Assembly: GCA_963810095.1 (NCBI GenBank)
Contig: CAWEMM010000009.1
Coordinates: 544,001-608,000, forward strand
DNA length: 64,000 nucleotides
DNA from: an uncultured Chloroflexia bacterium
Lineage (GTDB): Bacteria > Chloroflexota > Anaerolineae > CG2-30-64-16
Direction of reading: 5' to 3'
Within the stretch, counting starts at the first letter, position 1. Every line of letters begins with the position of its first letter. The notes beneath the pieces were generated by a model that made no database searches, was not told the DNA's origin, and saw only the letters and a program-made list of their open reading frames with translations. The translations under genes were made by a program, and so were the position numbers. Of this stretch, positions 1-64,000 are shown piece by piece.

Positions 1-1
1 T

Positions 2-64
2 CGCCTGTACTTCCTTCGCGGTCGCACCGGCAAGGCCGCACGCTTGAAGGAGCGGGCCGCGTAA
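2..64 (+). CDS. rplS: 50S ribosomal protein L19, 3' end (partial)
   Basis: Frame 2 reads RLYFLRGRTGKAARLKERAA*, the L19 C-terminal signature; canonical rplS-rnhB-yraN order. Confidence 0.93.
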   Translation, partial: RLYFLRGRTGKAARLKERAA

Positions 65-102
65 CTTCCCGGCTCCCCCGGGCAAGTGCAAGTTGTTCCT
101 GG

Positions 103-136
103 AGGCGCAGGGGTGGTATCATCCCTGCGCCTTTTT
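103..136 (+). terminator. Rho-independent terminator after rplS
   Basis: AGGCGCAGGG...CCCTGCGCCT stem followed by a T-run. Confidence 0.75.
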
Positions 137-155
137 GGGTTAACGAAGAAGGCTA

Positions 156-232
156 ACCACCAGGAACTAAAGACAATAAGGATCACGAGGTCAGATGTGA
201 AGCCTTCGTGCCCCTTCGTGTTCTTTGGTTCT
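156..232. repeat. Family B imperfect palindromic intergenic repeat
   Basis: Purine-rich arm (ACTAAAGACAATAAGGATCACGAGG) facing CTTCGTGCCCCTTCGTGTTCTTTGG; resembles 63074-63142. Confidence 0.55.
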
Positions 233-252
233 TCCTGTTACAGAGTGGGTCG

Positions 253-912
253 ATGACAATGCGCGAGCGTGCGGGGTTAGCGTACGAGGTGGAGCTGTGG
301 GCCGCGGGGCTGCGAGCCGTTGCCGGGGTCGACGAGGTCGGCCGCGGCGCGCTCGCCGGACCCGTGGTCGCCGCAGCCGTCATCTTGCCCCCTGATCCGG
401 CTACCTTGGCGCCGCTGCTCGGCCGGGTGGATGATTCCAAGCAGCTCAGTGCGCGCCAGCGTGCGGCCGTGCTCGACGACATCCTGGGCCTGGCGCTGGC
501 AGTCGGCGTTGGCCGCTGTGAGGCATGCGACATCGACGCGTGGGGCATCGCACCCGCCACCCGGCAGGCCATGCGGCTGGCACTGGCGTCCCTCTCCTGC
601 CCGCCCGACTATGTCCTGCTCGACTTCCTGACCCTGCCCGACCTCGACTGCCGGCAGCGCGGCATCCCCCACGGCGACGCGCTCTCGCTCTCCATCGCGG
701 CCGCCTCCATCGTCGCCAAGGTGACGCGCGACGGCTGGATGTGCGAGCAGGATGCGGCGTTCCCCGGCTATGGCTTCAGCCAGCACAAGGGCTACGCAAC
801 CCTGTTTCATCGCGAAGCCATTGGGCGGCTGGGCGCGTGCGGGTTGCACCGGATGAGCTTTGCGCCGCTGTCTGGTGAAGACACGCTGTTCGACGAAGAG
901 GCGTTGGAGTGA
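253..912 (+). CDS. rnhB: Ribonuclease HII
   Basis: AGVDEVGRGALAGPVVAAAV, DSK, SIAAASIVAKVTRD and HKGY motifs; start at ATG 253 or 259. Confidence 0.95.
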   Translation: MTMRERAGLAYEVELWAAGLRAVAGVDEVGRGALAGPVVAAAVILPPDPATLAPLLGRVDDSKQLSARQRAAVLDDILGLALAVGVGRCEACDIDAWGIAPATRQAMRLALASLSCPPDYVLLDFLTLPDLDCRQRGIPHGDALSLSIAAASIVAKVTRDGWMCEQDAAFPGYGFSQHKGYATLFHREAIGRLGACGLHRMSFAPLSGEDTLFDEEALE

Positions 913-1292
913 CGAGCCCCCGCAAGAACCTGGGCATGCTCGGCGAGTCGATAGCATGCGATCACCTCACGCACGAGGGCTGGCACGTGATTGCCCGCAA
1001 TTGGCGCACGCGGCGGGGCGAGATCGACATCGTGGCGCGTGACGGCGACTGGCTCGTCTTTGTCGAGGTCCGCACACGTCGGGCCAGCGCGAACGGCGGC
1101 GATCCGCATCTGGGCCGGCCCGAGGAGTCCGTCACTCCCCGCAAGCAGCTGCAACTCGCGCAGATGGCTGAGAGTTACCTGTACAGTATGCCCTGGAGCG
1201 GAGGCTGGCGCATCGACGTGATCGCGCTGGAAATCACTGCTGCAGGCGAGGTGGCCCGGCTGGCCCACTACCGGGACGCGGTGGGCGCCTGA
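909..1292 (+). CDS. yraN: YraN family (UPF0102) endonuclease
   Basis: LGxxGE, RNWRxxxGEIDIVA, LVFVEVRTR, RIDVI; overlaps the rnhB stop. Confidence 0.93.
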   Translation: MTSPRKNLGMLGESIACDHLTHEGWHVIARNWRTRRGEIDIVARDGDWLVFVEVRTRRASANGGDPHLGRPEESVTPRKQLQLAQMAESYLYSMPWSGGWRIDVIALEITAAGEVARLAHYRDAVGA

Positions 1293-1293
1293 C

Positions 1294-2244
1294 GTGGACA
1301 GGACCATGGTGCGATTGCTCGTCATCGTCGGGCCGACTGCTGTTGGTAAGACCGGCCTCAGCCTGGAGCTCGCCGAGGCGCTGACCCTGGCGACCGGCCA
1401 GGGAGGCGAGATTGTATCGGCAGACTCCCGGCAGATCTACACCGGTATGGACATCGGCACGGCCAAGGCCACGCCCGAGGAGCGCGCCCGCGCGCCACAT
1501 CACCTGATCGACCTTGTGCAACCCGACCGGGTGCTCACCCTGGCCGAGTACCAGAACCTCGCTTACCGGACCATCGAGGACATCGCCACTCGCGGCCACT
1601 TGCCGATCCTGGTCGGCGGGACAGGGCAGTACGTCGCGGCGATATTGGAGGGGTGGCGCATCCCCGAGGTGCCGCCCCAACCCGAGATACGAGCGGCGTT
1701 GGAGGCCCAGGCTGCCGCCGAAGGCAGCCTGGCACTTCACGCCCGGCTCGCAGCCTTCGACCCGGTTGCCGCGTCGCGCATCGACCACCGCAATGTCCGC
1801 CGGGTCATCCGCGCGCTGGAGGTGTCCTTGGCCACCGGGCGGCCCATCAGCGAACTGCAGCAGAAACAGCCGCCGCCCTACGAGGTCTTCCAGGTCGGCG
1901 TCACTCGCTCCCGTCCAATCCTGTACGAGCGCATCGACCGCCGGGTAGACGCGATGGTCGCCGCTGGGCTCGTCGACGAGGTTGCCGCGCTGGTTGCCCA
2001 GGGTTACGGGTTCGACCTGCCGTCCATGACGGGGTTAGGCTATCGCCAGATCGGGCAGTACCTGGCGGGCGAGGTTACGCTCGACGAGGCCGTTGCCCAG
2101 GTCAAAAAAGGCACCCGGCGTTTCGTCCAGCAGCAGTACAACTGGTTCCGCGTCGACGACCCGCGGATTCGCTGGCTCGACCCCGACGACATTCACCCCT
2201 CCCGATTCATTCGAGATATACTCACGAAAATCGCAAGCCGCTAA
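1294..2244 (+). CDS. miaA: tRNA dimethylallyltransferase
   Basis: GPTAVGKT, SADSRQIYTGMDIGTAK, VGGTGQY, RRVIRALEV; start may be 1306. Confidence 0.96.
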   Translation: MDRTMVRLLVIVGPTAVGKTGLSLELAEALTLATGQGGEIVSADSRQIYTGMDIGTAKATPEERARAPHHLIDLVQPDRVLTLAEYQNLAYRTIEDIATRGHLPILVGGTGQYVAAILEGWRIPEVPPQPEIRAALEAQAAAEGSLALHARLAAFDPVAASRIDHRNVRRVIRALEVSLATGRPISELQQKQPPPYEVFQVGVTRSRPILYERIDRRVDAMVAAGLVDEVAALVAQGYGFDLPSMTGLGYRQIGQYLAGEVTLDEAVAQVKKGTRRFVQQQYNWFRVDDPRIRWLDPDDIHPSRFIRDILTKIASR

Positions 2245-2468
2245 CGTCCCCGATCGCCGCTCGTTCTGCCCCTTTTCGGATTTGACACAATATGCATGGC
2301 ATGGTGTACACTGTCATTTGACGTAGAGACCTCCTACTTCTGACTCATCAGGCCCCGGCGTCCAGGCAGCCAACCGGCTGCACTAATCCCATCAATGACC
2401 TCGCTTTCGGACCACTGCCGGCCCCTTCGCGACGATGCGCGTTTGGTCATTATTTCCGGAGTTGTCTC

Positions 2469-3113
2469 TTGGATAATTTCTTCATTTACAAGGGTCGAGG
2501 CCTCACCTCGGCAACCGAGGTGCGCTGGGCCGCATTTTTTGACGCACTGAACATCGAGTGGGAGTACGGCTCGGCCGGGCTCGGTCTCGAGAAGGCCGGC
2601 TGGTGCGGCGGTATCTTCCGCTTGCCCAAGGTCCGCGCATGGATTGAGGCGCGGCCTTGGCCGCAAGGGCTCAACCCCGGCGAGTTCTGGCCGCGCCACC
2701 TGGCGTGGGCGCAAGACGCCTACTGTCGCCCGCTCTTCCCCGAGTTCTACCGGTTGGTCGTGATCTGCGGCGCGCCGCGCGTTCTCCAGTCGACCCGACC
2801 CGTACGGTATGAGGTCGAGAAGACCTTTGGGCCCTTCGCATCGAGCACGTTCGGGTATGAAGCGTTCGTCAATGAACGCCCCGGCTTCATGTGGTGCGAG
2901 TGTCCCCGTTGCGGAGCTGTCGGCATTGAGACCGGCGGCCGGGTAGACCTGCTGTGCGAATGCTACGCCGAGCGACGCGAGATAGTGCGCAACCCCATGT
3001 CCGAGCGCCTGATGCAGGCCTACCAGGTGGCCGACGAGACGCCCATCGTGCGCGGTCCGGCCGTGGCCGGCTGGGGCCCCGACGACGTGCCGATCCAACG
3101 CTGGCGCAACTAA
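2469..3113 (+). CDS. Hypothetical protein, PD-(D/E)XK-like with Cys cluster; catalytic residues appear degenerate
   Basis: SxxExRWAAFFDALNIEWEY resembles the phage-type 'RSRLEARWAxFFDxLxIxWEYE' nucleases; CECPRC...CEC near the C-terminus; start uncertain. Confidence 0.55.
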   Translation: MDNFFIYKGRGLTSATEVRWAAFFDALNIEWEYGSAGLGLEKAGWCGGIFRLPKVRAWIEARPWPQGLNPGEFWPRHLAWAQDAYCRPLFPEFYRLVVICGAPRVLQSTRPVRYEVEKTFGPFASSTFGYEAFVNERPGFMWCECPRCGAVGIETGGRVDLLCECYAERREIVRNPMSERLMQAYQVADETPIVRGPAVAGWGPDDVPIQRWRN

Positions 3114-3265
3114 CCGCGTGCCATAAGCGCGGCGGGCCCCTACGGGCACGCGCACCGCACGCTACCCCGCAAACACCCAGGACCGCGGGCTCACGAAAGT
3201 CTTCCTGAGCCTGCGGTTCTGCCCGTCCTCGTGGTGAAGCCCTTCACACCCCCGTCATTCGTGCC

Positions 3266-3295
3266 TTGACAACTTCCGGGCGGCAGGATCATAAT
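3266..3295 (+). promoter_or_regulatory. sigma70-type promoter of mscL
   Basis: TTGACA (3266)-18 bp-CATAAT (3290). Confidence 0.6.
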
Positions 3296-3345
3296 ACCCG
3301 CGCCGGTGGCTTCGTCCGGCGCCGATCTGACAACCGGAGGCATGG

Positions 3346-3729
3346 ATGTTCCAAGAGTTCAAGAAGTTCATCATGCGCGGCAACGTCATCGATTTGGCTG
3401 TTGCCGTTGTCCTCGGCGGTGCGTTTGGCGCCGTCGTCACCTCGTTCACAAACGACATCCTCATGCCCCTCATCGGGATTCTGCTCGGCGGGGTCGATTT
3501 TGCGAGCCTGTCGGTCACCGTCGGCAGCGCCGTCGTCGCGTATGGCAAGTTCATCCAGGCGATCATCAACTTCATCATCATTGCCTTTGCACTGTTCCTG
3601 ATCGTCAAGGGGATGAACAAGATGATGGACGCTCGCAAGAAGCAGGAAGTGGCCGCTCCCGCGGCGCCACCGGAAGACGTTGTGCTGCTTCGCGAAATCC
3701 GTGATCTGCTCAAGCGGGAACGCCCGTAG
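3346..3729 (+). CDS. mscL: Large-conductance mechanosensitive channel
   Basis: EFKKFIMRGNVIDLAVAVVLGGAF, YGKFIQAIINF, LLREIRDLL. Confidence 0.97.
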   Translation: MFQEFKKFIMRGNVIDLAVAVVLGGAFGAVVTSFTNDILMPLIGILLGGVDFASLSVTVGSAVVAYGKFIQAIINFIIIAFALFLIVKGMNKMMDARKKQEVAAPAAPPEDVVLLREIRDLLKRERP

Positions 3730-3902
3730 AACGATCTGACCGGTCGCAAACGACGCAGCCGGGGTAGATCAGCAGGAGGGTCCACCAGGGACCCAGCTGA
3801 TTCGCCCCGGCTGCGCTGGTTCAAGAGCTATCCCTCCGGCTGCATTTCTCATTACGTGTATTTGACAAGCGTGGTACAATTGGCGCGAACGAGGGGGACG
3901 CC

Positions 3903-6900
3903 GTGCTCGAGGAACTCCTGGGTAGGCTTCTTGCGCCAGAACTGCTTGAATCACTTTTTGAACCGGCCGTGCTCGACAGGGATTTTGCGCGGCAAGAACT
4001 GGACGAGCGCGCCGCAGCGCTGGCGCGCCTCTCTGCACAGCTTGCGAGTGCTGTCTGGCGGTGCGACGCAGTGGCAGGCGCGGTCACTTCAGCGACGAGC
4101 GACCGGCTGCTGCTGCGCATGAGCTGCCAGAAGTACATCGATTTTCACGGCGGCCGGTGCGATCTGGATAACGAGTATCGCCCTCTGCTCCCTGCGGGCG
4201 CCGTACCCTCACTCGACGACATTAATACCGCCCTCGCCTTCATCGCGGCGGCTCGCCCCGCCGGTTCGCCCGAACTGTGGTTCGCCGCCCTCCAGGATGA
4301 GGCGAACGCCTACCTGCACCAACTGCGCGGCGACGCGTACCTGAGTGCGGCGCTCAAGCGGCTGGACGAACTCGACGCGGCGCTCATCGCCCTGCTCGAC
4401 GCTGCCAATCCCTTCGCCCCCCACAATTTCTTCGTACACGCGGCGGCAATCGCCCTCTTCCGCGAGCTGCGTCTGCCCTGGCGCGTCGAGGCCGCATACC
4501 GGCGCCTCCTGGCGTCGTATCCCGGCGACCTGTTCGAAGGTTGGCGGACGCGCTTCGAAGGCGATCCCGAGTACCAGGATCCCGACCTGCTCAATGCGTA
4601 CTACAGCCTCGTCCTCAACGTGCTGGATGCGCTTTGCCTGCGCAACCCGAGCGATCGCAGCGAGATCGAGCGTTTGAGCGCAGAGGCGCCGCCCCCGGAT
4701 TTTGCTCCCGCACTTGGCCTGTACGAGCGGGATGTCGTCGCCTTGCCTGACCTTGCACCGGCAGTGTTCGCAGCCGCGGCCGGCGCGCTGCACCGCCTGA
4801 TTGAAGTGCTTAAGCCGGGCGGGCCGCGCGTTCGCCGTCCTTCTGCGGTGTTGGCCGCGTGGGAGGGCTTCGCCCGCCGCGGGCTCGGCGACTTTCAGGG
4901 GCTCGCCCGGGGGTTGAGCGGGATCAAGCCGGACGACGAGGCGCTCGGCATCGTCATGCAGGCACTGCGCGGGGAAGCTTACTACCACATGGGCCGGTAT
5001 GAGGATGCCTATCTGGACCTCCTCGACGCCGAGGACGCGGCCCCGGGCGGCTCTTGCCAGGGCTAACGGGCCCGACGACAGCGGGGCCACGTGGAATGAG
5101 GCCGAACGCGATGGCGTGGCCCGGCTGGCCCAGAAGGCGGGCAACGCGCTGGCGGCCATCGGCGACGAGGGGCGTGCGGGGGCAGCCTACGACCGGGCGG
5201 CGAAACTGGCGAGCGGCCCGCTGGCCCACGCCGGCAACCTATTGAACCAGGGCAACCGGTACTTCCTTCGCAACAGCGCGACCAGCTCGCAAGGGTATAT
5301 CACGTTGGACGCGGAGGCGCGCCAGGAGTTCGCGCTGCGCGGGGGCCGGCAGTTGATCGCGTCCGTCGTCGGTCAGCACGTGCTGTGCCTGGTGAACGCC
5401 GAGGCGGCCTATCAGGCGGCGTTGGATGCGGCCGGCGAAGCGGAGGCCGCTCCCGGCGCCGGAATCGTGGCCGCAACCGCGCTGATTGACCTCGGTAATG
5501 TCTGCTGGGCGTGGGGCCAGACGCTGACCACAGAGGGGGAGCGCGAGCTGGGGCGCCTGCCTCTTGGCCCTGACTTCCAATCCAGGCTGGTTTCAGCCGG
5601 CTCGGGCGCCCAGGCATGTTACGAGGCTGCCGTAGCACAATATCTGGCCGGGCTGGCGCGCCTCGGCGCAGGCCAGGCTGGCGCGGCCGGTACGCCGGAG
5701 GTCCCGCGTGAGCGTCTGCCCCTGGTCATCAGCCGCGCTGTCAAGCCTGAGCGAGATGCGCTACCTGGTCGCCCGCGAGATGGTGGGTGAGGACCGGGCC
5801 TGCCCGCCGCCCGCGGCCGGTTCACCCGCGTTCGTGAACCTCGCTGCGGGGCTGGCAGAGGCTGGGCGCTGCCTGGAATTGGCCAGCAAGGAGGCGGCGC
5901 TCTATCCTGACCTGGTCTGGCGCACCCACTACAACATGGCGCGGATGTACCGGCTGCTTGGGAAGACAGGCCGGGCGGCGGTCCATTTCCGGCACGCGAT
6001 CCGGCAGGTCGAGCGCCTACGGGCCGAGCTGCGGCTGGACGCGTTCCAGTCGGCCTTTCTGCACGACAAGGCGGACGTGTACGAAGGGTATATCGATCTC
6101 TTGCTCGAACAGGGGGCCGAGCAAAACGCGCCGGCGATCTTTGCGCTCTTCGAGCGCAGCCGGGCGCGCGCGTTCCTGACGCTCTTACAGGCGGCGCAGG
6201 TGAAAACGAGGCTCCCGGCCCGCCTGAAGTCGGACGTGGAAGCGCTGCTAGCGGAGGTCTCTGCCTGCAACGAAGCCATCCAGGGCGCAGTCGCGGGCGA
6301 CGACCGCGACAAAACCGAAGGCTTACTTGCGCAGCAGCGCGAGCTCGGGCGGCGATGGTCGGATATGCAGTCGCGGATCGCGCGCTGCCAGCGGCGGACT
6401 GGGAGGGCGCCACGGCAGACGCCGCTCGCCGGCTTCCAGGCCGCGTTGGGGGAAGATCAGGGCTACCTGGGCCTCTTGATGGGTCAAGAGGCATCGTTCC
6501 TGCTGCTGATCGACCGGACAGTGCGCCCGAGTGTTCCGGCTGCCTCCGCGGCGGACGCTCGAGCTGTTGGCTCTGCCCGTGTTAGCGTACGCGACCTGGA
6601 GTAATGCGGAGACGGGCGCGGCCTTCCGTGCCGCCAACGCTGCCCTGACCGGCGCACTGCTCGGGCCGGCTGACCGGGAGGTCGGGCTCAAAGCATGGCT
6701 GCAGGGCAAGCACCTCATGGTGTCGCCCGACGGCATTCTGTGCTACCTGCCCTTCGAGACGCTCTTGGCGGACACTGCCGGGCTTGCAGCCCTGCCCGAC
6801 ACGGCCGATTATCCTGACTTTGCGCCGTACTACCTGCTCAGCCTGGCCGACGTTTCGTATGTCCCGTCTGCGAGCGCATGGATTGAGTTGGGGCAGCGGA

Positions 6901-7673
6901 AGCGCGAGCCCAGCCGGGCCGGTCTGATGGCAGTCTACAACGTCCTCTATGACACGCCCGAGCCCCCGCAATGGGCCGTTGCCGAGAACATCATGCTGAA
7001 GTTGGGCGCGGTGACCAGCGGCCCGGATATGAAGCGCTTGACCGACGCAGTGACGAAAGCCTGGGGCGAGAACACGGCGATCGTCCGGCTCCGCAGCCGC
7101 ACCGACGACGGCGGCGAGGAAGTGGCCGCGAATCAGTCGACGGAACGCAACTTCCTGCGGGTGGCCCCGGATGCGCATGCCCGGGTGCTGCTGTTCCACG
7201 GCCACGGAATCTACAACGACCGCTATCCCAGCCTCTCTGGACTGGTGTTCAACCTGGCTGCTCCGCCCGGCGAGGACAAGCGCGCGGCCATCCCCACGAG
7301 CGAGGACGGATTTCTCCGGGTCGAGGAGTTGTTCCAGCTCGAGCTGCCAGGGGTCGAGATGACCTTTCTCGCGGCCTGCCAGACAGCGCTGGGCGGGTAT
7401 CGCCGCGGGGAAGGGCTCAACGCGCTGGTCCGGGCCTTCCTCCACCGCGGCAGCCCCGCGGTGAGTGCGACCCTCTGGGAGGTGCGGGCCGACATGACTG
7501 CATTCATCCTGCGGGTGTTCTTCCGGCTGCTCGCCGAGCAGCCCGCCGCCGACCGCGCCCGCCTGTTCGCACAGGCCAAGCGGAAAGCCATGCCGTACGT
7601 CGCAAACCTGTACCTGCCGTACTTCTGGGCGCCCTATGTCCTTTGGGGATATACCGCGCCCGCCACCGAATAG
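3903..7673 (+). CDS. Large helical/TPR protein with C-terminal CHAT protease domain (four ORF pieces; shifts near 5060, 5735, 6525)
   Basis: TPR-like helices; AIRQVERLRAEL..FLHDKADVYE and FERSRARAFL typical of the pre-CHAT region; VSPDGILCYLPFETL, FHGHG, DGFLRVEEL, LAACQTALG, GEGL, ATLWEV, YFWAPYVLWG. Confidence 0.85.
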
Positions 7674-7687
7674 GGAAGGAGTTGCTT

Positions 7688-8499
7688 GTGAGCACGCCCA
7701 GCCGCATTGTCATGCTTTCCGTTGGCATTGGCCGCTACCAGAATCCGAGGATCAACCCGCTTTCCCTCACCCGCGGCGATGCGATTTCCATGTCGCAGGT
7801 GTTTTCCGGCCTGGGGTCGCCTGACCCGGTGGTCAAGTTGCTGCTCGACGAAGAAGCCACAAAGGAGGGGGTCAGGGCAGGCGTGGATTGGCTGGCGAAC
7901 ACGGTGGGGCCCGACGACGTGGCAATCTGGTACTACTCCGGGCACGGCGCGCGTACGCGGACCCCAACAGCGACGAGCCGAACGCCTTCGACGAGTTCCT
8001 CTGCCCCTACGACACATTTGCACAGCAGCAGGACCTCGCGACCCTGTTGCGCGACAAGGAGATCAAGGAGTGGCTCAAGACGATCACGAGCCGGACGAAG
8101 AACATGGTGGCGATCTTCGACTCCTGTCATAGCGGCGATGCCGTCCAGCTTGGCGAGGCAACCCCGAAAGAGCTCGAGCGGAGCCTGGTGGAGGAGATGC
8201 TCGACGGGATCACGCTTGGCACCCAGCCGGCCGGCATGGTCTCCGCGAAGGGACCGCTGGAGGGTCACATGCTTCTCGCGGCCGCTCAGCCCCACCAGCG
8301 CTCGTATGAGGTGCGAGGCATGCAAAACGGCCTGTTCACCACGTACGTTCTCAAGGCGCTGGCCAACCCCGGCATTACGACCTTCTACGGGCTGTTCAAG
8401 GCGGCAGCCGACGGCGTGATCGCGGACGCGGCGAGGTACCGCCTGCAGCAGACACCCCAGCTGATGCAGCGCGCGCAGGGCGACCTCGCTTTTCGCTGA
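7688..8499 (+). CDS. Caspase family peptidase C14 (metacaspase-like), frameshift near 7950
   Basis: GGAAGGAG RBS then GTG 7688; LSVGIGRY, YYSGHG (His), DEFLCPYD, IFDSCHSG (Cys), LLAAA..SYE..NGLFT, QTPQL. Confidence 0.88.
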
Positions 8500-8611
8500 C
8501 GGAGTTCACGACAAAGGCGCGGAGACACTAACTGGGATTCCATCCCGAAGGTGGCCCCGTCATACTCGTGTCTTTGTGCCTTTGTGTCAAGAGTAGTTCG
8601 GGAGCACGAAG

Positions 8612-9979
8612 ATGACCCGTTGGACGGTGATGGTCTATATGGCGGGCGACACCGGCGCGACCTTCGAAGGCGCGCGGGGAGACGTGCAGCTGTTTGGGAA
8701 TCTCTCCGGCCCGCTGAAGGCCGACCTGCAGAAGCTGGCCGCGGCCGGCTCGACCGACCAGGTGAGCGTGTGCGCGCAGTACGATTCGTTCGGCAGCCAG
8801 ACGGCCTACCGCTGGGTGGCGCCTCCAGCCGGCGCGCCGAATCCGCCCGAACCGGAGCCGATCGGCGAAGTCAACACCGGCGAGCCCGGCAGCCTGACCG
8901 ACTTCATCGCCTGGGCGGGCCGGCGCAGTCCGGCCGATCGCTACGCCCTCGTCATCTGGGGTCACGGCAGCGGCTGGAGCGAAGACCAGGTCTACGCCCG
9001 TTTTCCCGCGGCCCAGGCGGCGACGCGCGATGCACCCGCCAGCCGCAGGCGGCTGCTCGAGCGCGGCATCTTCGCCAGCAGCGCCGGCAAGATCATGAAG
9101 ATCAAAGACGATCACGTGCGCGGGCTGTGCTACGACGATTCCTCGCGGGACTTCTTGGACAATCGCGACCTGCAGAAGGCGCTGGCCGACGGTGCCAGGG
9201 AGTTGGGTCGCGCACAAATCGACGTGCTGGGACTGGATGCGTGCCTCATGTGCATGGTCGAGGTAGCGCACCAGGTGCGCGGCGAGGTGAGCGTACTGGC
9301 CGGCTCGGAGACGGTGCTGCCGACGGCGCTCTGGCCGTGGGAGGCGCTGCTGGGCGCACTGCAGGCCCAGCCCGACATGCCGCCCGCGGACTTGGTGTTG
9401 CGCATGGTGGGGCTGCTACCGCAAGACCAGTCTGGCACGCGCGCACTGCCGGATGTCTGCCAGGCCGCGCTTGACCTGGGCTGCGCAGAGGCCGCAACCA
9501 GCGCGGTGGATGCGTGGAGCCGCAGTCTGCTGGAGCTGCAGGACGACACCCGCGTGAAGCAGGCCCTGCGGGCGGCCGTCTCCGATCCAACCTCGAAGGT
9601 ACTGCGGATGCAGATCGCCGGCCAGGGCGCCACGGACTACGTGGACCTGTACGACTTGGTGCGGCGCTTCGTGAAGGGCTGGGAGGGACAATCGGACCTG
9701 GGGCAGTACCTGGACGGACCGGACGGAAGTGGGCGGAGCGCCGGGCTGCGGCGGGCCACGAAGGGCCTGCTCGCCGCGCTGACGCCCGGCAAGCCAGGTA
9801 GCCTGGTCCTCGGGACAAAAATCGAGGGGTTCCGGGCACGTGCGCCGGGCGGGGTCTCGATCTACCTGCCCGAGCTTAATGCACCGCTCCGGCGAAACCG
9901 GGCGATCTCGCCGGAGTACGCTAACCTCGACTTTGCCGCAACGGCCTGGAAGGACGTTATCACCCTCGCCACGAGTTAG
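8612..9979 (+). CDS. Clostripain-related cysteine peptidase (C11), no signal peptide
   Basis: WTVMVYMAGD, EVNTGEPGSLTDFIAW, YALVIWGHGSGW (His), DVLGLDACLM (Cys), YVDLYD, GVSIYLP. Confidence 0.92.
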   Translation: MTRWTVMVYMAGDTGATFEGARGDVQLFGNLSGPLKADLQKLAAAGSTDQVSVCAQYDSFGSQTAYRWVAPPAGAPNPPEPEPIGEVNTGEPGSLTDFIAWAGRRSPADRYALVIWGHGSGWSEDQVYARFPAAQAATRDAPASRRRLLERGIFASSAGKIMKIKDDHVRGLCYDDSSRDFLDNRDLQKALADGARELGRAQIDVLGLDACLMCMVEVAHQVRGEVSVLAGSETVLPTALWPWEALLGALQAQPDMPPADLVLRMVGLLPQDQSGTRALPDVCQAALDLGCAEAATSAVDAWSRSLLELQDDTRVKQALRAAVSDPTSKVLRMQIAGQGATDYVDLYDLVRRFVKGWEGQSDLGQYLDGPDGSGRSAGLRRATKGLLAALTPGKPGSLVLGTKIEGFRARAPGGVSIYLPELNAPLRRNRAISPEYANLDFAATAWKDVITLATS

Positions 9980-10009
9980 CAGGGGCCCACGAGCGGGAGC
10001 AGGCGGCTA

Positions 10010-10672
10010 TCAAGCACGGAGTCGTGCTGAATCCAGGTCCAACTCCTCGAGAGAGTTGAGCACGACGTCGGCGAGCGCGAGGGCTGCGGGCCGGGGCGGA
10101 AAGCGCGGGTCGGGGATCGCAATGACCTTCATGCCCGCGGCCTTGCCAGACTGGATGCCCGCTCCGGAATCCTCGAGGCATACGCAGGCAGCGGGCTCGA
10201 CCCCCAACTGCCGTGCACATTCGAGGTACACGTCGGGCGCGGGCTTGCCCGCGGGCATGTCGTCGGTGCAGACGGCCGCCTTGAACTTACCCCGCATGGG
10301 CTCGTCCGCAAGGACGATGGCGATGAGGCTCTTCTCCGAGCCGGATGCGAGCCCCACGGGGTAGCGCGCCGCGGCGGCCTCAACCGCACTGATCGCACCG
10401 GGCTTGTAGGGGATGCCAACACTGTAGATCGAGCGCATCCGGCCGACGATGCGCTCGATCACCTCCTCGGTCGTCAGGTCCAGGCCCAGACGGTGGAGAA
10501 CGTACTCGGCCCAAGTCTGCGTGCTCACCCCCATGCACGCTCGGTGGTCCTCTGGTCCCCAATCCACGCCCCGCTCGGCCGCCCAGGCTTTGCGGGCCGC
10601 GTCCCAACAGGGCTCCGAGTCCACGAGCAAGCCGTCCATGTCGAAGATCACCGCCTGGAGCACCGGCCTCAT
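10010..10672 (-). CDS. HAD-IA family phosphatase
   Basis: AVIFDMDGLLVDSE, GKPAPDVY, LEDSGAGI; ATG 10672 overlaps the araD stop. Confidence 0.9.
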   Translation of the reverse strand: MRPVLQAVIFDMDGLLVDSEPCWDAARKAWAAERGVDWGPEDHRACMGVSTQTWAEYVLHRLGLDLTTEEVIERIVGRMRSIYSVGIPYKPGAISAVEAAAARYPVGLASGSEKSLIAIVLADEPMRGKFKAAVCTDDMPAGKPAPDVYLECARQLGVEPAACVCLEDSGAGIQSGKAAGMKVIAIPDPRFPPRPAALALADVVLNSLEELDLDSARLRA

Positions 10673-11328
10673 CCCCGGCTGGCCTCGGCCGTCCCGTACC
10701 GGTGCTGATACCGGTCGTGGTTCGCCGCGATCTCCTCGGCGGGAAGCGTCTCCACCTGGCCGATCTGCATGGCGAGCCAGACAGTCTTGGCGACATCTTC
10801 CACCATTACCGCCGCCTTCAGCGCCTTCTCGACCGTCGCGCCGATGGTAAACACGCCGTGTTGCCGCATCAGGATCGCCACCGACTCGCCAATGTGTTCG
10901 AGCGCCGTCTCGCCGATACCGGCGCCGCCGATGCGGACGTAGGGCGCACACGGAATCTCCACGCCGAACTCGTCTGCGATGGCAGTCAGGCATACGGGGA
11001 TCGATCTGCCGACCGCGGCGAATGCAGTGGCGTAGTTCGAGTGCGTGTGTATGACGCCCCCCAGGTCGGCCCGGCCCCGATAGATCGCGCAGTGGGAGTG
11101 CGTGTCCGTCGAGGCGCCAAGCGTGCCTTCCACCACCCTGCCGTCGATGTCCACGACGACCATATTCTCTGGGCTGAGTTCTTCGAACATAACGCCCGAC
11201 GGCTTGATGACGATCAGGCCAGACTCCGGGTCGCGGGCCGACGCATTGCCGGCCGTCCAGGTGACCAGGTTGTACTTCGGCAAGGCCATGTTGGCGCGAT
11301 AGACGCGCTCGCGGAGAGCTTCGAGCAT
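10669..11328 (-). CDS. araD: L-ribulose-5-phosphate 4-epimerase (class II aldolase family)
   Basis: LVTWTAGNAS, IKPSGV, STDTxxH, HTHS, HGVFT. Confidence 0.85.
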   Translation of the reverse strand: MLEALRERVYRANMALPKYNLVTWTAGNASARDPESGLIVIKPSGVMFEELSPENMVVVDIDGRVVEGTLGASTDTHSHCAIYRGRADLGGVIHTHSNYATAFAAVGRSIPVCLTAIADEFGVEIPCAPYVRIGGAGIGETALEHIGESVAILMRQHGVFTIGATVEKALKAAVMVEDVAKTVWLAMQIGQVETLPAEEIAANHDRYQHRYGTAEASRG

Positions 11329-11527
11329 ATGGGCAACTCCAGGATGGGGTGAAGCACGATCCATCTCGCCGAATCGCGCCGGCTTATAACGATTTACGCT
11401 GGCCTAATGTTAATGCGAATCCGGCAGTAGGACAAATTGAGTAGGGATTAATCGGGCGAACGCGCCTTGTCTCTGCAGGTAAATGAGCGTAGAAAGGAAG
11501 GCGACTTTGTAAACGGCTGGAGGAAGC

Positions 11528-12022
11528 TTGATGGATGCGCGGAATTTGTGGCGACCGACAACCAAACGCCCCATGCGATCACGAGGCATGCTGCTGCAGC
11601 CGCCCCCGCGACCGGCAACAGACGCCCGCCTGACGCGGTTTACGACCTTGCTGGATACGCTGACTGCGGGAGAGAGTGCGTTGGATGCAGCGCGTCGGCT
11701 GGTAGAACAAGGCGACCCGGCACAGGCCGAGCGCACGTTGACCGAGTTCGTCTTGCGCGCCCAGCCGGTGCTGGAGCATTCGCAAGATCTGCCTCTGGAA
11801 TATGTGGACCTGCTGGGGCAGAACCTGACACGCTGCCTTGTCGCCCGAGCCGGCGCTCGTGTGGAGCAGGCGATGGGCGCAGAGCCCGGTGCGACCGCAA
11901 TGCTGCGTGCCGCGCGCGAGGACGTGGCTTCTGTGAACAAAGTGCCCGCCGAGTGGCTGGATCAGAAGACCCGCACGGCGCTGCGGCGTTTGGAGCACGT
12001 GCTCGAGCCCGCCGCGGCGTAG
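11528..12022 (+). CDS. Hypothetical all-helical protein
   Basis: GGAGG RBS at 11519; amphipathic TPR-like helices; no recognised family. Confidence 0.6.
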   Translation: MMDARNLWRPTTKRPMRSRGMLLQPPPRPATDARLTRFTTLLDTLTAGESALDAARRLVEQGDPAQAERTLTEFVLRAQPVLEHSQDLPLEYVDLLGQNLTRCLVARAGARVEQAMGAEPGATAMLRAAREDVASVNKVPAEWLDQKTRTALRRLEHVLEPAAA

Positions 12023-12109
12023 GGCCGGCGCGGTAAGTTTGGCGCAGTAACCGGCGAGGGCGGCCACATTTGGGCCGCCCTCGCCGCGTCAGTTTTCCAC
12101 AAGCGCGGC

Positions 12110-13408
12110 TTAGTAGTAGGTCTGCAAGAACGTCTGCCCGAGCGCCACGCATCCCTGGCGGTCGACGCATTGGGCGGGGACGTTCTCCACGTACAGGTCC
12201 CAGTTGTGGCTACCCCCATTCGGCAGCTGCGCGGCAATCCGGTAGCGGCCGACTCCCTGCAACTCGAACTGGAATCGCCCGGGTGTATCTCCCACCTTGC
12301 CTTCCACCCGGTAGTTCTGGTCGTTGACCTGCAAGGTGATATAGCGGCCGATGTGGTTCTCGACGACGAGCCAGGCGACGTTTTTCTTGGCGGGTTGCGG
12401 TGGTGGTTTGGGCGCAGCGGGCGCAGCCGGGGCCTTGGCGACCGCCACCCCGGCCAGGTCGATGTTGAAGGCCAGGTACTGCGCGCTGGCCCACGCTTCC
12501 TGCACCTCGGAAAAGCCGAGCTTGGCCCACTTGCTGTCGGCCGTCCGGCCGACGACTCGCACCCCGTCACCCTTTTTTAGCGCGCCGACGACCGGGTAAT
12601 TCGTGCCGGGCCCGCCTCGGACGTTCAGAGAATCTGAGGTCACCACCGCGTCTCCCGTCTCCGCAGACCGCTGGGGTGCGGTGGGGGTCGAGCGGTTGAT
12701 GCTCTTCCGGCCAACCGCCGGGCTCGTGCTGGTCGTCCCGGGCTTGTTCCAAAGGCTGAAGTTGTCGAAGCTCGCCTCGAGATCGCCATCGGTGTTAGTG
12801 CCCGCCAACACGGCGATCTGTCCGTCAGCAAAGCTCCGGTCTTGCACCCGGTCCAGTTCCTCGTCGTTCGCGTACATGGACAGCTCGCGGCCGTTGGCCA
12901 GCACGCCGAGCCGGTTCTGCGCTCCCTCGCCCGTCTTCAGGGCCTTGGTTTGGGTCCACTCGACCGGCCGGCTCACTTCGCCGTCTACGTACTTGAGCAG
13001 AGCATACCAGCCGTCGGCACTCGTGAGAAAGGCGTAGAAGTTATCCACGTCCTGATAGCGAAAGATAATCCCTAGCATCGCGTCGGCCGGCCCGGCGTCT
13101 TCTGTGGCATCCACCTGCACGTAGAAGTCTTTGAAGGCTTGCGGTGCGTCGAGGGCGGCCCAGCGGAAGAGCTCGGATTCGGGCACGCGCAGCGTGAGGG
13201 CGCCCGAGGCAATCGTGCGAAGGGGATCGCGGCCTTCGTCGACCGTCCACTGGCCTTTGTCGCGGCTGAAGGTGTCGCTGACTTCGCTTGCGCCTTTGCG
13301 CCAGTCGTCAGGGCTCGGGCCCTGGGCTGCGGCGCGCGCCGAGGGCAGGACGAGGGCAAGCATCATGGAGAGCACGAGCGGCAACGAAAATGCTCGGAGA
13401 CCGGTCAT
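12110..13408 (-). CDS. Secreted protein: DUF1080-like beta-sandwich, SH3b domain and C-terminal domain
   Basis: Signal peptide; DFYVQVDA..GIIFR..NFYAF..FDNF; LNVRGGPGTNYPVVGAL..W..W. Confidence 0.8.
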   Translation of the reverse strand: MTGLRAFSLPLVLSMMLALVLPSARAAAQGPSPDDWRKGASEVSDTFSRDKGQWTVDEGRDPLRTIASGALTLRVPESELFRWAALDAPQAFKDFYVQVDATEDAGPADAMLGIIFRYQDVDNFYAFLTSADGWYALLKYVDGEVSRPVEWTQTKALKTGEGAQNRLGVLANGRELSMYANDEELDRVQDRSFADGQIAVLAGTNTDGDLEASFDNFSLWNKPGTTSTSPAVGRKSINRSTPTAPQRSAETGDAVVTSDSLNVRGGPGTNYPVVGALKKGDGVRVVGRTADSKWAKLGFSEVQEAWASAQYLAFNIDLAGVAVAKAPAAPAAPKPPPQPAKKNVAWLVVENHIGRYITLQVNDQNYRVEGKVGDTPGRFQFELQGVGRYRIAAQLPNGGSHNWDLYVENVPAQCVDRQGCVALGQTFLQTYY

Positions 13409-13796
13409 GAGCAGTCGTTCCTTTCGCAGCGTGGCAGCGTTGCAACGTTGGAATAGGGGCCATCATACGCCCGAGCGGCGTATTGCGCAACCTGGCGAAG
13501 GCAGAGCTGTGCGTGCCGTGCGTGCAATCGGCTGGTGCTGCGACGGCAACTCCGCCTGCCTGTGACGCCCTCCGCGTCAAGGCAAATCTGTGCAGATTGA
13601 CTTTCTTGTGAAATGCGTCATGGAAGTTGTGCTGACCCTCGGCTTTGTCCGGCGAACTTGCATGTAATTGTGAGTGTAACGTTTGGGCTTTACAACGAGC
13701 ATAGCAGGGAGTACAATGCACCTGTCTGCGAACGAGCGGACTGTTCAGGCGGCGGACCTGGTCATCTTGAAGGCCTCGATACTGGAGGGAACGACA

Positions 13797-14672
13797 ATGA
13801 ATCGACGCATTTTCCCCGTATCTCTGTTTGTGATCGCAGTGCTCCTCTTCACTTTCGGCGCAGCCAACGCTGCACTCGTCACCACGAACATTCTGCGCTC
13901 CTGGGATGACGGGTTGAACCGGTACGAGAACGGCAACCTGACGATGTTCCTGAACACGGACCGGCAGCCGTTCTACACGCAGTTGGACTTTGACACGAGC
14001 CTGCATCCGGACGCGTGCGGTGCGGGCACCAACAGCCAATGGGCGGGCGATGCGACGATTGGCCTGTACCACACGGACAACAACCCGCCTGGTGCGCCGG
14101 GCTTTCAGAGTTCGGGCAACTGGAAGTTGGTCAAGTGCAGCACCTTCAACACGAACAAGTATCCGGCCGCGGCCGACGTTCTCGCCCCCTGTGTCCCGGG
14201 CAACCCCGGCGACGCAGTTGACAAGGGCTGCGTCCTGATCGGTACGCCGGATGTCATCGTCACGTGCTCGACGGGCAACTGCACGGACGAGATCGAGACG
14301 CAGTTCCACGTCAACATCGATCCGGGCGACGGGGTGAATGCGGCGACTAAGTGCGACGGGACCATGGACGCGCCGTTTGCCGGCGTGTGGTCGTCCAACC
14401 CCAAGAACAACAACCTGTGCATGTACTGGGACGCGGTCAAGCCGCCCCAGACGGCCAAAGCCGACGCGTGGGGCGGCAACATCCAGGTGCGTTACGGCGC
14501 GGGTGTGGGTGGTGACAAGACCATCAACTTCAACGACCTGCTCGGTCCCAACGCAGTCAGTATTTCGCAGCTGAAGGCGGTCGGGGACGCGAATCGGGGC
14601 TCACTCGCAGCATTGGCCGGCGGGATGCTGCTGGCCGCGCTCGGCCTGTTTGTCTGGCGGCGCCGCTCGTAG
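13797..14672 (+). CDS. Secreted Cys-rich protein with C-terminal anchor, copy 1
   Basis: GGAGGG RBS, signal peptide ending ANA, 8 Cys, GPNAVSISQLKA + TM helix + RRRS tail. Confidence 0.85.
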   Translation: MNRRIFPVSLFVIAVLLFTFGAANAALVTTNILRSWDDGLNRYENGNLTMFLNTDRQPFYTQLDFDTSLHPDACGAGTNSQWAGDATIGLYHTDNNPPGAPGFQSSGNWKLVKCSTFNTNKYPAAADVLAPCVPGNPGDAVDKGCVLIGTPDVIVTCSTGNCTDEIETQFHVNIDPGDGVNAATKCDGTMDAPFAGVWSSNPKNNNLCMYWDAVKPPQTAKADAWGGNIQVRYGAGVGGDKTINFNDLLGPNAVSISQLKAVGDANRGSLAALAGGMLLAALGLFVWRRRS

Positions 14673-14693
14673 CTGCCGCGCCGTCGCTCCTCT

Positions 14694-14735
14694 CAGACCT
14701 CCAGACCTTCCGTTTTCGGCCAGGCCTGGAGGTCT
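14694..14735. repeat. Family D palindrome / possible terminator
   Basis: AGACCTCCAGACCT...AGGCCTGGAGGTCT; related to 32937-32972. Confidence 0.55.
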
Positions 14736-14955
14736 TTATGTTGTCCTTCTCCATTTCTTCAACCAAAATAACAATAATTGTCTCTAAGCCCCTCCCTGCT
14801 CCTGCGTATTTGTAGAAACCTCTGATTGTAATCAAGACGCCATTCAATAGGTGCACTGATAGTAAGATGCTTGTGCCGACTACGCGCGGGCCAGGCCTCA
14901 CCCCTGCTCAGCCCTGGCCGCGGCTCCGGTCAGCATTCCACTCGTGGAGGAAATC

Positions 14956-15835
14956 ATGTCCAGTCGTCGAGTCTTCGCCATAGGCCTAATGGTCATGGCG
15001 CTGCTTCTTGTCACCCTCGGTGCAGCCAACGCTGCACTCGTCACGACGAATATCCTGCGCTCCTGGGACGACGGGTTGAGCCGGTACGAGAACGGCAACC
15101 TGACGATGTACCTGAACACGGACCGGCAGCCGTTCTACACGCAGTTGGACTTTGACACGAGCCTGCATCCGGACGCGTGCGGTGCGGGCACCAACAGCCA
15201 ATGGGCGGGCGATGCGACGATTGGCCTGTACCACACGGACAACAACCCGCCTGGTGCGCCGGGCTTCCAGAATTCGGGCAACTGGAAGCTGGTCAAGTGC
15301 ACCACCTTCGACACGAACAAGTATCCGGCTCCAGCCGACATCCTGGCGACCTGCGTGGCGGGCAACCCCGGTGATGCGACCGACAAGGGCTGTGTCCTCA
15401 TCGGCTCTCCGGACAATGTGGTCGGCGTGCTCGACTGGCAACTGCACGAACGAGATCGAGACCAAGTTCCACGTCAACATCGATCCGGGCGACGGGGTGA
15501 ATGCGGCGACTAAGTGCGACGGGACCATCGACGCGCCGTTTGCGGGGGTGTGGTCGTCCAACCCCAAGAACAACAACCTGTGCATGTACTGGGACGCGGC
15601 GAAGCCGCCCCAGACGGCCAAAGCCGACGCATGGGGCGGCAACATCCAGGTGCGTTACGGCACGGGGGTGGGTGGTGACAAGACCATCAACTTCAACGAT
15701 CTGCTCGGCCCCAACGCAGTCAACATTTCGCAGCTGAAGGCAGTCGGTGAGGCCAGCAAGGCGTCGCTGGCGGCGTGGGCGGCTGCCATGATGCTGGCGG
15801 CGTCGGCGCTTTTCTTGTGGCGCCGGAAGGCCTAA
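14956..15835 (+). CDS. Secreted Cys-rich protein with C-terminal anchor, copy 2 (frameshift near 15425)
   Basis: Long nucleotide-identical stretches with 13797-14672; GPNAVNISQLKA + TM + RRKA. Confidence 0.85.
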
Positions 15836-15845
15836 CCTCGACACA

Positions 15846-15880
15846 TAAAACCAGGCGCCCTCAGAGGGCGCCTGGTTTTT
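15846..15880. terminator. Bidirectional terminator
   Basis: AAAACCAGGCGCCCTC-A-GAGGGCGCCTGGTTTT between convergent genes. Confidence 0.85.
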
Positions 15881-15914
15881 GGTGCGTTGCATCGCGTTGC
15901 GCCCGCGCAGGGAA

Positions 15915-16764
15915 TCAGGGCGCGCTTAGAAACTCGTTGACCAGCGTTATGAACTCCTCGGGCCGGTCCCGCTGCGCCCAGTGTCCCGCACCCGGCAGCA
16001 CTTCCAGCCGGCAGTCGGGAATCATCCAGCACGCTTCCTTCGCATACTGCACCGGCACGAGCGTGTCCGCGCCCCCGTGAACGATCAGCGTCCTGGCGGC
16101 AACCTGGTCGAGCCGGGGCATGAAGTTCGTGCGCAGCCCGTGCCAGAGCGTCTCGTGCTTCTGAAATGCGTTGAATGCTTTGCCCGCACGCGGCTTTCGA
16201 GACTCTGCCAAGACTGCGTCGAGCAGTTCCTCCGTCAGTGCGCCGGGCGTGCGCACCAGCTGCCCTAGTGAGGCGCGCATGGCCGAGCGGCTGCGCGTGC
16301 TCAGGTACGTCATCTCCGTAACGAACGGGATGCGCACCAGCAAATAACTGAGCCACTGGGGTGGATACTGCGGTTGGATGCCCGTACGTGTCGACGAGCA
16401 CCAGGCGCCGCACACGCTCGCGATGACCCAGGGCGTAATCCAGGGATATCCCGCCACCCATCGAGAGGCCTGCCAGGTCGAACTGCGTGAGCCCCCAGGC
16501 ATCAACGAGCGCCGAGAGCACGTTGCAATAGTAGTCGAGGGAGTACGGGGCTTCCGGCCGGTCACTCTCGCCGTACCCGGGTAGATCCGGCGCGATCACC
16601 CGCCGACCTGCGGCGAGCGCCTCCATCACGCCGCCCCACGAAAGAATCGCGGAATCTGTGCCACCCCCGTGGAGCAAGACCAGCGGCGGCTGCTCCGCCG
16701 TCTCGCCGGCGGCAAGGAACCGGATGCGCACGCCCGCAAGCATCAGGGTTTGAGATGTGATCAT
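15915..16764 (-). CDS. Alpha/beta fold hydrolase (frameshift near 16380)
   Basis: LVLLHGG, APDLPGYGES, GLSMGG nucleophile elbow, HGGADTLVP, GAGHW. Confidence 0.88.
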
Positions 16765-17058
16765 ACGCCCTCTCGAACCCCCGGGGACAGCCCGGCCCGG
16801 GGCGATCGCTGAAAACGACTGGAGCGCCGCGTCGATGCGGTGCGAGCAGTATCCTCCCGAAAGCCGCGACTGCCAAAAGTGATCATGTCACATCGGACGG
16901 TGCCCGCCAGCAGCGTGGAGGGGGGCAGCATGATGAGTTCGAAAAGTTGATATCGGCGGCCGCTTCGGCTAAACTGTGTTGGAACCACGTTGCGCGCACG
17001 TGCCTCCACGCCCGGCCGATTATGGAGGCTTCGCATCCATTTCCGGGAGGGTCATACC

Positions 17059-18669
17059 ATGTCTCGTCGCGTACTCCTGCTGCGCGGTGCGCCCCGTCGT
17101 CGGCTGTTGGCCGCGTGCTTGACCGCGCTTGTTCTGCTCGCGGCCGTGCCCGTCGCGTCGGCCGCCTTGCCCCAGGCAAGGGCCGAGAGTCTCAGCCCCG
17201 CGGGCCCGCCGTGTCTCAACTGCACGCCCTGGCGCACAATCAACACCGACAATGGGACGGTGGATGATCTGGGTAACGCACAGGTCTATGCGCCCTCGCC
17301 GGCCTGCACCAACGCCAACCTGGCCGACTACCTCGAGATCAAGCAAGCCTGGATCGTCAATGACGGCCGCGCGTTCTACTTCCGCATCCAGCTATGCGTC
17401 GCGCCCACCACCCAGCAGCGCAACAACCTGCGCATGGGCGCGGGCCTCGACTGCAACCATGACGGCGACGTGGCCGACCCCTGGGGCAACCAAACCAACC
17501 CCAATTCGGGCGACCGTAAGTTCGTGTATCAGGCTGCGAGTGACCAGGTGCTCGTGCTGGATGGGCAGAACACCACCGTGCTTAATCTGCCTTCGGGAGG
17601 CGCGATCTACGGAGAGGAGCTGTCCGGCTCGACCGTCTACGAGTGGCAGGCGCCGCTCGAACGAGTCTATCCCGGCTGCCGAGGCAGTGTGAGCGTGATC
17701 GGCCTGGGAGTGGGAACCGTTGCCTTGCCGAGCCCGGCTCCGAAAGACCAGACGCCTTCGTATGACTGGAGCCATCCCATCGATTACGGCGACGCCGTGA
17801 ACCCAGATCCCACCCAGGGAACGTGCAGCCAGTATCCCTCCCGGGTCGGTTGCGACGGCGCTCGACACGGTCTGTACGTCCCGCCGGGTTTGTCTGAGCC
17901 GCTGCGTCTGGGGAGCCTGGTGGATGCGGATGACGGGACCAACCAGGATGCAGCCGCGGTTGCGGACGATACGACGGGGACCGCCGACGAGGATGGGGTC
18001 GGCCCCACCCCAGGGGTCGCATGGACGCCGGGTGGGCAGGGTTCGATCGACGCGACGGTGACCGGGGGGACGGGCTATCTCAGTTGCTGGGTCGATTGGA
18101 ACAACAACACCAGCTGGAGCGACGCGGGCGACAACGTGATGTCTGACCGGCCGGTGGCGCTCGGGCTGAACCGGCTGACCTTCAGCGTGCCTGCGGGCCT
18201 GACCTACCCGACCAGCTTCATAGCACGCTGCCGCCTGTCGCCGGGCGCCAACCAGGCCGCCACCGTGACGGGCACAGCCGAGTTCGGCGAGGTGGAGGAC
18301 CACTCCTGGAGCTTTGATGGGGCGGGCCGGCCCATCTTGCCGGACGCGCCCAGCGCCGTAACAGATCTCGCAATTGCCGCCAGCGGGACAAGTGACGTCA
18401 AGTTGAGCTGGAGCAATCCGCCGCCCAACAATGGTGCGCGTGTCCTGGCCCATGCCAGCAACCCGTACTTCACCTCAGCGACCGGGGGCTTCGCGCTAGA
18501 CACGACTGTCAGCGCCGCGCCGTGGGAGTACGTTCATGCGGGCGTCCGCGGCACGCCACCCGACGCGTTCTACTATATCGTCTACGGCCGGCTTGGCTCT
18601 GCCGACGCCGCCGCGCCGTCCAACCGGGTGGGCCTGTTCGAGTTCGGGCTCGTCGCCGGGCAACCATAG
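17059..18669 (+). CDS. Secreted GEVED domain protein
   Basis: Signal peptide; DYGDA, DxDDG..DEDGV, WVDWNNN, FGEVEDH; FN3-like tail ending SNRVGLFEFGL. Confidence 0.85.
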   Translation: MSRRVLLLRGAPRRRLLAACLTALVLLAAVPVASAALPQARAESLSPAGPPCLNCTPWRTINTDNGTVDDLGNAQVYAPSPACTNANLADYLEIKQAWIVNDGRAFYFRIQLCVAPTTQQRNNLRMGAGLDCNHDGDVADPWGNQTNPNSGDRKFVYQAASDQVLVLDGQNTTVLNLPSGGAIYGEELSGSTVYEWQAPLERVYPGCRGSVSVIGLGVGTVALPSPAPKDQTPSYDWSHPIDYGDAVNPDPTQGTCSQYPSRVGCDGARHGLYVPPGLSEPLRLGSLVDADDGTNQDAAAVADDTTGTADEDGVGPTPGVAWTPGGQGSIDATVTGGTGYLSCWVDWNNNTSWSDAGDNVMSDRPVALGLNRLTFSVPAGLTYPTSFIARCRLSPGANQAATVTGTAEFGEVEDHSWSFDGAGRPILPDAPSAVTDLAIAASGTSDVKLSWSNPPPNNGARVLAHASNPYFTSATGGFALDTTVSAAPWEYVHAGVRGTPPDAFYYIVYGRLGSADAAAPSNRVGLFEFGLVAGQP

Positions 18670-18710
18670 CAGGACGCGGGTGACCCCTTCATGGAGTCAC
18701 CCGCGTCCTG
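18670..18710. terminator. Hairpin between convergent genes
   Basis: CAGGACGCGGGTGAC...GTCACCCGCGTCCTG, 15-bp stem. Confidence 0.75.
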
Positions 18711-18722
18711 TTCCGTTCGAGC

Positions 18723-19097
18723 TTAGCCCAGCCGCCGGGTCTTGACGAAGTCGACGAGCGTGTCGAGCAACTGCTTGCGATACGCGGTTGCCTCGGCCAC
18801 GTGGCGCTCATGTACGTCGTAAACTGACTGCGGTACTCGCAGGTCACCCGCATCCACGACGATCGGCACCACGACGACCCGGTCGCCGTCGAGGCTGATC
18901 TCGGTGCGGGCCACTTCGACCTTCTCGCGGCCGATCTGCACCTGGCCGGTCGTGTCGAGCACTTGCACGCTTGTCACGACGGTCAGGTTCGAGCCGTCCG
19001 CAATCTGATCCGCAATCGTTTGCAGCGCGTTCCGGATGGACAGCTCGGGCGTCGGATTGGCGCGGTTCACCGTCGGTTGTGTTTCACTGTCCGGCAT
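18723..19097 (-). CDS. Hypothetical protein, paralog triad member 3
   Basis: GAGGAGG RBS; ARTEISLDGD and HERHVAEATAYRKQLL motifs shared with the two upstream genes. Confidence 0.85.
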   Translation of the reverse strand: MPDSETQPTVNRANPTPELSIRNALQTIADQIADGSNLTVVTSVQVLDTTGQVQIGREKVEVARTEISLDGDRVVVVPIVVDAGDLRVPQSVYDVHERHVAEATAYRKQLLDTLVDFVKTRRLG

Positions 19098-19139
19098 ACG
19101 AAAACCCTCCTCTGGAATCCAAAATCAATCTCAAACTCA

Positions 19140-19880
19140 TCAGCTAATGGTCCGTAGTTGACCGAGCGCCTGCACCTGGTCGATCACCTGGCGGACGAAA
19201 CGGTAGGCGGCTGGCAAGGCGAGCGCCGGGTTCAAGCTGAACAGCGCGCTCAGTTGGATCGCGCCCCGGGTGACCGTCAACCCGAGGCGCAGCCAGGCGT
19301 CGCGCGTCCTCAGGGCCAGCGCGACTGCGGCCACGTGCTGCTGTGCGTCGTCAAGTGCCAGGCCGCGGGCCCACACGGTCTGGAAGTCACCGGTCCACGA
19401 TACGAAGGTGAGGCCAATGCGCCCGCCATCCAATCCGGTGTCGATGGCGGCGTAGTTGCGCAGCGAATCGTGAACCTTGTCGAAAAACGCCGCGACCTGG
19501 TCCAGGGGTCCGCCGGCTGGCGGCGGAAGGGCGGCTGCATTGCTGGCCGCGACCCAATCGTACAAAGCGGTCTCGGGTGTGGCGAGCGCGGGCGGCAGCT
19601 CAGCCGGCGGACCACCTGCGCGCACAAAGGTCGTGAGCCGCCGGGCTGCGAACGGCAGGGCCAGTTCTGCCGCGGCCAGCCGGCGTTCTGCGCCCGCCAG
19701 GACGTTGCCCGCGGTCTTGCGATCTGCCGGCAGCGCAACCTGCCACAGTGTCACGTCCGGGCCCGGCTCCTCGCCCGCGCTCTCCAGGCCGAGGTCGCGC
19801 GGGGTCGCCACTGGCAGCGTCTGCCAGATCCCCAGCTCGTCGTCGCCCCCCGCGCTGCTCGCGAAGCCAAACTCCGGCAT
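19140..19880 (-). CDS. Hypothetical protein, paralog triad member 2, hydrophobic C-terminal segment
   Basis: GLTFVSWTGD and HVAAVALALRTRDAWL motifs; 1 bp from the upstream stop. Confidence 0.8.
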   Translation of the reverse strand: MPEFGFASSAGGDDELGIWQTLPVATPRDLGLESAGEEPGPDVTLWQVALPADRKTAGNVLAGAERRLAAAELALPFAARRLTTFVRAGGPPAELPPALATPETALYDWVAASNAAALPPPAGGPLDQVAAFFDKVHDSLRNYAAIDTGLDGGRIGLTFVSWTGDFQTVWARGLALDDAQQHVAAVALALRTRDAWLRLGLTVTRGAIQLSALFSLNPALALPAAYRFVRQVIDQVQALGQLRTIS

Positions 19881-19881
19881 G

Positions 19882-20482
19882 TTACTTGAGGGCGGGAATG
19901 AAACCGGCGACCAGCTCGCCGACTGTCTTCAGCATGGCCTGGCGGTGCGCCTGGGCCTGCTCGACCGTCTGCAGGTGGATTTGCCAGAGCGCTTGGTCGA
20001 TCTGCCCGGCGTCGACGGGGACGACGACCTGGGTGTCGCCGTCGAAGTCGATATAGGTGAGGGCTCGCTGCTGTGCGAACTCGAATCCATTGGCGCCGTC
20101 AGGCCGGACTTCCTCGATGCGCTCCGAGACGTAGGTGCGCACCTCGAGGGTCGAAACATCGTCGGCAAAATCGACGATCTTCGTGCCGAGCGTCTCCAGT
20201 GCGTTCCGCAGTTTGTCCAGGACCTGCTGGAACGGGCCGGTCTCCGCCGCTCCGTCTTGCCGGCCCCCGCCGAAGAAGTCGCCGAGGCCGCGTGCCGTGA
20301 CGCCTTCCATTGCCAGGTCAGGCGACGCCAGCGCGGCGGACGGCTAGCACGGTGATCGTCACATGTCCCTGCGGTCCAACCTGCACGGTGACCGGGCCGC
20401 CGGCGGGTGCGGGTTGAGCGAAATCGGGAGGCACCTCGGGTGCGGGCTCCTTGGACGGGTCAGATCCTGCGGCGCTAGGCAT
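19882..20482 (-). CDS. Hypothetical protein, paralog triad member 1 (probable frameshift near 20340)
   Basis: GGGAGG RBS before ATG 20482 (MPSAAGSD...); C-terminal part has ALTYIDFDGD and HLQTVEQAQAHRQAML. Confidence 0.75.
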
Positions 20483-20512
20483 GCAAACCTCCCTCTGCGA
20501 TAGCTGTAGCGC

Positions 20513-20523
20513 ATTATACCACA
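20513..20523 (-). promoter_or_regulatory. Extended -10 promoter for the paralog triad
   Basis: Minus strand TGTGGTATAAT about 30 nt upstream of ATG 20482. Confidence 0.6.
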
Positions 20524-20701
20524 GCGTAACAAGTGCCGTGATTGAAATTCGTGCATCTCTTGCGCTGAGTTTATGCCGTATTCGCACGGCCCTCCGCGAG
20601 TGACAACGCGCACGGCCGGGTCCCGGACGCGGATCGCCGGCGGCATTCCTCCGCCGGCGATCGCCCGTTCAACCCATCAGCTCCAGATCGACCCGCTCAC
20701 C

Positions 20702-21495
20702 TCACTGACCTACGACGAACTGCACCGGCGGGCTGCCTGCGCCCCCGGACGCCCCAACGCCAAGGGTGGCCAGGATCCGGTGGTTGCCATCGCGCAGCGC
20801 ATCGATGGCCTGCAGCTGTGCCAGTTGATCGTTAGTCTTGCCGCAATCCAGTGCGTTGCTCAGCATTTCGATCTCTGCCAGCGCGGGCTGCGGCCACGGT
20901 CCTGAGTTCCTGCGCGCGGGCCTCGGCCGCGATCCGGGCTTGTGCAACCGTGGGCGGGGGGACGATAATCAGCTCCAGGCTTTGCACCGCCACGCCCAGG
21001 TCCGCGACCCGGCGCTGCAGTTCTTCCTGAAGCAGCGCCTGGAACCCGTCGGGGTGCTGCATGATCTGGATTAAAGTGTCGAGGTCATACCGGCTCAGCG
21101 CGGCCCGCACCGTCAGTTTAGCCTGCGTCTCAACGGTCGGCGACGTATTGCCCAGGAAAGGCAACACCTGCTTGAGGTCGATCTGCGCCAGCCTCTGCCG
21201 GGTCTGCTGCCAGCCGACAACCACGGTCACCAGGGCAGACAGTCCTTCGCGCGTCTGCAAGTTCAGTCCATCCAGAAGCGTGCGCTGAGGATGGAGGTCG
21301 AGCAACTGCACGTCGTCCAAACCCGGCACTCGGAGGTACCAGGCCGGGCCGGGGCAGAGGTAGGTGGCACGCCCACTCGTGCGCTCGCGCAGGATCACTG
21401 CTTCCATATCCTGCGCCGCGCCGGACGGTGAGCGCTGCGATGAGGGCCGGAAATCCAACCGCGACGAGAACCAGCAATGCGGGCCAGGTATCCAT
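20702..21495 (-). CDS. SPFH/Band 7 (stomatin-like) membrane protein (frameshifts near 21420 and 20880)
   Basis: N-terminal TM helix; EAVILRE, QTREGLS, VRAALSRYDLDTL, LGVAVQSLEL..PP, AAEARA coiled coil. Confidence 0.65.
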
Positions 21496-21520
21496 GTTCT
21501 GTCCCTCCTTCTAGGCGGGA

Positions 21521-21540
21521 TGTTAGACAATTGGACAGCT
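21521..21540. promoter_or_regulatory. Candidate GntR operator, left
   Basis: TGTTAGACAATTGGACAGCT (tandem TTRGACAR), just downstream of the leftward -10. Confidence 0.55.
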
Positions 21541-21542
21541 AT

Positions 21543-21571
21543 ACTGTATCATGTCCTTGTATTAAAGTCAA
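21543..21571 (-). promoter_or_regulatory. sigma70 promoter of the SPFH gene
   Basis: Minus strand TTGACT-17 bp-TACAGT with TGn extension. Confidence 0.7.
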
Positions 21572-21578
21572 TAGGGTC

Positions 21579-21607
21579 TTGACACTTCCGTCGACCCGGC
21601 GTATACT
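21579..21607 (+). promoter_or_regulatory. sigma70 promoter of the GntR operon
   Basis: TTGACA (21579)-17 bp-TATACT (21602). Confidence 0.8.
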
Positions 21608-21617
21608 CGTCGGCAAT

Positions 21618-21635
21618 AGGTCCAGCTGTCCAACA
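21618..21635. promoter_or_regulatory. Candidate GntR operator, right (inverted)
   Basis: AGCTGTCCAA (21624-21633) is the exact reverse complement of TTGGACAGCT (21531-21540); minus strand reads TGTTGGACAGCTGGACCT. Confidence 0.55.
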
Positions 21636-21646
21636 TGGAGTGGCGT

Positions 21647-22414
21647 GTGGCAAACAACATTAAGTACCAGGACATCAAGACGTTAATTCGCGAGGAAATC
21701 CTGACCGGGCGCTTTCCGCCGGGCAGCCAGCTCCCGTCTGAGCCGCGGCTGGCCGAGCGGTATCGGGCCAGCCGGGGGACCATTCGCGAGGCGCTGCGCG
21801 AGCTGGAGCAGGATGCTGTGATCGCACGCCGGTCGGGGATCGGGACGATCGTGCTCCGCCTGCCAAAGAGCGCCCTCATCACGTCCTTCACCGAGCAGGT
21901 GCGGGCGCGGGGCATGACCCCATCGACGACGGTGCTGAGTGCCCGCCGGATCGTGGCGGCCCAGGCACGCGGACGCGCCTGTGAAGCGTATCTGCTCAGC
22001 CCGGAACAGGCTGCGGTCACCGAGGTGTACGAGATCAACCGCCTGCGTTGTGGCGACAGCCAGCCGCTCGCACAGCAGATCACCTATCTGCTGGCGGCCG
22101 ATTTCGGCCGCGACTTGCTCGAGGAGGAGGACTTCACCGGGAGCCTCTTCCAGCTGTATGCTCGCTATCGGCGCCGGGTGGCGTGGGCCGACGAGATCGT
22201 GTCGGCCCGGCCGGCCACTTCCATCGAGACCAAGACATTAGGCATGGCCGACATCAAGCCTTCGCAGCGGATGGTCTATCAGCGCCAGCGTATTTCCTAT
22301 GACGCCGATAACCAGCCGCTCGAAGTCCTCCTGTCGATCGACCGCGCCGACTTTTTTCAGGGCTACCGCTTTCGCATCATGGAAGAGGACCCCATCACGG
22401 CCCCGGCCGCATAG
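21647..22414 (+). CDS. GntR family regulator, HutC/UTRA subfamily
   Basis: LPSEPRLAERYRASRGTIREAL..L..G.GT wHTH; SFTEQV, RLR, SLF..,D...PLE UTRA features; GGAG RBS before GTG 21647. Confidence 0.92.
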   Translation: MANNIKYQDIKTLIREEILTGRFPPGSQLPSEPRLAERYRASRGTIREALRELEQDAVIARRSGIGTIVLRLPKSALITSFTEQVRARGMTPSTTVLSARRIVAAQARGRACEAYLLSPEQAAVTEVYEINRLRCGDSQPLAQQITYLLAADFGRDLLEEEDFTGSLFQLYARYRRRVAWADEIVSARPATSIETKTLGMADIKPSQRMVYQRQRISYDADNQPLEVLLSIDRADFFQGYRFRIMEEDPITAPAA

Positions 22415-22455
22415 GGCTTCAGGTTAGACACGCGCGACTCAGGGAAGGAGGGCAC

Positions 22456-24743
22456 ATGACGAACACATCGAGCGACAAGCTCCTTCTGGAACCCGACCCG
22501 GAACTGACCGAGGCCCTGGATCAGATCGCCAGCATCGGCGCGCGCGACATTGACCGCAAACAAGCCGTGCGCGAGATGGCCGAGATCGCCCGCCGCGGCC
22601 TGCGGTCAGAGGCGTGCCTCATTCTGTTGGTCGACCACAGCACGGGTGCGGTAGAGCACCTCGAGTGCGTGGGCAACCCGGAGGTGCAGCGCCACCTGTG
22701 CGACCGTCGCATGCGCTGGGGGCCCCTGCTCTCCCGGGCCGGCGGCGGGCGGGCTGCGCCCGCTGAGCCGATCGAGCGCCTGGGTCTGATCGAGGAGGGG
22801 TTTGGGGTGCTCTTGCCCCAGGTTGCGCGACAACACCGGCTGCACGCGCTCCTCGCGCATCCGCTGCTCGATGACCGCGGGCTCTTTGGCTACCTGGTTC
22901 ATTTCAGCCCCCGCAACGCGTTTTCAGAGCCGGAGCGCCGCCTCGCGACGGTGATGGCACGGCATATCTCGAGAACCTTCGAACGGTTGGAGAACCTGGC
23001 GAGCCGCCGCAGCCTGCAATGGCTCAGTGCAGGGATGCAGAAGCTGGCCGAGGCCGAGAGCGAGGATCAACTCCTGGAGATCCTGCTGCAGGTGGGCATC
23101 GACCTGGCTCATGCGCCGCGCGGCACCGTGGAGCTGCTGGACACTGCGACCGGCGAACTGGCCATCGTCCGCCAGGAGGGGGGGCAGCCCACCCAGCGCA
23201 AGCTGGCGCAGGGCCAAGGCATTGCCAATGTCGCGCTCCAGGAGGAGCGGCCCATTATCGTGGACGACGTGACCCAGCCTCCTTGGTCGGCCATCTTCGT
23301 CGAGCACTGGTCTGACACCCGCGCCGAGTTGGCCGTTCCGATAGTAGTCACGAGTGCCGCGGTACGCCGCGGCCTCGACGTCGTACCGCGTCTCGGCCGT
23401 TTGGCGTGCTCAACCTGGAGAGCCCCGATGTCGGCGCCTTCACGCAGACCGACGCGGATCTGCTCTGGTCGCTCGTCCGGCACGGTGCGGTGCTGTACGG
23501 CCACTTGCAGGCCGAACGCAAAGCGCGCGAGCTGGGTGCCGTGCACCAAAAGATCCTGGACAACGCCGACTGGAACGAGACGATCGACATTATGATGAGC
23601 GCGGTCAACACGATCCTGGGCTATCCCTACATCAACATCTCGCTCGTTCACCAGGACATCGGCCGAATCCGGACCGAATACCTGTTGGGTGTGCCGCCTG
23701 CCGACATAGAACGCTTCCGCACCCTTGCCGACCACCCGCTCGACAGCAACGATATTCAGGCGCACATCTATCGGGACCAGCGTATCGAGGCGCCGGAGCC
23801 CGACGACGAGCGCCTGGACCCGATAGTCGTCGCCGCGTTTGGCCAGGCCGACCTCGTGCGCGTCTTTCTGCCCATGATCGCACCGTCGGATCACCGGGTC
23901 ATCGGCACGCTCGAAGCCGGTTTCAAGCGCAGCCGGCACCGCCAGTACATCTATGAAGAAGATGTCCAAATCCTCAAGGCGTTCATCGACTACACGGCCT
24001 ACGCGCTGGACAAGCGCCAGGCCTACATCCTGGACAAGATCGGCCACGAGTTCCGGGCGCCGCTCGCCGGCATCCGCAACAACGCGCACGAGATGCAGCG
24101 CTACATGCACACCATGAACGCAGATGTCATCCACCACAAGTTCGACGACATCATCACCGACTGCGAGATTCTGCTTTCGCAGCTGGCCGAGCTCGAGCAC
24201 ATCCTGGGCAAGCCGCCGCCACCACCCAAGATCGCGCGCACTCTGGTGTTTCGCGACGTCGTGATCAAGACCCTGCGCCAACTGCAGCCGGAACTGCGGC
24301 ACCGCGGCCTGCGCGCGTTCGACTACGACCCCAACGATATCCTCAGGCTCGGTATCATGTACGTCGACAAGACGCGCCTGGGCCAGGTCTTTCTTAACCT
24401 GATAACGAATAGTATTAAGTACGCAGGACCGAATAAGGCGGAGTTCCGGGGTAAGGTGGAAGTGCAGGCCGATGAGTCGGGCCAAGCCTGGCTAGTCAAG
24501 GTGCAGGACTGGGGCATTGGCGTGGGCGAGGAGTACAGGGAGGCGATCTTCCTGGACGGCGTCCGCACGCCCGAGGCGAAGCACTGCGATCCGACCGGTT
24601 CGGGGCTGGGGCTGACCATCTCGCGCCAGATTATGCGTGAGATTGGCGGCGACCTGACCCTAACTCACATGTCCAAGCCCACCGAGTTCGTTGTCCGCTT
24701 GCCGAAAGCGCTTGCTCGCAAGCCCGAAGGAGATTTGCGATGA
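22456..24743 (+). CDS. Cytoplasmic multi-GAF sensor histidine kinase (frameshift near 23400)
   Basis: Three GAF-like repeats (e.g. GQGIA..A..ERPIIVDDV, ELAVPI, VLNLESPDVGAFT); IGHEFRAPL H-box, NLITNSIKY, DWGIG, GSGLGL; no TM segments. Confidence 0.9.
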
Positions 24744-25168
24744 TCTACATGGTCGACGATGAACCCAGGTATGTGGTGACGTACCTGAAGGAACTGGAGC
24801 GCCGGGGCTACAAGGTGCGTCCCTTTGATTCCGTCGACGCGGCGTGGGCCGCGCTCCAAGCCGACCTGGAGCAGGTCCAGCTGGTCATCCTGGACATCAT
24901 GATGTCGTCGGGCGAGCAGTACTCGCCCGACGAGACGCAGCACGGCCTGCGCACCGGCGTGCGCTTCTACGAGGAAGTGCACGCCCTGGCGCCCCGGCTG
25001 CCCGTCGTCATGCTCACCAACGTGACCGACAGCAAGCTGATCGAGCGGTTCCGCAGCGTGGGGATTCCCTGGTTTCCCAAGTACGAGACATTCGCCGATG
25101 AGCTTGGCGACTGGGTCGACGCACTGTTCGAGGAAGAGCGAGCGCGGCAAGACGAGGTGCGATCATGA
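24740..25168 (+). CDS. Single-domain response regulator
   Basis: VDDE, ILDIMM (phospho-Asp), LT, PK; ATGA overlap with the kinase stop. Confidence 0.9.
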   Translation: MIYMVDDEPRYVVTYLKELERRGYKVRPFDSVDAAWAALQADLEQVQLVILDIMMSSGEQYSPDETQHGLRTGVRFYEEVHALAPRLPVVMLTNVTDSKLIERFRSVGIPWFPKYETFADELGDWVDALFEEERARQDEVRS

Positions 25169-25944
25169 CGCAGCCGGATGCTTCACGCGACCTGAGGCTG
25201 CCGCTGGCAGGCCGGGAGCCGGCCGGTGGCTATGCCGGGCAGCACTCCTGGCCGGGCGCAACTAAGTCGCCGCGACGGCGCGACCCGGTCCTGCGCGAGG
25301 AGGAGCTCCGGCGCATGAACGATGCAGAGCGGAGCGAGCGCTGGAACACGCTTCAGAATCCGCCTGACAAAGAGGCATTTATCCAAGCCGTCTGGTACTT
25401 CCTGGCGCGCTGCTGCGCGGCCGACGTTCCGCTCCTGCGCCAGGTCCGGGAGCATCCCCCTGCGTTCGCGGATAAGGACATCCGCCTCCAGATCGATCGG
25501 GCGCTGACCCACGCGTTGGCGCTGCGCGCTCAGCTCTGGCGCGAGACGCTTCGGACGCAAACGCCGGGTTGGCACGAGAGTGGGCCACTCCTGCAGTTGA
25601 TCACACAAGCGGAGCGGGACGAACTGCCTCAACTCCGCGAACTGGTCGAAACAACCCAGGCGAGCGGCATCTTGCGCGCGCCTGCGCTCCAGCGGATCGC
25701 GACGATCGATGCGACGTGGGACACGCTCGCGCTCCTGCGCCGCCACAGTCTTTACCCCCACGAGCCGGATGAGGCAGTGCGCGTCCGGGCCATCGAGTTC
25801 CATCGCTGGCTGCGCGCCCAGTTCGTGCTCCAGCTTACGGAGGCGGAGAAGGTTGAGGGCCCCTATGCGTGGCATTTCGAGCCGCGCGACCCGTCCGAGG
25901 ACCCTTCTCCTGCCGTGCAGTTTCTGCTCGCTACCGGCCAATAA
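25165..25944 (+). CDS. Hypothetical helical (HEAT-like) protein
   Basis: ATGA overlap with the response regulator; DVPLLRQV, ELPQLRELV, EPDEAVRVRA; alternative start 25315. Confidence 0.6.
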   Translation: MTQPDASRDLRLPLAGREPAGGYAGQHSWPGATKSPRRRDPVLREEELRRMNDAERSERWNTLQNPPDKEAFIQAVWYFLARCCAADVPLLRQVREHPPAFADKDIRLQIDRALTHALALRAQLWRETLRTQTPGWHESGPLLQLITQAERDELPQLRELVETTQASGILRAPALQRIATIDATWDTLALLRRHSLYPHEPDEAVRVRAIEFHRWLRAQFVLQLTEAEKVEGPYAWHFEPRDPSEDPSPAVQFLLATGQ

Positions 25945-26001
25945 GCCCCGACGGCTTGCTCACATCGACCTATTGCTTCGCATCTGCCGGCTGGAGGCAC
26001 C

Positions 26002-27909
26002 ATGGCGCGCAAGCCCCTTATCGAGATCGACGCCTTGCTCTCTTCTGACGAGCACATCGCTGCCGCGCAGATCAACGGGCGGAAGGCCCTCGAGCAAGAG
26101 CTGCGCGGTTCCTCTCTGGCCAGCGTGGCCGACCGGGTTGTCGACGCGTGGCAGCGCAGGTTCCTGAGCCTGCTGCGGCTCACCGGCTTGCGCATGCAGG
26201 TGGAGGAGTTCCCTCCCGCAGGCTTGGCCGCGTTTCGAGCGATCAAGGACTACGTCGTTCCGGAGCGGGAGGTCGACGCCCGCTTTCCCTGGCTCAAGGC
26301 CGGCTGTGACGGGAACGACGCGGGCCAGCAATTCCTGGCCCAGGCGTATGCCGAGTACGTGCTGGAGCGTAACAAGGCTCGCACCAAGGTGCTGATCCCG
26401 CGACTGGGCAACTGCGAGCCCGCCCTGCGCACGCAGTTGCAGCACTGCCGCAGCACCTTGGGGGGCCAGGCGGGCAACATCGTGACCCTTTGGCGCCTCA
26501 TGGGCGGCGCACCGCGGCTGTTCATTCCGATGCGCTCCAGCGGCGTAGTGGCGGCCGCCGCAGAAGTCGGCGGCATCGACGACGTGACTTGCTGCATCCT
26601 GGAGGATGGCGTGGCACGGGAGGAGCCGCTGCACAGCATGCGAACCGGCATTCCCGACCGCGGGGGCCGCGTTCACGAGGCTCCTTCTGGCGCCAGCATC
26701 TGCGTGCCCTACCGCGGCTGCCGGCAACTGTGGATGTTTGACGGTTTTCGCAATCCCTTTGCCCTCTCGGTCGACGACATGCCTTTCCGGCAGCTCGAGA
26801 TCTGGGTTGGCGACCGGCTGCTGGGAGGGCCTTTTGCGAACGAAGCCGCCCGCACAGACCTTGTTTGGCCCCACATCTGCCTGTTCGGCGAGACCTACGT
26901 CGAGAATGACCGCCTGGTCATCCGGCTTGCGACAGGGGACGAAGTGGCGGCTGCCTTCGCAAACGGGCCGGCAGCGGCCGTGTTGGGTGGCTTTGACGCG
27001 GTCTACAAGGACAAGTGGTTGGCCGGGCAGGCCGGGCTGATCGACCAGTTGGAGGCGGTCGCCCTCGAGCAGTTGCGCGGGCTCAAGCGGCAGCACATCA
27101 GGATCGGCGTCGAGATGAGCGCCGGGCCCTCGGACAGCTATCTCCGCTTCCTGATGCTCGCCTGCCGGGAGGGTCTGATCGACGCGGTCGGCGCGAACGG
27201 CGAGGAGAAGAATGAGCTGCCTGCGTTTGTGCGTCAGCTGAGTGATCTCGATCCGACCGCACTGCCTACCGAGCTGGCCGCCGAAGTCTTGGCGCAGGGG
27301 GACAGTATGGACCCCGACCGCCTGGCCTTCTTGCGCGCGCTGGTGTTTGCGAAGACCCTGCAGATCCCAACCCTCTACATTCACACCACGAAGACCGATC
27401 TCATCCTGTGCCGTCGCTCCCCCGTCGAACCGGAGAGCGGCGAGCGCAGCCCCGGGGCCACGTCGCGCGACCTGGCGGCGTTGCAGAGCGCCCAGGCTTC
27501 GGCGATGGTCAGCAAAGGGTTGGGCATCGGCGGATTGCTGTGGCGGAACTACGGGGCGGAGTGGAAAGCCGGACTCACGCGCCTGCCATGCGCGGTAAAG
27601 CCAGACGCGTACGTGTCGCTCAAAAAGTTGGTGTGGGCGCTGCCGGTCCGGCAGCCCCTGCCTGAAGCGGTGCTCCTGGAGCGCCTGGCCTCCGGCCTGA
27701 TTCCCGACGTGGACGAAGAATACGGGCTGGCCCTCCTGCCCGTACTGTGGCCCTCGCCCGAGGTCGAGAAGAGCGAGTGGGGCCTGCCCGACGACTTCAA
27801 CTCTACGGGCGCCGGCGACATGGCTTTCGGCGCATTCTTCCTGGTGCAGACCGAGGGACTCCATTCGTGGACACCTACGCTCGAAACCGCGCAACCAGTT
27901 ATGGCCTGA
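26002..27909 (+). CDS. ADP-dependent glucokinase/phosphofructokinase-like protein (ribokinase fold)
   Basis: GGAGG RBS; LGGQAGNI (cf. MGGQAGI), GVEMS, DAVGANGEE (cf. DSVGLNEVE), LYIHT (cf. IHFHT), STGAGD (cf. TVGIGD anion hole). Confidence 0.7.
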   Translation: MARKPLIEIDALLSSDEHIAAAQINGRKALEQELRGSSLASVADRVVDAWQRRFLSLLRLTGLRMQVEEFPPAGLAAFRAIKDYVVPEREVDARFPWLKAGCDGNDAGQQFLAQAYAEYVLERNKARTKVLIPRLGNCEPALRTQLQHCRSTLGGQAGNIVTLWRLMGGAPRLFIPMRSSGVVAAAAEVGGIDDVTCCILEDGVAREEPLHSMRTGIPDRGGRVHEAPSGASICVPYRGCRQLWMFDGFRNPFALSVDDMPFRQLEIWVGDRLLGGPFANEAARTDLVWPHICLFGETYVENDRLVIRLATGDEVAAAFANGPAAAVLGGFDAVYKDKWLAGQAGLIDQLEAVALEQLRGLKRQHIRIGVEMSAGPSDSYLRFLMLACREGLIDAVGANGEEKNELPAFVRQLSDLDPTALPTELAAEVLAQGDSMDPDRLAFLRALVFAKTLQIPTLYIHTTKTDLILCRRSPVEPESGERSPGATSRDLAALQSAQASAMVSKGLGIGGLLWRNYGAEWKAGLTRLPCAVKPDAYVSLKKLVWALPVRQPLPEAVLLERLASGLIPDVDEEYGLALLPVLWPSPEVEKSEWGLPDDFNSTGAGDMAFGAFFLVQTEGLHSWTPTLETAQPVMA

Positions 27910-28531
27910 CCCTGGTCGCAGGCCGGCCGCTGCCCCCTGATCTGACTGCCGCCGTGCTGCAGCTGCAGCATGACGTCGAACAGGAGGTCCCCGGCTGGTT
28001 TGAATGGTACGCGGCCGGGAGTCTGCACGTAACCCTCGCCGCGCCCTTGCGCGGGCGTTATCGGGCCGCACCACCGCTCCGGCGCTCAGAGCTGCCCGCG
28101 GGGCTGTCCGAGTTCTTCGACGGGCTCATCCTGACCTGTGCCGCGCTTCCCGCTCGAACTCTCCGCGGCCGGGGCGCATCTCACGCACCGTTCCCTGCTG
28201 GTAGACATCGAAGGCGGCAAAGAGCACAAGGCGCGCTTGCGCGAGCTGATCGGGCGCACGCCGGGATGGGATGCGCCCAAGGGGCCCCTCGGGCGGCTGC
28301 ACCTGTCGGCCGGTTATCTGGTCCCGGGCGTTGACGAAGCGCGCGGGTGCTCACGTGGCGCCCGTTGCCCGCGCCTTGCCCGTGGCAAGCGCCATGGTCG
28401 ACGAGGTCGCGCTCGTGCACTACGCCAACCGGACCCTCGCGTCGATCGTCGGCGAGGTGCGCCTGCCCCTCGGCGGTGCGCACATCGGCTCCGAAACGTC
28501 ATTCCTCGCCGCGCTGCAAATAGCGGGCTGA
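27867..28531 (+). CDS. 2H phosphoesterase family protein (frameshifts near 28145 and 28340)
   Basis: GAGGGA RBS and GTG 27867; SLHVTLA and RLHLSAGY HxT/HxS motifs; VDEVALVHY C-terminal strand. Confidence 0.65.
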
Positions 28532-28590
28532 CGCGAACCGGGCAGCACCAAGCGGATCCACGGCGTGCATTCTTGCGCCCGTTGCACTAA

Positions 28591-28706
28591 ACTGATCTGA
28601 AAATGGGACGCTGATGCAACTGATTGAACTGATCTGCTCTATTCTTTGGGCAGAGATCGTGGTAACCGGTCCGATCCTTCCAATCAGTGTCCCATTTCAG
28701 ATCAGT
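28591..28706. repeat. Family A MITE/REP-like element with ~24-bp terminal inverted repeats
   Basis: ACTGATCTGAAAATGGGACGCTGAT...ATCAGTGTCCCATTTCAGATCAGT. Confidence 0.8.
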
Positions 28707-28743
28707 CTAGGATCGGTGGGGTAGGCGGAGGGAGTACGAAACG

Positions 28744-29490
28744 GTGGTGACCTTCCTTAAGGCGGAATGGCGGGACCTTCTGCTGGTGAACTACGTGGCC
28801 CCGGTGGAGCTGTTGGCGCGCCACCTGCCGCACGGCGTCGAGTTGGACCTGTACCAGGGCCAGGCGTTGGTGAGCCTCGTCGGCTTCCGGTTTCTGCACA
28901 CCCGGTTGTTGGGCCGCATCCCCGTCCCGTTCCATGTCAACTTTGACGAGCTGAACTTGCGCTTCTACGTCCTCCGCCGGCTGCGCGGCAGCGAAGTGCG
29001 CCGGGGCGTCGTCTTCGTGCGTGAGTACGTCCCGCGGTTCGCCATCGCCGTGACGGCCCGGGTGTTGTACCAGGAACCCTACAGATCCGCACCGATGCGC
29101 CGCCGGCTCGTGCTGGGGGGGCCCGAGCGGGAAGCAGCATACTCCGTCCGCTGGGGCGGGGGGTGGCACACGCTCATTGGGCAGCCCGCGGGCCCGACGG
29201 TCCTCGCGACGAATGATCCTGAAGCCGGCTTCATCGTCGAGCATTACTGGGGTTACACCAGGCGCACCGCCGGCAAGACCGGCGAATACCAGGTGGTACA
29301 CCCGCCGTGGCAGGTGCAGCGCGCCGCTGCGGCCCGGTTCGAGGGCGACCCAAACGCGGTGTACGGCCCCGAGTGGGCGAGCGTGCTGCGGGCGCCGCCC
29401 GTCTCGGCCTTCTTTGCCCAAGGATCGCCCGTAAAGGTGATGGGCGGCTCGACGGCAGCCACGACTGATACAACGGATCGAACTGATTGA
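28744..29490 (+). CDS. YqjF family protein (DUF2071)
   Basis: FLKAEWRDLLLVNY, LPHGVELD, VSLVGF, FDELNLRFYV, RRGVVF, EHYWGY, YQVVHPPW. Confidence 0.88.
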   Translation: MVTFLKAEWRDLLLVNYVAPVELLARHLPHGVELDLYQGQALVSLVGFRFLHTRLLGRIPVPFHVNFDELNLRFYVLRRLRGSEVRRGVVFVREYVPRFAIAVTARVLYQEPYRSAPMRRRLVLGGPEREAAYSVRWGGGWHTLIGQPAGPTVLATNDPEAGFIVEHYWGYTRRTAGKTGEYQVVHPPWQVQRAAAARFEGDPNAVYGPEWASVLRAPPVSAFFAQGSPVKVMGGSTAATTDTTDRTD

Positions 29491-29608
29491 GCTCATCTCC
29501 ACTGTCCTTTAGGGAAAGATCGTGACTATCAGTCCGATCCGTTCAATCAGTGTCCGATTTAATCCTGGTGTCCCATTTCATCCCGCGTTGTCCCGCAGCG
29601 CGAGGTAG
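29462..29608. repeat. Family A element
   Basis: GAACTGATTGA...AAAGATCGTGACTATCAGTCCGATCCGTTCAATCAGTGTCC...CATCCCGCGTTGTCC, shared with 59555-59690. Confidence 0.75.
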
Positions 29609-29636
29609 GTGTTATTTACAGTAATGGAGGGAGAAC

Positions 29637-31070
29637 GTGTCCCAAGCCTCACCCCTGGAACGCGGAACACCCGAAGCGCAGGGCGTTGCCTCGTCGGCAA
29701 TCTCCCACTTCATCGAAGCAGTCGACGCCCGAAATCTCGGTCTGCACAGCTTCATGCTGCTGCGCCACGGCCGGGTCGTTGCGGAAGCGTGGTGGCGGCC
29801 GTTCGCGCCACAGCTGCCCCACATCCTCTACTCGTTAACCAAGAGCTTCACGTCCACGGCGGCCGGGTTCGCGGTCGGCGAGGGCAAGCTGGACCTTGAC
29901 GATCCCGTCCTGAAGTTCTTCCCTGGCGACGCGCCCAAGAACCCGTCCGAGCACTGGCAAGCCATGAAGGTACGTCATCTCCTCAGCATGACTACGGGCC
30001 ACGCAGAAGACCCCGGGGCGCAGGTTAGCCAGTATCCGCCGAGCGAATGGCTGCGCCGCATCTTTGAGACGCCTGTGCCGTACGCACCGGGTACGCACTT
30101 CGTCTACAACAGTACCGCATCGCACCTCGTGTCCATCATCGTGCAGAAGTTGACGGGCCAGAAGCTCGTGAACTTCCTGCGCGACCGACTCTTTCGTCCG
30201 CTCGGCATCAGCCGGCCCTATTGGGAGACCGACCCGATGGGTGCTAACTGGGGCGGGTGGGGGCTGTACCTGCGCACGGACGAGATCGCGCGCTTCGGGC
30301 AGACGCTGCTCCAGCGCGGCGTGTGGCAGGGCCAGCAGGTCATTCCGGCCGGGTGGGTGGACCAGGCCACCCGCAAGCAAGTGCCCAACGGTGACGACCC
30401 GAACAGCGACTGGGCGCAAGGTTATGGTTTCCAGTTCTGGATGTCACGGTATGGCTTCCGGGGCGACGGCGCGTTCGGCCAGTTCTGCGTGGTGCTGCCC
30501 GAGGAAGACGCAGCGCTCGTCACGACTGCCTCCACCCCCGACATGCAGGCCGTCCTGAATGTGGCCTGGGCGACCTTGCTGCCCGGAATGGAGCCCGGCG
30601 CGCTCGGCAGAGAACCCGGGCGCCGCTAGCGGCGCTTCGCGAGCGGTTAGCGGGCCTGGAGATCGAGCATCCTGCAGGCGGCTTCGCGTCCGCATTCGAG
30701 GCGGAGTTGCTGCGCTTCCCGTTCCGGCTCGACCCGAACCCGCTGGGCTGGGAGGCGCTGGCGCTGCGTCGCGACGGCGACGCGCTGACGATGACCCTGA
30801 CCATCGCCGATCAGGAGCCGGTGATCCGGTTCGGAACGCGTGACTGGCAGAACGGCACCCTGCGGCTCGACATGCCTGCAGATTTGCAGGTGGCGGCCAC
30901 GGCCCGCTGGACCGGCGGGATGAGCCTTGAGGCCGTTGCCTGTTACCTGCTCCCGGCCGCGCCGTACGTTCAAGATCAGCTTCACGGTGTATAACGTGGA
31001 AGTGCGCACTACACTGTTCGGCACGTTCGCCACGCCGCAGGAGGTGGTGCTGCACGGCATCCGCTTCTGA
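29637..31070 (+). CDS. Serine hydrolase, beta-lactamase class C-like, with C-terminal extension (frameshifts near 30620 and 30960)
   Basis: YSLTKS (SxxK), RHLLSMTTG, FVYNS, YGFQFW, FRGDGAFGQF. Confidence 0.85.
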
Positions 31071-31173
31071 TGGAAGCGCGTCCCTCCCCTCGTGGCGCAA
31101 CCCTGGCCGGACTCCCTCGTATTAGAGAGCAGATTCGACGGGGACGCGTGATCCTGAAGTTCGGAGGCCGTTG

Positions 31174-32108
31174 ATGAACGACAGAGTGCTGAACGTGAGC
31201 AGCTTTCGCAAGCGTTACGGCGCTAAGACAGTGGTGGACGGGATTTCATTTGCCGTCCACCGGGGGGAGATTTATGGTTTGCTTGGGCCGAATGGCGCGG
31301 GCAAAACCACCACGCTAGAGTGCCTGGAGGGACTGCGCCGGGCCGACGAGGGACACCTCGAGGTCCTTGGAGTCGATCCTGGCCGCCAGCCGGGCAAATT
31401 GCACGAACTGATCGGGGTCCAACTGCAGACCTCTGCGCTGCCCGCCAGCATGACGCCGGCCGAAGCAATGCGCTTCTTCTGCACCTACCACCACAAGCCC
31501 GTGCGTATGGACCTCGTAGACCGCCTCGGCCTGGCCGAGAAGCGGCAGGCACAGTACGGTTCGCTGTCGGTGGGCCAGCAGCGTCGCCTCAGCCTCGCCC
31601 TGGCAGTCGCGCATCGGCCTCCCGTGCTGTTTCTGGATGAGCCGACAGCAGGTCTCGACGTCAACGCGCTGCGCCGAACTGCACGCGCTCATCGGCGAGC
31701 TCAGGGCCGAGGGCACGACCATAATCCTTGCCACCCACGATATGGCCGAGGCGGAGAAGCTCGCGGACCGCGTCGCGATCATGCTGCGCGGCAAGATCGC
31801 GGTGACAGGCACGCCGCTCGAGTTGACGGCCACCGGCGCCGGCCTGACGAAGATTTCTGCCCGGACCGAGGCATCGGCCCTGCAGCACGACGGGCTCATT
31901 TTGCCGTCCGTCGTCCGGGAGCAGAATCGACGGCGACTACGTCGTGTACTTGACAACCGACACAGGCGCGACAGTCACGGCCGTCCTTGACGCAATCAAC
32001 AAGGCTCAGGACAAACTGATCGATTTGCGGGTGGAGCGACCGTCTCTTGAAGAGCGTTTCCTGGAAATCACCGGGCCAGTCGGGGTTGAGAGCGGAGGAG
32101 TTGCATGA
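31174..32108 (+). CDS. ABC transporter ATP-binding protein (frameshifts near 31665 and 31930)
   Basis: GPNGAGKTT, LSVGQQRR, FLDEPTAGLD, THDMAEAE, RPSLEERFL. Confidence 0.9.
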
Positions 32109-32911
32109 CCGCCTTTGCCAATCACTTCGCCTACGAGTTCAAGACCGGACTCCGTAACGCGTCGATGCTCTTCATGAGCTACTTGTTCCCGCTTGGTGTC
32201 TATCTCCTGCTTGCGCTGGTAATGACGGCCGTGAATCCGTTGTTCAAAGCTACCCTGATTCCGGCCATGTGCGTGTTCGCAATGCTGGGGGGTGGGTTGC
32301 TTGGCATGGGGAGCCCGATCGTCGAAGCGCGCGATGCCGGGATCTACCGGAGCTTCAAGATCAATGGTGTGCCCGCGTCGGCCATTATTGCGATCCCCGT
32401 CCTTGCATCGACCGTTCACGTCTTGGTCGTCTCCCTCATCATCACGGTCACTGCAGCACCCTTTTTCGGGGGCGCACTACCCAGTAATGGGCTCGCGTTT
32501 GCCGGCCTGCTCATTCTGGGCGCATTCACCATGTGCAGCATCGGGGCGCTGATTGGGGTGGTGGCCGCGAACGGCCGGGCCGTGCTCGGGCTGTCACAGC
32601 TCATCTTCTTGCCTTCGATGATCTTGGGCGGGCTGATGATGCCGCTCGCCATGCTGCCCCCGGCGATGCAAAAAGTCTCGGCGGTGCTTCCCGCCACTCA
32701 GATCATGCAGGCGATGCAGGGTCTCGCGTACGGGCTGCCCACGGTCCTCGACCCGTTGTTAGCCACTGCCGTCACCGCAGCGGCCGGCCTGCTCGCCTTT
32801 CTGCTGGCGATCTATCTCTTCAACTGGGACAAGCAGAACCAGGCGCGGCGGGGCCATCCCGCCCTTGCCATCCTTGCGATGGCGCCGTATGTCCTGGCGC
32901 TCCTATTCTGA
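32105..32911 (+). CDS. ABC-2 type permease
   Basis: Six or more TM helices, EARDAGI, LGGLMMPLAMLP. Confidence 0.9.
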   Translation: MTAFANHFAYEFKTGLRNASMLFMSYLFPLGVYLLLALVMTAVNPLFKATLIPAMCVFAMLGGGLLGMGSPIVEARDAGIYRSFKINGVPASAIIAIPVLASTVHVLVVSLIITVTAAPFFGGALPSNGLAFAGLLILGAFTMCSIGALIGVVAANGRAVLGLSQLIFLPSMILGGLMMPLAMLPPAMQKVSAVLPATQIMQAMQGLAYGLPTVLDPLLATAVTAAAGLLAFLLAIYLFNWDKQNQARRGHPALAILAMAPYVLALLF

Positions 32912-32936
32912 ACCGAGTCGCCTCCCGACATCTCAG

Positions 32937-32972
32937 CCTGACCTCCGAGGTTCCAAGACTTCGGAGGTTTTT
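32937..32972. repeat. Family D palindrome / terminator
   Basis: ACCTCCGAGGT-TCCAAG-ACTTCGGAGGT-TTTT. Confidence 0.6.
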
Positions 32973-33077
32973 CTGTCTGTTTCACCAGTGGCTTCTTATG
33001 GCGCACCGTTCAGTCCTGAGGCCTTTTGCCGCGTGCCTTTCCGTGGTACACTGCCGCCCACTAATTGACAGGAGAAC

Positions 33078-35270
33078 ATGATGCCCGTTGAATACAAGCC
33101 GGCACGGCCGGTAAAGCCCGAGGACGTCGCAACCGTTCCGGCGCCCGGCCTTGCCCAGCCGGTCGACTTCCAGTTCAGCCCCGACGATGCGGTGATCACG
33201 TTTTTGCTCAGCCCCGACCGGTCGCGCACCCGCCAGCTCTACGGGTTTGAACCGGCCAGCGGCAGCCGCGGCATCTTCTTTGAGCCGCCTTCCACCGGGG
33301 CCACGGACGAAAACGTCTCGCTCGAGGAGGCGCTGCGCCGGGAGCGCGCACGCCAGTGGGGGAGCGGCGTGACCGACTACGCATGGGCGCAGCATGCCCC
33401 CGTCCTCATGGCGCCCTTGCCCGACGGCGTCTATGTTCAGGACGCGCACGGGCTGCGCCGGGCGATCGACGGGGCCGTGCAAGGCGCTCGCCTTTCGCCC
33501 GACGGCTCGCAGATCGCCTTTGTGCGCGACGGCGACCTGTGGGTGGTTGCCTCGGCCGGCGGCGCGCCACGGGCCTTGACCACGGGGGCGGGCAAAGCTG
33601 GGGTGACTCGTGGGCTCGCGGAGTTCGTCGCCGCTGAGGAGATGGGGCGCCACGAAGGGTTCTGGTGGTCGCCCGACGGGCAGATGATCGCGTTCGCCGA
33701 GGTGGATGAGCAGCACATCCCGATTTATCGCATCGTGCACCAGGGAAAGGACCGGGTGGGCGAGGGTGCGCAGGAAGATCATCACTATCCGTTTGCCGGC
33801 GCCGCAAATGCCCTGGTGCGCCTGGGCGTCGTCGAGGTGGCGACGGGCGAGACGGTGTGGATGAACGTGGCGGCGGGTGGACCCAACCCCGGCAGCTACG
33901 AGTACCTGGCGCGCGTCAGGTGGCTCCCATCGGGCGAGCTGCTGGCCCTGCTGCAAGACCGGCGTCAGTTGAACCAGGACTGGCTGCGCTTCGACCCGCG
34001 CACGGGCCAGGGGCGACTGCTGCTGCACGAGCAGAGCCGGGTCTGGCTGAATCTGCACGACCTCTTTCACCCGCTCCCCGCCGATTACCCCCATGCGCCC
34101 GGCGGCTTTATCTGGGCGACCGAGGGCCGCGGCTTCCGCCACCTCCAGATGTACGACGCAAACGGCCGCCCGGTCCGCGCCCTCACCGAGGGCGAATGGC
34201 TTGTCGAGACGCTTGACGGGGTGGATGAGAGCGCCGGCACCGTCTACTTCACCGCCACGGAGGCAGGCGCGACCGAGCGTCAACTATACCGGGTGTCGCT
34301 GGCGGGCGGCAAGCCGAGCCGGATCACGACCGCGGCCGGCATTCACCAGGTCAAGCTGGACCACGCCTGCCGCCGGTTCGTGGACGTGGTCGATTCGCTC
34401 ACCCAGCCCCCGCGCGTGACCGTGCGCTCGCTTGCCGACGATGCGGAGCTCGCAGTCATTTACGAGACCGACGATCCCCGCATTGGTGAGTTGGGCCTCC
34501 TGCCGCCCGAATTGGTCACGGTGCCCAATCGTGCGGGCGAAATGCTGCACGGGCTGCTCTACCGGCCGGCCGCGTCCCGATTCGGCGACGGTCCCTATCC
34601 GGTGATTGTCGACGTCTACGGTGGACCCCATGCGCAGCGTGTGTTGAACGCGTGGCGCGGCACGGCCAACATGCGCGCACAATACCTGTGCAGCCTGGGC
34701 TTCCTCGTGTTCATCCTGGACAACCGGGGGAGCGCGGGCCGCGGGCTGCAGTTTGAGGCCGCGATCCGGTGGGATATGGGGAATGCGGAGGTGCAAGACC
34801 AGGTGGACGGGGTCCGCTGGCTGGTGGAGCAGGGGCTGGGCGACCGCAACCGGGTCGGCGTGTACGGCTGGAGCTACGGCGGCTACATGGCGCTCATGTG
34901 TCTCGCCCGCGCGCCCGAGACGTTTCACGTTGCGGTGGCAGGCGCGCCCGTCACGAATATGGACGGCTACGACACGCACTACACGGAGCGCTACATGGGT
35001 TTGCCCCAGGAGAACGCAGAAGGTTACTGGTCGAGCAGCGTTATGGCACACGTGGCGGACATCGCCGGCCGCCTGCTGCTGGTTCACGGTTTGATCGACG
35101 AGAACGTCCACTTCCGGCACACCGCACGGTTAATCAACGCCTTGATCCGGGCACGGGTGCCCTATGAGTTGATGCTCTTCCCCGACGAACGTCACATGCC
35201 GCGCCGCCTGGAAGATCGTGTCTACATGGAAGATCGGATCAGGGACTTTTTCAATCTGAATCTGCGTTAG
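33078..35270 (+). CDS. Dipeptidyl peptidase IV family S9 peptidase
   Basis: AAEEM..GFWWSPDG, YPFAG, YGGP, GWSYGG, HGLIDENVH, ERH. Confidence 0.95.
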   Translation: MMPVEYKPARPVKPEDVATVPAPGLAQPVDFQFSPDDAVITFLLSPDRSRTRQLYGFEPASGSRGIFFEPPSTGATDENVSLEEALRRERARQWGSGVTDYAWAQHAPVLMAPLPDGVYVQDAHGLRRAIDGAVQGARLSPDGSQIAFVRDGDLWVVASAGGAPRALTTGAGKAGVTRGLAEFVAAEEMGRHEGFWWSPDGQMIAFAEVDEQHIPIYRIVHQGKDRVGEGAQEDHHYPFAGAANALVRLGVVEVATGETVWMNVAAGGPNPGSYEYLARVRWLPSGELLALLQDRRQLNQDWLRFDPRTGQGRLLLHEQSRVWLNLHDLFHPLPADYPHAPGGFIWATEGRGFRHLQMYDANGRPVRALTEGEWLVETLDGVDESAGTVYFTATEAGATERQLYRVSLAGGKPSRITTAAGIHQVKLDHACRRFVDVVDSLTQPPRVTVRSLADDAELAVIYETDDPRIGELGLLPPELVTVPNRAGEMLHGLLYRPAASRFGDGPYPVIVDVYGGPHAQRVLNAWRGTANMRAQYLCSLGFLVFILDNRGSAGRGLQFEAAIRWDMGNAEVQDQVDGVRWLVEQGLGDRNRVGVYGWSYGGYMALMCLARAPETFHVAVAGAPVTNMDGYDTHYTERYMGLPQENAEGYWSSSVMAHVADIAGRLLLVHGLIDENVHFRHTARLINALIRARVPYELMLFPDERHMPRRLEDRVYMEDRIRDFFNLNLR

Positions 35271-35520
35271 CGGGCAAGGACCGGCTTAGGCCGGAGGCCA
35301 GGCTTTCTGCGTGGGCAGCCCGCGCGGGAAGCCTGGCTTTTGTTTTGGGGAACATCTCTGGCGGTTTGTCCGTCAACCTCTATCCCTGAAGCAAGTGGGG
35401 CAATCCACACGCTCACTGCCAGCCGGTCACGCGCCAATTTCCTTCTTCCAAGGGAAGCCGGTGCGTCAAACCGACCATACGAACGGCATAAGCGGAGGTG
35501 AAAGTTGATCGTATCTCGAC

Positions 35521-36497
35521 GTGACGATGATCGTGCAAGCGCACGCCGCCGCGTTTTGGCTCAAGGTTGCCCTCGTGCTGATGGGCATTCTGGCACTCGT
35601 GATTGCAGGGACGGTCTCCGCGGGTGCGCAGGCCGCGACCGGCGCAGCAGTATTCCCCAAGATCCTGCCGCTGCCCAACGGCTGGGCGCCCGAAGGCATC
35701 GCGACCGGCCGCGGGACGGACTTCTACGTCGGCTCGCTTTCGACCGGCGGGGTCTACAAGGGCGACCTGCGCACGGGCGAAGGCGCAGTGCTGAACGAGG
35801 GCGCGCCCGGCCGCGCGCTGACGGGGTTGAAGGTTGACAAGCGGACGAACTATGTGTTTGCCGCCGGCGCCGCCAGTGGCAAGGCGTTCGTCTTCGACGG
35901 GAGCACCGGAGCGCTGCTCGCCGAATACCAGCTGGCGACTGCGACGCCGACGTTCATCAATGACGAGGTCATTACCGCGACGCAGTTTACTTCACCGACT
36001 CCATGCAGGCCTTCATCTACAAGCTGCCCCTCGGTCCCGGGGGTCAGTTGCCAGACCCTTCGCAGATCGAGCGCATCCCGTTGAGCGGCGACTACCAGTT
36101 GGTGCCGGGATTCAATGCAAACGGGATTGATGCACCGTTCAACGGCAAGGTGTTGATCATCGTGCAAAGCGCAACCGGGTCTCTGTTCACCGTCGACCCC
36201 AACAGCGGTTACGCGAAGAAGGTCGATCTTCACGGCGGTTCGGTGCCCAACGGCGACGGCATCCTGCTCGACGGCAAAACCCTGTACGTCGTGCAGAACC
36301 AGGACAACAAGATTGCGGTGATCGATCTGAAGATCACGCAGAACGCGGGGACGATCACGGGGTACATCACAGATCCCGCGTTTCGGGTTCCCACCACAAT
36401 CGCGCAGTTTGGGACCTGGCTGTACGCGGTAAACGCGCGCTTCGGCACGCCCGTCACGCCCGATACGGAGTACGAAGCCGTGCGGGTCAACAAGTAA
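35521..36497 (+). CDS. Secreted SMP-30/gluconolactonase-like beta-propeller protein (frameshift near 35975)
   Basis: Signal peptide; PEGIA, FINDxV, YFTDS, ANGI, GDGILLDGKTLYVVQN, PTT. Confidence 0.8.
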
Positions 36498-36517
36498 CGC
36501 TGCGGCAAGGTAACCCG

Positions 36518-36553
36518 TGTTTCATGTGCCGGCCTCGACCGGCACATGAAACA
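36518..36553. terminator. Perfect 15-bp hairpin
   Basis: TGTTTCATGTGCCGG-6 nt-CCGGCACATGAAACA after the stop codon. Confidence 0.7.
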
Positions 36554-36713
36554 TCGTTTCGCCTCGACCCGCGCAAACAGGCAGATAGCGGCTGCTTCAG
36601 ATCAGCCGGTGACATGAGCCGCGGTCCTCTTGTGATACAATGCGCCCACTAACTGCCGGGTCTTCCCCAGCCGGTGTGCGACTCGGCGCAGCACTCATCC
36701 ATGTGAGGCCAGC

Positions 36714-37061
36714 ATGCAGAGCAAGTCCATTGTGATTGTCTTTAAGTCGGACGGCATGGGTCAAACGAGCAATCAGGAGCTTCGCGTCCAACTCGCGCGC
36801 AAGTTCCTCACCCTCGTTCGCGATGCGGACCCCCTACCGTCGGCCATCTGCTTTTACACAGACGGCGTGCGCCTCGCCTGCACCGGTTCCCCCCTCCTCC
36901 CCGAGTTGCGCGCCCTTGAAGCACTCGGGGTTCACCTCGTGCTGTGCAAAACGTGCCTCGACGCGTTCGGCCTTGCGGACGAGGTGCAGGTGGGGATTGT
37001 GGGCGGTATGCCCGACATCATTACGGCCATGTGGTCGGCCGATACGGTCATCGACCTGTAA
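36714..37061 (+). CDS. DsrE family / YedF-like sulfurtransferase domain protein
   Basis: DGMG, ICFYTDGVRL, LCKTCLDAFGL, VGIVGGMPDI. Confidence 0.85.
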   Translation: MQSKSIVIVFKSDGMGQTSNQELRVQLARKFLTLVRDADPLPSAICFYTDGVRLACTGSPLLPELRALEALGVHLVLCKTCLDAFGLADEVQVGIVGGMPDIITAMWSADTVIDL

Positions 37062-37206
37062 TCATCTGCCCGTGTTTGTCACTGAGGTCTGACAGAACGC
37101 AGCGGTTGAGCGAGGAAATGTCGGGATCCCGGGCCGCTCTCATTCCCTTGCCGGCACGCTCTGAGCCCTCCGTGACCTCTGCGGCAACCTACGCTATAAT
37201 TCCCTT

Positions 37207-38571
37207 ATGAATACAATGCCCGCTTTCCAGGACGATCTCCCGCGCGATCTGGGCGACGGGCTGCTGCTGCGTCGCTCGACCCGTGCCGACGCCGAGCCGC
37301 TCGCCGAATTCAACCGCTGGATCCACACTGACGACCCCGGCGAGCCCGACGAGGGTGTCGCGGTGTGGACGCGCGAGCTGCTGAGCGGCCGGCACCCCAC
37401 CTTCGGGGAAGGGGACTTCACCGTCGTCGTCGAAAAGGCAACGGGCCGCATCGTCTCGTGCCTCAACTTGATCTCGCAGACGTGGACGTATGGCCCGCCT
37501 TCCGCCGCAGTGCCGTTCGGCGTCGGCCGTGTCGAACTTGTGGGCACCCTGCCGGAATACCGCAAGCGCGGGCTCGTCCGCACCCAGATGGAAGTCGTTC
37601 ACGGGTGGAGTGCGGCGCGCGGCGAGCTGATCCAGGGCATCACAGGGATCCCGAACTACTACCGCCAGTTCGGCTACGAGATGGCCTTGAGCCTGAGCGG
37701 CGGCCGTTGGTGCTACAAGTCCGCCATACCCCAGCTGAAGGAAGGCCAACCCGAGCCCTTCGTCCTCCGCCCCGTGACCGAGGCCGACGTGCCGTTCGTC
37801 CTTGCAGTGGACGGGCAGGCAAGGGCCCGCTCGCTTGTCAGCGCGGTGCGCGACGCCGACCTGTGGCGCTACGACCTGTTCGGTCACTTCCCTGGTCACT
37901 GCAATGCGCTGGAATGGCGCATTATCCAGGCAGCCGGCGGCGAGGCGGCGGGCCTCCTGGGCTTCGTCGGCTATCCGTGGGGCCGCGATCGGGTGGGCGT
38001 GCTCTACATCGAGCTGGCGCCGGGCTGGTCGTATGTCGAGGCGGCCGCCAGCATTCTGCGAGGCGCGAAGGCCGAGGGGGAAGCCGTGTGCGCCGCGCGC
38101 GGAAAGACGCTCGAGACCCTCCACATCGGCTTAGGCGAGTCGCACGCGTTCTACGAGGCGAACCGCATCCGGCTGGCCGTCGAGCGCCGCGCGTACGCGT
38201 GGTACATCCGCGTGCCCGACGTCGTCAACTTCCTCCGGCACATCACCCCTGCGCTCGAGGCGCGCCTGGCAGATTCGTGGGCGGCCGGCCACACGGGGGA
38301 GCTCAAGATCAGCTTCTTCCGCTCGGGAGTGCGGCTCGGCCTCACCCGGGGCAAGCTAACCGCCGTCGAGCCGTGGACGCCCCGGGTGCACGACGACGAC
38401 GGCGACGTCGAATTGCCCGGGCTTACCTTCCTGCAGATGCTGTTCGGCTTCCGCAGCCTGGACGAACTGCTGGCCGCGTACCCCGACGCCATGGGAAACA
38501 ACGACGAAGGCCGCGGCCTGCTGACCGCGCTCTTCCCGCGCCAGCGCAGCCGGTTCCTCGGCCTATACTAG
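37207..38571 (+). CDS. Eis-like GNAT acetyltransferase
   Basis: VGTLPEYRKRGL, YYRQFGYE, tandem GNAT plus SCP2-like C-terminus. Confidence 0.85.
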   Translation: MNTMPAFQDDLPRDLGDGLLLRRSTRADAEPLAEFNRWIHTDDPGEPDEGVAVWTRELLSGRHPTFGEGDFTVVVEKATGRIVSCLNLISQTWTYGPPSAAVPFGVGRVELVGTLPEYRKRGLVRTQMEVVHGWSAARGELIQGITGIPNYYRQFGYEMALSLSGGRWCYKSAIPQLKEGQPEPFVLRPVTEADVPFVLAVDGQARARSLVSAVRDADLWRYDLFGHFPGHCNALEWRIIQAAGGEAAGLLGFVGYPWGRDRVGVLYIELAPGWSYVEAAASILRGAKAEGEAVCAARGKTLETLHIGLGESHAFYEANRIRLAVERRAYAWYIRVPDVVNFLRHITPALEARLADSWAAGHTGELKISFFRSGVRLGLTRGKLTAVEPWTPRVHDDDGDVELPGLTFLQMLFGFRSLDELLAAYPDAMGNNDEGRGLLTALFPRQRSRFLGLY

Positions 38572-38645
38572 GGCAAGCAAGCTAGGGCAAGCAAGCGGGT
38601 TTCTAAGATTCCCGCAAACCCACACGGGCTGACAAGGAGGTCATC

Positions 38646-40383
38646 TTGGTCGAAGTCCCAACCCGGCGGGGGGTGCCCCAGTGCACCTTCGAGCATTACG
38701 AGCAGTTCTATGCCGACCGCCATCTGTGTCACGGCGTTATCGCGACCTGGGCAAAGGCAAAGCCGGACGCGCTGGCCTTTGTCAACGCGGATACCGGCGT
38801 CGAGGTCACCTGGCAGCGTTTCGAGCAAGCCGCTACTGCCTTCGCGCTCAAGCTGCTCGAAATGGGCTTTCAGAAGGGCGACTTCTTCGCCACTTCGTTG
38901 CCCATGCTCACCGAGCACATCTTTCTCGAATATGCCTGCTTTAAGATCGGCGTCATTTACACGCCGCTCGACCTGCGCCTTAAGGGGCCCGAGGTCATCC
39001 GCAGCCTGACACTGATCCATGCCAAGGGCTACGCATTCCTGGGCAAGACGCCGAACGCCGACTTCGGCGAACTGGGCAAGGCCGTTCAGGCCACCTGTCC
39101 GTTTGTCGAGCACCTGATCCAGTTCGCCCCGCCAAGTGAGACCATCCCCGGCGCCAAGTCGGCCTTCACGCTTGCTGCGGAGGCGGAAGCCTTGGCGAAG
39201 GAGGCGCTGGCGAACCCCGCCGCGTCCCCGGTCCTAGCCCGGTACATGGCCCTGACAGGCTCCATCACGGCCGATGACGGTGCGATGGTCATCTTCACCA
39301 CCGGCTCCACAGGCTACCCTAAGCCGGCCTTGCTGTCGCACAAAAACATCACCGTTCAGAATATGTGCCTGGGCACCTGGTTCGGAAGGGGCGAGGAGAC
39401 GCGCCTGCTGGTCAACCTGCCGCCCTCGCATGTCGGCGGCCAGGCCGAGCAGTTGATGACGACTTTCTTCCTGGGCGGGACGGCGATCATCCTGCACATC
39501 TTCGACCCGATGAAGTCGCTCGCCGCAGTACAGAAGTACAAAGCCAACGTGCTGGGCCAGATCCCGGCGCTCTTCAACCTCGAGTGGCGGCTGCCAGACT
39601 ACGAGCAGTACGACCTGTCGTCGCTCGATTTCGCACTCTACGGCGGGCAGCAGGTGTCGCGCCAGTTCCTCGAGCGGCTGCACGCAGATGGCTCCCCGCT
39701 TTGGTACCGGCCTGGGCCTGACCGAGTGCGGAGGTTTCTGCACGTACAGCACGCTGACAGGCACCGTCGACGATATCCTGGCGAGCGTGGGCTATGACAT
39801 GCCCGTCTACCCGCTCACGATCCGCGCGCCGATGCGCGACGACGGCCGGGCGGGCGACGAGCTACCGGAAGGCGAGACAGGCGCGGTCTGCTTCCACGGC
39901 CCACAGACCTTCCTCGGCTATGTCAACGACCCAGCAGCGACGGCGAGGGCCATCTCTTCGGATGGCTACCTGTACACGGGCGACGTGGGGTTCGTGGACG
40001 ATCTTGGCCTGCACTTCTCGGGCCGGGCAAAGTGGATCATCAAACCGAAGGGGTACCAGGTGTTCCCGGGGCAGGTCGAAGACTTCCTCTGCGAGCTGCG
40101 CGACAAGGTAGCGACTGCGGGCGTGGTCGGCGCAGAGCACAGCGTCTTCTCAGAGAGCATCGTCGCGTTCGTCGAAAAACGCCCCGGCGTGGAGGTTACG
40201 ACGGACGAGCTGGAGCGGTATGCTCTGGGCCTCGCATCCTACATGCGCCCGCTCCATTACGTGATCCTGGAGCCCGGCGGCCTGCCCCTCAACCGGGTGT
40301 CAAAGACGGACTATGTGCGGCTGAGCGAATTGGCGAAGGAAGAAGTGGCCCGGCTCAGGGCGGCGGGGGGCTGGGATAGCTAG
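38646..40383 (+). CDS. Acyl-CoA synthetase / AMP-binding enzyme (frameshift near 39685)
   Basis: FTTGSTGYPK, GLTE, FLGY, YTGDVG, GRAKWIIKPKGYQVFP, LPLNRVSK. Confidence 0.9.
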
Positions 40384-40480
40384 AATGGGCCGCCGATCGA
40401 ACTGATCGGATTGATTTCGACTGATCTGCTCAGGCAAGAGCGCGAAAATCAGTGCAATCAGTTAGATCAGCGTCCCATTC
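40384..40480. repeat. Family A element
   Basis: AATGGGCCGCCGATCGAACTGAT...ATCAGTTAGATCAGCGTCCCATT. Confidence 0.7.
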
Positions 40481-40497
40481 CAAACTGTGGAGGCGGA

Positions 40498-41490
40498 ATG
40501 AACTATCGGAGATTCGGGCGAACCGGCTGGCAAGTGTCTGAGATCGGCTACGGCATGTGGGGCATGGGCGGCTGGACCGGCTCGGACGACGCCGAGTCGC
40601 TGGTCGCACTGCAGCGGGCGGTGGAGTTAGGCTGCAACTTTTTCGACACCGCCTGGGGTTACGGCGCGGGGCACAGCGAGGGGCTGCTGGGGCAGCTCGT
40701 CCGGGCCAACGCGGACCGGCTGCGGTCCGAAGGCAAGAGACTCTACACGGCGACCAAGATCCCACCCAAGAACTTCAAGTGGCCGTCGCGGCGCGAGTAC
40801 ACGCTCGACGACTGCTTCCCCCCGGACCACATCGAAAAGTACGTCCATTCGAGCCTGCAGAACAGCGGCCTCGAATCCTTCGACCTGATGCAATTCCACA
40901 CATGGGAAGATCCGTGGATCCGTGACCCCCGGTTGCAGAGCACGATGTCTGACCTGAAGCGCCAGGGCCTCGTCGGCGCCTGGGGCATCAGCATCAACCG
41001 CTGGGAGCCGTGGAACGGGGTCGAGGCGGTGCGCAGCGGGCTGATCGACGCGGTGCAGGTCATCTACAATATCTTCGACCAGAACCCCGAAGACGCCCTC
41101 TTCCCCGCATGTGACGAGCACGATGTGGCGGTGATTGCCCGGGTGCCCTTCGACGAAGGCACGCTGACGGGGACGTTGACCAAAGAGAGCAAGTGGCCGG
41201 AAGGTGACTGGCGCAATACCTACTTTGTGCCGCAGAACCTGGTCCCAAGCGTCGAACGCGGAGATAAGCTGAAACCGGTCGCCGCATGGGCCGGCATGAC
41301 CCTGCCCGAGATGGCGCTGCGGTTCATCCTCAACAACCTGACCGTGAGCACGATCATCCCCGGAATGCGGAAGATCAAGAACGTCGAGGCGAACATCGCC
41401 GCTTCAGACGCCGGCCCGCTCCCTGAGGCGGTCCATGCACAACTCGGCGGGCACCGCTGGGACCGCGAACCGACCGGATGGAGCCAGTAG
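40498..41490 (+). CDS. Aldo/keto reductase
   Basis: GGAGG RBS; MNYRRFGRTGWQVSEIGYG, FFDTAWGYG, ATK, VQVIYN, IIPGMR. Confidence 0.93.
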   Translation: MNYRRFGRTGWQVSEIGYGMWGMGGWTGSDDAESLVALQRAVELGCNFFDTAWGYGAGHSEGLLGQLVRANADRLRSEGKRLYTATKIPPKNFKWPSRREYTLDDCFPPDHIEKYVHSSLQNSGLESFDLMQFHTWEDPWIRDPRLQSTMSDLKRQGLVGAWGISINRWEPWNGVEAVRSGLIDAVQVIYNIFDQNPEDALFPACDEHDVAVIARVPFDEGTLTGTLTKESKWPEGDWRNTYFVPQNLVPSVERGDKLKPVAAWAGMTLPEMALRFILNNLTVSTIIPGMRKIKNVEANIAASDAGPLPEAVHAQLGGHRWDREPTGWSQ

Positions 41491-41511
41491 GCGCTCCACT
41501 GGGTCCGGCCC

Positions 41512-41595
41512 TTCACACAAAGAACCGAAGAAGCCTCTGGTTCACGAAGGTCAGATAGCCTTTGTGATCCTTGGGTTCTTCGGTTCTTCATGTGT
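41512..41595. repeat. Family B palindrome between convergent genes
   Basis: CACACAAAGAACCGAAGAAGCC...GGGTTCTTCGGTTCTTCATGTGTG. Confidence 0.65.
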
Positions 41596-41621
41596 GCTAG
41601 AGCCTACGCCCTAACGTGGAC

Positions 41622-42635
41622 TCAATCGTAGAGCAGCGGCTGCATGGCCGGGTCGTCGATATTGCTCTTGTCGTACCACTTGAACCCGGTGTCGATCATC
41701 TTGGGCAGCGCGGTGCCCTTGATCGCCTTCATGGCGGAGTCGACGCACTTGTAGCCGATTTGGACCGGGTCTTGGCTGATGGCGCCCAGCACAACACCCG
41801 AGCGAATCTCGTCCTTCAGCTGCTTGCCGGCGTCGTAGCCGATCATGACCAGCTTGCCTTCCTTGCCCGACTCCTTGGCGCCGTTCATGACACCCTTCAT
41901 CGAGCCTTCGTTCGCACCGAAGTAGCCGGCGAGGTCCGGGTTCGACGCGAGGACGGCCTTCACGATTTCGGTCGACTTCAGGGGGTCGCCCGCGCCGTAT
42001 TCGGTGCTGACGATCGTGATGTCGGGGTACTTGGCCTTCATCTCATCCGTGAAGCCCTTGACGCGGTCGATGCCGGTCCGGCTCGTCTGGTCATGGGCGA
42101 TGATCGCGACCTTGCCCTTGTTGCCGATGGCCGCGGCCATCTTGTCGGCCGCCGCAGCCGCAGCCGCGATGTTGTCGGTGGCCACGGTGGTGACCGGGAT
42201 ATCGCTGTCCACGCCCGAGTCGAAGCCGACTACGGGGATGCCCGCAGCCTTGGCCTTCTCGAGGAGCGGGATCGCGGCCTTGGAGTCGAGGGCGGCGAAG
42301 CAGATCGCAGCCGGCTTCTTGTCGAGCGCGGTCTGGAGCATTTCTATCTGCTTGTCAACTTCGGACTCGCTGCCGGGGCCTTCAAAGGTGATGTTGGCGC
42401 CCAGATCGGCCGCGGCCTTCTCCGAGCCCTGCTTCACTGCTTGCCAGAACTGGTGCTGGAAGCCCTTCGAGATCACGGGGATGTAGGGCTTCGCGCCGGA
42501 GGCCGCGGCGGCAGGAGCCGTCGTCGCCGCCGCCTGGCCGCCGGTGGACGCCGGGGCCTGGGTCGCGGGCGCAGCGCAGCCTGCCAACAGCGACAGGACC
42601 ACGAGGACCGAGAATACAACTACCAACTTTCGCAT
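41622..42635 (-). CDS. Monosaccharide ABC transporter substrate-binding lipoprotein
   Basis: Lipobox LLAGC; SKGFQHQFWQAV, FDSG, ATDN, IGYDAG, QDP. Confidence 0.93.
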   Translation of the reverse strand: MRKLVVVFSVLVVLSLLAGCAAPATQAPASTGGQAAATTAPAAAASGAKPYIPVISKGFQHQFWQAVKQGSEKAAADLGANITFEGPGSESEVDKQIEMLQTALDKKPAAICFAALDSKAAIPLLEKAKAAGIPVVGFDSGVDSDIPVTTVATDNIAAAAAAADKMAAAIGNKGKVAIIAHDQTSRTGIDRVKGFTDEMKAKYPDITIVSTEYGAGDPLKSTEIVKAVLASNPDLAGYFGANEGSMKGVMNGAKESGKEGKLVMIGYDAGKQLKDEIRSGVVLGAISQDPVQIGYKCVDSAMKAIKGTALPKMIDTGFKWYDKSNIDDPAMQPLLYD

Positions 42636-42717
42636 GGTGCTTCTCCTTCTTTCTCCACTTAGGGACTGTGGAACTATGTCGAGCTCCCACTTGGAGCTAA
42701 CGACGCAAGATGACATT

Positions 42718-42788
42718 TGCCACAAAGGGCATGAAGCCACGAGGCCCAAGATCGGGGCGTCCGCGGTGCCCTTTTGTCTTTGTGGTAA
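42718..42788. repeat. Family B palindrome within the ABC operon
   Basis: CCACAAAGGGCATGAAGCCACGAGG...CCGCGGTGCCCTTTTGTCTTTGTGG. Confidence 0.6.
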
Positions 42789-42797
42789 CCGCGCCCG

Positions 42798-43817
42798 TTA
42801 ACGGCGCCTCCGGATCGTGTCGAGCCAAACGGCCAGGACGACGATCAGGCCCGTGACGACGATCTGCCATTCGGGCGGCACCGACATGATCTTTAGCCCG
42901 TTCGATAAGGTGCTGATGAGGAAGGCGCCGATCACGGTGCCGAGAATCGTGCCTTCACCGCCGCTCAACGAGGTGCCGCCGATAACTGCCGCGGCAATCG
43001 CGTCCAGCTCGTAGCCCTGGCCGAGCGAGGGCTGGGCCGAATTGATGCGCGAGGCCATCACGATGCCCGCCAGGCCCGCAAAGAACCCCGTCGTCATGTA
43101 GACCAGGATCTTCCACCGGTTGACGTTGACGCCGGAAAGGCGGGCGGCTTCTTCGTTGCTGCCCAACGCGAAGGTGTACCGACCGAGTACGGTCTTCGAG
43201 AGAATCAGACTGGCGACGATCGCGGCGCCGAAGAAGATCAAGACCGCATTGTTGATCGTCAATCCCGGGATGATGCGGTTGAGGTTCAGTAGGGAGCCCA
43301 TCGCGATCTGGTTGAACGCCGGGTTCTGGTCGAAGTAGATGGGCTTAACCTGGGCGATCACCAGCGAGAGGCCCTTCGCGACGTTCAGCATACCGAGGGT
43401 TGCGATGAAGGGCGGCAGCTTGGCCCGCGCAATCAGGAAGCCGTTCACGAAGCCCGCTAACAGACCCGTAGCCAGGCCGGCCAACAATCCGATCGGAATG
43501 GGTACGCCCCAGTCGGTGATCACCTTGCCCATCATGACTGTCGTTAGCGTCATCACCGTGCCGACCGAGAGGTCGATACCGCCGGTGATAATCGCGAACG
43601 TCACGCCGATGGCCAGGATGCCGTTGACGGCCGTCGCGATCAGGATGCCGCTCACGTTGGCGCCCGTGAGGAAATACGGCGACGCCAGGGAGAAGAAGAT
43701 GATCATCAGGATCAGCGCACCGAACGCCAGGATGCGCTGTGCCGCGTCCGAGCGCAGAATGGAGGTCTTTTGAGCGGGAGTCTGACTTGTCGCTGTCTTA
43801 GTCGTCATATCAGGCAA
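42798..43817 (-). CDS. Monosaccharide ABC transporter permease (RbsC-like)
   Basis: [47 protein letters not shown]. Confidence 0.95.
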
Positions 43818-45375
43818 CCTCGGCTTCCGTCTGGGCAGGCTCGCCGTTCGTCACCACGGTCTGCGTGCGCTGGGTGGCATAGGTCATAATGCGTTCCTGG
43901 GTGGCTTCCGCTGCCGTGAGCTCGCCCGTCATGCGGCCCTCGCACATCACCAGGATGCGATGGCTCATGCGCAGGATTTCGGGCAGTTCCGACGAGATCA
44001 TGATGATCGCTTTGCCTTGCTGGGCCAGATCATTGAGCAACCGGTAGATTTCGCTCTTCGCCCCGACGTCGATGCCGCGGGTGGGTTCGTCGAAGATCAG
44101 CACGTCCGTGTCGGCGGTCAGCCACTTGCCAATAATGACCTTTTGCTGGTTGCCGCCCGATAGGTTCTGGACCTTCTGGCCCAGTCCCGGCGTCTTGATC
44201 GACAGGGCTTCCACATGTTTGCGGGCCACTTCGCGAGTGCCGTTCGTGTTCACCCAGCCCAGCGGCCCGAGGAACCGGCGGAACGTGGCGAGCACGATGT
44301 TCGTCTCGACGTCCATCTTCAGCGCCAGGCCGTACCGTTTGCGGTCCTCGGACAGGTATGCGATGCCCGCACTCACGGCGTCGCTGGGCGACTTGATGTG
44401 CGCTGGCTTGCCGTGCACGAGGACTTCGCCCGAGTCGATCGGATCTGCGCCGAAGATGGCCCGCGCCACCTCGGTGCGTCCCGCGCCCACCAGCCCGGCA
44501 ATGCCCAGGATCTCGCCCCGTTTCAGTTGGAAGCTGACATCCCTGATCGCCTGTCCGCGGTTGAGGTTGCGCACTTCAAGCACGACCTCGTCGCTCGGCT
44601 TCTCGGGCACTTCGGGCGCCGCCTCGAAGATCGTGCGGCCCACCATCAGGCTGATGATCTTGTCGAGCGTGACGTCCGAGGTGTTTACCGTGTCGATCGT
44701 GCGGCCGTCGCGCATGACCGTGATCCGGTCCGAGATTTGCTTGAGCTCTTCCAGGCGGTGAGAGATGTGAACGACGCCCACGCCCGTTTCCCTAAGCTGG
44801 CGCACGATGCGGAACAACTCGACGATCTCAGTGTCGGTGAGGGCGGCCGTGGGCTCGTCCATCACGAGCACGCTGGAGTTGAAAGAGAGGGCCTTGGCGA
44901 TCTCGACCATCTGCTGTTTGGCGACGGTGAGCTCGGCCACTTTGACGCGGGGATCGAGCTTGAGGTGCAAGTCATCAAAGAGTCTGACCGCCGCCTCATT
45001 GATGCCTTTTTCATTGAGCACGATCTTCGCGGCGCCGCGCGGCTCGCGACCGATGAAGATGTTTTGGGCGACCGTGAGGTGGGGCATCAGGTTCAGTTCC
45101 TGGTGGATGATGCTGATGCCCAAATCCTGCGCCGCACGCGGGCTGGGAATGCTCACTTCCTGGCCCTTATAGACGATCCGCCCCGCGTCCTTCGAGTAGA
45201 CGCCGGCCAGGATCTTCATCAAGGTCGATTTCCCGGCCCCGTTCTCGCCCACCAACGCGTGGATTTCGCCGCCCTGCAGCTCAAACCGCGCTTTGTCCAG
45301 GGCATGAACGCCGGGAAAACTCTTGTCGATTCCTTCCATTAGAACTACGGCGGGCACGCCGGCGGAATCGCCCAT
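43810..45375 (-). CDS. Monosaccharide ABC transporter ATP-binding protein (RbsA-like, two domains)
   Basis: [38 protein letters not shown]. Confidence 0.95.
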
Positions 45376-45502
45376 GGACAGCCTCTGCATCTTCGAAGGA
45401 TTGAAAAACGTCTTTGCTCTTTGCGGCTCGCACCGTTGGAAACGACCGGGGAGTCGCGCACCGGCGGCCAGTGGGATGCCAAGCGGCCGGAGTGTTACGG
45501 GT

Positions 45503-45531
45503 AACATAGCACAGCGATAGGGAGTTGTCAA
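45503..45531 (-). promoter_or_regulatory. sigma70 promoter of the sugar ABC operon
   Basis: Minus strand TTGACA-17 bp-TATGTT with TGn. Confidence 0.65.
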
Positions 45532-45643
45532 GCCTTTCGGCGAGCCGCTTTGACGCGCGCGCTGCGGGCGCCTCGCACTGGGGCAGAAGGCTACGCTGTG
45601 CTAGAATCCGCAGACCATCACCGTACAACCCAAGGAGAAAACC

Positions 45644-46327
45644 ATGGACTACACCTACCTCGACATCGCCAAGATGATCGATCACTCACTCCTGCGGCCG
45701 TTCTACAACGACGAAGAACTCGAAGCAGGCTGCCGGTTGGCGCTGGACTACCGGGTGGCAAGCGTGTGCATCAAGCCGTATTACTTGAAACGGGCCGCCG
45801 AGTTGCTGCAGGGCACCGACGTCAAAGCCACCACCACGATCGGCTTTCCCCACGGCGGACACACGACCGCCATCAAGGTGGCAGAGGCCGAACAGGCCCT
45901 GGCAGACGGCGCGCAGGAACTCGACATGGTGATCAACATCGGCAAGGCGCTGAGCCGTGACTGGGCCTACGTGTGCGACGACATAGCGGCCGTGGTGCAG
46001 GCGGCCCATGCAGGCGGCGCACTGGCCAAGGTCATCTTCGAGAACTGTTACCTGCAGGACGAACACCGGATCGAGCTCTGCCGCATCTGCGGTGAAGTGG
46101 GCGCGGACTGGGTGAAGACGTCCACGGGTTACGGCTCGGGCGGCGCAGTGATGGCCGACCTGCGCCTGATGCGGCAGGTTGCGCCTCCGCACGTGCAGGT
46201 CAAGGCCGCGGGTGGCATCAGCACGCTCGACCTCGCCCTCGAAGTCCGCGCCATCGGCTGCACGCGATTCGGGACGCTGCAGACCGTCGAGATCCTTGAA
46301 GAGTGCAAGCGCCGGCTCGCGGGCTGA
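45644..46327 (+). CDS. deoC: Deoxyribose-phosphate aldolase
   Basis: IDHSLL, GFPHG, ELDMVINIG, KVIFE, VKTSTG, KAAGGI. Confidence 0.93.
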   Translation: MDYTYLDIAKMIDHSLLRPFYNDEELEAGCRLALDYRVASVCIKPYYLKRAAELLQGTDVKATTTIGFPHGGHTTAIKVAEAEQALADGAQELDMVINIGKALSRDWAYVCDDIAAVVQAAHAGGALAKVIFENCYLQDEHRIELCRICGEVGADWVKTSTGYGSGGAVMADLRLMRQVAPPHVQVKAAGGISTLDLALEVRAIGCTRFGTLQTVEILEECKRRLAG

Positions 46328-46341
46328 CGGCTGGAGGCGAC

Positions 46342-47418
46342 ATGCGTCATTACCACGTTGCGTTACTGCCCGGCGATGGGATCGGGCACGAGGTCTGCCC
46401 GGAAGGCGTCAAGGTGCTGGCCGCGGCCGGCAACCTACTGGGCTTCCAGATCGAACACGAAGCGTTCCCCTGGGGCTGCGAGTATTATCTGCAGCACGGC
46501 GAAATGATGCCGAGGGATGCGCTCAAGACGTTGGAGTCCTTCGACGCGATTTACTTTGGTGCGGTGGGCTTCCCGTCCGTGCCCGACCATATTTCCCTCC
46601 ACGGCCTGCTGCTGCCCATCCGCCAGGGCTTCGAGCAGTATGCGAACGTGCGGCCGTGCCTGCTCCTGCCTGGAGTACCCTGTCCACTCAAGGGCAAGGG
46701 GCCCGGCGACATCGACTTCGTCATGGTGCGTGAGAATACCGAGGGCGAATACGCGGGCGCTGGGGGTCGCATCCACCGGGGCGCGCCCCTGGAGCTGGCC
46801 GTCGAGACGGCGGTCTTTACGCGTGAGGGGGTCGAGCGCGTCGTGCGCTACGCATCTGAGCTCGCAATGGCGCGGCCGCGCAAACGCCTCGTGAACGTGA
46901 CGAAGTCAAACGCACAGCGCCATTCGATGGTGCTCTGGGACGAGCTGTTCGACCGGGTGACGGGCGCGTACCCGGGCCTGCAGACCGAGCGCATGCTGGT
47001 CGACGCGATGGCCGCCCGCTTCGTCCTTAAGCCGGAGAGCCTGGATGTGCTGGTCGCCTCGAACCTGTTTGCCGACATCTTGAGCGACCTGGGTAGCGCG
47101 ATCTGCGGCAGTATGGGCCTGGCCCCCAGCGCAAACATCAACCCCGAGCGCAAGTACCCGTCGCTCTTCGAGCCCGTGCACGGCTCCGCGCCCGACATAG
47201 CCGGGCGTGGCATCGCGAACCCCATCGCGGCGATCTGGAGCGGTGCGATGATGCTCGACTTTCTGGGCGAGAAGGACGCCGCGACCGCGATTATGGACGC
47301 GATCGGGGCCGTGACGGGCGAGGGCAGGGTGCTCACGCCTGACCTGGGCGGCCGGGCGCGGACGAGCGAGGTCGGAGACGAAGTCGTTGCGAAGCTAAAG
47401 ACGCTAGCAGACCGTTAG
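46342..47418 (+). CDS. Tartrate dehydrogenase/decarboxylase-like (isocitrate/isopropylmalate dehydrogenase family)
   Basis: PGDGIG, VPDHISLHGLLLPIR, RENTEGEY, TKSNA, SNLFADILSDL, FEPVHGSAPDIAG. Confidence 0.88.
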   Translation: MRHYHVALLPGDGIGHEVCPEGVKVLAAAGNLLGFQIEHEAFPWGCEYYLQHGEMMPRDALKTLESFDAIYFGAVGFPSVPDHISLHGLLLPIRQGFEQYANVRPCLLLPGVPCPLKGKGPGDIDFVMVRENTEGEYAGAGGRIHRGAPLELAVETAVFTREGVERVVRYASELAMARPRKRLVNVTKSNAQRHSMVLWDELFDRVTGAYPGLQTERMLVDAMAARFVLKPESLDVLVASNLFADILSDLGSAICGSMGLAPSANINPERKYPSLFEPVHGSAPDIAGRGIANPIAAIWSGAMMLDFLGEKDAATAIMDAIGAVTGEGRVLTPDLGGRARTSEVGDEVVAKLKTLADR

Positions 47419-48131
47419 TGAGCGGGAAGCGCTGGCCGTCCCAGGCGGCGGATGGCGTTTGCGATCTCTTGCGGCAACTTGTGGCGTGCGAGCGGGTTTT
47501 GCCATAGCGTGATCTCTCCCGCTTCGCGCACCACAATCCCACTCAGCCGGCTATACCGCCTAAGGAAGTCACCCGCATCCTCGTAACCGAAGCGCGCAAA
47601 GAAGGCGTCCTCCTTGCGCTCTGCCAACACGCGCAGGACAGACGTCGCGCCGGTCACTTCGGCCTCGGGAAGCTCCCGGTCTGATGCCAACCACAGCAGG
47701 TTGACGATGCGTGGCGGCATCTGCGCGGCTTTGTCGCACAGGACGGCAACGAGCTTGGCGGTGCGCGTCTGAGCGTCTCCGTCGCCAAGGTCGGTGTCCC
47801 GGATATGGCGGACCTCGACGTTGAACGGGGTATGGGTCTTGAACATGACGGTAAAATCCGGGCCCCGCTGCTTCAGAGCGGCGTAGTTTTCGTACTCGAC
47901 AGTGAATCGCTCGTCGTGCAGCAGCAGTTCGGCAACCGCCAGCTCGGCTCGCAGGTCCTGCATGCCGCCAGCGTCGCGCACGTTCTTCAACTTGGCGCGT
48001 ATCTTCGTGCGATAGCTGGTGGCGAACGCCCGAAAGCGGCGCGACCCTCGCACCCAGCGCTCGAAGTCAGCATACAGTGCCTGGCTGTTGCCGTCGAAGA
48101 TACCCGCCAGCAAGTCGTCGAGTTCTGCCAT
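47415..48131 (-). CDS. Hypothetical protein with PD-(D/E)XK-like motif
   Basis: AELAVAELL..VEYE..GPDF..NVEVR arrangement; otherwise unrecognised. Confidence 0.6.
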   Translation of the reverse strand: MAELDDLLAGIFDGNSQALYADFERWVRGSRRFRAFATSYRTKIRAKLKNVRDAGGMQDLRAELAVAELLLHDERFTVEYENYAALKQRGPDFTVMFKTHTPFNVEVRHIRDTDLGDGDAQTRTAKLVAVLCDKAAQMPPRIVNLLWLASDRELPEAEVTGATSVLRVLAERKEDAFFARFGYEDAGDFLRRYSRLSGIVVREAGEITLWQNPLARHKLPQEIANAIRRLGRPALPAH

Positions 48132-48185
48132 CTACAACCTGCACTCGTCAGTCAGGTGATTCGCCAGGTATCCGTCCTGCTGCAC

Positions 48186-51100
48186 TCACGCCTTCTCCGG
48201 CGCCTCTTCTCCTTCCGTCACACCCTCGTTCGCGGCCTCGAGCGCGGCGACCTGCTCCACCGGTGCGACCTTCCAGAACAGCGGCAGGTGCGTTTCCCAG
48301 CCCGCCAGGATTTCTTGCGCGCGTGGGCTACCAGTCCGGTCCGCGTGCCGTTCCAGCATCTGGCGCAGCTCCGCCCGGTCTTCGGCCCGCTCCACCTTCC
48401 TGAGGCACACGAGCTGTGTGTTCGCCCGCTCTGGCAGAACGCCGAGCCGGTCATATACGTAAGCGGCGCCGCCCGTCATGCCCGCGCCGAAGTTGCGCCC
48501 CGTCTTGCCCAGCACGACGACGATGCCGCCGGTCATATACTCGCACCCGTGATCGCCCACGCCTTCGACGACGGCCCGTGCGCCCGAGTTGCGCACGGCA
48601 AACCGCTCGCCGGCCCGGCCCGCGGCATAAAGCTCGCCCGCCGTCGCACCGTAAAGCGCCGTGTTGCCCAGGATGACATTATGATGCCAGACGAATTTTG
48701 CCTCGGCGTGGGGACGAATGACGATCTCGCCGCCCGCCAGCCCCTTGCCCACGTAGTCGTTGGCCTGGCCCGTCAGGTCCAGCTTCACGCCGTGAATGGT
48801 GAAGGCGCCGAAGCTCTGGCCCGCGGTGCCGGTCAGGTTGACGCAAATCGAGCCCTCGGCCAATCCCGCATCGCCATACGCTTGCGCCAGCGCGCCCGAC
48901 AGTTTGGCCCCCACGGTCCGGTCGGTGTTTGCAATGCGATAAGCGAGCGAGACCGTCGGCGTTGCCTGAGCTCCGCTCAGGGTCGAGACTCCCAAGCTCT
49001 GGGCCTGCGCCAGCCCGGCCAGCGCATCGTCCGTCAACTGGTCGCCGAGGGGCGAATGTTGCAGCAGTCGGTTCCGACCCTCCACGTTCCGCCGCGCGTA
49101 GCCGGTGTCGGGCGCCCACAGCAGCGGCGCGAGGTCCATGTGGCCGGCATCCGCCCCCACAACCGCCTGCTGCAATAGGTCGGCATGCCCGATGATCTCG
49201 TCGAGCGAGGTCGCTCCGAGACCCGCCAGGATTTCGCGCACCTCCTCGGCCACGTGGATCAGGAACGCCATGACCATTTCGGGTTTGCCTGGGAACTTCC
49301 GGCGCAAGTCTTCACGCTGCGTGGCAATCCCCACCGGGCAGGTGTTGTTGTGGCAGGCGCGTGCCATCTTGCAGCCCGCGGCGACCAGCGCGGCCGTGCC
49401 GAAGGAGAATTCGTCGGCCCCGAGCAGCGCCCCGATCACGACGTCGCGGCCCGCCTTGAAGCCGCCGTCGACCCGGACGCGCACCCGGCCCCGCAAGCCA
49501 TTGACCAGCAGCGTCTGCTGCGTTTCTGCCAGCCCCACCTCCCACGGCGCCCCGGCATTCTTGATCGAGCTGAGCGGCGACGCGCCGGTTCCGCCGTTGT
49601 ACCCGCTCAGGTGAACCAGGTCGGCGCCGCCTTTCGCCACCCCCGCTGCGACCGTACCCACCCCCGCTTCGGCCACCAGCTTCACCGAAATCGCCGCGCC
49701 GGGGTTGGCCTGCTTGAGGTCAAAAATGAGCTGGGCCAGGTCTTCGATCGAGTAAATGTCGTGGTGGGGAGGCGGCGAGATCAGCGCAACGCCGGGCGTC
49801 GTGTGACGGATGCGGGCAATCTCGACGCTCACCTTGTGGCCGGGCAACTGACCACCCTCGCCCGGCTTCGAGCCCTGGGCCATCTTGATCTGCAGCTCGT
49901 CGGCCGACATGAGGTAGGCCGGCGTGACGCCGAAGCGGCCGGAAGCCACCTGCTTGATCCGGCTGTTGCGCTCGGTGCCGTAACGCGCCGGGTCTTCGCC
50001 GCCCTCGCCGCTGTTCGCCTTGCCGCCCAGCCGGTTCATGGCCACCGTCAGCACCTCATGGGCCTCGGCGCTCAGCGCCCCGTGCGACATGGCTGCCGAC
50101 GAGAAGCGCCGGAGGATCGCCTCCACAGGCTCGACCTCGTCCAGGCTGACCGGCGCGCGCGACGCCGTGTTGAGGGCCAGTAGGTCGCGCAGCTCCACCG
50201 CCGGGCGCTCCTGCACCAGCCGGGCGTACGTGCGATAGGCGTCCCGGGTCTCGTCCGTCGCCCCGCCGCCTACTGCGCCCGCAGGACCCTTGCGAAGGCC
50301 CACCACCGCATGCAGCGCGCTCACCACTTCCGGGCTGAAGGCGTGCTGCTCGCCGCCCCGGCGGCTTTTGTAGAAGCCGTAGCTGTCCAGCGCAGGCTGG
50401 TGGAGCGTCCCGTTCGACTTCGGGAATGCGTTCCGGTGCCACTCCAAGACGTCGCGGGCGAGTTCTTCGTACCCGATCCCGCCCAGCCGATAGTTGTCGG
50501 TCCCAGCGAAGCACTCCTTCAGCAGCTCGTCGCCGACGCCTAGCGCCTCGAAGATCTGCGCACCGCAGTAGGCGTCAAGCGTGGCAATCCCCATCTTGGA
50601 CATCACCTTCAGGATGCCCTTTTCGACCGCCTTCGTGAAGTTCTTGCAGGCCGCCGCGAAATCGATTCCCGCCGCTTGTCGACCGCCTTCTGCCAGCATG
50701 CCCTCGATTGCGCGGAAGGCCAGCCAGGGGTTGATCGCGTTGGCACCGTAACCAATCAAGGCTGCGAAATGGTGCACCTCGCGCGGCTCGCCGCTCTCGA
50801 CGATGAGGCCCGCGTGCATCCGCTCGCCCGCGTCGATGAGCGCATGGTGGACCGCCGAGACCACCAGCAGCGACGGCAGCGGCGCGCGCGCAGCTGTGAC
50901 GTTCCGGTCGGACAGAATCAGGAGCGTGGCGCCCGCCACGACCGCGGATACCGCTTGCGCACAGACCCGTGTGACTGCCCGGCGCAGCCCGGAAACGCCC
51001 TCGCTGATGGCCCAGGTGCAGTCGACGCTTGCCGTCCTGAAGACGTCGAGGCGCGAGTCCCTTGCCGCTCGCCTGGCCAGCCTGTCGGACGGCAGGCCAA

Positions 51101-52899
51101 CGCCCAACTCGTCACTGCCCCTGGGCCCGCGCAACGCGGTCAGCGCAGCGAGGTCGTCGTCGCTGAGGATCGGGCTGTGGATCTCGAGCAGCCGAGCCGC
51201 TTCGGGCGTTTCAGTCAGCAGGCAGCCTCGCCGTCCCAGCACCTGGGACAGCGACATGACGAGCTCCTCGCGGAGCGAGTCGATGGGCGGGTTGGTCACT
51301 TCTGCGAAGCGCTGCTTGAAATAGTGGAACAACGGCCGCGGGACGTCGGAGATAGCGGCCGCGGGCGTGTCGTCACCCATCGACCCAATCGCCTCGCGCC
51401 CTTCGCGCCACATCGGCCGGAGCACGACGAGAAGCTCTTCGCGGGTGTAGCCGAACGCGGCTTCCAGCGCATCCAGAGAGATGCCGGGGCGCGGCTGCGG
51501 CACATGCGGCGCGGCAGGCGAGGGGAAGGTGCGCTGCCCGGCATCGCGCTGCCAACGTACGTCCTCCAGCGTCGTGAGGTTGTGTTCCAGCCACTCGCCG
51601 TACGGCTGCTGCTCCACGAAGCGCGCCACGATCGCCGCATCGTTCTCGATGCGGCCCAGATTCGTGTCGACCGCCAGCATCTCGCCCGGCCGCAGACGGC
51701 CCTTCTGCACGACCCGCGCCTCGTCCACCATCGATCGCGCCCGCCTCAGACGACACGATGACGACGCCGTCGTCCAGGATGACGAAACGGGCCGGGCGCA
51801 GACCGTTGCGGTCCAGCACGGTCGCCGCGATGGCACCGTCGGTGAAGGTCAACGCTGCCGGGCCGTCCCAGGGTTCCTGAAGGCAGCGGTGATAGCGGTA
51901 AAAGGCCCGCTGCTGCGGCGTCACATCCGGCGCATACTCCCATGCCTTGGGCACGAGCATCATCATGGCGTGCCGGATGTCACGTCCCGACTGCACCAGC
52001 AGATCGAGCGCGTTGTCCAGCTTGGCCGAGTCGCTGCCGTGGGGCGCGATGACCGGCGCCAGCACCGCGTTTTCGTCGCCCCATGCGTCGGCGTCGCACA
52101 GATCCGCCTCGCGCGCCCGCATCCACGTCAGGTTGCCCTGGAGCGTGTTGATCTCGCCGTTATGGCACAGCATCCGGAAGGGCTGCGCGCGCTCCCAGGT
52201 CGGGAATGTGTTTGTGCTGTACCGCTGGTGGAACACCGCGATGGCGGTCTGAAAGTCAGGATCCGTGAGGTCCATGTAGAAGTTGGGCAGTTGGGGCGCG
52301 ACGAACAGTCCCTTGTACACGATCGTTCTGCTCGACAGCGACGGCAGGTAGAAGTTCGAGATGCTCTCCGCCCAGATGCGCTGCGTGGCGTGCTTGCGCA
52401 CCAGGTACAGCTTCCGCTCGAACTCGGCGCCCGCGGCGATGCGGGCCGGGCGTGCCAGCACGATCTGTTCGATGTAGGGGCGCAGCGATTGTGCCCATTC
52501 GCCCAGCGCCTCACCATTCACAGGAACATCGCGCCAGGCGATCTGCTCGATGCCGTATTCCGCCACCGACTCTTCAAGAATCTTGCGCGCCCGCTCGCGA
52601 TGCGCCAGGTTATAGCGCGGCAGGAAGACCATACCCACCGCCAGATCGCCCGCATCCGGCACGCGCAGACCCTGCAGCGCCAAATCGCGGCCAATCATCT
52701 CGCGCGGCAGCTGCGTCAGGACGCCCGCGCCGTCGCCGCTCTTGCCGTCCGCGGCGACCGCGCCGCGGTGCGCGTGATTGGCCAGCGCGGTCAGTGCCGA
52801 AGCGAGGATCTCGTGGCTGCGCCGGCCGTCCTTCTGCGCCACAAACCCCATGCCGCACGCGTCGTGCTCGTGCTGCGGCTGATATAGCGGATAGTCCAT
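48186..52899 (-). CDS. gltB: Glutamate synthase large subunit (frameshift near 51730)
   Basis: EHDACGMGF, HQRYSTNT, HNGEINT, EPWDGPA, QVASGRFGV, KMAQGSKPGEGGQLPG, CKMARACHNNTCPVG, GERFAVRNSG. Confidence 0.97.
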
Positions 52900-52953
52900 C
52901 TTCTCTTCCCCCGGTGCTGCAGGATCGGCAAGGCGGGTCCCTCGCGTGACCCG

Positions 52954-53002
52954 AAAACATAAAGCCCCCCGGCGCGGCTCTGTCGAGCTGCACCGGAGGG
53001 CT
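52954..53002 (-). terminator. Terminator hairpin in the gltB 5' leader (attenuator candidate)
   Basis: Minus strand AGCCCTCCGGTGCAGCTC-GACA-GAGCCGCGCCGGGGGGCT-TTATGTTTT. Confidence 0.7.
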
Positions 53003-53062
53003 GCCTTGCATGCAAAAGCTTCAGCGCTCGGTGTCGACGGTGAACACGTGATTTAGGGTGCG

Positions 53063-53091
53063 AGTGTAACAGGCGCGACGAGCGATGTCAA
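53063..53091 (-). promoter_or_regulatory. sigma70 promoter of gltB
   Basis: Minus strand TTGACA-17 bp-TACACT with TGn. Confidence 0.7.
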
Positions 53092-53206
53092 ACGACCGAA
53101 GCCCGGGTGAAGCACATCATACGACTGATGACACCTGTCACAAACCAGTATAAATTGTAACTAAGCGTACCGAGCAGATGCAAGACTTTGCCTTCGGAGG
53201 CCGTAA

Positions 53207-53446
53207 ATGAATGACCAGGCTGTAGCGTGTTTGATGTTTGGGATTTACGAAGCGCGAGACGGGATTATTGACCGGCGTGAGTGTTCTGTTTGTCACGGTG
53301 ACGGGTGCCCTTACGTTGTCGAAGAGCCCCAGCACGGCCCGTGCCCCCATTGTTTTGGGACGGGCATGGCGCCCGCGGCTGTATTTGAACCGAGCGACCG
53401 GATCGACGCCGTTTGTGCGCACTGTGAAGGGACCGGGCGCATCTGA
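53207..53446 (+). CDS. Small DnaJ-type CxxCxGxG zinc-finger protein
   Basis: GGAGG RBS; CSVCHGDG, CPHCFGTG, CAHCEGTG. Confidence 0.75.
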   Translation: MNDQAVACLMFGIYEARDGIIDRRECSVCHGDGCPYVVEEPQHGPCPHCFGTGMAPAAVFEPSDRIDAVCAHCEGTGRI

Positions 53447-53465
53447 TCTCAGGCGGCATGATCGG

Positions 53466-53906
53466 CTATTCCTGCAGCGCCAGCAAACCGAGCAGGTAGC
53501 TTCTCGCTCCAAACCCGCTGATCTGCCCCAGACAAACGGGCGCGATCACCGAGGTGTGCCGAAACGGCTCGCGGGCATGGATGTTGCTGAGGTGCACCTC
53601 GACGCAGGGTAATGCGATCGCGGCGATGGCGTCGCGCAAGGCATACGAATAGTGGGTGAGTGCACCGGGGTTGATGAGGACGCCCCCGGCCCAGCCGCGC
53701 GCTTCGTGCAGCGCGTCGATCAGCACACCTTCGTGGTTCGACTGCAGGATGCGCAACTCGATGCCCCTGCGACCCGCCTCGGCCTCCAGCGTGGCGTTGA
53801 TCTGCGCAAGCGTGGTCGCACCGTATATCCCCGGCTCGCGCGTGCCGAGCAAGTTCAAATTGGGGCCGTGCAGCACCAGAATCCGTTTCATCGGTTGATC
53901 GTCCAT
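53466..53906 (-). CDS. aroQ: Type II 3-dehydroquinate dehydratase
   Basis: [45 protein letters not shown]. Confidence 0.96.
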
Positions 53907-54030
53907 CAGGTATAATCTCCTCGAACCCCGCCATTCGAACCAGGTTCTTGCTCTCGAGCATCTGTGGCAGCGGTCTGCCTCCAGTTGACGCCACAAGCCG
54001 ACATGCTCTCATCACACAAGGAGTCTGCCG

Positions 54031-54849
54031 ATGCGCTGGGAAGAACTCACGGGCGACGAGTTCCCGCTCGCCGTGGAGCGGGCGGCTGGCGTGTGCCTCA
54101 TGCCCTGTTCGGTGATCGAGCGCCACGGTCACCATTTGCCGCTGGGAACCGACATGTATATCGGCCGCGAGGTGTGCCGCCGGGCGGCGGAAGCCGAGCC
54201 GGCCATCATCTTTCCCGAGAATATCTTCGGCCAGATTGCGGAAGCCCGCCACGTTCCCGGAACGATTGCGTTTCCGGTCACTCTGAGCCTCCAGTTCCTG
54301 GAAGCGGCGTGTGACGAAATCGCGCGCAACGGCCTGCGCAAGATCGTGCTGCTTAATTCGCACGGCGGGAACAGCTACCTGCTCGCACTCTTCGCTCAGG
54401 CCCAGCTCAGCCGTCCTCGGCCGTACACGCTGTACGTGGTCGACCCGATTCTCCTGCCTTTCGAGGCTCCCGAACTCGAGGCACAGTGGGCAACCAAGGT
54501 CGACGGCCACGCAGGCGAGAGTGAAAGCAGCGCGCTCCTCGCCGCCCGCCCCGACCTCGTCGACCTGGATACGTGTCCCGCCGGCGACGAAGGCATGCCG
54601 CTGGGCCGGCTCGACGCGCTCCGGGCTGCGGGCGTGTACACGGGCATCTGGTGGTACGCCGACCACCCCACGCACTATCGCGGCGACGGTCGGGCCGCCA
54701 CCGCGGCAAAGGGCGAGCTGCAGTTCCAGATCTACGCAGGCCGCCTGGCCGCTGCGCTGCGCCTGATCAAGCAGGACACCGAAACACCCCCGGCTGCTCG
54801 CCGAGTTTCACGCCCACACCAAGCATTGAGTCGGACGGCGGTGAAATAG
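54031..54849 (+). CDS. Creatininase family amidohydrolase
   Basis: ERHGHHLPLGTD, NSHGGN, HAGESESS; C-terminus may be frameshifted. Confidence 0.9.
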   Translation: MRWEELTGDEFPLAVERAAGVCLMPCSVIERHGHHLPLGTDMYIGREVCRRAAEAEPAIIFPENIFGQIAEARHVPGTIAFPVTLSLQFLEAACDEIARNGLRKIVLLNSHGGNSYLLALFAQAQLSRPRPYTLYVVDPILLPFEAPELEAQWATKVDGHAGESESSALLAARPDLVDLDTCPAGDEGMPLGRLDALRAAGVYTGIWWYADHPTHYRGDGRAATAAKGELQFQIYAGRLAAALRLIKQDTETPPAARRVSRPHQALSRTAVK

Positions 54850-54922
54850 GCCGCTGATCGAACTGATCCGCCTGATTAGCATGATCTTTCAGATCCGCAT
54901 CAGGCAGATCAGTTCGATCCGG
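54845..54922. repeat. Family A element (shorter variant)
   Basis: CCGCTGATCGAACTGATCCGCCTGAT...ATCAGGCAGATCAGTTCGATC. Confidence 0.65.
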
Positions 54923-56503
54923 GGGCAATCTCTCTCAGCGCCGCACGCACGGCTTCCTCGGGTACGTCCTCCACCAGCCGTACCCTGCCGATGTCCTCGA
55001 TCACCACGAAGCGCAGGCTGCGGCCCCGGCGCTTCTTGTCGGTGCCCATCGCCGCCATCACCGCATCCTCATCGAATGCGTAGGTGACGGGCAGCCCCAG
55101 CCGGCCGAGCATTTCGCGCAGCCGGTCGGCCATGCCCGGCGTCGCAGGTCGGCGAGCCGCTCGCTCAGTGCCGCGGCGGCGACGATGCCGATCGCGACGG
55201 CCTCCCCGTGCCGCAGCCTGAACCCGGAGACAAGCTCGAGCGCGTGGCCGAATGTATGCCCCAGGTTAAGCCAGGCCCGGTCGCCCGTCTCGTACGGATC
55301 GCGCTGGACGATCTCTGCTTTCACCCGCACGGCGGCTGCGATCATCTCGCTCAGATCCGCCGGCCCATCTCCCAGCAACTGCCGGAAGAGGATCGGGTCG
55401 CCAATAATCCCCGACTTGACCACTTCGGCCAGTCCCGACCGGAATTCGGCGCCCGGCAGGGTTGCGAGCACGTGTGGGTCGATGAGGACGACCTCCGGCT
55501 GCTTGAACGCGCCGACCAGGTTCTTGCCCTCGGGCAGGTCCACTGCCACCTTGCCGCCCACGCTCGCATCGACCATCGACAGCAGGGACGTCGGGATTTG
55601 CACGAAGGGCACGCCCCGCAGCCACGTGGCGGCCGCAAAGCCCGCCATGTCCCCGATCACGCCCCCGCCCAGCGCGATAATTGGCTCCTCCCGGGCCATC
55701 TTGGCCTCGGCCAGGCCCCGGTAGAGGCGTTCGACGGTCGCCAGTGTCTTGTGGGCCTCGCCATCAGGCGCACTGAGCACCACCGGCTCGAACCCCTTGA
55801 GCGTCAGCGCAGAGAGCAGGCCGGGAAGGTGGTATTCTGCAACGGTCGGATTGGTGACGATTGCGCACCGGCCCGGCTTGATGCCCGCGCAGGTGAGGCG
55901 CGTGCCTGCTTCGCCGAGGATGCCTTCGGCAATCAGGACATCGTAGTTTCCCTCGGGCGTGCGGACAGGCACCCGATGACTGCCTTCGGGCAGGGCGGCG
56001 GTGAGCGCAAGGATACGGTCGGCCACCTGTTCCGCAGTCAGGCCGGTGGTGTCGACATGATAGGGCAGGGCTGCATAAGCATCGGCCCGTTCGGCCAAAA
56101 GGCTCCGGACTCGCTCGGCCCGGTCGCCCTCGCCAAGCACCGGGCGGCCGCCGCCCGCGCCGACCCGCTCTAGGATCGTTTCGGGCGATGCTTCCAGGCA
56201 AACGACCGTGCCTGCAGCCAGCAGCGCCTCCCGGTTGGTCGCGCGCAGCACTGCGCCGCCGCCGGTTGCCACGACGAGCCCGGTCGACGTTTCCAGCCCG
56301 CGACAAGCTTCCGTTTCGAGCTCGCGGAATGCGTGCTCGCCGTCCTCCGCAAAGATGGCAGGGACCGGCTTCCCCGCGACCGCCTCGATCCGTTCGTCGA
56401 GATCGAGGAACCGCCAACCCAGCCGCCGCGCAAGGAGCCGGCCGACGCTGGTCTTGCCGGTGCCCATGAAACCGGTGAGGATGATATTACGAGTTGCTGT
56501 CAT
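54909..56503 (-). CDS. aroKB: Bifunctional shikimate kinase / 3-dehydroquinate synthase (frameshift near 55135)
   Basis: GFMGTGKT, GExAFRELE, ATGGG; then DGEAHK, GGGVIGD, DASVGGK, LNLGHTFGHALE, HGEAV, DKK. Confidence 0.95.
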
Positions 56504-56591
56504 CGATGCTTCGCGACCCTGTTCTCCCGCCAACATCGGGGGATAATCCAACAGTCTTCCGAGAGACCGTTCCTCGGTGTTTCCGGCCCAG

Positions 56592-57776
56592 CTACACTTC
56601 GTACCGGAACCGCCAGGTGGCGTTGTCGACCGGCAGATCCTCCAGCCGGCTTCGCCGCAGGCTTGCGAACCTCGGCAGCTGCTCTTCCAGCGAGTCGCCG
56701 CCCAGCTTCTCCAGCAGCGCGTCGGCCAATACCCATGCGGCCATGGCTTCCCCAATCACGACCGCTCGCGGCACCGCACAGAAGTCCGAGCGCTCATACT
56801 TCGTAGGCGCAGGCTGCCCAGTGGCCAGGTCGACGGACATGAGCGGGTTCAGCGTCGTGCTGATCGGTTTCATCGCCACCCGCAGCACGACCGGCTCGCC
56901 CGTGGTCACGCCGCCCTCCAGCCCACCGGCCCGGTTGGTCGACCGGCGCAGGTTGCCGTCCTCGTCGCGCTCGATCTCGTCATGCACCTCGGTCCCCCGC
57001 AGGCGGGCATTGGCGAAGGCCGGCCCGATCTCCACGCCCTTCATCGCCTGGATGCCCATCATCGCGGCGGCCAGCCGGGCGTCCAACTTCCGGTCGAACT
57101 GGACATGGCTGCCGAGTCCCGGTGGCACGCCGAGCGCAACCACCTCGAAGACCCCGCCGAGCGTGTCCTTCGCCTGCATCGTCTCTCGGATGGCCTGGCG
57201 CATCTGCTCTGCGGCAGCCGGATCGGGGCAGCGTACGTCGTTGTCCTCCGCTGCGGCAAATCGCGCGGGATAGGACATCTCGTCGGTTAGTTCGGCTTCC
57301 ACAGGGCCAATTGACGTAACATAGCCCCCGACGGTAATCCCAAACTGCAACAGGTAGGCCCGGCAGATCGCGCCCACTGCCACCCGCATCGTCGTCTCAC
57401 GGGCGCTCGCTCGTTCGAGCGCAAGGCGCAGGTCCCGGTAACCGTACTTGACCGCGCCGGTCAGGTCCGCGTGCCCCGGCCGGGGAATCGTCATCGGCGG
57501 CACGTCTTTCTCGGCCCAGGCCTTGTAGTCCAGGTTCGCCACCTCCAGGCCGATGGGCGCACCCGTGGTCTTGCCCCCAACGACCCCCGCTGTGACCCGG
57601 ACCCGGTCCTTCTCAATCTTCATACGCCCGCCCGCGCCGTACGCGACTTGCCGCCGCTCGAGCTCTCGGTCGATGATTGAGGCGGTGACAGGCAGGCCCG
57701 CGATCAGGCCGTCGAGGATCGCGGTGAGGGTGGGCCCGTGACTCTCGCCCGCGGTGAAGAAGCGAAGGGGAGACAT
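56592..57776 (-). CDS. aroC: Chorismate synthase
   Basis: TAGESHG, PRPGHAD, ERASARET, TNRAGGLEGG, MKPIST, ERSD. Confidence 0.97.
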   Translation of the reverse strand: MSPLRFFTAGESHGPTLTAILDGLIAGLPVTASIIDRELERRQVAYGAGGRMKIEKDRVRVTAGVVGGKTTGAPIGLEVANLDYKAWAEKDVPPMTIPRPGHADLTGAVKYGYRDLRLALERASARETTMRVAVGAICRAYLLQFGITVGGYVTSIGPVEAELTDEMSYPARFAAAEDNDVRCPDPAAAEQMRQAIRETMQAKDTLGGVFEVVALGVPPGLGSHVQFDRKLDARLAAAMMGIQAMKGVEIGPAFANARLRGTEVHDEIERDEDGNLRRSTNRAGGLEGGVTTGEPVVLRVAMKPISTTLNPLMSVDLATGQPAPTKYERSDFCAVPRAVVIGEAMAAWVLADALLEKLGGDSLEEQLPRFASLRRSRLEDLPVDNATWRFRYEV

Positions 57777-58385
57777 CAGGTGAGCAATCCTTCCTGCAAT
57801 AGAGGTGGGTGTGCGTAGCGGAAGCCGACCACCTGCATCCAGGCGGGCTCGGGGTGCGGGTTGCGTGTCACCGTCATCCCCAGCTTGCGCATGACCCCCT
57901 GCGACGCTGCGTTTTCGTACTGCGTCGTCGCAAGGACTCGCCAACGCGAAGCTCGCCGAAAGCGTAGTCGATCATCGCACCTGCGGCTTCAGTTGCATAC
58001 CCGCGGCGCTGGTGCGCGGGATCGACCGCCCAGAACATCCCGAACTCCGGCACGGCCTGACCGGAATGGCCCGGTCCCGGCGTACGGGCCAGTTCGGGGA
58101 TCTGGTCGAACGGCATGAGCAGCGGCACGTAGCCCACCGATCCGATCAGCTCGCCGGTCGATCGCAGGACGATCGCCCGGTCGCCGTACGGAGGCTGGTT
58201 CATTGCCGGCAGCCAGCGCGCGCTGAGCGTACTCCACTCGAGCCACGAGCCGCGTTCGGCAAGCCCGGCATCGAGATGCTCTGACCGCTCGGCGCCAAAC
58301 GCCTCGTTGAGGATCGGTGGATCTCCGCAAGGTCCGCATTGACAAACGGCCGGATGATTAGCCGGTCTGTTACGAGATCGTCCAA
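57776..58385 (-). CDS. RimJ/RimL-type GNAT N-acetyltransferase (several frameshifts)
   Basis: LVTDRLIIRPF, ELIGSVG, HQRRGYATEAA, NAASQGVMRKLGM. Confidence 0.75.
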
Positions 58386-58395
58386 ACCCGCCTCC

Positions 58396-58614
58396 TCATG
58401 CCGTTCCCTCGCCCGACGCGTTCGGTAATTCCTCGTCGCACCGCACGCAGTTCAGCTCGTAGCCGAGGAACCCGGCCCGGCCCTCCGGCTCGAGCACCCA
58501 GGGCCGAAAAGAGAAGGGCGGCGCGTGGCGCACGTGCTGGCCATGCCCGCAGGCCAGCTCGGCCACCCAATCACCCTCATCGTCCAGGTGCCAGCCGGTA
58601 ATCGCTCGCTTCAC
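58396..58614 (-). CDS. DUF3565 family protein
   Basis: ITGWHLDDEGDWVAELACGHGQHVRHAPP..RPWV..EGR..LNCVRCD. Confidence 0.85.
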   Translation of the reverse strand: MKRAITGWHLDDEGDWVAELACGHGQHVRHAPPFSFRPWVLEPEGRAGFLGYELNCVRCDEELPNASGEGTA

Positions 58615-59492
58615 AGGCGAAGTTTACCTGTCGACCGGGACCGCGTCAACCGCCCGCGGCCGCGGCCCGCATGACTTCTAAGGGCGCAGCCACGCCCGTC
58701 CACAGCTCGAACGACCGGGCCCCCTGGTGCACCAGCATGCCCAGGCCGTCGACCGCCGCGCGCGCCCTGCGCCGCGGCAAGCGTCAGGAACTCCGTCCGC
58801 CGGTGGTAGATCAGGTCATAGGCGACCTGTCCGGGGCGAAAGGACACGTCCGCGTCCCACGGCAGCGGCTCGCCTTCATGCAGGCCCAGGCTCGTGGCAT
58901 TGACGATCAAGGTGGCCTCGGCTGCCGACGCTGCTCAGCCCAGACGGGAACGGCGTGGCCGACAGGCGGGCCGCCGAGGAAGGCAGCGCCTGCCCAACGG
59001 CCGCGCACAGGGCCTGCGCCTTGGCGAGCTCTCTCGCGCACACGGCGACGCTGCTGCCCGCCTCGGATAGCGCATGGACTACCGAACGTGCGGCGCCCCC
59101 AGATCCGATCACCACGGCCCGTTGGCCCCCGCCGATGCCGTGATCGGCCAGATCTTGCAGAAAACCGTAGCCATCCGTGGTGTCGCCCAGTAGAGCGCCG
59201 TCCTCCGTGACGACGATCGTATTGACTGCACCCGTCGCCTGCGCCGCTGGCGTGAGGCTGTCGAGGTAGCCCATCACCGCCTGCTTGTGCGGCACGGTGA
59301 CGTTTGCACCCCTAAAGCCCAGCGCGCGCAGCCCGCCTACAGCTTCTCCGACCCGTTCCGGCGGCACGGGGAGTGGCACGTACGCCCAGTCGAGCCCGAG
59401 CGCCGGAAGGCGGCGTTGTGCATCGCCGGGCTGAGGCTGTGGCCGACCGGCCAGCCGATAATCCCGACCAGGCGCGTGCTCCCCGAGGTCAT
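58611..59492 (-). CDS. aroE: Shikimate dehydrogenase (frameshifts near 59400, 58925, 58770)
   Basis: GWPVGHSLSPAMHN, GANVTVPHK, GAVNT, TDGYGF, GSGGAAR, VNATSLG, YDLIY. Confidence 0.93.
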
Positions 59493-59554
59493 GTCTTCCC
59501 TCCAGAAGCCGGGTTTCTGCGAAGAATCCGCCTCTCTACGTAGAATCCCGCCCT

Positions 59555-59690
59555 CTGATCCGAAATGGGACGCCGATGCAACTGGTTGAACTGATCCGCA
59601 CGGTCCTTTGGACAAAGATCGTGATAATCAGTCCGATCCGTTCAGTCAGTGTCCTGTTACATCCCGCGTTGTCCAGCAGCGCGGGGTGAA
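59555..59690. repeat. Family A element between aroA and aroE
   Basis: CTGATCCGAAATGGGACGCCGATGCAACTGGTTGAACTGATC...AAAGATCGTGATAATCAGTCCGATCCGTTCAGTCAGTGTCC. Confidence 0.8.
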
Positions 59691-59713
59691 GGTCTAGGCT
59701 CCCAGTCCGGACG

Positions 59714-61085
59714 TTACGCAGCGCGCCAACGGATATCCGCGCCGAGCGCCCGCATCGCCTCGACAAAGCCGGGGAAGGAATCGTCGATCGCCTCCGCGCC
59801 GCGCACGATCGTCTGGCCGTCGGCCACCAGGCCGGCCACCGCGAGCGCCATGGCGAGCCGGTGGTCGCGATGACAATCCACCTCCGCCCCTCGGAGCTTC
59901 GCCGGCCCGTGCACGACCATGCCGTCGGGACGCTCCTCGATCTTCGCGCCCATCTTGCGTAGCTCGGCGGCGGCCGTCGCGATGCGATCCGACTCCTTCA
60001 CCCGCAGCTCGCCCGCGTCGCGCACCGTGGTCGTTCCCTCGGCTTGGGTGGCAAGCACCGTGAAAATGGGGAACTCGTCGATCGCCCGCACGACCACGTC
60101 GCCGCCCACCTCGATCCCATGCAAATCTGCCGCGCGCACGGCCAACTCGCCGACCGGTTCACCCGCGTCCGCTTCGTCCTCGTCACCGTCGCCCGCCGTG
60201 CCGAGATCGAACGCTTGCGCGGCCAGCCCGCCCATCTGCAGCAGCAGGTCGAGCAAGCCGGTGCGGGTTGGATTCAGCCCCACGTTGCGCAAGGTCACGC
60301 GCGACCGTCCGACGATGGTCGCGGCGACCAGCGGAAACGCAGCCGACGAGAAGTCGCCGGGGATGACTAGCGGGCGCCCCGGGCGGGCTTTTAGGGTTTG
60401 GCCGCCGCGCAGCTGCCACGTGGGGGCCCTCCGCATCCACCTTCACGCCGAACCACCTGAGCATTCGCTCGGTGTGGTCGCGTGAAGGACCGGGCTCGTG
60501 CACCACGGTTTCGCCCTCTGCAAAAAGCGCGGCGAGCAGGATGGCCGATTTCACCTGGGCGCTGGCCACGGGAAGGGTGTAGTCGATCCCGTGGAGGCCA
60601 CCGCCGCGAATGGTCAGCGGCGGCAGGCGCCCCCCGTCCTCTCCTTCGACCGTTGCGCCCATCAACCGGAGCGGCTCGGCCACCCGCCCCATCGGCCGGC
60701 GGCGCAGTGCCTCTGTGCCGTCAAGCGTCGCGGCGAAGGGCTGGCCCGCCAGCAAGCCGGCGAGCAGGCGCATGGTCGTGCCCGAGCCCGCGCAGAACAG
60801 CACATCGTCCGGCTGGGTCAGGCCGCGCAGTCCCTTGCCTTTGATGCTTAGCAAACCAGGTTTCTCAGAGAAACCCGGTTTGTTGACCTCTTCAATCTCA
60901 GCGCCGAGCGCCTGCATGCAGCGCCTGGTCGCCAGGCACACCTCGGCGGGCACCCACCCCTCGATCAGCATCTCCCCTTCCGCGATGGACCCAAGCATGA
61001 GGGCGCGGTGCGTGATGGACTTGTCGCCCGGCGCGGTGACAGTACCGCGCAGCGGGCCCGACGATCGGATGATTAGGTCGGCCAT
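59714..61085 (-). CDS. aroA: 3-phosphoshikimate 1-carboxyvinyltransferase (frameshift near 60425)
   Basis: PGDKSITHRA, SGTTMRL, RRPM, ASAQVKSA, SRDHTERML, PGDFSSA, IDEFP, ELRVKESDRI, DHRLAM. Confidence 0.96.
60851..60883. repeat. Family C palindrome in frame inside aroA
   Basis: GCAAACCAGGTTTCTC-A-GAGAAACCCGGTTTGT encodes NKPGFSEKPGL; relatives at 59503-59535 and 35294-35342. Confidence 0.7.
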
Positions 61086-61096
61086 GTTTCTCCTGA

Positions 61097-61951
61097 TCAG
61101 GTGTGCAGCCCGCTGCGGAGTTCCTGCGCCTGGGCAAGACGCGCGCGCAACTCATCCTCGTTCCCAGTCACGAGCAGATCGCGCAGGCCTGACAATTCAC
61201 GGCTGTACAGTTGCAGCCACTCGAGCACGGCCGAGCGGTTCGTCATGAGGATGTCGAGCATCATTTGCACGTCGCTTGCGGCGACGCGGGTGGTGTCACG
61301 AAAGCCCGATGCGGCCAGCGCCCACGCCAGCGGGTCGTTGCCGGTGCTCAGCGCGTTGACCAGCGAGGCCGCAGCCAGGTAGGGCAGGTGGCTGATGGCG
61401 GCGGCAGCCCGATCGTGGGCCTGCGGGTCGAGCGTCACGACATAGCTTCCTACGCTCTCGGCCAGCGACTGCGCCCGCTGAAGGGCTGCGCCTGAGGTGC
61501 GGGGCAGGGGACAGAGCACGAAGGTCTTGCCCACGTACAGCCCGGCTTCGGCTGCGGCAAACCCGCCGACTTCTTTGCCGCACATCGGGTGCCCGCCCAC
61601 GGGCTCGAGCCCGGGCGGGAGGAGATTCATCGTTTCGCAGACCGCGGACTTGGTGCTGCCCAGGTCCAGGACGAGCGTGCCGGGGTTGGCATGCCGCCCG
61701 ACCTCGGGGAGCTGGCGCAGCAGGGTACGCACCGGCGTGGCCAACACCACGACATCGACCCCCCCGACGCCCTCTGCCACGTCCCCGACGCCGCAGTCAA
61801 TCGCGCCGGCAGCCTGCGCGTCAAGGAGGGTTTGCGGGCTGCGGCTCACGCCCACGATCGTCGAAGCCCACCCCGCGCGCGCAGCCCCGAGCGCGAGCGA
61901 CCCCCCCATCAGCCCCAGCCCAACGATGCAAACAGAGAGCTCTCTCGTCAT
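61097..61951 (-). CDS. tyrA: Prephenate dehydrogenase
   Basis: IVGLGLMGGSLA, DLGSTK, GHPMCGKE, HD..AAISHLP, GFRDTTRVA. Confidence 0.93.
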   Translation of the reverse strand: MTRELSVCIVGLGLMGGSLALGAARAGWASTIVGVSRSPQTLLDAQAAGAIDCGVGDVAEGVGGVDVVVLATPVRTLLRQLPEVGRHANPGTLVLDLGSTKSAVCETMNLLPPGLEPVGGHPMCGKEVGGFAAAEAGLYVGKTFVLCPLPRTSGAALQRAQSLAESVGSYVVTLDPQAHDRAAAAISHLPYLAAASLVNALSTGNDPLAWALAASGFRDTTRVAASDVQMMLDILMTNRSAVLEWLQLYSRELSGLRDLLVTGNEDELRARLAQAQELRSGLHT

Positions 61952-62036
61952 AAGCACAGCTGAACAGGAAGGACCGAAGGACACGAAGAACCCGTCAAGA
62001 TTCCCTTTGAGGCTTTTGGTGCCTTGGTTCGTCCTG

Positions 62037-63051
62037 TCACATCGTCCTCCCGAGCGCAGGCGCAAGCTGCCTGAGCTCGCGGATCAGGGCCGCGTACTTC
62101 TCGGGCTTGAGCGACTGGGCACCGTCGGACATGGCCTGCGCAGGATTGGGGTGCACCTCGATCATTAGCCCGTCCGCGCCCGCCGCAATGCACGCCTTCG
62201 CGGTCGGGCCAATCAGTTCCCACTTCCCCGTGCCGTGGCTGGGGTCGCCGAAGATCGGGAGATGCGTCCACTGTTTCATCAGCGCGATTGCATTAATGTC
62301 GAGCGTGTTGCGCGTCGCCGTCTCGAAGGTGCGGATGCCGCGTTCGCACACCATCACCTGCCGGTTGCCGCCGCTCAGCACGTACTCGGCCGCCATCAGC
62401 GTCTCCTGGATCGTGCCCATCATGCTGCGCTTGAGGAAGACCGGCGTGCGCGTCTTCCCCACCGTCGTCAGCAGGGGGAAGTTCTGCATGTTGCGCGCCC
62501 CAATCTGAAACACGTCGGTGTACTTGCCGACGAGCGGCACGGCCTCAGACGACATCACCTCGGTAATGATGGGCAGTCCGCTCTCCTCGCGTGCCTCGGC
62601 CAGCATCTCCAGCCCATCCTCGCCCAGGCCCTGGAACGAGTAGGGCGAGGAACGCGGCTTGAACGCACCCCCGCGCAGCATGTCGGCCCCCGCTTCCCGC
62701 ACGGCGCAGGCGGTCTCGATCAGCATCGACCGACTCTCGACGGAGCACGGGCCGGCGATCATGGTGAGCTTCGGACCACCCACCTCCACGCCCCGCACGT
62801 CGATAACCGTGTTCTCCGGATGGAAGTCCCGGCTGGCGAGTTTGAACGGCTGGAGGATGCGGACGACCTGCTCGACGCCCGCCAGCATCTCGAAGTTGTG
62901 CGACTGGATCGGCCGGTCGTCGCCCACGACCCCAATGATGGTGCGCTCGGTGCCCTGCGAGAGGTGGGCCTTATAGCCCATCGTCTCGACTTGCTTGACG
63001 ACCGTGTCGATATCGGCCGCCGATCGCGGTCCGCTTCATGACGATGATCAT
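62037..63051 (-). CDS. aroF: DAHP synthase type I-beta with N-terminal regulatory domain (frameshift near 63025)
   Basis: MIIVMK start; [55 protein letters not shown]. Confidence 0.96.
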
Positions 63052-63073
63052 GTGTGCCTCCCGATGACCTTAG

Positions 63074-63142
63074 TAACACAAAGGCACAAAGACACAAAGG
63101 CACGAGCTGTTTTGGTCTTCGTGTCTTGGTGTCTTTGTGTTA
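63074..63142. repeat. Family B palindromic repeat (clearest copy)
   Basis: TAACACAAAGGCACAAAGACACAAAGG...CTTCGTGTCTTGGTGTCTTTGTGTTA with 8-bp internal periodicity. Confidence 0.75.
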
Positions 63143-63149
63143 TCTCTAC

Positions 63150-64000
63150 TCACCGCGCCGCCGGGTAACTTCCGAGCAGCTTCAGAAACGCCGTGCGCGT
63201 GAGCAGGCCGAGCAGCGCCCGGTTAATCGTGGCATCCTGCCAGTGCCCTTCGAGGTCCACGTAGAAGACGTAGTGCCACGGCCGGTTGCGGCGGGGGCGG
63301 CTCTCGATCTTCGTCAGGTTGATGCTGCGGGTGGCCAACTCGCCCAGGACGTGGTACAGCGCGCCGGGCGTGTGCATGGTGGCGAACACGATCGAGGTTT
63401 TGTTGTGCTTGCCGGGCGGCGGCTCTTCCCTGCCGAGCAAGAAGAAGCGGGTCGTGTTGTCGTGCGAGTCTTCGATACCCGCATCCAGCACTTCGAGGCC
63501 GTACGTCTCGGCTGCCAGGGAACTGGCAATGGCAGCCACGCCCGGCTCGGGCTTTGCGGCCAGGTCGCGCGCCGCGCCGGCGGTGTCGTACGCCACTACA
63601 GCTTCCCAGCCGCGTGTACGCAGATACCGCTCGCATTGGGCCAGCGCCTGGTAATGCGAGTAGACCCGCTTGATGTCGCCCGGCTTCGTGCCCGGCGCAG
63701 CCAGCAAGCAGTGGCGCACGCGCAGCTTCACCTCTCCCACCACCCGCAGGTCATGATCGAGCAGCAGGTCGAAAGCCTGGTTGATCGACCCCGCCTGCGA
63801 GTTCTCGACCGGCAGCAGCCCGAGGGTCGCCCGGCCTTCCTCGACGGCCCGGAACACCGCCTCGAAGTCAGGGCACGCGACCGTGTTAACCTGCGTGCCA
63901 AAGTGCTGGAAGATGGCCTCTTGTGAATACGCGCCGGGCTCACCCTGGAAGGCGACGGTGTGGAGCACCTCGGTGTGGTGCTTCCCGTTCGCCTTGGGCG
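63150..64000 (-). CDS. pheA: Prephenate dehydratase (frame open to the window edge; may be fused to an upstream domain)
   Basis: [50 protein letters not shown]. Confidence 0.95.

Follow-up and report, generated by a model that had tools for sequence, protein, structure and literature searches.

Three adjoining genes, here called A, B and C, lie on the minus strand of the window (the whole 64-kb stretch of DNA analyzed here) and belong to no named family, raising the question of what kind of machinery such a compact triad encodes. The features on which the answer turns are as follows, in order of coordinates.

18670-18710, no strand assigned: hairpin between convergent gene ends, with a perfect 18-bp stem
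18723-19097, minus strand: gene C, 124 aa, a single free-standing module copy
19140-19880, minus strand: gene B, 246 aa, with an N-terminal helical part, a remote module copy and a hydrophobic helical hairpin
19176-19292, minus strand: hydrophobic helix-turn-helix of B, residues 197-235, WLRLGL...NPALALPAAYRFV
19248-19511, minus strand: module copy of B, residues 124-211, with AAIDTGL, GLTFVSWTGD and HVAAVALALRTRDAWL, placed by hhalign and secondary-structure order
19882-20310, minus strand: module part of gene A, a 142-aa ORF comprising a helix, a β-meander and a long C-terminal helix
20318-20482, minus strand: N-terminal part of gene A, a 54-aa ORF forming a linker-like extension with the GPVTVQVGPQGHVTITV motif and ending in a premature stop after 54 codons
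20344-20347 (near 20346), minus strand: frame break in gene A
20488-20493, minus strand: Shine-Dalgarno sequence GGGAGG, read from the sequence, 5 nt ahead of the ATG at 20482
20513-20523, minus strand: extended -10 promoter element TGTGGTATAAT, ending 30 nt before the ATG at 20482

An earlier note made from the letters alone had described these genes as tightly packed and equipped with their own promoter and a downstream hairpin, and each of these features is indeed present. A single nucleotide separates the stop of A from the start of B, and the 42-nt gap between B and C holds a GGAGG box. The extended -10 element is the sole TGnTATAAT in the 64 kb, where 0.07 are expected by chance per shuffle, and it is kept upstream of A in all six relatives examined (L001-L004, L055 and L056); a consensus scan returned no -35/-10 pair. 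This conserved strong promoter suggests constitutive expression of the triad, a pattern equally in keeping with a structural complex and with a latent toxin. At the other end, the folded stretch 18660-18725 has a dG of -40.4 kcal/mol (z -6.72), equalled by none of 200 shuffles. The hairpin lacks a T tract, which is why a scan for terminator-like elements found none, and it is probably a bidirectional terminator of the kind without a T run.

Gene A is broken in the window. In all 27 relatives (27/27) it is a single ORF of 189-223 aa (about 200 aa) opening with MPxA..GPVTVQV.PQGHVTITV, and the 54-aa and 142-aa ORFs of the window together match that gene. Translation of 19882-20482 against the relative P0002 and others locates one base in excess of their common reading, ...TITV-QPSAAL.... 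The contigs of sequencing runs X1-X4 end at 20314 or 20345 and resume at 20352 or 20361, so that none spans the break; the best DNA run contains 0.30 of the sequence words, and no RNA run containing the sequence is listed. Two further split genes lie close to the triad in the window, which makes an assembly indel possible; as the gene stands, frame-broken, the copy may be decaying. The N-terminal extension of stand-alone A shares a motif with the linker of the fused form P0088, and it also has the aromatic-Gly motif that precedes the module in fused and unfused forms alike.

How the three proteins are related can be judged from the three ordered motifs reported by the earlier note, which occur in A, B and C exactly as quoted and in the module ORF of A read LEVRTYV, TxIxFDGD and HxxxVxxAxxxR. 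The claim of paralogy built on them is clear for A and C, which match each other at a BLASTP E-value of 2e-10 and, as families, with an hhalign probability of 97.5% (E 5.7e-12). For B it has to be narrowed to a remote copy, with the likeness covering only about 60-90 residues instead of the full length. With narrow profiles B matches A or C weakly (E 0.04 and 0.01, probability 1-4%), and with broad profiles (alignment A4 against A5) it aligns in the same register at 76% (E 2.3e-5). Cross-family HMM matches within small sets of ORFs point the same way, with the B of locus L006 matching the A/C profile at 9.2e-7 and the C of G006 matching the B profile at 1.4e-6. The order of secondary-structure elements agrees as well: H17-32, E38-48, E55-67, E80-87 and H90-123 in a low-confidence AF2 model of C (pLDDT 57.5), against H124-141, E143-150, E153-160, E166-170 and H176-211 in the module of B, the likeness in fold of A or C to B being solely one of this order. 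C has 30 relatives at E<=0.001, counting the window's own protein. Three rows were left out of the alignments, namely P0001 (the window's own 142-aa protein) from A1, P0047 (a 160-aa fragment) from A2, and P0086 from A3, the last being a 110-aa protein with a precomputed PF02086 domain that matches only 56% of C. Among 26 diverse sequences the module has nine invariant columns, namely T, A, T, the second D of the DGD loop, P, H, V, A and R, and the D and G preceding that invariant D are conserved in at least 90%. By sequence comparison, then, A and C are clear paralogs, and B has a remote copy of their module in its C-terminal half.

B retains the TGD, H and R of the module and is distinguished from A and C by about 120 additional residues N-terminal of it and by the hydrophobic C-terminal segment that the earlier note had pointed out, which is real and proves to be a hairpin conserved across the family. 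This segment is a helix-turn-helix with a proline at the turn and not a single helix. Of 20 B relatives, 18 have their most hydrophobic 19-mer here, and ALPA...F is invariant; the Kyte-Doolittle means among these 20 range from 1.1 to 2.2 and reach at least 1.6 in 12, while the window's copy, at 1.33, falls under the usual transmembrane threshold. The best 19-mers of A and C score 0.87 and 1.28, and neither protein has a hydrophobic stretch. No fold match was obtained for B, the largest subunit, and a search of the ESM Atlas with it returned only scores of up to 0.84, to unnamed clusters.

Predicted structure bears out, as far as a model can, the heteromer that the earlier note had proposed. 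A three-chain model in which B is the partner chain set against A and C gives an ipSAE of 0.74 (0.73, 0.74 and 0.78 in three runs), and the A-B interface thereby scores above all three controls, the best of which (A replaced, C kept) reaches 0.47 and both partner-replaced ones 0.00. In the tool's calibration, 116 of 157 solved complexes and 2 of 215 mismatches attain the mark used for ipSAE; the present job differs from that calibration in using our own alignments and three chains. The runs have at least 82% of contacts in common, with partner pLDDT of at least 79. In the predicted interface the first strand of A lies against the third strand of B and the two C-terminal helices pack together, with A contacting residues 153-176 and 179-208 of B; the conserved helix face of A, including A119 and R123, falls within the subunit interface, and the hairpin of B is built into both the folded core and the interface. 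The prediction speaks for B binding to A, and A, B and C probably form one complex.

The module is far from rare. A family search recovers 885 representatives (clusters at 50% identity) at E<=0.001 and 533 at E<=1e-10, and in nearly all of the 150 representatives listed it occupies the C-terminus. The statement that no named family is involved holds for this widespread module in the databases scanned: A, B, C and the 54-aa ORF have no match over cut-off in Pfam, NCBIfam or PADLOC, Pfam at E<=1 gave only weak unrelated matches for A, B, C and their relatives, a PDB sequence search with both profiles and one fused protease gave nothing at E<=0.1 (one match at E 0.71 was disregarded), and an ESM Atlas search with C gave no usable match. 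The module has no existing family model and no solved structure. In the literature on Trypco1/Trypco2, CATASP/CATRA, nSTAND1-caspase and gingipain-like STAND/WD40 systems we did not find it described, although Kaur et al. 2020 and 2021 may list it in their supplementary tables. Its distribution is patchy, as is typical of accessory genes, with 19 of 401 genomes in the phylum carrying it, of which 16 of 25 belong to one family.

A clue to function comes from the proteins to which relatives of A are fused. Of the 52 listed representatives with at least 300 aa, 37 were scanned, and 20 of these have a peptidase domain at E<=0.001: 17 a Peptidase_C25 domain, one a CHAT domain, one Trypsin_2 together with nSTAND1 and WD40, and one Peptidase_C39_2 with SH3_3. 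In relatives the module typically forms the C-terminal end of a Peptidase_C25-like or CHAT caspase-fold protease, followed by B, usually by C, and usually in the vicinity of nSTAND1/WD40 giants. It can also be repeated, with four tandem modules between the nSTAND1 and WD40 parts of P0089 and further tandem arrays behind a protease. Our view of gene neighborhoods is a sample rather than a full census, comprising 12 loci from genome contigs and 15 from metagenomes, 10 of the latter under 2.1 kb. Within it, a protease-A fusion followed by B and C is found at L005, L007, L061 and most loci of family f21; at L009 the protease, A, B and C each have a gene of their own, as is apparently the case at G006, where the protease and A frames overlap. 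C was not found beside A-B at six loci (L006, L010, L011, L066, L067 and L068), so a three-part assembly is not universal. Where enough flank is available, a STAND/WD40 giant lies within 3 kb of the protease gene at seven of nine loci (L005, L006, L007, L066, G000-C6, G006 and G402) and is absent within that distance at L061 and L067; such giants are common in Chloroflexota, so part of this adjacency could be chance.

The window itself departs from this arrangement. Within about 6 kb on either side of the triad there is no protease or STAND gene, and the neighbors are genes for a GEVED-domain protein, an SPFH protein, a GntR regulator and a GAF kinase. On contig C6, however, the same genome has a gene for a 1329-aa nSTAND1-WD40 protein and, next downstream of it, one for a C25-like protease. 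This protease shares 55% identity with that of L005, ends 13 residues past GDPAVRL and lacks an A domain; the catalytic Cys of such proteases lies in an FHF(A/G)C motif. No other module copy was found elsewhere in the genome. Since the sensor and the A-less protease sit on another contig, the triad of the window is a detached A-B-C module. Stand-alone triads of relatives likewise have unrelated neighbors (an ABC transporter, miaA, an M20 peptidase). A search with one query at E<=1e-5 found no protease homolog in three of five relatives' genomes searched (G401, G403 and G404, carriers of detached triads, with completeness not given), so the triad can exist without that protease. As a side observation, many Chloroflexaceae-type loci have a SufE gene after C, and none is present in the window or at L001-L007, L010, L011, L066 and L067. 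This was judged to be lineage synteny, the SufE neighbor being seen in one related group of loci alone and absent from other lineages.

Given these fusions and neighborhoods, the triad is likely to be a new component at work in bacterial immunity or cell death. Our preferred reading, held tentatively and at slightly less than an even chance, is that A-B-C, as a hetero-oligomer, is the detached C-terminal arm of a STAND/caspase-like conflict system, serving it as effector or adaptor, and that B may be the membrane-active subunit. The parent system would be of the NLR/apoptosome type and combine an nSTAND1-WD40 sensor NTPase, a Peptidase_C25-like caspase-fold protease and paralogous helix/β-meander/helix modules. 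These modules would pair by strand-to-strand and helix-to-helix contacts into a cytoplasmic A-B(-C) hetero-oligomer. A Pro/Ala-rich linker joins A covalently to the protease in most relatives, and we propose that B and C are thereby held at the protease. In the genome of the window the gene has split behind the protease domain, leaving the sensor and protease on C6 and linker-A, B and C in the window under their own strong promoter. B would be the working subunit, its conserved hydrophobic hairpin buried while it is paired with A and C. Once the sensor activates the protease, a cut in the linker region of A or in the N-terminal part of B would free B, which could then act on the membrane, with the cell killed or arrested. 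Of this scheme, the paralogy, the fusions, the neighborhoods and the split within the genome are shown and A-B binding has the backing of a model, while proteolytic activation, membrane action and a role in defense or cell death are inferred. A bolder extension, which we regard as doubtful, makes the module an unnamed effector class (at least 885 clusters) of apoptosome-like systems, a protease-tethered hetero-oligomer of two or three paralogs in which cutting of the tether would free the hairpin subunit to permeabilize the cell's own membrane.

The same architecture can be read without a lethal B. The module could be a pure adaptor or scaffold, an EAD-like coupling domain that gathers proteases and their partners by like-with-like pairing in the manner of death-fold domains, with B and C as regulators or substrates. 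One copy fused to a core component with more copies in adjacent genes is what the adaptor rule demands, as given in the available part of PMC7159879, and the tandem arrays inside a STAND protein and behind a protease, the predicted pairing through the shared module, and the want of enzymatic or transmembrane hallmarks are all in keeping with it. What makes it somewhat unlikely in our estimation is that an adaptor needs neither the roughly 120 extra N-terminal residues of B nor its conserved hydrophobic hairpin, that the detached triads in genomes where the protease was not found would have nothing to couple, and that Pfam yields no match to a named adaptor family. Should the module be only an adaptor, it would be a mixed α/β counterpart of the death-fold coupling domains. 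Stand-alone triads with their own conserved strong promoter and unrelated neighbors, the three genomes without a protease match, and the SufE genes after C in many Chloroflexaceae-type loci would fit a cytoplasmic complex of Chloroflexota and some Myxococcota that works autonomously in a structural or housekeeping capacity, unconnected with conflict and only secondarily recruited by fusion to proteases. The presence of the module in just 19 of 401 genomes of the phylum, its repeated fusion to four different peptidase families and a STAND NTPase, and the confinement of the SufE neighbor to one related group of loci speak against such a complex, which we hold to be distinctly improbable.

The invariant DGD loop, His and Arg could instead mark the active or binding site of a small enzyme or ligand-binding family, and the nine invariant columns and the retention of TGD, H and R in B would agree with this; yet no enzyme family matches in Pfam, NCBIfam or PDB sequences, the conserved helix face with A119 and R123 of A is placed by the model in the subunit interface, and tandem repetition and attachment as a C-terminal appendage are more typical of interaction domains, so that an enzyme appears very unlikely. 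A secreted tripartite α-pore-forming toxin is suggested by three diverged paralogs in one operon, one with a hydrophobic segment. Judged by eye from the translations, none of A, B and C has a signal-peptide-like start, which makes secretion unlikely; the proteins are also far smaller than such toxins, and their genomic partners are cytoplasmic proteases and NTPases, and we give this explanation hardly any credence.

Pairs of a protease and its linked effector are now regarded as a principal logic of immunity and regulated cell death in bacteria, and to our knowledge only a handful of such effector families have been named or tested. Gene fusions link the present abundant module with STAND NTPases and four kinds of peptidase, making it a testable new candidate for a substrate or effector of the caspase-like proteases of Apaf-1-like bacterial systems. 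The placement of protease and module on different contigs of one genome amounts to a natural experiment on whether recognition needs a covalent tether.

The tripartite α-pore-forming toxins Hbl, Nhe and AhlABC are secreted ClyA-fold proteins of about 35-45 kDa with, like the triad, three diverged paralogs per operon and a hydrophobic hairpin in one subunit; the triad differs in being probably cytoplasmic, of 13-26 kDa, with no fold match obtained for B, and linked to intracellular proteases. Pfam holds models for both the EADs and CATRA/CATASP. The caspase-dependent ternary CATRA/CATASP system, reportedly defined by Burroughs and Aravind in 2020, has no Pfam match among A, B and C, and the fused proteases match Peptidase_C25 only. 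Similar in overall plan are the bacterial Apaf-1-like WD40 STANDs with caspase-like proteases (bioRxiv 10.64898/2026.01.04.697583), which like the Apaf-1/caspase apoptosome pair a WD40-sensor STAND NTPase with a caspase-fold protease; the portion of that preprint available to us describes no module behind the protease, whereas the protease considered here, which is of the Peptidase_C25 type, has a gene of its own and either has the A module or has lost it.

The effector-associated domains (EADs) of NTP-dependent conflict systems, as presented in the available text of Kaur et al. 2020 (PMC7159879), are small non-enzymatic domains whose pairing of copies is proposed to couple components. They resemble the module in layout, with a single copy joined to a core component and others encoded by adjacent genes, as in the protease-A fusions followed by B and C. 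Pfam at E<=1 places none of A, B and C in EAD1-11 or any other family beyond weak unrelated matches, and the module differs further in that its copies are not fused to recognizable enzymatic effectors and that B has unique helical and hydrophobic parts. EACC1, on the partial text available for the same source, recalls the triad as a constant small partner of a caspase-superfamily peptidase, sometimes with nSTAND1 (PMC7159879), and recalls B in having a hydrophobic segment thought to act on the membrane once cleaved (bioRxiv 10.1101/2025.11.14.688446, available in part). Its Pfam model has no match at E<=1 to A, B, C or their relatives. By the same partial accounts, EACC1 is a lone protein that has one Gly-rich transmembrane helix and whose gene lies 5' of the protease, whereas the triad consists of paired paralogs lying 3' of the protease or fused behind it.

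Pepco (Trypco1/Trypco2, PF19493), found with its protease in Avs/STAND systems, is also close in conception. The accessible part of Evans et al. (bioRxiv 10.1101/2025.11.14.688446) presents Pepco and EACC1 as protease-activated small pore formers in STAND-type systems, Pepco being a proposed latent membrane-active effector freed by one cut. Like the module, Pepco starts with a helix followed by β-strands, and it oligomerizes, as is predicted for the module; the linkage to a protease is shared by the wider module family (Peptidase_C25-like, CHAT, trypsin) and not by the copy in the window. A weak match of A to the Trypco1 model, confined to the helix and first strand (16.0 bits where the cut-off is 24.6; E 0.018) and echoed at E<1 in seven of 27 A relatives (best 0.0099) and in none of 29 C relatives, had raised the suspicion of kinship, which we rejected as hhalign against 15 Trypco1 sequences of the phylum gives 1.4% and 5.7%. 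Trypco1 is without the long conserved C-terminal H...R helix of the module; Pepco is one protein as against three diverged paralogs; it would be a stable β-barrel homo-oligomer activated by removal of a C-terminal tail, whereas the module is predicted to end in a long helix; and the module, unlike Pepco, is usually fused to the protease itself. If the tether-cutting proposal is true, it would constitute a third protease-to-pore route, mechanistically distinct from those of Pepco and EACC1, with an effector separable from its protease and acting in trans, as in the genome of the window.

Four open frames lie on the minus strand of the window between 20482 and 18723, accompanied by a promoter element and a hairpin:

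20513-20523, minus strand, promoter element TGTGGTATAAT of the TGnTATAAT type
20318-20482, minus strand, open frame of 54 aa
20344-20347, minus strand, frame break of gene A, placed by comparison with 27 relatives
19882-20310, minus strand, open frame of 142 aa (A)
19140-19880, minus strand, open frame of 246 aa (B)
18723-19097, minus strand, open frame of 124 aa (C)
18670-18710, perfect 18-bp hairpin between convergent gene ends

The stop of A is separated from the start of B by 1 nt, and the 42-nt gap between B and C contains a GGAGG box. TGnTATAAT occurs once in the 64-kb window, against 0.07 expected per shuffle; 30 nt separate its end from the first ATG, which has GGGAGG in front of it, and a like element, TGTGCTATAAT or CGTGCTATAAT, is found upstream of the first gene in 6/6 relatives inspected. 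A scan for consensus signals returned neither a -35/-10 pair nor a terminator with a T tail. Folding of 18660-18725 gives a dG of -40.4 kcal/mol (z -6.7). The promoter and downstream hairpin of the operon described in the earlier note were thus both recovered, as were the three motifs quoted for A, B and C, whereas its gene model of A needed correcting. In the relatives L001-L004, L055 and L056, a box of the form AAAATAGCACAGGGCAGG ... GGGTGTCAAC, which may be a regulator site, is conserved ~40-100 nt upstream of the gene A -10; the upstream region of the window lacks it. The triad is flanked by genes for a 559-aa GEVED-domain protein (16990-18669, plus strand) and an SPFH/Band 7 protein (20832-21530, minus strand), neither of which is kept beside it in relatives.

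In 27/27 relatives, A is one protein of 189-223 aa that starts MPxA...GPVTVQV.PQGHVTITV and continues into the sequence of the window's 142-aa frame. The first frame of the window matches them up to ...HVTITV, then departs and stops, and the common reading returns one base out of frame, which points to a one-base break in A near 20346. The 142-aa frame starts at an internal methionine, 8 nt past the premature stop, with no Shine-Dalgarno box. Contigs of four public runs carrying parts of the A region end short of the break site from both sides. Two further genes within 5 kb are also divided between overlapping frames:

15832-16764 / 15915-16565, minus strand, split alpha/beta hydrolase, with the N-terminal half in one frame and the C-terminal half in the other
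22456-23595 / 23406-24743, plus strand, split GAF-GAF histidine kinase

Finding three disrupted genes inside 10 kb hints at indel errors, and an indel-prone assembly is a fair explanation of the break in A.

By sequence comparison, A and C are beyond doubt paralogues (BLASTP 2e-10; hhalign 97.5%, E 5.7e-12 over 92 columns). B is far more divergent, with a pairwise BLASTP value of 0.035 to A and no match to C. Narrow profiles of B against A/C gave E 0.04 and 0.01 at probabilities of 1-4%, in alignments that keep the same register (T-x-V-x-W-x-G-D, then H..V..A...R). Widening both alignments with distant loci (A4, the A/C module, 26 sequences; A5, B, 20 sequences) raised the hhalign result to 76% (E 2.3e-5) in an unchanged register. 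HMM searches of small ORF sets matched the B of locus L006 to the A/C profile (9.2e-7) and the C of genome G006 to the B profile (1.4e-6). The AF2 model of B is confident (pLDDT 85.1, pTM 0.82) and shows, in the module part, a helix (124-141), strands at 143-150, 153-160 and 166-170, and a second helix (176-211); the model of C is poor (pLDDT 57.5) and has the same order of elements. From the broad profiles, the cross-family matches and this shared order, we conclude that residues about 124-211 of B form a remote module copy, which lies between a unique N-terminal part with long helices (54-88, 101-114) and an extra C-terminal helix (218-245). Profile alignment, the check that had been proposed for the paralogy, hence bears out the claim of three divergent paralogs in full for A and C, and for B in this region only.

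For the complex prediction, A was entered as residues 20-142 and C as 12-124, B served as the scored partner, and every chain had its alignment. The prediction reached an ipSAE of 0.74 (runs 0.73, 0.74 and 0.78), passing a mark attained by 116/157 solved complexes and 2/215 mismatches; the calibration behind that mark differs from the present case, which used custom alignments and three chains. Replacing B brought the score to 0.00 in both such controls; replacing A while keeping C gave 0.47, which suggests that C can occupy a similar position on B. Contacts agree between the runs to at least 82%, and the pLDDT of B is at least 79. As there is no solved complex like A/B/C, the pass is unlikely to stem from predictor memory. 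The confident predicted contacts pair the LEVRTYV strand of A (55-63) with B strand 165-171 and lay the C-terminal helix of A (107-140) along B helix 176-208, so that the shared module itself would form the interface. The multimer model thus supports a hetero-oligomer built through the module. C was not found next to A-B in six loci (L006, L010, L011, L066, L067, L068), leaving A-B as the constant pair.

A search with an A/C module profile yielded 885 representatives, clustered at 50% identity, at E<=0.001; of these, 533 reached E<=1e-10. Among the 150 representatives listed, the module is C-terminal in nearly all; 98 are shorter than 300 aa and 34 have 600-899 aa. The domain scan covered 52 of these 150, namely 37 of the 52 with at least 300 aa and 15 of 200-299 aa. 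Within the 37, a peptidase domain was detected at E<=0.001 in 20: Peptidase_C25 in 17, and CHAT, Trypsin_2 with nSTAND1 and WD40, and Peptidase_C39_2 with SH3_3 in one each. The other 17 gave no Pfam match whatever. The Trypsin_2-nSTAND1-WD40 protein P0089 (2675 aa) carries four tandem module copies (residues 994-1325). In genome G255 (L035, 1471-3219, minus strand), several B-like or module-like stretches follow a C25-like protease, and an ordinary B gene adjoins. The protein P0177 combines a C39-like peptidase, SH3_3 and the module; separately, the window codes for a 432-aa secreted-looking SH3_3 protein (12110-13408, minus strand) with 63% identity to the gene directly downstream of the L002 triad (L002, 7740-9032; L001, 8692-9957).

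B and module genes occur together in every locus with sufficient room. A protease-A fusion opens the set in L005, L006, L007, L061, L066, L067 and L068, and does so too in most loci belonging to one family of the phylum. In L009, the protease, A, B and C each have a gene of their own, side by side; G006 looks alike, with protease and A in overlapping frames. Giant nSTAND1 and/or WD40 proteins are encoded no more than 3 kb from the protease gene in 7/9 loci with enough flank (L005, L006, L007, L066, G006, G402 and contig C6 of the window's own genome, G000; absent from L061 and L067). The distribution of B is patchy and accessory-like: it was found in 19/401 sampled genomes of the phylum, 16 of the 19 among 25 genomes of one family, and beyond the phylum in two Myxococcota bins. 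Two of the 19 have altered copies, interrupted by an in-frame TGA in G180 (L031) and split into two adjacent pieces in G153 (L033/L034). Many loci of a single related group have a SufE gene after C (L009, 3261-3692; L012, 1622-2056; L061, 8727-9158; L016-L022); being absent from the window and other lineages, it is probably lineage synteny.

In the window's own 6.1-Mb assembly (88.5% complete), the module occurs only twice, as A and C. The protease lies apart, on contig C6 (L070):

9058-11091, minus strand, Peptidase_C25-like protease without A module
11341-15330, minus strand, nSTAND1-WD40 protein of 1329 aa, directly upstream of the protease

This protease shares 55% identity with the protease portion of the L005 fusion and ends 13 residues past GDPAVRL, the motif that closes the protease domain in fusions. 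The N-terminal extension of stand-alone A shares a GGP-xT-xQ-x-xPQG-xVTI motif with the linker of the fused protein P0088, and also has an aromatic-Gly motif found before the module in fused and unfused forms. Most simply, the gene would have split immediately after the part for the protease domain, and linker-A, B and C would then have relocated with their own promoter. In G402, also a genome whose triad is detached, an A-less protease likewise lies beside nSTAND1 and WD40 genes on another contig. With one query at 1e-5, no protease match was found in the detached-triad genomes G401, G403 and G404, which counts against an obligatory tie.

A protease/STAND conflict system is the likely context of A-B-C. 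The three paralogous modules are fused elsewhere to caspase-fold and other peptidases and keep company with STAND/WD40 giants, and in this genome the arrangement is split. This context lay beyond the claims of the earlier note. We propose that the set would be the output arm of an NLR/apoptosome-like system, in which the protease, switched on by the sensor, would cut the tether or the N-terminal part of B, and B might then act through its conserved hydrophobic helix-turn-helix. This hairpin contains the most hydrophobic 19-mer in 18/20 relatives (mean hydropathy 1.1 to 2.2 across relatives; 1.33 in the window). Precedent for such a step comes from Pepco and EACC1, small protease partners in systems of this type, which a preprint describes as pore formers freed by one cut (bioRxiv 10.1101/2025.11.14.688446). 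The main competing view is that the module serves solely to couple proteins, as an adaptor akin to effector-associated domains. Three lesser readings would take the predicted heteromer as an autonomous structural complex, the invariant DGD, H and R as the basis of an enzyme, or A, B and C as a secreted tripartite toxin.

The earlier note recognized no named family, and indeed A, B and C have no match above cut-off in Pfam, NCBIfam or PADLOC, nor any in a PDB sequence search. Kinship to Trypco1 was rejected: the match is weak (16.0 bits; E<1 in 7/27 A relatives), and profile comparison with 15 Trypco1 sequences of the same phylum gave 1.4% and 5.7%. We found no name for the module in four family libraries or in the literature searched; it may already be mentioned in the supplementary domain lists of Aravind-group papers. 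As it stands, it is a new family in a known kind of system, the protease-linked effector/adaptor modules of bacterial STAND systems, with the unusual traits of two or three diverged paralogues predicted to pair among themselves, direct protease fusion and natural split forms. The adaptor reading draws strength from the rule described for effector-associated domains, by which a core component bears one copy, neighboring genes encode further copies, and like pairs with like (PMC7159879); this rule fits the A-B-C architecture well.
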